Shown piece after piece: positions 1 through 26,179 of a DNA stretch of 26,179 nt. The notes beneath the pieces are model-generated. The model did no database searches. It was not told the DNA's origin and was given only the letters and a program-made list of their open reading frames with translations. The translations under genes were made by a program, and so were the position numbers. This DNA comes from Thermoproteaceae archaeon. Its GTDB lineage: Archaea > Thermoproteota > Thermoprotei > Thermoproteales > Thermoproteaceae. Numbering within the stretch: position 1 is the stretch's first letter; each line of letters opens with the position of its first letter. The DNA lies in contig JAJHRB010000016.1 in the NCBI GenBank assembly GCA_020833025.1, forward strand, positions 1-26,179, written 5' to 3'.

Positions 1-78
1 GTCAACGACAGCGGCGCCCTCGTCGGCGACGAGACAGCAGGCCCCGAGCTCATGAGAATAATGCAGGTGCTCGGATAA
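1..78 (+). CDS. eif6: Translation initiation factor aIF6, C-terminal end (5' truncated by window)
   Basis: Frame 1 reads VNDSGALVGDETAGPELMRIMQVLG*, matching the IF6 C-terminal N-x-x-GALVG-x-x-T-x-GPEL-x-RI pattern; it lies upstream of rpl18a-pfdA-ftsY as in the conserved archaeal cluster. Confidence 0.75.
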   Translation, partial: VNDSGALVGDETAGPELMRIMQVLG

Positions 79-167
79 CGGCGGTCGCGGCCCCGGGCAG
101 TAGCCCCGCGCGGGCGGGTTGCGAGCCAGGAGCGGCGCTGCCGTCTAAGGAGGGGAGGGGGCGGAGC

Positions 168-173
168 TTTTAA
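168..173 (+). promoter_or_regulatory. TATA-box-like element for rpl18a
   Basis: TTTTAA in a GC-rich intergenic region, 22 nt before the GTG at 196 (leaderless-type spacing). Confidence 0.55.
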
Positions 174-195
174 TGGTCTCAGGTCTGTAGCGAGC

Positions 196-435
196 GTGCT
201 GAGGGTCTACCGCATCGCCGGCAGCACAACCACCGGCATGAGGTTTGAGCTCGAGGTCGCGGCCGTGAAGCCGTATGACGCTGTGGAGAGGGTCTACTCG
301 CTATTGTGCGGCAGGCACAAGCTCACGAGACAGCAGATAAGGATCGAGAGCGTGATTCCCATCGCGCCGGAGCAGGCACGATCGCGCACTGTAAAGACCA
401 TGCTGGCGCTGGACAAAATAGTGAGACTCAGCTAG
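196..435 (+). CDS. rpl18a: 50S ribosomal protein L18Ae/LX (eL20)
   Basis: 79 aa; RVYRI...AVERVYSLLCGRHKLTRQQIRIESV matches the LX motif VYS-x-x-GS-x-H-x-x-x-R-x-x-I-x-I; position between aIF6 and prefoldin alpha. Confidence 0.85.
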   Translation: MLRVYRIAGSTTTGMRFELEVAAVKPYDAVERVYSLLCGRHKLTRQQIRIESVIPIAPEQARSRTVKTMLALDKIVRLS

Positions 436-445
436 GGGCGGGGCA

Positions 446-877
446 ATGTCTGTGCCTGCCGCGCGCCCAGACGCAAAACAGGAAATTGCGAGGCTCGTAG
501 AGGAGTACAGGCTGGTGAGCGAGCTACTCGCCAGCCTACAGGCGCAGTACAGCGTGGTTGAGGATACGCTGGAGGAGCTCGCCGTGGCGCTCGATGGCGT
601 GAGAGTGCTCAAGAGCGAGGGAGGCGGCGAGAAGTTTGTCCACATAGGCGCCGGGATTTTCGTCAGGGGCCAGTTCGCCGTGCGCGAGGTGCTCGTGCCA
701 ATCGGCGCCAGGTACTACGCATTCTTCGATCTCGAGACGGCAGAGGGAGTTTTAAGGGCCAGAATAGATGAGTACACTAAAATCAAGGCAGCACTGGAGG
801 ATAACATGAAGAGGCTCTCAGAGAGGGCGGCGCAGCTAAGGCAAGCGCTGGAGGGGTCCGGTGTGGTGATTAGATAA
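446..877 (+). CDS. pfdA: Prefoldin alpha subunit
   Basis: 143 aa; two coiled coils flanking beta-hairpins (VHIGAGIFV, VLVPIGARYY); conserved gene context. Confidence 0.9.
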   Translation: MSVPAARPDAKQEIARLVEEYRLVSELLASLQAQYSVVEDTLEELAVALDGVRVLKSEGGGEKFVHIGAGIFVRGQFAVREVLVPIGARYYAFFDLETAEGVLRARIDEYTKIKAALEDNMKRLSERAAQLRQALEGSGVVIR

Positions 878-1812
878 TGTTCTGGAGGCTGAAGAGCGCG
901 TTCTCCAACCTCGTCAGGACTGTCGTCGAGGCGGTAAAGGAGGATGTGCTGGGGGAGGGCGACGTTGAGAGAGCGCTCTCCAAGCTCTATGTCGAGCTTG
1001 TTGAGTGCGACGTCGCGGTTGACGTCGCCGACATGATAGTTAGCGACCTGAGGGGAAGGCTCGTGGGCGCTCGCGTGCCGCGGTTTGGCGAGAGGGAGGC
1101 GGCAGTGAGGGCGGTGATACATCGGGCGCTTCTCGACGCGCTGAGCGACGTGCCGGACGTGGACTTCTACGAGGAGTCCAGAAAGCTGCTGGAGAGGGCT
1201 AGGCCCGTCGTGGTGATGTTCCTCGGGCCCAACGGCTACGGCAAGACGACAACGCTTGCAAAACTTGCGTTCCAGCTGAGACAGATGGGGTACTCTGTCG
1301 TTGCCGCCGCCGCGGACACGTTTAGGGCCGGCGCCGTGGAGCAGCTTGAGGAGCACGGCAAGAGAGTCGGGTTCAGAGTAGTAGGCGGCCGTTATGGCGC
1401 CGACCCCGCGGCTGTTGCTTACGATGCAATCCAGCACGCGAGGTCGCGCGGCAGCCACTTCGTGCTCATAGACACGGCCGGGCGCATGCACACGGACAAG
1501 AACTTGATGGAGGAGCTGAGAAAAATCCAGAGAGTGGCCGAACCACACTTCTCCGTGTTCGTGTTCGACTCGCAGCTAGGCAACGACGCGCTCGAAATCG
1601 CAAAGCAGTACGCCGCGCACGTCAGAATTGACGGAATGGTCGCTGCCAAGGCAGACGTTTACCAGAGGGGAGGCTCCATCTTGACATTTATGTACACGCT
1701 CAGAAGGCCTATTTACTTTCTGGGCACAGGCCAGGCGTATAGTGACCTTGTCAAGTTCTCCAAGTCCGAGTACCTCAGACAGTTACTGCTGGAGGAGTTT
1801 GCGGGGTCATGA
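877..1812 (+). CDS. ftsY: Signal recognition particle receptor FtsY
   Basis: GPNGYGKTTT P-loop, DTFRAGAVEQL, DTAGR and AKAD SRP-GTPase motifs. Confidence 0.97.
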   Translation: MFWRLKSAFSNLVRTVVEAVKEDVLGEGDVERALSKLYVELVECDVAVDVADMIVSDLRGRLVGARVPRFGEREAAVRAVIHRALLDALSDVPDVDFYEESRKLLERARPVVVMFLGPNGYGKTTTLAKLAFQLRQMGYSVVAAAADTFRAGAVEQLEEHGKRVGFRVVGGRYGADPAAVAYDAIQHARSRGSHFVLIDTAGRMHTDKNLMEELRKIQRVAEPHFSVFVFDSQLGNDALEIAKQYAAHVRIDGMVAAKADVYQRGGSILTFMYTLRRPIYFLGTGQAYSDLVKFSKSEYLRQLLLEEFAGS

Positions 1813-2123
1813 GGGTGCCCTCTCTGGCTAGGCTCCGCGAGAGGCTGCTGAATTTCTGGCGCGACATCAGATGGGCCGTGACCGCAGCGAGGAAACCTGA
1901 CGATAGGGAGTTGAAACTCGCGGCGAAGTTCTTGCTGGTGTCGGCCTTCGTTGCCGGAGTGGTGCAGGTCGTCTTTCACGTGATCGGCACTTACGTGATG
2001 AGCTACGTTTACAGGCAGCCGGTTCACTCGCTTGGAGACCCCGTGAAGGGCGCTGTGGTCGTGCTGGTGTCCGTTACTGCAATTTTCATCGTGCTGATGT
2101 ACCTCCTCGCCAAGCTGAGATAG
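1809..2123 (+). CDS. secE: Protein translocase SecE/Sec61-gamma, with an extra C-terminal hydrophobic segment
   Basis: Amphipathic N-terminal helix + ARKPDDREL (KP-x-x-x-E) + TM helix; located between ftsY and spt5/nusG as in the conserved cluster. Confidence 0.75.
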   Translation: MRVPSLARLRERLLNFWRDIRWAVTAARKPDDRELKLAAKFLLVSAFVAGVVQVVFHVIGTYVMSYVYRQPVHSLGDPVKGAVVVLVSVTAIFIVLMYLLAKLR

Positions 2124-2188
2124 CTCGCGCGCTCTAAGCAGGGGCGCACGTCAAGCGCGGCAGAGTAATGCGGCATCTCACATGCCTA

Positions 2189-2223
2189 GAAAGCCTTGCC
2201 CTTTAGGGCGGGGAGGCAGTTCA
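2189..2223 (+). mobile_element. Orphan IS200/IS605-type right-end hairpin
   Basis: GAAAG-CCTTGCCC-TTTA-GGGCGGGG-AGGCAGT-TCA: same hairpin as both ends of the decayed tnpB element at 22901-22920 and 23576-23596, ending in TCA; no transposase or tnpB nearby. Confidence 0.55.
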
Positions 2224-2336
2224 GAGCCCAGTACAGCGGGGAGCGTCCTACTGGGCATCGGTTTTCTCTACTCCCTTGAGGAGGTGCGGGGTTCCCGGAA
2301 TCCACCAAGTGCCTCTTCCGGCGGCTTGGAGCTCCC

Positions 2337-2409
2337 GCGCGAGGGAAGGTTAAAAGGGGAACGATAGAGGAAAGCTGTAATGGTGAGAGAGAGCCCCTCT
2401 GAGGCCAGA
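2337..2409 (+). repeat. Dispersed repeat copy 1 (promoter + C-box/guide/D'-box half), overlapping the spt5 start
   Basis: 2337-2359 is identical (23/23) to 7380-7402; 2375-2409 matches 7420-7454 at 32/35 positions. Confidence 0.9.
2350..2355 (+). promoter_or_regulatory. BRE/TATA element for spt5
   Basis: GAAGG-TTAAAA, 24 nt before the ATG at 2380. Confidence 0.65.
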
Positions 2410-2886
2410 CCCCGCTCGAGCAGCCCGCTTTATGCCGTCAGCGTTGTTGCGCGCCAGGAGTACAACATAGCGGTACTGCTCAAGGCGAGAGTTGAGTCAA
2501 GTAATATTCCAGTGTACTCAATTGTCGTGCCTCCTAGCAGTCTAGGCGTGCTGTTCGTGGAGGGCGAGTCTCTCCCCGCCGTGACCCGCGCCATATACGG
2601 CATTAGACATGTCAAGGGCTTGTTGAAGGGCGTTACGAACGTGGAGGAGGTCGTCAGGCTGCTCAAGCCTGCCAAGCCCGCCGTGGAGGTGAACATCGGC
2701 GACGAGATTGAGATAACCGCCGACATTCTAAAGGGCAGCAGGGGGCGAGTTATTTACGTCGACCGCGAGAAGGGCATTGTGCGCGTGGAGCTTCTCGACA
2801 CGGCATTCCCCATGCCCCTGGATCTCAGGATCAGCGAAGTGAGGCTCGTCAGGAGGGCCTTGCAGGGAGCCGGGTCCGGCGCGTAA
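2380..2886 (+). CDS. spt5: Transcription elongation factor Spt5/NusG
   Basis: NGN domain (LYAVSVVARQEYNIA...GVLFVEG) plus KOW (IGDEIEITADILKGSRGRV); directly upstream of rpl11. Confidence 0.92.
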   Translation: MVRESPSEARPRSSSPLYAVSVVARQEYNIAVLLKARVESSNIPVYSIVVPPSSLGVLFVEGESLPAVTRAIYGIRHVKGLLKGVTNVEEVVRLLKPAKPAVEVNIGDEIEITADILKGSRGRVIYVDREKGIVRVELLDTAFPMPLDLRISEVRLVRRALQGAGSGA

Positions 2887-3019
2887 CAGCCACGCCCTGT
2901 CTCGCTCCCGCCGCGAAATCGCGCCCGACGGCGCCCGCCCTCTAATGCTGCGCACGCCAGCGCCTCTGGATTCGGTCCCGCGGGCAATACTCTTTTAACT
3001 ACGTAGGAGCGCGCTGGCC

Positions 3020-3535
3020 GTGCGCGTAGTCAAGCGTGTCGTGACGGTGCCACTTCAGAGGGAGAGAGTCGCCGCGACCCCGCAGTTTCAGGACACGCTC
3101 AAGCAGCTGGGCCTCGACCCCGACACTGTGGTTAAGCAGGTTCAGGAGAGGCTGAGGGCGTACGCTAAGTACCCGGTGCAGAAGGTAGAGCTTGAGGTCG
3201 TCTCCCCAACGAAGTACGCCGTCAGAGTCTACCTGCCGCCAATAGGCGATCTTTTGCTGAAGCTGCTCGGCAGGGATGTCGGCGCGCACGATCCCAAGAG
3301 CGAAACGATAGGCGATGTGTCGTTCGAGCAGCTCGTCGAGATTGCTATACTGAAACGCGACGAGCTGAAGTCGAGGACGCTAAAGACGGCGGTGAAACAG
3401 CTGTTGAGCACTTGCAGGTCAATGGGCATAACAGTTGACGGCAAGCGCGCCGACGAGGTTATTAAGGAGGTCGAGAGCGGCGCGCGCGACAAGATTCTCA
3501 AGAGGTACGAGAGCGCGTGGAGCCAGCAGCCGTAG
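3020..3535 (+). CDS. rpl11: 50S ribosomal protein L11 (uL11)
   Basis: [43 protein letters not shown] motifs; GTG start. Confidence 0.95.
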
Positions 3536-3574
3536 CGCGTCTAAGATATTAAAACGCCTCCATTTCGCGCGACG

Positions 3575-4246
3575 ATGAGCGCACTTATAAACCGGCAGGC
3601 CTTACTGTCAAGAATAGCGGAGGCGCTAAAGAGCGGCAGGCCCCGTCGCTTCGTGCAAAGCGTAGAGCTGATACTCGTGCTGAGGGATGTGGACTTGACA
3701 AAATCCGAGAACCGCCTGAATATCATCGTGCCGCTGCCCCACCCCCCAGAGCCTAACAGAGTTGCCGCGTTCGCGCACGGCGCCTTCGAGACAGCAGTGA
3801 GGGGGGCCGGCGTCAGCGCAGTGATAACGAGGGAGCAAATCGAAGCCCTCGCCGGGAGCAAGAGGGCGGTCAGAAGGCTCGCGAAGCAGCACGACTTTTT
3901 CATCGCCCCGCCGGACTTAATGCCGCTCCTGGGCAGAACAATAGGCCCGATATTCGGGCCCCGCGGCAAGATGCCCGAGGTCGTGCCGCCAGGAGCTGAC
4001 GTGAGGGCGGCAGTGGACAGGCTAAGCAGGGCCGTGCGAATCAGGCTGAGAAATGAGCCCGTAGTGAAGGTCAGAGTTGGCTCCGAGAGGCAGAGCCCGG
4101 AGGAAATACTGAAGAATGTACTTATTGTTATAGATGAAATCAACAAGAAATTTCCGATCAGGCAGCACTTGAAGAAAATATACATTAAAAAGACAATGGG
4201 ACCTCCCGTTAGAATTCTGCCGGCCGAGGTTCTAGTCAAGCGCTAA
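3575..4246 (+). CDS. rpl1: 50S ribosomal protein L1 (uL1)
   Basis: RRFVQSVELI, LGPIFGPRGKMP-like (IGPIFGPRGKMP) and KTMGPP motifs. Confidence 0.97.
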   Translation: MSALINRQALLSRIAEALKSGRPRRFVQSVELILVLRDVDLTKSENRLNIIVPLPHPPEPNRVAAFAHGAFETAVRGAGVSAVITREQIEALAGSKRAVRRLAKQHDFFIAPPDLMPLLGRTIGPIFGPRGKMPEVVPPGADVRAAVDRLSRAVRIRLRNEPVVKVRVGSERQSPEEILKNVLIVIDEINKKFPIRQHLKKIYIKKTMGPPVRILPAEVLVKR

Positions 4247-4275
4247 AGTTCAAAATACCCGGAGCTCGCGCGGGC

Positions 4276-5313
4276 ATGTCGAGTGCCGCCCGCGGTTACA
4301 CCAGAACTAAGCCCTACCCGCCGCGTAAGGTAAGAATCGTCGAGGAAGCGGCAAGGCTCCTGCAGGAGTACAGCTACGTTTTCATATTCGATCTGCACAA
4401 GCTAAAGGCAGGCATTCTCCACGAGTACAGATACAGGCTGAGGCCGTACGGCGTTGTAAAAATAATCAAGCCGACGCTGTTCAGAATAGCGTTCGCAAGG
4501 GTCTTCGGCGAGATACCGCCAGACATAGCGAAGAGAGTCAGGGGCGAGGTGGGATTTCTATTCACTAACGCGAACCCTGTCGAGATCGCTAGAGTAATTG
4601 CAGAGAACAGCGTGAGAAGGGCCGCTAGACCCGGCGACACGGCGCCCTACGACATAGCAGTACCAGCGGGCCCCACGAGCGCGTCGCCGGGCCCCATAAT
4701 TTCCAAGTTCAGCAAACTGAAAATACCGATCAGAGTGCAGGAGGGCAAGATCTGGGTTGCAAAAGATACCATTATTGTCAAGGCTGGCCAGCAAATAACG
4801 CCAGAAGTGGCCGAGGTGCTCAGAGTAGTTGGCATAAAGCCCGTGTTCGAGCAGCTGAGACTGCTAGGCATGATCCTGAGGGGGAGGAGGTTCGTGGAGA
4901 TCTCAGTGCTCGCTGTCGACGCGAGCGAGTACAGGAAGCTCCTCGAAAGCGCCGTCACTGCAGCAAGGAATCTAGCTCTGAGTATAGTGTATCCGGCGAG
5001 GGAGGTTCTCTACGTTGTACTGCCCGCCGCGCACGCGAGGGCCGTCGCGCTCGCCGCGAGACTCGCGGTGATAGCCAGAGAGACCCTGCCGCTGCTCGTG
5101 AGCAGGGCAGCGGCCGAGACCGCGGCGCTCGCTGCCGCGCTCGCCCAGAGAGCGCCGGAACTCGGCATTCAGGTCGCGCAGGCGACGCAGGCAGAGAGAG
5201 GCGCTGGCGGCGGGGAGGCCCGCAAGCCCGAGGTGCCAGAGAGGGCCGGCGGGGAGAAAAAAGAGGGGCCCGGCGGGGAGGAAGTGGCGGGAGCCTTGGC
5301 GTCGCTGTTCTAG
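4276..5313 (+). CDS. rplP0: 50S ribosomal protein L10/P0 (uL10)
   Basis: KIIKPTLFRIA, APYDIAVPAGPT, PGPIISKFSKLKIP, Ala-rich stalk helices and C-terminal EEVAGALASLF. Confidence 0.97.
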   Translation: MSSAARGYTRTKPYPPRKVRIVEEAARLLQEYSYVFIFDLHKLKAGILHEYRYRLRPYGVVKIIKPTLFRIAFARVFGEIPPDIAKRVRGEVGFLFTNANPVEIARVIAENSVRRAARPGDTAPYDIAVPAGPTSASPGPIISKFSKLKIPIRVQEGKIWVAKDTIIVKAGQQITPEVAEVLRVVGIKPVFEQLRLLGMILRGRRFVEISVLAVDASEYRKLLESAVTAARNLALSIVYPAREVLYVVLPAAHARAVALAARLAVIARETLPLLVSRAAAETAALAAALAQRAPELGIQVAQATQAERGAGGGEARKPEVPERAGGEKKEGPGGEEVAGALASLF

Positions 5314-6266
5314 TGCCGGCGAGAGTCTTCGCCCCCGGCGCCATTAAGCTGTTCGGCGAGCACGCAGTAGTCTACGGAAAGCCCGCAATAGCCGCGGCAA
5401 TTGACCGGGGCGTCAGGGTCGAGTGCAGCGCGTGGGACAGGCTTGCGATCGAGACCGCCGGGACTCCCGCGAGACTGGTCTACATTCCCGACGAGGGGCG
5501 CCTCGAGGCGCGCGGCGCCGAGAGATTCCTGGCGTACGCAGTCGCGGCGATCAAGGTGGCGAGAGAGGCGTGGGGCGACATTAAGGCCAGGTTTACAATA
5601 GAGAGCGAGCTGCCCCCGGGCATCGGCGCCGCCACGTCGGCCGCGGTCTCGGTGGGCATCCTGAGGGCGTACGCCGCGTGCGCCAGCGCTGGCGTGAGCA
5701 AGGAGGAGCTCGCGAGGTTAGGCCACAGAGTCGAGCTTGAGGTTCAGGGCATTGCGTCGCCCATGGATACAGCCGTCGTGACATTCGGCGGCCTGCTGAG
5801 GGTGTGGCCAAGCCCGCTCCGCGTCGAGAGATTAAGCGCCGCGCTCCCGCCACTTTACGTGGTCGTGCTGCCGCGGAGGGGCACGACTGGCGAGATAGTC
5901 GCGGACGTCAAGTCGCTGCTGGCCAGGCACAAGTCGGCGGCATCGGTCGTGGACGCGATAGGGGCTCTTGTCGATGAGGCGCACGGCTGCCTGGTGAGGG
6001 GGGATTTGGAGTGCGTGGGCGAGCTCATGGAGCTCAATAACTGGCTGCTGGGAGCTCTGAAAGTAGTCGACAGCAGGGTGGTCTCGCTGCTGGAATTGAC
6101 GCGGCCGTTCACTTACGGCGGCAAGGTGAGCGGCGCGGGGCGTGGAGGGGTCGTGGTGCTGCTCCCGCGGGACGGTCGCGCGCTTGACAGGATCCTCTCT
6201 GCGCTCGGGTACGCGTACTACAGAGTGTCCGTGGCGGAGGGCGGCGTGACGGCCTGGAGCGACTAA
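5313..6266 (+). CDS. mvk: Mevalonate kinase (GHMP family)
   Basis: APGAIKLFGEHAVVYGKPAIAAAI, PPGIGAATSAA ATP loop, SPMDT, KVSGAGRGG; GTG start overlaps the rplP0 TAG. Confidence 0.92.
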   Translation: MPARVFAPGAIKLFGEHAVVYGKPAIAAAIDRGVRVECSAWDRLAIETAGTPARLVYIPDEGRLEARGAERFLAYAVAAIKVAREAWGDIKARFTIESELPPGIGAATSAAVSVGILRAYAACASAGVSKEELARLGHRVELEVQGIASPMDTAVVTFGGLLRVWPSPLRVERLSAALPPLYVVVLPRRGTTGEIVADVKSLLARHKSAASVVDAIGALVDEAHGCLVRGDLECVGELMELNNWLLGALKVVDSRVVSLLELTRPFTYGGKVSGAGRGGVVVLLPRDGRALDRILSALGYAYYRVSVAEGGVTAWSD

Positions 6267-6556
6267 TGGCGGGGCGGGAGGTCAGGGGGCTTCTCGTGAT
6301 GGTGCGAGACTTAGTAATACTGTCACTTGAAATAGAGCCGTGCGGGCGCGCGTTCACATTCCAAGTGACCGGGAGGGAGCTGCGCCTTTGCGGCAAGACC
6401 CTCGTGCTGAGCGAGAGCGTCGGCGAGTTCGCGCGCGGGCTGCTCGTGCTCGGCGGCACTCCATTTCACGCAGAATGCGCGTCGGGAAATTGCGTTGCTG
6501 TCAGAGCAGCTCCCCACCCTGCGAGAACATTGCATCAAGCTCCTCGAGATCCTTGA
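6266..6556 (+). CDS. Hypothetical protein (96 aa)
   Basis: Start overlaps the mvk stop (TAATG); beta-rich with several Cys; 3' end overlaps the convergent nucleotidyltransferase gene. Confidence 0.55.
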   Translation: MAGREVRGLLVMVRDLVILSLEIEPCGRAFTFQVTGRELRLCGKTLVLSESVGEFARGLLVLGGTPFHAECASGNCVAVRAAPHPARTLHQAPRDP

Positions 6557-7193
6557 GGTTATCAACTGAGCGCCAGAATACGTCCTTGAACAGGGCTGCC
6601 TTGAGTCGCCGCTGGCGCGCCAGTAGCGGGAACAGCGTCTCCTCCACGTTCCCGCGGTCCGGCAGCTCGCCGAGCAGCTTTTTCCTGAGGGCGTAGACGC
6701 CGGCATTGATGTAAAATCCCTCCAGCACGGGCTTCTCGACAAATCTCGTGATGAGGCCGTTCGCGTCAAACTCAACAATGCCGTAGGGGCTCTTCAGAGG
6801 CACCAGCGCAATCGCGCCGTCGGCGTTACCAAGCTCCTCGAGCAGCTTGCTGACTGGCAGGTTCGTTATGATGTCCCCGTTGACGACGATGAATACGTCA
6901 TCTGTAATGAAGGGGGCGGCATTCTTTATCGCGCCGCCTGTGCCCAGCGGCTCCTCCTCGACGCTGTAGAGGATCCTAACGCCGTACTTCCTCCCGTCGC
7001 CAATAGTCTCAAATATCTTATGCCGTAAGTATCCCACTGCTAGTATTACATCCGTCACGCCGTGATGCCTGAGCCACTCTATCTGCCTCGCCAGTATTGG
7101 CTTGCCGCCGACCGGCAGTAGAGGCTTGGGCACATCGCTCGTGAGCGGCGCCAGTCTCTTGCCAAAGCCGCCGGCTAGAATGACGGCTTGCAC
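6501..7193 (-). CDS. Sugar-phosphate nucleotidyltransferase (NTP_transferase family)
   Basis: AVILAGGFGKRLAPLT-x-x-x-PKPLL, EEEPLGTGGAI, VVNGDI, INAGVY. Start set at GTG 7193, with TTAAAA-like promoter ~20 nt upstream, rather than the ORF-track start at 7490. Confidence 0.9.
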   Translation of the reverse strand: MQAVILAGGFGKRLAPLTSDVPKPLLPVGGKPILARQIEWLRHHGVTDVILAVGYLRHKIFETIGDGRKYGVRILYSVEEEPLGTGGAIKNAAPFITDDVFIVVNGDIITNLPVSKLLEELGNADGAIALVPLKSPYGIVEFDANGLITRFVEKPVLEGFYINAGVYALRKKLLGELPDRGNVEETLFPLLARQRRLKAALFKDVFWRSVDNLKDLEELDAMFSQGGELL

Positions 7194-7379
7194 GCGCGCA
7201 GTGGGGCGCGCGCTTTTAAGCAGTGCGCGCAGCCCCGAATCCCTGCCCTCGCGACGGGACTGCCGGCAGCCCGCCCCCAGTCTCAGCCGCCCCAGAGCCC
7301 TAGAGCCGGCCTCTGGGGTCGGTCGCGGGATGGCTTGGCTGTCGGCGGGACGGCTGCAGTAGGGCCGCCTCTGCCCCAA

Positions 7380-7454
7380 GCGCGAGGGAAGGTTAAAAGG
7401 GGGAGGGGACAGGAGGGGGCTGTAGTGGTGAGATAGAACCCCTCTGAGGCCAGA
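7380..7454 (+). repeat. Dispersed repeat copy 2 (promoter + 5' half of C/D sRNA)
   Basis: See copy 1: 23-bp identity plus a 32/35 block. Confidence 0.9.
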
Positions 7455-7476
7455 TGACGAGGTCGTTGCTCGCTGA
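7425..7476 (+). ncRNA. Probable box C/D methylation-guide sRNA
   Basis: C-like GTGGTGA (7425-31), 12-nt guide GATAGAACCCCT, D' CTGA (7444-47), C' ATGACGA (7454-60), 12-nt guide GGTCGTTGCTCG, D CTGA (7473-76); TTAAAA promoter at 7393-98. The C box is a variant (G at position 4). Confidence 0.65.
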
Positions 7477-7651
7477 CTGGGGCGTGCCAATGTCTGCGCT
7501 TACACTGTGCCAGCATATTGCGTATTGCACTGCCAGTGCGAGCCGCGCGCACCTGGACCGGCCGAGGCCGCGGTTAGCGATATTACTGCCGCTCAGAAGA
7601 ATAAGCGGCGCCGGGGCGCTAGCAGCGAAAACCTTTTATAGATAGCTCTAC

Positions 7652-7999
7652 GTGTATCACATCGTGAACGTGAGAGTGTGCGAGATACTGGCGAGGTACT
7701 TCATCGAGGCGGTGTCGAGAGCGCGGGGTAACATTATCAGCTTTGTCGTCGGCGACATCGCGCGCTGGGCAGAGGCAAAGCTGAGGCCGGCTAAGTCCGT
7801 CGTCTTTAAGGTCACGAGTGTTGCCAGAGTGCTTCTAGCAACGGGGTATCTCGAGAAGCTCGGAAAGAAGTACATACTCAGAAGGGACAGTCCGCTGTGG
7901 AGGGGGGCCAAGGCAGGCGACATTGAAAAAATATGTGAAATAATAGAGAGCGCTATGTCTGTTTACCCATCTGCTTATTCCAAAGTGGCGAACAAGTAA
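7652..7999 (+). CDS. Hypothetical protein, possible winged-helix DNA-binding fold
   Basis: 115 aa with a wing-like GYLEKLGKKYILRR segment; TTTTATA promoter ~20 nt upstream of the GTG. Confidence 0.7.
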   Translation: MYHIVNVRVCEILARYFIEAVSRARGNIISFVVGDIARWAEAKLRPAKSVVFKVTSVARVLLATGYLEKLGKKYILRRDSPLWRGAKAGDIEKICEIIESAMSVYPSAYSKVANK

Positions 8000-8129
8000 G
8001 CACTCCTCGCGCCCGCACTCAATTCCGGCCGCCCGAGTGGCGCGGGGCCGCCTCCGGCAGACCTAACGGCCGGACTCCCGCTGGCGGCCTGAGGCCTCAA
8101 GTAAAAATAGTGCGACGCAGCGGCTATCT

Positions 8130-8357
8130 GTGAGGCTCGCCGTGGGACTGGCGCTGAATCTGCTCGCGTTCGTACTCGCACTGCTAGCTCAGCACCTCCC
8201 GGCGGCGGCCGCGTATATTGCGAGTGTTGCCATTCTAGTAATCTCTGCGAGCCGGAGAGGCAGGCAGGGGAGGCGGGAGGCGCAGGAGCAGCCGGCTGGC
8301 GCCGTGCTGACGCCGGAGGAGATAAAGAGGCGGCCGGTGGTAGCCCCCGAGGTATGA
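8130..8357 (+). CDS. Small membrane protein (2 TM + charged tail)
   Basis: Two hydrophobic stretches followed by a basic/Pro tail; its stop overlaps the next ATG (ATGA); AT-rich promoter-like TAAAAATA upstream. Confidence 0.55.
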   Translation: MRLAVGLALNLLAFVLALLAQHLPAAAAYIASVAILVISASRRGRQGRREAQEQPAGAVLTPEEIKRRPVVAPEV

Positions 8358-9118
8358 AAGGCGTGCTATTCTACTCGGGTCTCAAGGGCGGCACGGGCAA
8401 GACGACGCTCGCGCTGAATTCTGCGGTCGTGCTTGCGTACTTATGGAGGGACGTCTCGCAATATCCCGTCGTCTTCCTCGACCTGACGCCAAGCCTAGGA
8501 ACGGCATCAATTATTTTAATGGGGGATCCCGCGCGCGCCGCGGCTTCCCCCTCTCTCTCGGACTATATTACTGGCAAGCTCGCCGACCCGCTCAGGGCGT
8601 TTTACGTCAGAGTCTGGAACGCTGAAAAGGGCCAGTTCAGGCTGGTCTTCAGCTATTTCTCACAGAACACGCCGTACATGAGGCGACAGCTGGAGTACGT
8701 GCTCAAGCTAGTCAGGGAGAGGCTCAGCCCCCTGGTCGCGCTCATCGACGCGCCGCCGCTCGCCATTGAGGGCATAGTCGGGGGGCTCGTCGACTGCGTC
8801 GTGCCCGTCACAACGCCGGACGCGTCGGCAATAGAGGCGGTCAGGAGCCGCATCGACGCGATTAACGCAAAGCGTCTGAGGCCTGTGCTGAACATGTACA
8901 TGCCAGAGTATCCAGTCAGTGCCATTCACGCAGCACCGTGGGAGAGAGTAATGGAGAGCGCGTTCGGCGAGCCGCCCCACATAGTGCCGTTCGACAGACT
9001 CTTGCACGCGACGAGGCAGGCAGTGGAAGTAGAGGTGCTCAAGCTGAGGCCGTCGGAGTCGCCAGCCGTCAGGGCAATACTGGCATATGCAAAGTACTTA
9101 TCGACAGTCGTGGTCTGA
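8354..9118 (+). CDS. ParA/MinD-family ATPase
   Basis: Deviant Walker A GLKGGTGKTT, Walker A' VVFLDL, Walker B LIDAPP, VVPVTTPDASAI, VLNMY. Confidence 0.85.
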   Translation: MKGVLFYSGLKGGTGKTTLALNSAVVLAYLWRDVSQYPVVFLDLTPSLGTASIILMGDPARAAASPSLSDYITGKLADPLRAFYVRVWNAEKGQFRLVFSYFSQNTPYMRRQLEYVLKLVRERLSPLVALIDAPPLAIEGIVGGLVDCVVPVTTPDASAIEAVRSRIDAINAKRLRPVLNMYMPEYPVSAIHAAPWERVMESAFGEPPHIVPFDRLLHATRQAVEVEVLKLRPSESPAVRAILAYAKYLSTVVV

Positions 9119-9123
9119 CAGCC

Positions 9124-11541
9124 GTGAGCCGGGGCGCGGTAATTGCAGTCCTGGCGCTCGCGCTCCTAGCGCTGGCCGCCGGCGCGCGCCATAATGACCT
9201 CCGCGCGGCTCCTAAGCTCGTGAACCTAGACACGTACACTAATATCACAATAGAGGGCGCCACGAGAGTTATTGGCGTGAGCGGCGCTGTGGTGGACTTT
9301 AACTTCACGTCGCGCGGGGCCGTGCACGTCGGCCTCAAGCCGCTGCCGGGGGCCTCCCGCGTAGTTGTCAGCACAGATGCCGGCAGCGTGGTGCTTCCTG
9401 TTGCTGACGTCTGCAGAATTAAGCTCTCGAACTTCACGCGTGGAATTTACGCGAACTCAACGTGCAGGGAAGTAGTCATTTACGCCAACGGGAGCAGACT
9501 GCAGGGCGCGCCGCAGTACTCCGGTATCTACAGCGTGCTGGCAACGAACGGCACGTTTTACGAGAGAGCCGCAGTTGTGGTAGTGCCGGAGGTCCGCGTG
9601 AGCGGCAATGTGTTCGGCGAGATCATGACGCTGGTGCTGGAGCCCCCGCCGAGAGGCGGCATCGTACTGGTCGGGGGCATTGCAGTGCCCGCGTCACGCG
9701 CCCTGAGAGTGGACACGTGGGGTCTGGGCGCCGGCAATCACACAGTAATGCTGAACTTCAGCGGCGTGGTGATAGCCAGTCAGGTGACGGTGCAGAGGGC
9801 AAGGCCGGAGGTAGTGCTGGCTCACAGACGCGAGTACATATACGGCGATGACGTCGAGATTGCGGTGTCCGTGCGGGTGGGAGGCAGGGAGTACAAATCG
9901 CCCGTGAGCGTTCTTGTAAACGGAACGCCGAGCAGGATCGTCGCGCCGGGCGTCGTTAGGCTGCAGCGCCCGGATGCCGGCGCGTACAGCATAGTCGCAG
10001 AGGTGGCCGGCGACAGGAATATCACCTCGGCGAGCGCGTCGAGCGCAATCCGGGTCGCGCCGGCGCCCGTCATCCTGAGGGTCAGAATAAACGGCAGGGA
10101 GGCGGGTCTCTACGAGGCCAGATACGGCGAGCTACTCGAGATCTCAGTAGAGCTGCTCTCGCCGTCGCGGGCCCGGCCCGCGGGCGTTATCGCGATGTAT
10201 CTCGACGGGAGGCCGCAGGGAAGTATTGTTGACACGCTCGCGGCGGGACCGGGGCCTCATAACCTGACCGTCGCGTTCATCCCGTCGAGCAGGAACTTCG
10301 CCAGCGCCGGGGCCCGCGCCATTATATACGTGGCCCCGTCAACTCCCACTGTCGAGACTGGCGGGCCTGTTGTGATTACGTACGGTCAGGAGCTCGCCGT
10401 TCCCATTCGCGTTACCCTGCACAACAGGCCGGTTAACATCACCGTGCTGGTCAGCATAGTCGGGCTGGACAGACCGCATTCCGTCAATAAAACCATCAGC
10501 ATCGTGAACGGAGAGGGGGTCTTGAGAGTGGCGGGCCTGCCGGCCGGCGTCTACCTCGCCACGGTGACCGTCCCCGAGGCCGCGGGAATTGTGAGCGTCA
10601 GAGAGAGCTTTAGGGTCGTCGTGAGAAAGGCCCCCGTTTCTGTGATTGTGCAGGCGCCCGGCAGGAGTGTTTACGGGAGCCGCGTGCCCATTCTCGCTGC
10701 GGTGAGGCCGCGCGGAATTAACGGCACGCTTACTGTAACGGTGAACGGCACCGCTCTCTTCTCCGGCAGCGCCTCGCTCTACCGCGGCGAGTGGGAGCCG
10801 CCGCGCGGCGGCGCGTACACGGTTGCGGCCAGGTTCGAGAGCCTCGACCCGAACTACTCCAGCGCGGAGAACACCACGCAAGTGCTCGTCGAGCGCGCTC
10901 CGTGCGCCGTGCGTTTCGCAATTCGCGGCGACGTCGCTCCAGGCGACGCGGTGTACGTGCTGAGGAGGTACGCCGTCGAGCCGCTCGTCGACCTGCCCGT
11001 CCGCGTGGTAATTAACGGCAGCGCGGTCCCGCGCGAGTTCGTCCTGAACTCGACTGGGGTGTACAACGTGACAGTGTACTTTCCCGGCGACGAGCGGTAC
11101 TACCCGTGCTGGGACTCCAAGCTGGTAACGGCCCTCAGGAACCCGGCAGTCGTGCGGATCTCGGCGCAGAGGAGAATAGTACTCATCGAGTCGGGGCCCG
11201 TCACGACCGTTGAGATAGAGAGCCCCGTGGGGCACGAGAGCGGCGAGGTGGTAATCCGCAAGATAAACAGGACGTTTAACTGCTCGGAAGCCGACACCGT
11301 CAGAGTGCTTAAGTCACGAAGCGTGATACTCAACTTTTCCTGCACCGGAGTCTACAATATAGTGGCAGAGTTCAAGGGTAACGAGTACCTGGTGCCCAAC
11401 GTCTCAAACGCGGTGACAGTAATGGTCGAGGGCAGCTACTTCGGCGTGCCTGCGTTCCTGCTGTACGTGTACCTGTCGTCGCTAGCCATTGGCTTCGCCG
11501 CGGCATTTGTGGTGAGGAGAATATTAAAGAGGGCCGTCTAG
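9124..11541 (+). CDS. Large secreted, C-terminally anchored surface protein with ~7 Ig-like repeats
   Basis: Signal peptide from GTG 9124 (SRGAVIAVLALALLALAAGA); recurring G-x-Y-x-V-x-A-x-F-x-G-D-like segments ~95 aa apart; >20 N-x-S/T sequons; C-terminal TM + RRILKR. Confidence 0.85.
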   Translation: MSRGAVIAVLALALLALAAGARHNDLRAAPKLVNLDTYTNITIEGATRVIGVSGAVVDFNFTSRGAVHVGLKPLPGASRVVVSTDAGSVVLPVADVCRIKLSNFTRGIYANSTCREVVIYANGSRLQGAPQYSGIYSVLATNGTFYERAAVVVVPEVRVSGNVFGEIMTLVLEPPPRGGIVLVGGIAVPASRALRVDTWGLGAGNHTVMLNFSGVVIASQVTVQRARPEVVLAHRREYIYGDDVEIAVSVRVGGREYKSPVSVLVNGTPSRIVAPGVVRLQRPDAGAYSIVAEVAGDRNITSASASSAIRVAPAPVILRVRINGREAGLYEARYGELLEISVELLSPSRARPAGVIAMYLDGRPQGSIVDTLAAGPGPHNLTVAFIPSSRNFASAGARAIIYVAPSTPTVETGGPVVITYGQELAVPIRVTLHNRPVNITVLVSIVGLDRPHSVNKTISIVNGEGVLRVAGLPAGVYLATVTVPEAAGIVSVRESFRVVVRKAPVSVIVQAPGRSVYGSRVPILAAVRPRGINGTLTVTVNGTALFSGSASLYRGEWEPPRGGAYTVAARFESLDPNYSSAENTTQVLVERAPCAVRFAIRGDVAPGDAVYVLRRYAVEPLVDLPVRVVINGSAVPREFVLNSTGVYNVTVYFPGDERYYPCWDSKLVTALRNPAVVRISAQRRIVLIESGPVTTVEIESPVGHESGEVVIRKINRTFNCSEADTVRVLKSRSVILNFSCTGVYNIVAEFKGNEYLVPNVSNAVTVMVEGSYFGVPAFLLYVYLSSLAIGFAAAFVVRRILKRAV

Positions 11542-11545
11542 CCGC

Positions 11546-11941
11546 ATGATGATAGTCGCGCCGCCGACATTTGTTATTTCAGTTGCCTCCAAGAGCCAGG
11601 TCTACCAAATGCTCAATTACGTGGTCAGCAGACTCAAGCAAACTGGCGTGCAGATAAAGCACGTGCACTCAGACGCACCCGTCTACATAGAGTGCCGTAA
11701 CATGAGGGACGGGCTGGTCGAGAGGGTTGACGTCTATCTGGCGACTGCCGGTGGCGACTTCGCCAACGTGCTCCCCGTGAGGGAGGAGATAAAAAACGGC
11801 TTCGTGGAGAGAGTTAGCTACGTGCACTTAGTTCAGGGGACTGCAATCCTGTACAGGTACCAGCTCGGCGAGAGGCCGGCGCTGGTCGAGGTTATCGTGT
11901 ACACGGTGGGGAGCCAGTACGCCGACTTCAGAACAGGTTAA
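11546..11941 (+). CDS. Hypothetical protein (131 aa)
   Basis: Protein-like composition, starts 4 nt after the surface-protein stop; no motif recognised. Confidence 0.7.
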   Translation: MMIVAPPTFVISVASKSQVYQMLNYVVSRLKQTGVQIKHVHSDAPVYIECRNMRDGLVERVDVYLATAGGDFANVLPVREEIKNGFVERVSYVHLVQGTAILYRYQLGERPALVEVIVYTVGSQYADFRTG

Positions 11942-11974
11942 AATATTTTAAATTAAGGCCCTGCGGCAGCACTC

Positions 11975-12301
11975 ATGTCTCTTATCACGCTGGACGAGTT
12001 CAAGCGCGTAGAGCTGCGCGTCGGGAAGGTCGTCGAGGCGAGCAGAGTCGAGGGCTCGAGGAAGCTGCTGCGGCTAGTTGTCGACCTTGGCGCCGAGAGG
12101 AGGCAGGTAATTGCAGGGCTCGCCGAGCACTACAAGCCCGAGGAGCTGGTGGGGAAGCTCGTTGTCGTCGTAGCAAATCTGCAGCCGAAGAGAATTATGG
12201 GAATTGAAAGCCAGGGCATGATCTTGGCCACGTGCGACAAACCCGCGCTGCTGACTGTTGACAGAGGCAGCGACGAGCATGTTGGCGAGAGAGTTTGTTA
12301 A
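11975..12301 (+). CDS. tRNA-binding OB-fold protein (MetRS C-terminal domain / Trbp111-CsaA-like)
   Basis: ITLDEFKRVELRVGKV, KLLRLVVDLG, RQVIAGL, VVVVANLQPKRIMGIESQGMILA. Confidence 0.92.
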   Translation: MSLITLDEFKRVELRVGKVVEASRVEGSRKLLRLVVDLGAERRQVIAGLAEHYKPEELVGKLVVVVANLQPKRIMGIESQGMILATCDKPALLTVDRGSDEHVGERVC

Positions 12302-12995
12302 TCTGCCGCGCCACATTGCGGTAATACCAGACGGGAACAGGAGATATGCCAGAAAGGCGGGGCTCGACCTCCACGCGGCTTACAAGCTCGGCGTCGAGAA
12401 AATAAGGAGCTTCCTGCGCTGGGTGCTGGAGTTCAGAGGCATAAAATGCGTCACAGTTTTTGCCCTGTCCACGGAGAACTTGAACAGGAGCCGGCTTGAA
12501 TTGGAAATACTCTTCAGAGTGTTCCGGAAAGAGATTGAGAGAGCAGTAGAGGACCCGCTAATTCACGAGAGTAGGGTCAGGGTGAGGTTCATAGGCAACA
12601 GGTCGCTGCTTCCCGAGAGTCTCGCGAGCGCCATGAGGGCGCTCGAGAGCGCAACCGGCGGCTACTCTGACTACTACCTCACGGTGGCAATGGGATACGG
12701 CGGCAGGGACGAGATAGTGCGCTGCGTGAGGAGAATACTGGCGGGGGAGGTCAAGCTGCGCGAGCTCACGGAGGACGCGTTCTTCGCGTGTCTCGACACG
12801 AGAGAGATACCCCATCCAGAGCCCGACATCATTATCAGGACCGGCGGCGAGAGGAGGCTGAGCAATTTCCTGCTCTATCAATCTGCCTACTCTGAGCTAG
12901 TATTCTTGGACAAGCTGTGGCCTGAGGTCGAGCGCGAGGACTTGATCTATGTAATTCGCGAGTACTCTAGGCGTCAGAGGAGGTTCGGCAGATAG
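12279..12995 (+). CDS. uppS: Polyprenyl (undecaprenyl-type) diphosphate synthase, cis-prenyltransferase
   Basis: HIAVIPDGNRRYA, FALSTENLNRS, YGGRDEI, PDIIIRTGGERRLSNFLLYQSAYSEL, RRFGR; ATG 12279 chosen. Confidence 0.95.
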   Translation: MLAREFVNLPRHIAVIPDGNRRYARKAGLDLHAAYKLGVEKIRSFLRWVLEFRGIKCVTVFALSTENLNRSRLELEILFRVFRKEIERAVEDPLIHESRVRVRFIGNRSLLPESLASAMRALESATGGYSDYYLTVAMGYGGRDEIVRCVRRILAGEVKLRELTEDAFFACLDTREIPHPEPDIIIRTGGERRLSNFLLYQSAYSELVFLDKLWPEVEREDLIYVIREYSRRQRRFGR

Positions 12996-13000
12996 CCGCA

Positions 13001-13660
13001 GTGCCGTGGAATTCTCTTGCTCTCACTCTCCTCACTCTATTTGTGATCGCGCTGGCGGCGCACGTCGTGCCGTTCTCCTACACCCCGACAATTGCCGCGG
13101 TCACGCCGTACGTCGCGCTTTACAGAGACCCTGCATTCGCCCTCGCGGCGTCTTTCGCGCTGGCGCTCGGCTCTACTGCTGGAAAGCTTGTAGTATTCTT
13201 CTGCGGGCACGCCGCCGGGAAGTTCCTACTGCGCGGGATGCAGGAAGAGGCCAAGGCTCTTTTCAACGCCGTTGCCCGTAGCCGGGGTATTGGCATCGCG
13301 ATTTTCATATTTGCCGCGACGCCGCTACCGGACGACGTTCTCTACATCCCCCTCGCGGTGGCCGGCTACGACGTGAGGAGATTCGCGCTCGCAGTTTTCG
13401 CGGGCAAGCTCACGCTCTACCTCGCCTGCACGCTCTTCATCGGGGGCGCCTACTTTACGCTTGAGCTCGGTGCTGGCAGTGCCGCGGCGCTTGCCGCTAC
13501 GCTCACACTGACAGTGACACTTAGCGTTCTTGTCGCCAGGATTAGCTGGCCCGCCGTGCTCGCAGCTTACAGAGAGGGCGGCTGGCACGCCGTGCTCAGA
13601 ATGGCGCTGCGCTCGGCAGTGCGGCGCTCTGCACGCCCGGAGGCCGGGCGCTCTTGGTAG
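13001..13660 (+). CDS. DedA/VTT (SNARE-associated) family membrane protein
   Basis: Multiple TM segments; [15 protein letters not shown] and [25 protein letters not shown] (F-x-x-TPLPDD) motifs. Confidence 0.75.
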
Positions 13661-13668
13661 TTCCCAAG

Positions 13669-13675
13669 TTATAAA
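13669..13675 (+). promoter_or_regulatory. TATA box for metG
   Basis: TTATAAA ~20 nt before GTG 13695. Confidence 0.55.
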
Positions 13676-13694
13676 GCTCCCGCCACCTCCCGAC

Positions 13695-15404
13695 GTGGCA
13701 AAGTATATCGTTGGATCTGCGTGGCCTTACGTCCAGACAGTGCCCCACCTCGGCAATATGATAGGCTCTGTACTGTCTGCGGACGTCTACGCGCGATACC
13801 TCAGACTGCGCGGCCACGAAGTGATCTTTGTGTCGGGCAGCGACATGCACGGAACTCCCCTAGAGGTCGAGGCGATGAAATTGGGAGTAGACCCCGCGAC
13901 CTACGCCGCTAAGATGCATGAAATAGTAGCCGAGCTCTTCAGGAGGTGGAACATATCGTTTGACATATACACTCACACTCACTCGGAAACGCACATAAAA
14001 TTTGTACAAGAATTCTTCATGAAAGTGTACAACAATGGATACATATTTACAAGGGAAGATGAGGTGCCCTACTGCCCCAGAGACAATATATACTTGCCGG
14101 ACAGATTTATCGAAGGCAAGTGCCCGTACTGCGGCTACCAGAGGGCCAGGGGAGACCAGTGCGAGAGCTGCGGCATGCTGCTCGACCCTAAGCAGCTCGT
14201 CGACACGAGATGCGCCATCTGCGGGTCGAGGCCGGAGTGGAGAGTCACGAAGCACTGGTACCTCGACTTGAAGAGGCTCGAGGACGGCGTGCGCGCGTAC
14301 GTCGAGAGGAACCCGTACCTCCAGCCAAACGCGAGGGAGATGTCGCTGGCAATGCTAAAGGAGGGGCTCAAGCCTCGCGCGGTAACGAGAGATAACAAGT
14401 GGGGCATACCTGCTCCCTTTCCCGGCGCCGGGGGGAAGACCATCTACGTGTGGTTCGAGGCCGTGCTGGGCTACATATCGGCGGTGATCGAGTACTTCAA
14501 GAGTCGCGGGCAGGAGGGGTGGAGGCGGTTCTGGAAGGATCCAGAGACGAGAATTATTTTCTTCGTGGGCAAGGACAACGTGCCGTTTCACGTCATTATC
14601 CTCCCGGCACTTTTGATGGCAAGCGGGGAGGGCTACACACTCCCGGCGACAACCGCATCGACAGAGTACCTGCTGTACGAGGGCGATAAGTTCTCCAAGA
14701 GCAGGAGGTGGGGCGTGTGGATAGACGAGGCGCTGCAGATAATGCCAGCGGACTACTGGAGGTTCATACTAGTTTACATACGCCCAGAGAATAGAGATGC
14801 CAACTTCACGTGGTCAACAGCGCTGGAGATAGTAAACAAGGTGATGAACGACGATGTCGGCAATTATGTCAACAGAGTCCTCTCATTTATCAAGAGCAAG
14901 ATGGGCGGCACGGTCCCGCCGCCCGGCAAGCCCTCCGAGGAGGATGGAAAATTCATAAACAAAGTGACGGAGCTCTTCAGGAAGGCGGAGAGGCATTACG
15001 ACGCAATAGAGCTGAAAGAGGCGCTGCACGCAGTGGTGGAAATAGCCAGGGAGGGCAACAGGTACCTCAACGCGAGAGCGCCGTGGGAGCTAGTGAGAGG
15101 AGACAGGGAGGCCGCCTGCGCCGTGATGTACAATGCCTACTGGTCTCTCAAAATGCTGGCAGCCGGACTCGCGCCGGTCGTGCCGGAGAGCGCGCAGAGA
15201 CTGTGGAGGATGATGGGCGGGACGGCAGGCCTGAGCTGGGAAGATGCGTACAGGCCGCCCGAGCCGGGCACGCCGCTGGGAGAGGTGAGGCCCCTCTTCA
15301 GAAAGGTGTCCGAGGCAGAAATCAGGGCACTGCTTCAGAGATTGGAGGAGTTGAGAGGCCAGAGGGCTGCGAAAAGCCACCCCTGGGAGCAGGTCATCCT
15401 TTAA
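13695..15404 (+). CDS. metG: Methionine--tRNA ligase (lacks the C-terminal tRNA-binding domain)
   Basis: SAWPY...PHLGN (HIGH), SGSDMHGTP, Zn-knuckle [25 protein letters not shown] (KMSKS); start set at GTG 13695. Confidence 0.97.
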
Positions 15405-15416
15405 GTCCCGGCCGCC

Positions 15417-16442
15417 CTAACAGATCCGCGGCACGAGATCGCCACGCGGGGGCTCCAAGATCCTGAAGCCGCCGGCCTGCGTCTTCAGGAGGACATAGCC
15501 GCTGTACCTCCGCGACTCTCTGAACTCGCCTATCACTTTCGCGTTCAGGAAGCCGAGCGAGCGCACGAAATTCAGAACCTCGCCGGCGACGGAGGGGTCT
15601 ACCGCGAGCACGGCAACGCCCTCGCTCGCTAGATAGAGCGGGTCTATCCCGAGCATGTGCGAGTATGACGCGACCTCGGGCCTAATCGGTATCGCCTCCT
15701 CGTCGACCACCACGACCCCGCCGCCCGCCCTTGCCCAGTCGTTCAGCACCATTGCGAGGCCGCCTCTCGTCGGGTCGCGCGCTGCGTGAATGTAGCTCCC
15801 GTACTTCTCAAGCAGCGGGACCATAAGCCTCACGAGCGGCTTGACGTCGCTCTTGAGACCTCTCGGGCTCTCGCCGTGCTGCAGCATCATTATCACGGCG
15901 CCGTGATCGCCGACGTAATCCGAGACCAGGATCTTATCGCCCGGCCTCGGCCTGTCTACTATCAGCCTCTCCGCCACGCCTACTCCCACGGTAGTTATTA
16001 TAACCTTGTCCAGCTGCCCCCGCGGCATGACCTTGAAGTCGCCGCCGATGAGGGCAATTCCCTCGGACCTTAGCACCGAGAGGAACGAGCTCACTATTCT
16101 CTCCAGGTCCTCCACTGGGAATCCCTCCTCGACGACTATCGCGTCCATCATGGCGACGGGCCTCCCGCCCAGCATGAGCACGTCGTTTATGGAGCCGCAT
16201 GCGGCGAGAAGGCCGATGTCGCCGCCTGGGAAGAACGGGGGGCTGACAGTGTACGAGTCAACTGTGATCACTAGGTAGCGCCCGTCTCCCATCGGCACCG
16301 CGGCGGCGTCATCGGGGAAGTCGAGGCCGAGACCTCCCGGCACTTTCTTGAAGACGTCTGGCAGCCTGGCGATGAAGAGCCTCTCGATTATCTCGGCAGT
16401 CTCCACGCCTCCAGAGCCGTGCGAGAGCCTCACGACCGCCAC
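15417..16442 (-). CDS. hypE: Hydrogenase maturation protein HypE
   Basis: LSHGSGG, DSYTVSPPFFPGGDIG, GGDFKV, ARDPTRGG, LASEG and C-terminal PRIC. Confidence 0.95.
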   Translation of the reverse strand: MAVVRLSHGSGGVETAEIIERLFIARLPDVFKKVPGGLGLDFPDDAAAVPMGDGRYLVITVDSYTVSPPFFPGGDIGLLAACGSINDVLMLGGRPVAMMDAIVVEEGFPVEDLERIVSSFLSVLRSEGIALIGGDFKVMPRGQLDKVIITTVGVGVAERLIVDRPRPGDKILVSDYVGDHGAVIMMLQHGESPRGLKSDVKPLVRLMVPLLEKYGSYIHAARDPTRGGLAMVLNDWARAGGGVVVVDEEAIPIRPEVASYSHMLGIDPLYLASEGVAVLAVDPSVAGEVLNFVRSLGFLNAKVIGEFRESRRYSGYVLLKTQAGGFRILEPPRGDLVPRIC

Positions 16443-16547
16443 TCCCGTCGACTGCTGTGGGCTTTTTGAAGTAGCCCGTCGGAGCGTCCCGCCGCCCCGC
16501 AGCCGAGAGGCCTTCCCGGGGGCCTCGAAGGGGCAAGATCTGGGCGC

Positions 16548-17289
16548 TCAGATGAACGAGCGGTAGAGATTCCCGTAGCGCCCCGGCTTTCCGCGAATTG
16601 CTATTTGATGCCCGCACTTGGGGCACTTGTTGCTCTCACGCAAGTCAATTTTGATAACCCTGTCCCCCGCTCTCTTAATCACGGCGTGTCCGCAATTGGG
16701 ACAGTAAGTGTGCTGGCCGGGGTGCCCCGGTATGTTGCCGACATAAACGTAATCCAGCTCTTTCCTGGCTCTGCGCCAGATCTCCTCGACGAGCTCCGGC
16801 GGCGTGGGCGGGTTGGTCAGTTTATGCGCTGGGAAGTACGCAGCTATGTGCAGCGGCACACTGCGCCCGAACGACGCCACTGTGTCGATTACTTCGTCTG
16901 CCTCGTCGTCGTTAACGCCTGGGATCACGAGGTACGTGAACTCCAGGTGAACGCCGAGCGACATTGCAGCCCTCGCCGTGGAGATCAGGCGCTCAAGAAA
17001 GGCGCCGAGCCACTGCCTGTAAGTGCGCCTCCCACCCTTTATGTCCACGTTCATCGCCTCCATGCCCGCCCTCGCGAGTCTGGCCGCAGCCTCCTCAGTC
17101 AGATAACCGTTGGTATTTATGGAGGCGTGAAGGCCCGCCTCTCTCGCCAGTCTGAACAAGTCCTCGGCGTACTCTGCCAGCAGCGTGGGCTCGTTGAAAC
17201 TAATATTGATTCCAGCGTCGCCATTTTCGAGGGCCCACCTGACGAGCTGCTCAGGCTCGACGTAGCGCCCCAGAAGCGACGCCGTCTTG
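16548..17289 (-). pseudogene. Radical SAM enzyme (AmmeMemoRadiSam / PFL-activating-like), 3' part, interrupted gene
   Basis: Frame open from ...KTASLLGRYVEPEQLV; SFNEPT, INTNGY, NVDIKG, LVIPGVND, FPAHK, YVYVGN, TYCPNCG. No N-terminal cluster motif in this half. Confidence 0.9.
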
Positions 17290-18765
17290 CCGGGGAGACG
17301 CTCTACGCTCTAGAGCGCTCGGTATAGCTAGAGACGTGAGCTTCGTGGATAGCTCACTTGTACTTGAAGAGGGGTAATAGTTTGCTGCTGGGAAAAAATG
17401 TAAGTGTCTTTGGAGAATCTTCGTTGCCATTTCTTTTTGCTTGGGCGTGCCGCTTGCAGCCCTGCCGATGAGATATGTTGCTATCGTCTTTCTAATCGAC
17501 TCGTTTTCTTCTGCCAATTTCAGGAGGTCTGTCATGGCGACGTACGTCACGTAACTGCGGCCGGAGCGAATTATATTCGGTCTGAGTCCGATTGCTTCTA
17601 GCTTTTTGGCGACCTCCGTTGCGTCTTCGAGTTTGGTAGTATAGTATTCGGCCCAGACAGAGCCGCCGTTGCTGATTACTAGGCGTAAAGACATTTCTAT
17701 ACCTGCTATGACTATTCTGTTGCTTCCCCACTTTCTACCACTCTTTTGTTGTTTGTATATTGTTCTAAAAGTATCGTCTGTAGCGAGTTTTATACTAATC
17801 CACTTATGCGATTTGAGCAATTCTAGTAACTTGCCATAGACGCCAGCGGCTTTCCAAAGTTTTGCATATGCCTCCTTGCCTGATGCGATGAGAGCGCTAT
17901 AAGGCCCGATAGCGCGACCCAATTTCCAAGGGTTCTTAGATCCAACTAGTAGGTAGTATCTATTTCTTCGCAGTATATTAGACAGCTCGGCGCTTCCGTC
18001 CCCGAGCCACATTGTGAATAGCGGCATCCATATTCCGTCCTTTGAATATTTGACAACGCGATCTATACTATCTTCTTTATTCTGCTGTTTCCAGCTCTTT
18101 GCTGTCGCCCTCACCAGTATGCTTACTCCTTCCTGTGTTAAATAGACAAAGACAACGCGTATGCGCACCTCTCCGTGCCTTACGGAAATCCATGCGATAA
18201 GCTGCCAAGGCTGAGTGGTGCTCATCGTAGGCCGGTTGCGCTCGCTGCCCTCATCGCTTGCCCTCCAGCCGAGCTGTAACAGCTTGAGACTCTCCTGCGG
18301 GAGCTTCAATATGTCCGGGAAGTACGTGTTTGCGCCTATGCCGTGAATCGGGATAATTGGAGGGAATGGAGGCCTGCTAACGTACATCCATGTCCCATCT
18401 GGCGCGTACAGTCTCTTGCCCCCTATTCGGTAGGTGCCCTCGACAATGGCTTTGTATAGTGTCGTCAGTCTATTCCTTGCCTGCATCCACGCCTCCAGCA
18501 AGAGACACGTCAGCGCGTCCCGGAAGTGCATGAGCTGCCTTCTCTCCTCCTCAGTGAGCGGGAACGTCTCTATTATCTTCCGCACGGCGTAATCGACGTA
18601 GGCGATCCACGCAGGGAAGGCCCAGTCCAGCGGGCCGCGGAGGGCGCCTCGCCTGGAGACCTCCTCAAGCACCTCGTCGAGCGCCGGCGGCCTCTCGGCC
18701 GGTTTCAGTGCAAGCTCCAGGCGGCGCTTGAGCTCCTCCATGCTGGCTGTGGCGCTTTCCTCCAT
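17251..18765 (-). CDS. PaRep2a/2b-family protein with two degenerate LAGLIDADG-like motifs
   Basis: N-terminus LKPAERPPALDEVLEEVSRRGALRGPLDWAFPAW...RLYAPDGTWM resembles Pyrobaculum paREP2 proteins as I recall them; motifs LLQLGWRASDEG (aa162-173) and PLFTMWLGDGS (aa248-258). Confidence 0.8.
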   Translation of the reverse strand: MEESATASMEELKRRLELALKPAERPPALDEVLEEVSRRGALRGPLDWAFPAWIAYVDYAVRKIIETFPLTEEERRQLMHFRDALTCLLLEAWMQARNRLTTLYKAIVEGTYRIGGKRLYAPDGTWMYVSRPPFPPIIPIHGIGANTYFPDILKLPQESLKLLQLGWRASDEGSERNRPTMSTTQPWQLIAWISVRHGEVRIRVVFVYLTQEGVSILVRATAKSWKQQNKEDSIDRVVKYSKDGIWMPLFTMWLGDGSAELSNILRRNRYYLLVGSKNPWKLGRAIGPYSALIASGKEAYAKLWKAAGVYGKLLELLKSHKWISIKLATDDTFRTIYKQQKSGRKWGSNRIVIAGIEMSLRLVISNGGSVWAEYYTTKLEDATEVAKKLEAIGLRPNIIRSGRSYVTYVAMTDLLKLAEENESIRKTIATYLIGRAASGTPKQKEMATKILQRHLHFFPAANYYPSSSTSELSTKLTSLAIPSALERRASPRQDGVASGALRRA

Positions 18766-19037
18766 GGCGCGCGGAGATGCGCCGGGATATAAGCGGGCGC
18801 GGTAAGCAGGCGCGACCGCGGTGGGCTGGAAGTTTTGGCGCGCACTTGAGCGGCGGGCGCCCTCCAGGGGCCTGTACCAGCGTAGTGCCCACCGCGGCGC
18901 GCGCCGATCACGACGCAGCGCGCGACCCCGCGCGGCAGCACCAGGGCCGGAGGCGCGCGAACTCGGCCACGAAAGGCGCAGGCCCCGCGCATTAGGCTTT
19001 CGACTCCCCGCCCCGCTGCCAAAGAGGGCTGAGGTTA
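17290..19037 (-). mobile_element. ~1.75-kb insertion (PaRep2/LAGLIDADG-like cassette) splitting the radical SAM gene
   Basis: Lies between the two collinear halves of one enzyme; carries its own promoter and a single ORF; much of it is markedly lower in GC than the flanks. Exact ends are inferred from frame restoration (+/-1 nt ambiguity; one alternative junction possible). Confidence 0.8.
18787..18792 (-). promoter_or_regulatory. TATA box inside the insertion, driving the PaRep2 ORF
   Basis: TTATAT on the minus strand ~22 nt before ATG 18765, in otherwise very GC-rich sequence. Confidence 0.6.
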
Positions 19038-19348
19038 CTCACATGCCAATTCTGGCACCACGCGCACGGGAAGTTGCAAGCCCACGTGCTGATTGTCAGG
19101 GCAGACGTGCCGGGGTAGAAGTGATACAGCGGCTTTATCTCCATGGGCCTGGACTCTGCTGCCGTCAGCAGGCCGTACGCGGCGGTGTACAACTTGCCGC
19201 GCAGGTTAAACCTCATGCCGCACGCACCGATAGCGCCGTCGCGAAGCCTGCACTTGCGGTGGCACAGAGTGCACATCACCACGTCGCCGAGTCTCACGGA
19301 GTAGTGCGACTCGCGGACGTTCTGGAGTCTCAAGAGGCGCTCGCTCAC
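19038..19348 (-). pseudogene. Radical SAM enzyme, 5' part (contains CxxxCxxC), interrupted gene
   Basis: CTLCHRKC, GACGMRFN, PMEIKPLYHFYPG and CNFPCAWCQNW, typical of the AmmeMemoRadiSam radical SAM enzyme; GTG 19348 with TTTATT ~25 nt upstream. Confidence 0.9.
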
Positions 19349-19563
19349 AGTGTAGACCGCTTGGGGCCATGAATAAACCGGCACGGCGTGTAGGCTGCCC
19401 GCGTAAAAAGCTGCGCGCAAGGCATAAAAACGAGGGCGCAGAAGCGCGCGAGGAGCAGTGACTGCCGAGGGCGAGCCTGAACGCCCGTGTTGACACCGGG
19501 CCGGCGAGACAGGCCGGCGCGCCAGTCACATTGAAGCTTTAATTCGCGAGCGCCGCGCCAGCA

Positions 19564-20718
19564 GTGGCGCTTCCGAGAGCGTTCGTGACGTCCGTCGTGG
19601 GCTCGTGGCCGCGCCCGCCGTGGCTCATAGATGCATTCGAGCGGTACAGCAAAGGCGCGCTCGACCAGCAGCTGCTAAACCAGTACCTAGACGATGCCGT
19701 AAAGCTGGCCATCAAGGACCAGGAAGAGGCTGGCATCGACGTGATAACTGACGGCGAGCAGAGGCGCGTGTCTTTCGTCGCATTTTTGGGCCAGAAGGTG
19801 CGCGGATTTAGGGTCGTGAGGGTCGAGGAGCTCCACCCGAGCGCGAGGGAGATAATGAGGAGACACAAGGCGCCCCTGACGCTGTGGCGCCCGGTTATAG
19901 CGGGGTATATCGAGGACAGCATTATAGCACTTGACGAGGTGCAGTACGCCAAGAGGGTGACGCAGAAGCCGCTCAAGGTGACGCTGCCCTCGCCTTATCT
20001 AGTCATGTGGGAGTCGTGGCACGCGCAGATATCATCGCCGTACTACCCGAGACCGGAGGACGCGGCCGAGGCCTACGTGAGGGTGCTCAGAAAGGAGATC
20101 TCCAGGTTGATAGACGCGGGCGTCGCCTTCGTGCAGCTCGACGAGCCAATGCTGGGAGACCTCTTAGAAGCCGAGCCGGACAAGCCGGACCGCTACAAGC
20201 GCGTCGTGTCGGAGATATACGGCCAGAAGTACAGAGGGCTCCGCGACGAGATCCAGCTCGCCGTGGATCTAATAAACGAGGCCGTGGGCGGCTACATCAC
20301 GTCTGTGCGCGTCGGGGTTCACTTAGACAGGTGGCCCGCCGAGGACTCTCCCGTCGTGGGTTACGAGAGGCTGGCGCCGCATATCTTTGACCTCAAGACG
20401 AAGCAGTACGTCGTTGAGTACAAGCACCCGCGCATGGGCGACCCGGAGGAGTTCGCGAGGGTGCTGCCGAGCGACAAGGAAATAGGCCTGGGCTCGGTAG
20501 ACGTCAGAGATGCAGGACGCGTTGAGACCGTGGAGGAGGTGGTGGCGCACGTTGAGAGGGTGGCAAAACATGTCGACCCCGCTCGCATTTGGATAAACCC
20601 TGACTGCGGATTCGCGCCGGGCATGTACCGCGCGTTCCCGAGATCCGTGGCGCTTGAGAAGCTGAAGGTAATGGTAAGGGCGGCGAGACTCCTCCGCGAG
20701 CGCTACTGGTGGGCGTGA
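19564..20718 (+). CDS. metE: Cobalamin-independent methionine synthase-like protein (catalytic/core domain only)
   Basis: TSVVGSWPRP, QEEAGIDVITDGEQRR, VQLDEP, VVEY, GLGSVDV, WINPDCGF; single-barrel size; H-x-C Zn motif appears as H-L-D. Confidence 0.8.
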   Translation: MALPRAFVTSVVGSWPRPPWLIDAFERYSKGALDQQLLNQYLDDAVKLAIKDQEEAGIDVITDGEQRRVSFVAFLGQKVRGFRVVRVEELHPSAREIMRRHKAPLTLWRPVIAGYIEDSIIALDEVQYAKRVTQKPLKVTLPSPYLVMWESWHAQISSPYYPRPEDAAEAYVRVLRKEISRLIDAGVAFVQLDEPMLGDLLEAEPDKPDRYKRVVSEIYGQKYRGLRDEIQLAVDLINEAVGGYITSVRVGVHLDRWPAEDSPVVGYERLAPHIFDLKTKQYVVEYKHPRMGDPEEFARVLPSDKEIGLGSVDVRDAGRVETVEEVVAHVERVAKHVDPARIWINPDCGFAPGMYRAFPRSVALEKLKVMVRAARLLRERYWWA

Positions 20719-20746
20719 GGCGGCCTGTCGGCGACAGGGCTGCACG

Positions 20747-20754
20747 TTTTTATA
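20747..20754 (+). promoter_or_regulatory. TATA box for rps5-rpl30
   Basis: TTTTTATA upstream of GTG 20771/20777. Confidence 0.55.
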
Positions 20755-20770
20755 GGCCCTAGCCCCTGCC

Positions 20771-21382
20771 GTGCACGTGAGCGCCGACCTCAGCACGTGG
20801 GAGCCAAAAACGGAGCTCGGGCGGATGGTGAAGGAGGGCAAGATAAGGACGATTGACGAGATTTTTGCAAATAACTACGTCATAAAGGAGCCGGAAATAG
20901 TCGACTACCTGCTGCCAGGCCTTAAGCACGAGCTCCTCAACATAAACATCGTGCAGAGACAGACTCACGCCGGAGAGCGCAGCCAGTTTCAGGTCGTTGT
21001 GGCTGTCGGGAGCGAGGATGGCTACGTTGGCATTGGCGTGGGTAAGGCGAGGCAGGTGAGGCAGGCAGTAGAGAAGGCAATTAAGGACGCCAAGCTTAAC
21101 ATAATCCCCGTTAGGCGTGGTTGCGGGTCGTGGAAGTGCTCTTGCGAGGAGCCCCACAGCGTGCCGTTTGTCGTCGAGGGAAAGTCGGGCAGCGTCAGAG
21201 TTAGGGTAATACCGGCGCCAAAGGGCGCGGGGCTCGTGGCGGGGGGCGTGGCTAAGGTCGTGTTAAGACTGGCCGGCATTAGAGACGCGTGGACGCAGAC
21301 GCGAGGCGACACAAGAACTACTCTGAACTTCGCCAAGGCCGTCTACGCCGCGCTGTACAACACCTATCGTTTCAAGTTGTGA
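20771..21382 (+). CDS. rps5: 30S ribosomal protein S5 (uS5)
   Basis: [41 protein letters not shown]; true start may be GTG 20777. Confidence 0.97.
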
Positions 21383-21386
21383 GGCC

Positions 21387-21917
21387 GTGGCAGAGCAGAA
21401 GGTAATTTACCCGCGCTATGCCGTCATAAGGCTCAGGGGCATTCCGGGGACGTCAAGAGACGTAGAGGCGACGCTGTACTTGCTGAGACTCAGGCGGAAG
21501 TTCACCATGGTGGTTGTCAGAGGGACTCCCAGCATAACGAAAATGATTGAGGAGGTGAACGACTTGGTCACGTGGGGCGAGATAGACGCAGATACTCTGG
21601 CGGAGGTTCTGAGGAAGAGAGGGAGAATTGTCGGGGACAGACCGCTCATGCTTGATTACTTGAGGAAGTGGGGCTGGCAGTCATTTGACGAAGTCGCCCT
21701 GGCTTACGTCTCCGGCGATATTGACTATCTGGCGTGCGGCAGGAAAGTGCGCGTGAGGGAGGGCGAGAGGGCGCCTTGCATCCCGCACCTCAAGCCGTTC
21801 TTCAGGCTTCACCCGCCGCGAGGAGGCCTTAACAGCATAAAGCGGCACTTCTCAGTCGGCGGCGATCTAGGCTACAGGGGGCCTTTCATAAATGAGCTAA
21901 TCCGCCGGATGCTCTAG
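21387..21917 (+). CDS. rpl30: 50S ribosomal protein L30 (uL30, archaeal long form)
   Basis: [39 protein letters not shown]...INELIRRM. Confidence 0.96.
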
Positions 21918-22522
21918 CCCCACCCGAGGAAGATATAGGCCAGCAGGGCTACCGCCGCGGCAAAGACAGCAAGCCACAGCCTGAAGTCCGCCTCGAGGGC
22001 CTTCCTGCCGTCAAGGGGTCCCAGAGGCAGTAAGTTGAAAACCGCGAGCCACGCGTTTATGTAAGTGAACAGCTCGAGCCACGGCGAGTGAATTTGGCAG
22101 AGCAGCGCAATTCCGGCAGCGGAGAGGGCGAGATTTGTGAGCGGCCCGGCGACAGAGATGAAAAACATGTCGCGCCTCAGGTCCTCGCGCCAGAAATGCC
22201 CGCGCGGGATGACAACAACGGCGCCCGGCGCGGCGAAAATGAAGCCGAAGAGCAGCGGTATGAGGAGAGAGAGCGCAAGGAACAAGTAGTCAGCCTGGTA
22301 GAATGCGTAGTGGCCGAACCTTCTGGCAACCTGCCTGTGCGCGAGCTCGTGGAGCGCAAACGCGAAGAGCAGTATTACAAGTACGGCTGGCAGGTAGCTC
22401 AACGCCCTGGCCCAGTTAATGCCGCCGAGAAGCCCCCTGCCGGACATCGCGACTGCAAATCCCAGAGAGAGCGCGAGCAGCGACACCGCCATGTCCAGCG
22501 CCTCGCGCGCCCGGATTCCCAC
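21914..22522 (-). CDS. M50-family (site-2) membrane zinc metalloprotease
   Basis: [28 protein letters not shown]; GTG 22522 preferred (ATTTAA promoter ~20 nt upstream); ORF track start is 22594. Confidence 0.88.
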
Positions 22523-22894
22523 CCCGCGTACTGCGGGGCCCCTTAAATGCATTGTGCTTTCAGCCCCCTTTGAGGCTCCGAGCACTCTGGACACTTTTCT
22601 TCACGCTCTTCCAGGCATTTCTGCAGTAGCTTGCATGCCCCGCGCACTGCACTCGATTATTGCAAGTGGGCACTGCGGCAAGCCAGCACGAGCGCCGGCA
22701 GCCTTGGCTTGGGCTCGCGAAAGTGCGAGCTGGTGTATAACAGGGCACGCCTGCCGTAGTACTTGATAATCGCTGCGGCGAGCGGGCAACTGCCCTGCCG
22801 GGGGCAGAACTCCCGCCCGGGAGGCCTGGCGGCGCCCCGGGCCCCCTCCGGGGGCGGCCGGGAGCTGAAATGATGCAGGCATGACAAAAAGCAA

Positions 22895-23605
22895 GGCAAG
22901 CCCTGCCCCTCAGGGCGGGGTTGAGACAGAGAGGTTTACTGGCCTGCCCTCGGTAACGCTCACGCCCGGGGGCGGTGCCCCACGCCGGATGGGCGGGCGG
23001 GGCGACTCCCTGCCGTTTTCACCGCCCCGGGCTGGAAAGCCTTGGAAATCTTCAGCCACAGCGACGTTGCCATTCTAGTTAAGGGCTCCGCCATGAGGGC
23101 TGAGTACTACTGGTGGAGGCGGGAGATAGGCACGTACCAAGCGGCTAGGGACTGGCTTAGAGGCCGCGGATTCGAGACTTGGAAGAGGTACACGCCCTCT
23201 ACTTGCGCGCTACTCGCAAGAGGTAGGAGAGGCTTAGGCACTACTACAGGACGGCGGTTAGATTTCTTGAACCCTCCACATGGCTGGCGTTGATGGAGTG
23301 TATGTCGGCTGGGCGAGGTGCTGCAGGAGTACGGGATTAGGCTTAGAGTCATGAACGAGTACGTAACCAGCAAGCTGCGCTCGGCCTGCGGCCTTAAGCG
23401 TGAAAAACGGCAGGGTGAAACGTGGCCTATACGTCTGCAAGAGGCGTGAGGATAGACGCAGACCTAAACGCTTCGAGAAGCATCGCAAAGAGGGCTGGCT
23501 ATGTAGAGCCAGTCCCGAAACTGAGTTACGTAGTAACCGCACACGGAATAAGACCATTAACCCCCGCGGTGGAGGCCCCGCCCCTCTAGGGCGTGGAGGG
23601 GGTCA
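22895..23605 (+). mobile_element. Decayed non-autonomous IS200/IS605-family element with both terminal hairpins
   Basis: Left hairpin CCCTGCCC-CTCA-GGGCGGGG (22901-20); right hairpin CCCCGCCC-CTCTA-GGGCGTGG (23576-96) followed by GAGGGGGTCA; tnpB remnants between. True left boundary is probably some bases further upstream. Confidence 0.8.
23040..23590 (+). pseudogene. tnpB: tnpB pseudogene (deleted, frameshifted)
   Basis: Fragments in shifting frames: VAILVKGS...YWWRREI, RLRHYYRTAVRFL after an in-frame TAG (23224), GVDGVYVG, VMNEYVTSKLRSACG, GRVKRGLYVC, DADLNASRSIA. Confidence 0.85.
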
Positions 23606-23608
23606 TCT

Positions 23609-24664
23609 CTACTCGCCCAGGGCTATCTTGAGCGCGCTCACGAACTTTCTCATCACCGGAATTGGCGCCAGCGTGAAGCGCAAGCACGAGTTGCAGAGAG
23701 GCCTCCCCTCTATAACCCGCACGACGAAGCCGCGACCCTCGAGGAAGGCCGCGACGCGCCTCGCGTCCGGCAGCTTCAGAGTCACGAAGTTCACCGGGCC
23801 GTGGTACTTGTCAGCGCCTATCTGGCGCACCGCCCACTCTCTGACAGCCTCGGCCTCGCGAATTGACCTCTCGACGTACGGCCTCCCCGCATCCAGCGCG
23901 CACTCGACCGCCTTGGCGGAAAGCGCTGACACTGGATGCGGGAGCGAGAGCGACTTCATGAGCTCGATGATGTGCTTGGGCGCGACCACGTACCCCACCC
24001 TCAGCCCGGCGAGCCCCCACGCCTTGGAAAACGTCCTAACCTCCACCACATTTCCGTACTCGTAAAACTTCGGGACCCAGTATCCTGCAAATTCTGCGTA
24101 GGCGGCGTCATATATCAAGAGTCCCTCGAGCCTCGCCGCGAGGTCCTCCAGCTCTCTCACCACGTGCGCGGTCGGGTTATTGGGAGAGCACACGTAAACC
24201 GCGCCAGCTCCGAGCCTGACTATCTCGTCGACGTCGAGCGAGAGGTCCTCTCTAAATGTCGTCACTGTCACGCCGAGGCCAAGCTGCCTGGCCAGAATGC
24301 TTGCCATTGCGTACGTCGGCTCAATTACTGCAAGAGACTTGCCCGCGCCCGCGTGGGCTGCCAGAGACATTGCAAGCCTGAGCCCCTCATCTGCCCCAGC
24401 CGTGACGAGCACGGTCCCTCCGGGCAGTCCGTGGAACTCCTCGATTCTCTTAGAGAGCCTGGCGTTGTGCGGATCGGTGTAGTACCTCAAATCCAGCGGT
24501 GACGCCCGCGGCATCACGATGTCGTAATACTCGTCCGGGAGGAATAGATTTTCATTAAAGTGCAGTCTTACCTTGTCGTGACCGACGTCAGGCTCGTCGT
24601 AGCGGAAGTCAAGGGCGGGAGGCCTGAAGCGGCCCCCCTTCCCATCTCGGCGCGTGCGCTGCAT
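23609..24664 (-). CDS. hisC: Histidinol-phosphate aminotransferase (PLP fold I)
   Basis: HFNEN, TAGADEG, CSPNNPT, DAAYAEF, RTFSKAWGLAGLRVGY; ATG 24664 with AATATAT promoter ~25 nt upstream. Confidence 0.85.
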   Translation of the reverse strand: MQRTRRDGKGGRFRPPALDFRYDEPDVGHDKVRLHFNENLFLPDEYYDIVMPRASPLDLRYYTDPHNARLSKRIEEFHGLPGGTVLVTAGADEGLRLAMSLAAHAGAGKSLAVIEPTYAMASILARQLGLGVTVTTFREDLSLDVDEIVRLGAGAVYVCSPNNPTAHVVRELEDLAARLEGLLIYDAAYAEFAGYWVPKFYEYGNVVEVRTFSKAWGLAGLRVGYVVAPKHIIELMKSLSLPHPVSALSAKAVECALDAGRPYVERSIREAEAVREWAVRQIGADKYHGPVNFVTLKLPDARRVAAFLEGRGFVVRVIEGRPLCNSCLRFTLAPIPVMRKFVSALKIALGE

Positions 24665-26016
24665 ACTCCTACTGCGTGCAGGGAGTGCAATATATTTCCA
24701 GAACCTTCTTTTTGAGGCTCTCTCGCTGCCCTCAGACTCTCCGGAGCGTTCCCCCGCTGGCGCGGAAACGCCAGCGGGGCTGGGCCTGGGCGCGGGATCA
24801 CTAGCGTCGCCCGCGCCGCATGGGCCCCCGTCGGGGCCAACGCCACAAAGCCCCCCATCTGGAGGTGCCTGAGGCCGATGTTTACGGCGGCCATGACGTC
24901 GCGCTCCCACACCTCCCCGCGCGCCTTCCCCACCCTCAGGCGCATCTTCACGGGGCGGGCGCGCCCAGACGCCCCCCTCACCGCAGTGCGGATCACAAGG
25001 GGGCGGAAGCTTATGCGGGCGCCCGAGGGGGTGCGCGAGGAGGTTCCAGACTCAGCCACCTCAACGACATGCACCGGCTTTTCGTCAAGCAGTTTCACCA
25101 GAGCCCTCACGCTCCACTGGTGTATGCGGTGTCTAAGCTTTCTGCCTTTATCCTCTCCCATCTTCTCTTTGGCTCTATGCGTGATTCTGCCAATGACCAC
25201 AACGGCGTTGTGCTCTTCTGCAAGCCGCTCAATAAATTTGGCCACTTTTCTCACAACATCCAGCTTCCGCCCCCTCTCGCGGAACTTCTTCAACTTGGTC
25301 CTCACCTCGCGGTCAGATGTATGATGCCCCTCTGTGATTTTCTTCCTCCTCTCCGCGTACGCGATGACCATGTAGCCGAGCCCGGTTTCTAACCGCAACA
25401 CTCCCCTAAGCACTCCGCCGACAAACACCGCTGCCGTTACGTTGTTCTCGTTTACGTCAACCGCCACGACGTTCCGCGGGTCTGGATCCACGTCGAAGTC
25501 TCTCTTGAAGGTCAAGTACGCGACCCAATGCTTCCCCCTCCTCCTCAGCTTCAGCTCCTCCGCCAGCCTCCACCCGCCGTAGAGATATCTATGCAGCTGC
25601 TTGTGCCCGGAGCAGCGGAGCTCCACCCACCTCCCGCCGATTCTCAGCTTCAACATCCCGCCCTCAAGCCTCCAGTCTCGTGAGTCCGAAAACGTGAGAG
25701 CAACGCGCCTGACCTCCGGCATTTCGGTATACGCCCTGCCCCGCTTCTTCGCGGCTCTAAACGACTTGGCTCTCCTCGCGGCGTCGCGGTACGCGCCCTT
25801 TATGAGCCTCGTCGGCAGCCAGGGGTACTCCCGGCGGAACCTAGCGTAGAAGGCCTTGTGGAGCGCCGCCTGAGATGCGTTATGCCTAACGGCGTATTCC
25901 ACCATCTCCTCAAGCATCCTCTTGTACGCGCCTTCAGCCATCCTCAAAACCCAGCGCGTGTGCCGGTTCCCGAAGCAGTTGACTGCGACAGTTCTAGTCA
26001 GAGTCTTAGACGGCAT
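24568..26016 (-). CDS. tnpB: TnpB-family RNA-guided nuclease, rearranged RuvC, no Zn finger; C-terminus reads through into host DNA
   Basis: RuvC-I VAVD187VNEN, RuvC-II VVVIG276RI, E322 in VAESGTSS, RuvC-III ERD373VMAAVNI. Confidence 0.92.
   Translation of the reverse strand: MPSKTLTRTVAVNCFGNRHTRWVLRMAEGAYKRMLEEMVEYAVRHNASQAALHKAFYARFRREYPWLPTRLIKGAYRDAARRAKSFRAAKKRGRAYTEMPEVRRVALTFSDSRDWRLEGGMLKLRIGGRWVELRCSGHKQLHRYLYGGWRLAEELKLRRRGKHWVAYLTFKRDFDVDPDPRNVVAVDVNENNVTAAVFVGGVLRGVLRLETGLGYMVIAYAERRKKITEGHHTSDREVRTKLKKFRERGRKLDVVRKVAKFIERLAEEHNAVVVIGRITHRAKEKMGEDKGRKLRHRIHQWSVRALVKLLDEKPVHVVEVAESGTSSRTPSGARISFRPLVIRTAVRGASGRARPVKMRLRVGKARGEVWERDVMAAVNIGLRHLQMGGFVALAPTGAHAARATLVIPRPGPAPLAFPRQRGNAPESLRAAREPQKEGSGNILHSLHAVGVCSARAEMGRGAASGLPPLTSATTSLTSVTTR
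24752..24779 (-). other. Perfect 11-bp hairpin, candidate element right end / 3' omegaRNA scaffold stem
   Basis: CCCCGCTGGCG-(6 nt)-CGCCAGCGGGG, ~120 nt downstream of the RuvC-III codons of tnpB. Confidence 0.6.
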
Positions 26017-26179
26017 TTGGTTGCGCCGCCGAGCACCCGCTCAACCTCGCTGTAGGGAATCCTCCACCTCCCGTGGACGTTGTACGCCGTAATTTTGCCG
26101 GTCTTGATCCATTTAATTACCGTCACCCTGGCCACGCCCAACACTTTGCAAACTCCCTAGTACCTAGATACCTCTCGGC
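25998..26179 (-). pseudogene. MerR/excisionase-like HTH-only ORF upstream of tnpB (5' truncated, apparent frameshift)
   Basis: AERYLGTRE / VCKVLGVARVTVIKWIKTGKITAYNVHGRWRIPYSEVERVLGG resembles the HTH of IS607 TnpA; the two parts are in different frames near 26153; no resolvase domain; stop overlaps the tnpB start. Confidence 0.7.

Follow-up and report, generated by a model that had tools for sequence, protein, structure and literature searches.

A truncated copy of a box C/D sRNA gene as the probable source of the promoter and first ten codons of spt5 in a Thermoproteaceae archaeon

In a 26,179-nt stretch of DNA from a Thermoproteaceae archaeon (contig JAJHRB010000016.1, positions 1 to 26,179; the whole stretch is referred to as the window), the sequence just upstream of spt5 and the first codons of the gene resemble the promoter and the 5′ half of a box C/D sRNA gene that lies about 5 kb downstream. 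This raises the questions of which copy is the older one and whether the copy at spt5 now serves as a promoter, as coding sequence or still as an RNA element. In the reading that we favor, with a probability of about 85%, the start of spt5 is an exapted, truncated copy of the sRNA gene that extends from the promoter to codon 10, and the copy is a pseudogene and not a working guide.

The two copies and the complete sRNA

The repeat pair occupies positions 2337-2409 and 7380-7454 of the window. The features of the two copies and of the complete sRNA are as follows, all on the + strand.

2337-2359, +, promoter block, copy A: BRE/TATA, with TTAAAA at 2350-2355 and 30 nt from its first T to the ATG
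2360-2373, +, spacer, copy A: purine-rich and fast-evolving, between the TATA box and the predicted transcription start
2374-2409, +, sRNA-derived block: C-like box, former D′ guide, D′-like box and the spacer GGCCAGA
2380-2386, +, C-like box of the spt5 copy: ATGGTGA
2387-2398, +, former D′ guide in the spt5 copy: GAGAGAGCCCCT, two substitutions compared to GATAGAACCCCT
2399-2402, +, D′-like box of the spt5 copy: CTGA
7380-7402, +, promoter block, copy B: predicted to drive the sRNA, with TTAAAA at 7393-7398 and 32 nt to the C box
7425-7476, +, box C/D sRNA: C box, D′ guide, D′ box, 6-nt spacer, C′ box, D guide, D box
7425-7431, +, sRNA C box: GTGGTGA
7432-7443, +, sRNA D′ guide: GATAGAACCCCT, 12 nt
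7444-7447, +, sRNA D′ box: CTGA
7454-7460, +, sRNA C′ box: ATGACGA
7461-7472, +, sRNA D guide: GGTCGTTGCTCG, 12 nt
7473-7476, +, sRNA D box: CTGA

The initial annotation had described an identical 23-bp BRE/TATA block, and a comparison of 2337-2359 with 7380-7402 (GCGCGAGGGAAGGTTAAAAGGGG) showed that all 23 positions are indeed the same. It had also reported a second shared block with 32 of 35 positions identical; the block is there, with a corrected count of 33/36 (2374-2409 against 7419-7454). Between the two blocks, the 14-nt spacer at 2360-2373 differs from the 16-nt spacer at 7403-7418 by 8 substitutions and a 2-nt indel, which corresponds to a divergence of about 50%. The start ATGGTGA as a C-like box, the 12-nt guide with two substitutions and the following CTGA are present as had been described. 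The homology stops at 2409 and 7454, the latter being the first base of the sRNA C′ box ATGACGA (7454-7460), as had also been claimed.

The genome to which the window belongs was searched as a 1.56-Mb assembly of 126 contigs. When the sRNA locus was used as the BLAST query, the spt5 copy (E = 1.8e-16) was the only match apart from short chance ones. A 21-mer core of the promoter, searched with up to three mismatches allowed, was found at these two sites only, and the reversed control gave zero hits. The block is thus limited to two copies in this genome, and we rejected the possibility, raised by the initial annotation, that it is a generic high-copy repeat. The promoter block resembles AAGCTTAAAAGG, which is located upstream of a tRNA gene.

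The full-length copy at 7425-7476 has internal D′ and C′ boxes and two 12-nt guides. Its C box, GTGGTGA, has a G and not an A at position 4 when compared to RUGAUGA, and its D box is CTGA; the C box of the homologues is GTGAGGA, GTGACGA or ATGACGA. The C′ box, the D guide and the D box were identical or near-identical in three other genomes. A sequence model built from four sRNA copies (R1) gave exactly one match in each of the 17 other genomes of the genus (Pyrobaculum) that were searched, with E-values from 1e-9 to 2e-20. Nine genomes of the neighbouring genus had no match, two genomes of a third genus had weak ones, and in the genome of the window the model recognized only the full sRNA copy. 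The family consensus reads GTGA(C/G)GA, GGATGAACCCCA, C(T/C)GA, CTAG, TGA(A/C)GA, GGTCGTTGCTCG, C(C/T)GA. Within it, the D′ guide core GAACCCC is conserved across the sRNA copies of the genus, and the D guide core GTCGTTGCTCG is invariant in 18/18 copies (our loci L118-L135 and the window), with variation at the first guide base. Both the guides and the boxes of 7425-7476 are thus conserved in related genomes. A search of the whole window against Rfam gave nothing at the gathering thresholds; permissive settings gave a full-length match to snoPyro_CD at 14 bits (threshold 45) and a match to sR17 at 11.7 bits (threshold 36), two models that represent other genera, Rfam having no model for this Pyrobaculum family. 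Shorter queries were less informative: counts for the D′ guide core as a short pattern in the relatives were no better than the reversed control, and the few candidates from a looser pattern with boxes all lay outside the genus. Judged from sequence and its conservation, 7425-7476 is a real and ancient box C/D sRNA.

Possible targets of the guides were searched in the rRNA of relatives; the assembly itself contains half a 16S and no 23S gene. The D′ guide could form nine contiguous Watson-Crick pairs with AGGGGUUCU at about position 862 of the congener 23S rRNA, which was equalled by 5/400 shuffles. For the D′ guide of the family consensus, 8+2 pairs were found with AGGGGUUCA at about position 698 of 23S rRNA (30/400 shuffles). 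The D guide gave nothing convincing in the 16S and 23S rRNA of four relatives, in aragorn tRNA calls or in five genomes (226/400 shuffles), and GGTCGTTGCTCG is a conserved orphan guide.

In the other Pyrobaculum genomes, the sRNA is located between a gene pair encoding Sir2 and a membrane protein on one side and a 131-aa ORF on the other. Two relatives have the 115-aa and 254-aa ORFs of the window downstream of their sRNA, so that in the window the right flank is old and the left flank rearranged. Homologues of Sir2 and of the 197-aa membrane protein were not found in the 94%-complete assembly. In the window (6501-7651, compared with L118-L135), a nucleotidyltransferase gene at 6501-7193 on the minus strand replaces the Sir2/membrane pair, which places a rearrangement breakpoint just upstream of the sRNA promoter.

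The derived start of spt5

The genes and remnants around the spt5 copy are the following.

1809-2123, +, secE-like gene: 104 aa, two-TM, with the C-terminus ...LAKLR before the stop as in relatives
2127-2237, +, HgcC-like element: stand-alone and degenerate, beginning 4 nt after the secE stop
2380-2886, +, spt5: 168 aa, with the Pfam domain Spt5-NGN (PF03439, E = 1.4e-15) at residues 17-95
2410-2427, +, probable old 5′ end of spt5, diverged: six codons, PRSSSP, aligned with (S/A)QERCP of the relatives with weak similarity

The product of spt5 was assigned to Spt5/NusG by its NGN domain and by the synteny with the genes for L11, L1 and L10, and it is 66-73% identical to the Spt5 of Pyrobaculum. 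The gene upstream was identified by tblastn with the upstream gene of the relatives, to which it shows 41-56% identity within the genus and 35-38% to the neighbouring genus. The gene order prefoldin-ftsY-secE-spt5-L11-L1-L10-mvk is kept in four relatives and in the window. In 17/17 relatives in the genus, and also in the neighbouring genus, the stop of the 100-aa secE-like gene overlaps or abuts the start of spt5 (...AAGCTGAGGTGATG...). Their Spt5 is 151-154 aa long, begins with M(S/A)QERCP-(V/I)Y and has no sRNA-like sequence. The 168-aa form is limited to the species cluster of the window, where it occurs in three variants. Here an extra stretch of about 286 nt (2124-2409) separates secE from the old start of spt5, and the N-terminus reads MVRESPSEAR-PRSSSP-LY. 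The entire extension, nine added residues and a new Met, is accounted for by the ten copied codons, and the PRSSSP codons that follow are probably what is left of the ancestral 5′ end. Upstream of the NGN domain, the only in-frame starts are the ATG at 2380 and the GTG at 2383, both within the copied C box; upstream, the frame is closed by a stop at 2365-2367, and after 2383 no further start codon occurs until 2512 (residue 45).

Since the sRNA is present in 17/17 other genomes of the genus and the spt5 genes of these genomes lack the copy, the copy at spt5 is the derived one. The comparison of spt5 upstream regions and N-termini among relatives, which the initial annotation had proposed as a way to polarize the event, thus resolved the direction. 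It had offered two scenarios, and the one in which the promoter and a half-guide of an sRNA were captured as the N-terminus of an essential gene is supported by a genus-wide sRNA and by relatives whose spt5 has no such sequence.

In the reading frame of spt5, the sRNA would be GTG GTG AGA TAG AAC CCC TCT GAG GCC AGA, and the spt5 copy is ATG GTG AGA GAG AGC CCC TCT GAG GCC AGA. All three substitutions change the codon and none is synonymous. GTG to ATG gives a better start codon, TAG to GAG removes an in-frame stop and AAC to AGC replaces Asn with Ser; the first two are those that were needed for an open frame. At two of the substituted sites (box position 1, G to A, and guide position 7, A to G), the sRNAs of other species have the older state and the spt5 copy has the new base.

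The arrangement was also found in other assemblies. A protein index contained three Spt5 variants that were at least 98% identical and all 168 aa long, while a metagenome scan with Spt5 gave no close relative. The spt5 copy was present on 9/9 contigs encoding these variants, which came from JGI, ENA and Logan assemblies of different samples, and five of the nine contigs also spanned the sRNA copy about 5 kb downstream. An assembly artefact, the other concern raised by the initial annotation, was therefore rejected, as nine independent assemblies show the same arrangement. Within the population, the former guide occurs with AGC or with TGC. The promoter block was invariant across all population variants and the adjacent spacer varied, even among strains that are 97-99% identical.

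The spacer is significantly more diverged between the two copies than the transcribed block (Fisher p = 6e-4). We considered an RNA-level constraint on the copied block as the cause and dropped this explanation, because the spacer also varies between near-identical strains, so that recency accounts for the low divergence of the copied block; the duplication may have happened fairly recently. An invariant BRE/TATA block beside a variable spacer points instead to selection on the promoter, as would be expected if it works.

Other roles and origins for the copied 5′ end

The copied 5′ end could still function at the RNA level, either by binding L7Ae or a C/D RNP that regulates the translation of spt5 or by acting on 23S rRNA as a half-guide. 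In favor of this, the C-like box and the CTGA are kept with 12 nt between them, there are zero synonymous changes in the ten copied codons, and the former guide could pair with the candidate 23S site AGGGGUUCU through eight Watson-Crick pairs and one G-U pair. In natural sRNAs, however, the C box pairs with D and not with D′, and codons 11-30 of spt5 contain neither a UGAUGA-like box nor a CUGA, so the full set of C/D boxes is missing. R1 gave no second match in the genome, and the fold was no more stable than that of shuffled sequences (z = -0.28). The pairing of the former guide to rRNA was no better than chance, and the AGC to TGC variant lies inside the guide and breaks it. That the block has diverged so little is accounted for by its recency. 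A leaderless mRNA would leave no 5′ flank for the canonical stem, and the G at position 4 of the C-like box removes one of the two G·A pairs. The A at this position forms a sheared G·A pair, and losing a G·A pair abolishes the binding of L7Ae (PMC5539422). L7Ae does regulate mRNAs via K-turns in Sulfolobus (PMC5539422), so the background on L7Ae that the initial annotation had cited is correct for that organism, but no such l7ae leader is present in Thermoproteales (PMC5539422). Taken as a whole, a retained role of the spt5 copy in L7Ae binding or as a guide appears unlikely. It would also be a long shot that the copied 5′ end makes a leaderless spt5 mRNA, and perhaps also L11-L1-L10, depend for translation on the pool of free sRNP proteins. 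If sRNPs did recognize the 5′ end of spt5, a single partial duplication would have created a new link between rRNA modification, the supply of ribosomal proteins and transcription elongation.

Another explanation is that the copied promoter is inert: transcripts that run on from secE would cover spt5, and the copy would matter only for its start codon and N-terminal codons. secE and spt5 are encoded on the same strand, 256 nt apart, which would allow this. However, the 23-nt block is perfectly kept between the copies and among the variants beside a spacer that has diverged by about 50%, and both the structured remnant of a transposon end and a TTTTCT run are located in the region between secE and spt5. 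Read-through past a promoter copy that does nothing is conceivable, but it agrees poorly with a BRE/TATA block that has stayed perfectly conserved, and we hold it to be improbable.

The reverse direction, in which the promoter and 5′ half of the sRNA were copied from the 5′ end of the spt5 mRNA, was the second scenario of the initial annotation. A two-copy repeat is symmetric and in itself allows it, but the comparison with relatives refutes the birth of a guide RNA in this way. The sRNA has conserved guides in 17/17 other genomes of the genus, all with the corresponding 5′ half (GTGAGGA/GTGACGA, GGATGAACCCCA and CTGA), the spt5 genes of the same 17 genomes have no such sequence, and the sRNA copy has a TAG in the spt5 frame. 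An integrated element with duplicated attachment sites, or a chimera from assembly or binning, is likewise refuted: direct repeats made of the 5′ part of an RNA gene do flank a 5-kb segment, but this segment is spt5-L11-L1-L10-mvk in the ancestral order after secE, and thus not an inserted element, and the spt5 copy is present in nine independent assemblies.

Proposed history and relation to known sRNA genes

The preferred reading, capture of a truncated sRNA gene copy by spt5, includes the separation of secE and spt5. The sequence at 2127-2237 has a weak full-length match to HgcC in Rfam (RF00062; 15.5 bits, E = 0.29, threshold 50). Its hairpin, CCCTTTAGGGCGGGGAG, occurs 13 times in the genome. 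Seven copies of this hairpin family match HgcC over its full length at 23-39 bits, under the threshold of 50, and two overlap the 3′ ends of TnpB genes that encode Cas12f1-like_TNB and OrfB_IS605 domains; the copy at 2127-2237 has no adjacent tnpB. The RNAs of the HgcC-like family look like TnpB right-end (omega/reRNA-type) scaffolds, and we read 2127-2237 as the remnant of a right-end RNA scaffold of the TnpB (IS200/IS605) type. Such a remnant in the gap makes it plausible that the insertion of a mobile element separated secE from spt5. A literature search on HgcC and on the guide strings found nothing relevant.

The hairpin of the 13-copy family has the form CCCGCCC(TTTA/CTCA)GGGCGGGGAGGAGGTCAG. 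In addition to window 2127-2237, copies are located at C11:1907, C19:3933 and 39231, C28:34278, C33:1726, C39:10843, C47:8908, C60:1828, C65:102, C89:29732 and 35598 and C114:2561 of the assembly, and the majority are stand-alone and MITE-like.

We propose the following history. In the ancestor, spt5 would have been translationally coupled to secE and without a promoter of its own. In this lineage, the junction between the two genes was opened by about 286 nt, including the TnpB-type transposon-end remnant. A partial duplication at the DNA level copied the promoter, C box, D′ guide, D′ box and inter-box spacer of the sRNA gene and placed them in frame directly before spt5, with the parent gene remaining 5 kb downstream. 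The duplication could have been a direct 73-bp copy or a 5-kb tandem duplication followed by loss of the first copy. spt5 is most likely transcribed from the copied promoter into an mRNA that is leaderless or close to it: its predicted start is about 26-29 nt downstream of the TATA box, which leaves at most a few leader bases. The distance of 30 nt from the TATA box to the ATG fits leaderless mRNAs in Pyrobaculum, because the TATA box of P. aerophilum l7ae is at -25 from the start codon (PMC5539422). The start codon comes from the copied C box (GTG to ATG), and the copied guide became coding once the in-frame TAG had changed to GAG, giving Spt5 an RNA-derived N-terminal extension of 10 residues, MVRESPSEAR.

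Lui et al. (2018) described sRNA genes that overlap the 5′ ends of ORFs in the sense direction and share their promoter, with the ORF start codons located in the C′ box or the D guide (PMC6009581). The guides involved mostly have no rRNA or tRNA target, and coding constraints win (PMC6009581). At spt5, sRNA sequence likewise shares the promoter of a gene and overlaps its start. In contrast to the overlaps in that study, in which the sRNA is complete, the copy is cut before the C′ box and the start codon is the C box. The intact parent is found 5 kb away, and the gene is the universal spt5, for which the other members of the genus have no separate promoter. Lineage-specific sRNA duplicates (Pae sR113a/b), a Pae sR62 pseudogene 2.5 kb away and composite or transposed sRNAs are known in Pyrobaculum (PMC6009581). 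As in these cases, the duplication was local and lineage-specific with one copy decaying, but here the decayed copy serves as a promoter, a start codon and ten codons, and two of its three substitutions opened the frame. The presence of C- and D-like boxes at the start of an mRNA is reminiscent of the L7Ae K-turns in mRNA 5′ regions (Daume et al. 2017, PMC5539422). Those K-turns, however, have both strands, intact G·A pairs, a canonical stem and demonstrated binding, whereas no partner strand or stem is evident in the spt5 copy, for which the comparison is one of sequence.

There is also a likeness to promoter capture from mobile elements, where a gene separated from the promoter of its operon acquires another from duplicated or mobile DNA; here, too, a transposon-end remnant is located in the spacer. 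The difference is that the donor was the promoter of a stable-RNA gene, not the element itself, and that a part of the RNA gene now encodes protein. Known examples of such capture are the outward-facing promoters of insertion sequences and, in bacteria, promoter capture that follows duplication. The spt5 case fits the known plasticity of sRNA genes in Pyrobaculum and is not a new class of system. An essential and universal gene appears to have been rewired by losing its operon context and taking a stable-RNA promoter, with part of a guide RNA turned into a start codon and protein. Two enabling point changes sufficed, and the direction and the intermediate steps can be read from the sequence. 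Archaeal C/D box sRNA genes are known to be mobile and plastic, and the locus is a concrete example of one being reused in a new role. It is also a small natural example of coding sequence that came from a non-coding RNA gene.

Further rearrangements were seen at the edges of the promoter block, at the spt5 copy in L079/L080 and at the sRNA in L081/L082. In the sister lineage L079/L080 (Spt5 98% identical), the sequence upstream of the block differs, and homology to the window begins exactly at 2337 (L079:1-383 and L080:1-60, compared with window 2124-2336). Both contigs are short and show no secE. In place of the window sequence they carry a repeat of about 170 nt from the hairpin family, with copies at C39:10835-11006 and C60:1820-1932 of the assembly. 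The block edge at 2337 is also the site of a break in this sister lineage, a hint of a discrete mobile or recombinogenic unit, which our best explanation does not cover.

In L081 (13043-13265), a GC-rich insertion of 221 nt is located between the sRNA promoter and the sRNA body, corresponding to window 7422/7423, and its start is also present in L082 (10192-10218). The insertion had no copy in the genome of the window, no Rfam family and no unusual fold. GGCTGT is found on both sides of it in L081, and an AAATAAA box at its 3′ end lies about 25 nt upstream of the sRNA, so the insertion may bring a replacement promoter for the sRNA. The genome of the window has a G+C content of 62.6% and a size of about 1.56 Mb at 94% completeness, and the host is a divergent, high-GC and apparently reduced lineage.

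Follow-up and report, generated by a model that had tools for sequence, protein, structure and literature searches.

A predicted LAGLIDADG gene cassette splits a radical SAM gene in Pyrobaculum, probably by direct insertion at the DNA level

An AmmeMemoRadiSam-type radical SAM (rSAM) gene on the minus strand of the window (the whole stretch of 26,179 nt analysed here) is interrupted by an insert of 1748 nt (19037-17290), and removal of the insert restores the reading frame. The insert carries a single gene, whose product has a LAGLIDADG fold according to structure modelling. It is probably a selfish gene cassette that was inserted at the DNA level and that has no known intron, intein or transposon feature. 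Members of the same gene family interrupt two further genes cleanly, at unrelated loci.

The interrupted radical SAM gene was confirmed to be real. Both junctions are bridged by contigs from four runs belonging to at least two studies, one single contig of 17.4 kb spans both of them, and four further assemblies have the same junctions. The insertion is old enough to be common to the five sampled strains of the Pyrobaculum species, all of which share it. The 5′ half of the cassette ORF is repeated elsewhere in the genome and the public contig L084 chimerically combines two copies, with its switch point at the promoter module, so an assembly artefact, in which a repeat copy had been wrongly joined into the radical SAM gene, was considered. 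The chance of such an artefact is negligible: the sequence at both junctions is unique, assemblies from JGI, ENA and Logan bridge them (one of the contigs being 116 kb long), and the two radical SAM halves match up to the nucleotide. Misassembly, named in the sequence-only reading as an outcome that would refute it, is not borne out. The upstream part of L084, which is a chimera with the C54 copy, was excluded from the strain comparison.

The radical SAM gene is whole in 14 or more related genomes (365-368 aa), where the sequence around the break site is CAWCQNWHLSK(T/V)AS. The alignment with uninterrupted orthologues that the sequence-only reading had proposed was carried out, and the empty allele L081, which has the same gene neighbours and 92-94% nucleotide identity, fixes the junction to within 0-4 nt. 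Exon 1 aligns with L081 up to window position 19035 (94.3%) and exon 2 from 17290 onward; five adjacent cut placements lead to an identical joined product. The joint expected after exact removal is ...TGGCATGTGAG-CAAGACGG..., and joining 19038 to 17289 gives CAWCQNWHVSKTASLLGRYVEPE, just as previously written. The joined frame from the GTG at 19348 amounts to 311 + 742 = 1053 nt, also as first described; the exon 1 start at the GTG at 19384 was set by the intact allele P0300, 19348 being the alternative. The break had been placed 4 codons after CxxxCxxC and is corrected here to 6 codons (QNWHVS) past the last Cys. Exon 1 corresponds to positions 8-93 of TIGR04337 and exon 2 to positions 100-341, with a match to PF04055 as well. 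The separate halves score 80.8 and 138 bits, and the intact allele P0300 passes the curated cut-off at a borderline 220.6 versus 220 bits. The AMMECR1 gene is found on a different contig from the radical SAM gene.

Features of the split radical SAM gene and its insert (window positions).
Feature	Position	Strand	Basis or remark
Radical SAM 5′ part ('exon 1')	19038..19384	-	N-terminal Cys cluster and CNFPCAWC
Whole insert	17290..19037	-	1748 nt; empty versus filled allele comparison
GC-rich leader, 69-75% GC	18841..19037	-	197 nt; unique to radical SAM copy
Conserved 75-nt promoter module (CGCCAAAACTTCCAGC ... TTATAT)	18766..18840	-	Between-copy homology
504-aa ORF, PAE2811-like family	17251..18765	-	All family-invariant residues retained
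Predicted two-domain LAGLIDADG core, residues 154-336	17758..18306	-	Structure model and fold search
Motif 1, LGWRASDEG	18282-18247	-	LQLGWRASDEG = residues 162-173
Motif 2, MWLGDGS	about 18018-17992	-	Residues 252-258
C-terminal extra domain, residues about 350-454	17404..17718	-	Likeness to a single LAGLIDADG half-domain
Tail, 105 nt, unique to radical SAM copy	17290..17394	-	No match in genus
Radical SAM 3′ part ('exon 2')	16548..17289	-	C-terminal zinc ribbon included

Neither a target-site duplication nor inverted or direct terminal repeats were found at the insert in a repeat search. Homology between copies begins abruptly at 18840 with the promoter module, which is common to the paralogous copies and to TnpB-like genes elsewhere in the genome; its TTATAT (18792-18787) lies 27 nt upstream of the ATG at 18765. 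A TATA box of the insert's own and one ORF with two LAGLIDADG-like motifs had been noticed from the letters, and TTATAT, LQLGWRASDEG and MWLGDGS are indeed present. The leader gave weak matches to G000:C83 only, and neither leader nor tail has a counterpart in the other copies or in 17 genus genomes. The tails of family members differ from one another. The conserved core of the ORF stops near residue 457 (about 17395); its last 47 residues are read-through over the junction, and the ORF enters exon 2 by 38 nt, out of frame. The 3′ two-thirds of the insert have 42-50% GC against 62% in the host, and by its base composition the insert appears to be foreign or mosaic.

To assess the encoded protein, residues 150-462 were modelled (pLDDT 94.3), and this domain model supersedes an initial model of the full protein, which had pLDDT 75 and gave weak Foldseek matches. 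Among 48,161 PDB chains its best 15 matches are all LAGLIDADG proteins (Z 6.8-10.0, 132-166 aligned residues), led by I-WcaI, with Z 10.0 across 161 aa, and I-Tsp061I, with Z 9.8 across 158 aa; the next matches drop to 5. Foldseek retrieved I-Tsp061I at E 6e-4 with probability 1.0, and the Atlas structural neighbours are LAGLIDADG_3. The pairs D171/E172 and D256/G257 do not vary among 118 close or 26 distant relatives and are kept even at 22-38% identity, and the acidic positions terminate model helices 157-168 and 247-256. The modelling thus indicates that the cassette protein has a LAGLIDADG fold, its two domains making up a pseudo-dimeric core, with both active-site acidic positions conserved, in agreement with the initial guess from the motifs. 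The extra C-terminal domain resembles the I-Tsp061I C-domain (Z 6.9), WhiA (Z 6.7) and I-CreI (Z 5.1) and, on weaker evidence, may be a third LAGLIDADG-like domain. The curated sequence models for LAGLIDADG membership are PF00961, PF03161 and PF14528; a full Pfam-A scan gave no LAGLIDADG match on the cassette ORF at E<0.1, and a profile search against PDB sequences returned noise only. The sole sequence-level lead is a distant relative, P0244, with a sub-threshold match to LAGLIDADG_3 (E 0.0046). The cassette protein is a predicted endonuclease, and we infer that it is active.

The relative in P. aerophilum IM2 is PAE2811, annotated as a hypothetical protein, and every one of the more than 900 proteins of the family is labelled 'hypothetical'. 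About 7 copies are present in this genome (57-67% aa identity) and at least 12 in one genome of another genus, with none in many genomes between; many fragments also occur. Sequence comparison points to an unnamed, patchy, multi-copy family of the Thermoproteaceae, with PAE2811 as prototype, that is distinct from Pfam PaRep2. The label 'PaRep2' given to the cassette earlier could not be upheld: the full Pfam-A scan showed neither PaRep2a nor PaRep2b on its ORF at E<0.1, and PaRep2 appeared as a sub-threshold match (E 0.0035) on one distant relative only. A genome search with PF07775 found no match anywhere, its controls likewise being without match. There is no near-identical second copy of the radical SAM cassette, indicating that it has not jumped recently.

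The flanks of about 45 family loci were tested against G000, the genome of the window, and two split genes were flagged beyond the window, at L074 and L099. A third flagged locus, L107, was dropped because its flanks are in opposite orientation. Most family copies lie in variable regions without a G000 homologue. At L074 a family member within a 2290-nt insert splits an M20 peptidase gene cleanly, and the intact gene is found in the genome of the window (G000:C26, 99.5% identity). Here 2 nt ('AA') are common to the junction flanks and the empty site, and 4 nt of the insert ('TGAA') agree with further copies of the donor gene. At G057:C45 a 376-aa gene is cleanly split by a family member that lies antisense to the host gene; the family gene is sense to the host at the radical SAM and M20 sites. 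Empty alleles are thus available for two of the three interruptions and intact orthologues for the third. None of the three inserts has a target duplication, inverted ends or ends shared with the others: the limits of the other two lie at differing internal positions, and one of these inserts starts within a neighbouring TnpB-like gene, at about its codon 19. These results suggest a cassette with variable flanks and not fixed termini. The three independent clean gene interruptions support the mobility that the sequence-only reading had proposed. Its view that this locus defines the ends of the element fails, as leader and tail are unmatched and the other inserts end elsewhere; the suggested search for ends and targets shared by other copies revealed differing ends and no significant target motif. 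GGCATG(G)TGA was considered as a motif common to the radical SAM and M20 sites and rejected (P = 0.06). The third target site is unlike both in either orientation.

The substitutions in the split gene were compared among the five insert-bearing strains. The rSAM exons differ by 13 synonymous and 7 non-synonymous changes, with dN/dS about 0.1 (0.10-0.13) and P about 0.004, the P of 0.004 being derived from a transitions-only neutral model. Exon 2 has a dN/dS of 0.099 between insert-bearing strains, and the neighbouring genes 0.04-0.17; exon 1, with 0 synonymous and 2 non-synonymous differences, has too few to judge. No stops or frameshifts occur in the rSAM exons of the five strains, and amino-acid changes are no faster than in the intact-allele lineage (9 versus 10). 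The exons of a gene that was merely broken should drift. Simple inactivation, one of the outcomes offered in the sequence-only reading, is therefore doubtful.

Known routes of removal from RNA or protein were examined at the junctions. With a 4-bp central helix between two 3-nt bulges at the exon-intron junctions as the criterion for a bulge-helix-bulge (BHB) motif, each of the five frame-restoring cuts allows 1-2 of the 4 pairs of that helix to form. No BHB candidate with a suitable length emerged from a cut scan of +/-40-45 nt; alternatives obtained under relaxed rules or in frame are at chance level, the in-frame ones being weak both here and in L074. An Rfam search of positions 16000-20000 at E<=1 was without any match, group I and group II introns included. 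With no BHB, no Rfam intron and no other known intron feature, the proposal of a homing-type intron is not supported for any known kind of intron. At 1748 nt the insert is 2 mod 3 long, a stop lies 12 codons past the junction, and the ORF has its own promoter and ATG, which speaks against an intein; the original remark that intein features and a fused frame are lacking is supported. Fusion of the cassette ORF to exon 2 by frameshifting would require a +1 shift and was rejected as biologically senseless. A GT...AG reading (CAT|GTGAGT ... GCAAG|) keeps the frame but deletes the conserved V/L-S-K, and was dismissed as a coincidence since an archaeon has no spliceosome. The empty-site joint was not seen in the contigs of runs X1-X4, and contigs drop rare variants.

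Could the insert nevertheless be a removable intervening sequence, spliced without a canonical BHB or cut out of the DNA in part of the cells, with full-length enzyme still being made? This is rather unlikely, although several observations favour it: purifying selection on the exons after insertion, amino-acid change not in excess of that in the empty lineage, both radical SAM halves undamaged in five strains, removal that is precise to the nucleotide, and the sense orientation at the radical SAM and M20 sites. In addition, the divergent tract of L082 begins inside the insert (3 differences in the last 154 nt versus 0/1026 before), so the donor lineage carried the insert too. Set against these are the BHB and Rfam results above, the antisense family gene in the third insert, and the lack of direct repeats on which a recombinase could act. 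The three inserts have no leader or tail sequence in common, which leaves no conserved RNA structure or recombination site, and the selection signal could have been imported via recombination with intact alleles. A new kind of intervening sequence, a LAGLIDADG unit removed without BHB, ribozyme, intein or recombinase repeats and leaving the host gene functional, can be proposed only tentatively; if true, cassette removal would have left its footprint in the purifying selection that acts on the split rSAM gene. The same exon selection would also fit a split enzyme, assembled non-covalently from an N fragment with the Fe-S loop and a C fragment translated from the read-through transcript of the cassette. 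As the stop of the cassette ORF lies 38 nt into exon 2, the cassette transcript probably runs on into exon 2, and NCBI record P0302 lists a 241-aa C-part product, whose start, as deduced from its length, would be the CTG at 17273, 5 codons past the junction. In the frame of exon 2, however, the earliest canonical start is the TTG at 17159, which gives 203 aa and loses 43 core residues including the INISFNEP strand. The junction provides neither promoter nor start, the break falls within the radical SAM core beside the cluster loop, and the differences in exon 1 are too few for a judgement on a split enzyme; we consider this arrangement quite improbable.

A transposon with defined ends, of PaRep2 or IS200/IS605-TnpB type and moved by a transposase in trans, appears still more improbable. 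Clean insertion without target duplication or inverted repeats is IS200/IS605-like behaviour, TnpB-like genes (with a Cas12f1-like TNB domain) divergently adjoin some copies and have the promoter module in common with them, and a PaRep2b fragment adjoins one family member, PaREP2b having been termed a putative transposon (PMC3558965). The three inserts, however, start and end at differing internal positions, and they have no common subterminal hairpins or flanking tetranucleotides. The cassette ORF is without a Pfam PaRep2 match, and the radical SAM insert contains no HUH, serine recombinase or TnpB-like gene.

Under the favoured explanation of a selfish cassette inserted directly into DNA, the unit would be a free-standing gene with its own promoter and a probably leaderless transcript. 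Its protein would comprise an N-terminal helical region, a monomeric two-domain LAGLIDADG core and a third LAGLIDADG-like domain. We infer a break-repair route of insertion: a double-strand break, made by the endonuclease or by another break source, would be repaired by pasting in a copy of the gene with donor flanking DNA at 0-4 nt of microhomology. Such repair would neither duplicate the target nor remove bases from it, and would leave the element without fixed ends. The insertion physically splits the AmmeMemoRadiSam-type gene. The unrelated coding loci and the 0-4 nt microhomology suggest ectopic rather than allelic insertion.

The known settings of archaeal LAGLIDADG enzymes are rRNA introns and inteins, in which splicing masks the cost of insertion. 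Here a large unannotated family has a predicted LAGLIDADG fold, and its stand-alone genes enter protein-coding genes directly. The three filled sites, two with empty alleles and one with intact orthologues, are ready substrates for the candidate nucleases, which would be thermostable and probably very specific. The sites also allow study of how double-strand-break repair inserts foreign DNA into crenarchaeal genomes. If the split rSAM gene is still used, there would be a new mechanism of removal to discover, or else a radical SAM enzyme that is split in nature.

Among known systems, the paREP2 repeats and the cassette family are both multi-copy in Pyrobaculum and occupy the same repeat-rich regions, but there is no significant sequence match between Pfam PaRep2a/PaRep2b and the family. 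WhiA has the same fold as the cassette protein (Z 8.0-8.5). It lacks the catalytic acidic residues, however, both of which the cassette family retains, and it is single-copy and syntenic whereas the family is patchy, multi-copy and fragmented. The relatives that are single-copy in some genomes, PAE2811 among them, could represent domesticated copies or copies in decay.

The BHB introns of crenarchaeal cbf5 are tens of nucleotides long. As with the radical SAM insert, their exact removal from a protein gene restores the frame; the insert, in contrast, measures 1.7 kb and carries both a promoter and an ORF, and its junctions have no bulge-helix-bulge. The archaeal enzymes I-Tsp061I, I-DmoI, I-PorI and PI-PfuI have the same two-domain alpha-beta-beta-alpha-beta-beta-alpha core as that modelled for the cassette protein, with an acidic residue ending each LAGLIDADG helix, and 158 of the 204 residues of I-Tsp061I can be aligned with it. 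The host clade of the archaeal rRNA-intron and intein enzymes, Thermoproteales, is that of the cassette family as well. The cassette protein differs from these enzymes in about 150 extra N-terminal residues and the putative third domain, and in having no Pfam LAGLIDADG match, its nuclease function being predicted. Its gene is free-standing with its own promoter and not borne by a BHB intron or intein, and the family is multi-copy (57-67% identical) and resides in protein genes or variable regions instead of rRNA. A further parallel is with the free-standing homing endonuclease genes of phages (T4 seg/mob) and of organelles. Those nuclease genes stand alone, spread through break repair and take donor flanks along, and they have, as in the cassette family, neither inverted repeats nor target duplication. 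They are normally intergenic and home to the same locus, whereas the cassette members lie inside coding sequence at unrelated loci.

Contig C32 of a 126-contig, 1.56-Mb metagenome-assembled genome (G000) makes up the window; the names of its protein relatives mark the genome as a Pyrobaculum. Its AmmeMemoRadiSam-type radical SAM gene is present as two pieces. Orthologues are whole in at least 14 related genomes, where they are 365-368 aa long and read CAWCQNWHLSK(T/V)AS. Joining of 19038 to 17289 yields CAWCQNWHVSKTAS, exactly the sequence proposed in the sequence-only reading. The insert length of 1748 nt is 2 mod 3 and, owing to short microhomologies, five adjacent cut positions are possible, each giving an identical product. 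When proteins are clustered at 90% identity, the C piece groups with one full-length 362-aa member (P0300; 220.6 bits, cut-off 220). Its contig, L081, carries the same neighbours as the window (MetE-like gene, AIR-synthase-like gene and MetRS) at 92-94% DNA identity. L081 aligns with the window as far as 19035 and again from 17290, the two alignments overlapping by 4 nt; thus the target neither duplicated nor lost anything. The whole orthologues and this empty allele confirm the interruption and its exact junction. Both junctions are bridged in four public hot-spring runs, which come from two or more studies (2020 and 2023) and were compared as contigs, in which rare excised forms cannot show. 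A single 17.4-kb contig covers the whole locus at 98% identity, and further strains (L082/L083, L085, L086) show the same junctions in their JGI, ENA and Logan assemblies.

Features of the interrupted radical SAM locus, in the order of the gene strand
Feature	Position	Strand	Description
Radical SAM N piece	ends 19038	-	matches TIGR04337 positions 8-93
Insert leader			first part of insert; 197 nt, GC-rich; weak matches to one other contig of the genome only
75-nt module	18766-18840		starts CGCCAAAACTTCCAGC; TTATAT 27 nt upstream of ATG; paralogue homology begins sharply here
504-aa ORF			third part of insert, after the module
Insert tail			105 nt, unique
Radical SAM C piece	starts 17289	-	matches TIGR04337 positions 100-341 and PF04055; C-terminal zinc ribbon besides

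The insert is a GC mosaic, at 66-75% in its first third and 42-50% in the remainder (host ~62%). No match to the leader was found in 17 genomes of the genus, and DNA-level similarity to other copies (76-79%) is limited to the 5′ half of the insert. The conserved core of the 504-aa protein stops near residue 457 (RHLHFF), and the ORF overlaps the first 38 nt of exon 2 in a different frame. The C-terminal tails of family members are unrelated to one another and thus represent read-through into whatever follows. The 75-nt promoter module also occurs at G000:C95:16872-16953 and C2:22500-22617. Genes of two unrelated families follow it, one the LAGLIDADG family and the other TnpB-like (N-terminus M..AYRALLLKYDI..LPPE), suggesting a shared regulator or a shared mobile context. 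Over 18200-18840 (module and 5′ part of the ORF) the strains are 5-7% apart, and in the rest of the ORF at most 0.1%; public contig L084 changes at 18840 from the C54 copy to the window copy. The pattern looks like recurrent paralogue gene conversion, or else chimeric assembly, that affects the GC-rich N-terminal module alone, each copy keeping an AT-rich LAGLIDADG part of its own. Strain X4/L082 has a 1-nt deletion directly after the conserved core (17393-17398), giving an ORF of 478 aa instead of 504, and in strain X3 the ORF has lost 5 nt and 7 nt at two places 24 nt apart (17799 and 17823).

Removal of the insert from RNA, protein or DNA was considered. No bulge-helix-bulge was found at any frame-restoring cut (1-2 of 4 central-helix pairs), nor any candidate of the right length within ±40 nt, and an Rfam search returned no intron family. 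The insert does not keep the reading frame of the host protein and is therefore not an intein. The absence of intein features, noted in the sequence-only reading, is confirmed, as is that of known intron features. The insert contains no recombinase gene and no repeats. In-frame alternative cuts, such as one leaving 9 extra codons, were at chance level, with nothing comparable in the family-bearing contig L074. A resemblance to a eukaryotic 5′ splice site at 19045-19034, CAT|GTGAGTAA, with AAG before ACGGCG at the 3′ side, was taken as coincidence.

The junctions are common to all five insert-bearing strains, so that exon differences among them should post-date insertion. The window and L082 exons differ by 12 synonymous and 5 non-synonymous changes (dN/dS 0.125; exon 2 alone, 0.099), with 0.04 and 0.17 for neighbouring genes in the same comparison. 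Variable exon sites over all strains comprise 13 synonymous and 7 non-synonymous, nearly all transitions; a transitions-only neutral model expects just 33% synonymous (P = 0.004), and the Nei-Gojobori expectation gives P = 5e-5. No stop or frameshift occurs in either radical SAM half in any strain. Derived amino-acid changes, polarised with 11 outgroup orthologues, number 9 in the insert lineage and 10 in the intact-allele lineage. At face value, the split gene is still under purifying selection, which speaks against simple inactivation and is compatible with removal at the RNA or the DNA level or with an enzyme made of two pieces. A C fragment of such an enzyme would lack 43 core residues if it began at TTG 17159, the earliest canonical start in frame with exon 2, which weighs against it; CTG at 17273 would drop just 5. 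The main caveat on the selection signal is recombination. The exon 2 and downstream tract of L082 was imported, because divergence there is 1.5-2.2%, against about 0.3-0.6% left of the insert and over most of its length. The tract starts within the insert (differences at 17443, 17398 and 17335, preceded by 1026 nt with none), which argues that the donor would also have carried the insert, three sites being thin evidence.

Approximately 45 family loci were screened by flank comparison with G000. Beyond the window, just two split genes were found; the remaining loci sit in variable, repeat-rich regions. On L074 (JGI sample 3300045908), family member P0007 (56% identical) lies in sense orientation between the halves of an M20 peptidase gene that is whole on G000:C26. 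Flank identity is 99.5-99.7%, and the alignments of the two flanks meet, sharing 2 nt; the 2290-nt insertion is polymorphic within the species, with the target again neither duplicated nor lost. At G057:C45, in another genus, an insert of about 2243 nt splits a 376-aa gene between orthologue residues 238 and 240, the family gene being antisense to its host. Together with the radical SAM insertion, these two genes confirm the proposed mobility of the family. The accompanying claim, that the locus defines the ends of the element, was not confirmed: the three inserts have neither end sequences nor end positions in common, none has terminal repeats, and the three target sites share no significant motif. 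A transposon or intron with fixed ends is thus ill-fitting, and the unshared ends fit break repair, which would paste a family gene plus arbitrary donor flanks into the target. We consider it rather probable that break repair brought in the insert as a selfish cassette, a free-standing gene of the homing-endonuclease type. What this leaves puzzling is the constraint on the split host gene, for which the locus deserves an experiment.

The L074 insert has its left end inside a TnpB-like gene, near codon 19; this gene is in divergent orientation and encodes a Cas12f1-like TNB zinc ribbon domain. Its multi-copy family has a full copy (427 aa) at G000:C89:56826-55546, a 108-aa internally deleted form at C1:4595-4918 and partial copies on C47, C95 and C2; in some loci (C1, L037, L074) it stands head-to-head with a LAGLIDADG-family gene. 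'TGAA', directly left of the L074 junction, recurs at the equivalent place in two other TnpB-like copies (C1, C95) and could therefore derive from either the donor or the target. The L074 leader is pieced together from short repeats that occur across the genome. A MITE-like repeat of ~100 nt (L074:2746-2844) is found on at least 15 G000 contigs (e.g. C105:273-371, C107, C4, C52, C94) in both orientations, often as tandem or palindromic pairs. The family copy at G000:C1:2886-4322 is immediately upstream of a homologue (C1:1363-2511) of the gene interrupted in G057:C45, an arrangement that may be accidental or reflect an old association with this site.

The 504-aa ORF matches nothing in Pfam or NCBIfam at E<0.1 and hence is not PaRep2a or PaRep2b, so that its initial PaRep2 label is dropped. 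More than 900 matching proteins in a 5.8-billion-protein set, mostly 52-58% identical, are all labelled 'hypothetical', as is the P. aerophilum IM2 relative PAE2811/Q8ZUF4; an exhaustive profile search gave just 265 clusters (50% identity), of which many are fragments. Distribution is patchy, with about 7 copies in G000 and at least 12 in a single genome from another genus; others hold 1-4 diverged copies, of which some contain internal stops, and in many genomes searched none was found. The cultured genomes G005, G002, G008 and G033 have single or few diverged copies, often with one internal TAA, which may be decaying.

The LAGLIDADG assignment is backed by structure and by no curated sequence model. 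Modelling of the whole protein gave a mediocre result (pLDDT 75); a model of residues 150-462 built on a more diverse alignment reached 94.3. Residues 1-150 form long helices and a small sheet with no clear structural match, and residues 350-454 resemble an additional half-domain (Z 5-7). The ends of two helices, LGWRASD171-E172-G and WLG-D256-G257, are invariant even at 22-38% identity. In a Foldseek-independent comparison with 48,161 PDB representatives, all of the top 15 places were taken by LAGLIDADG proteins, after which Z drops to 5. These include I-WcaI (Z 10.0, 161 aligned residues), E-DreI (8.9, 166), PI-SceI (8.7, 154), WhiA (8dy9_I; 8.5, 162), PI-PfuI (8.3, 151), I-DmoI (7.8, 139) and I-Tsp061I of a Thermoproteus rRNA intron (9.8, 158 of 204). 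ESM Atlas structural neighbours (LAGLIDADG_3 families) were concordant, as was Foldseek, which matched I-Tsp061I (E 6e-4, probability 1.0).
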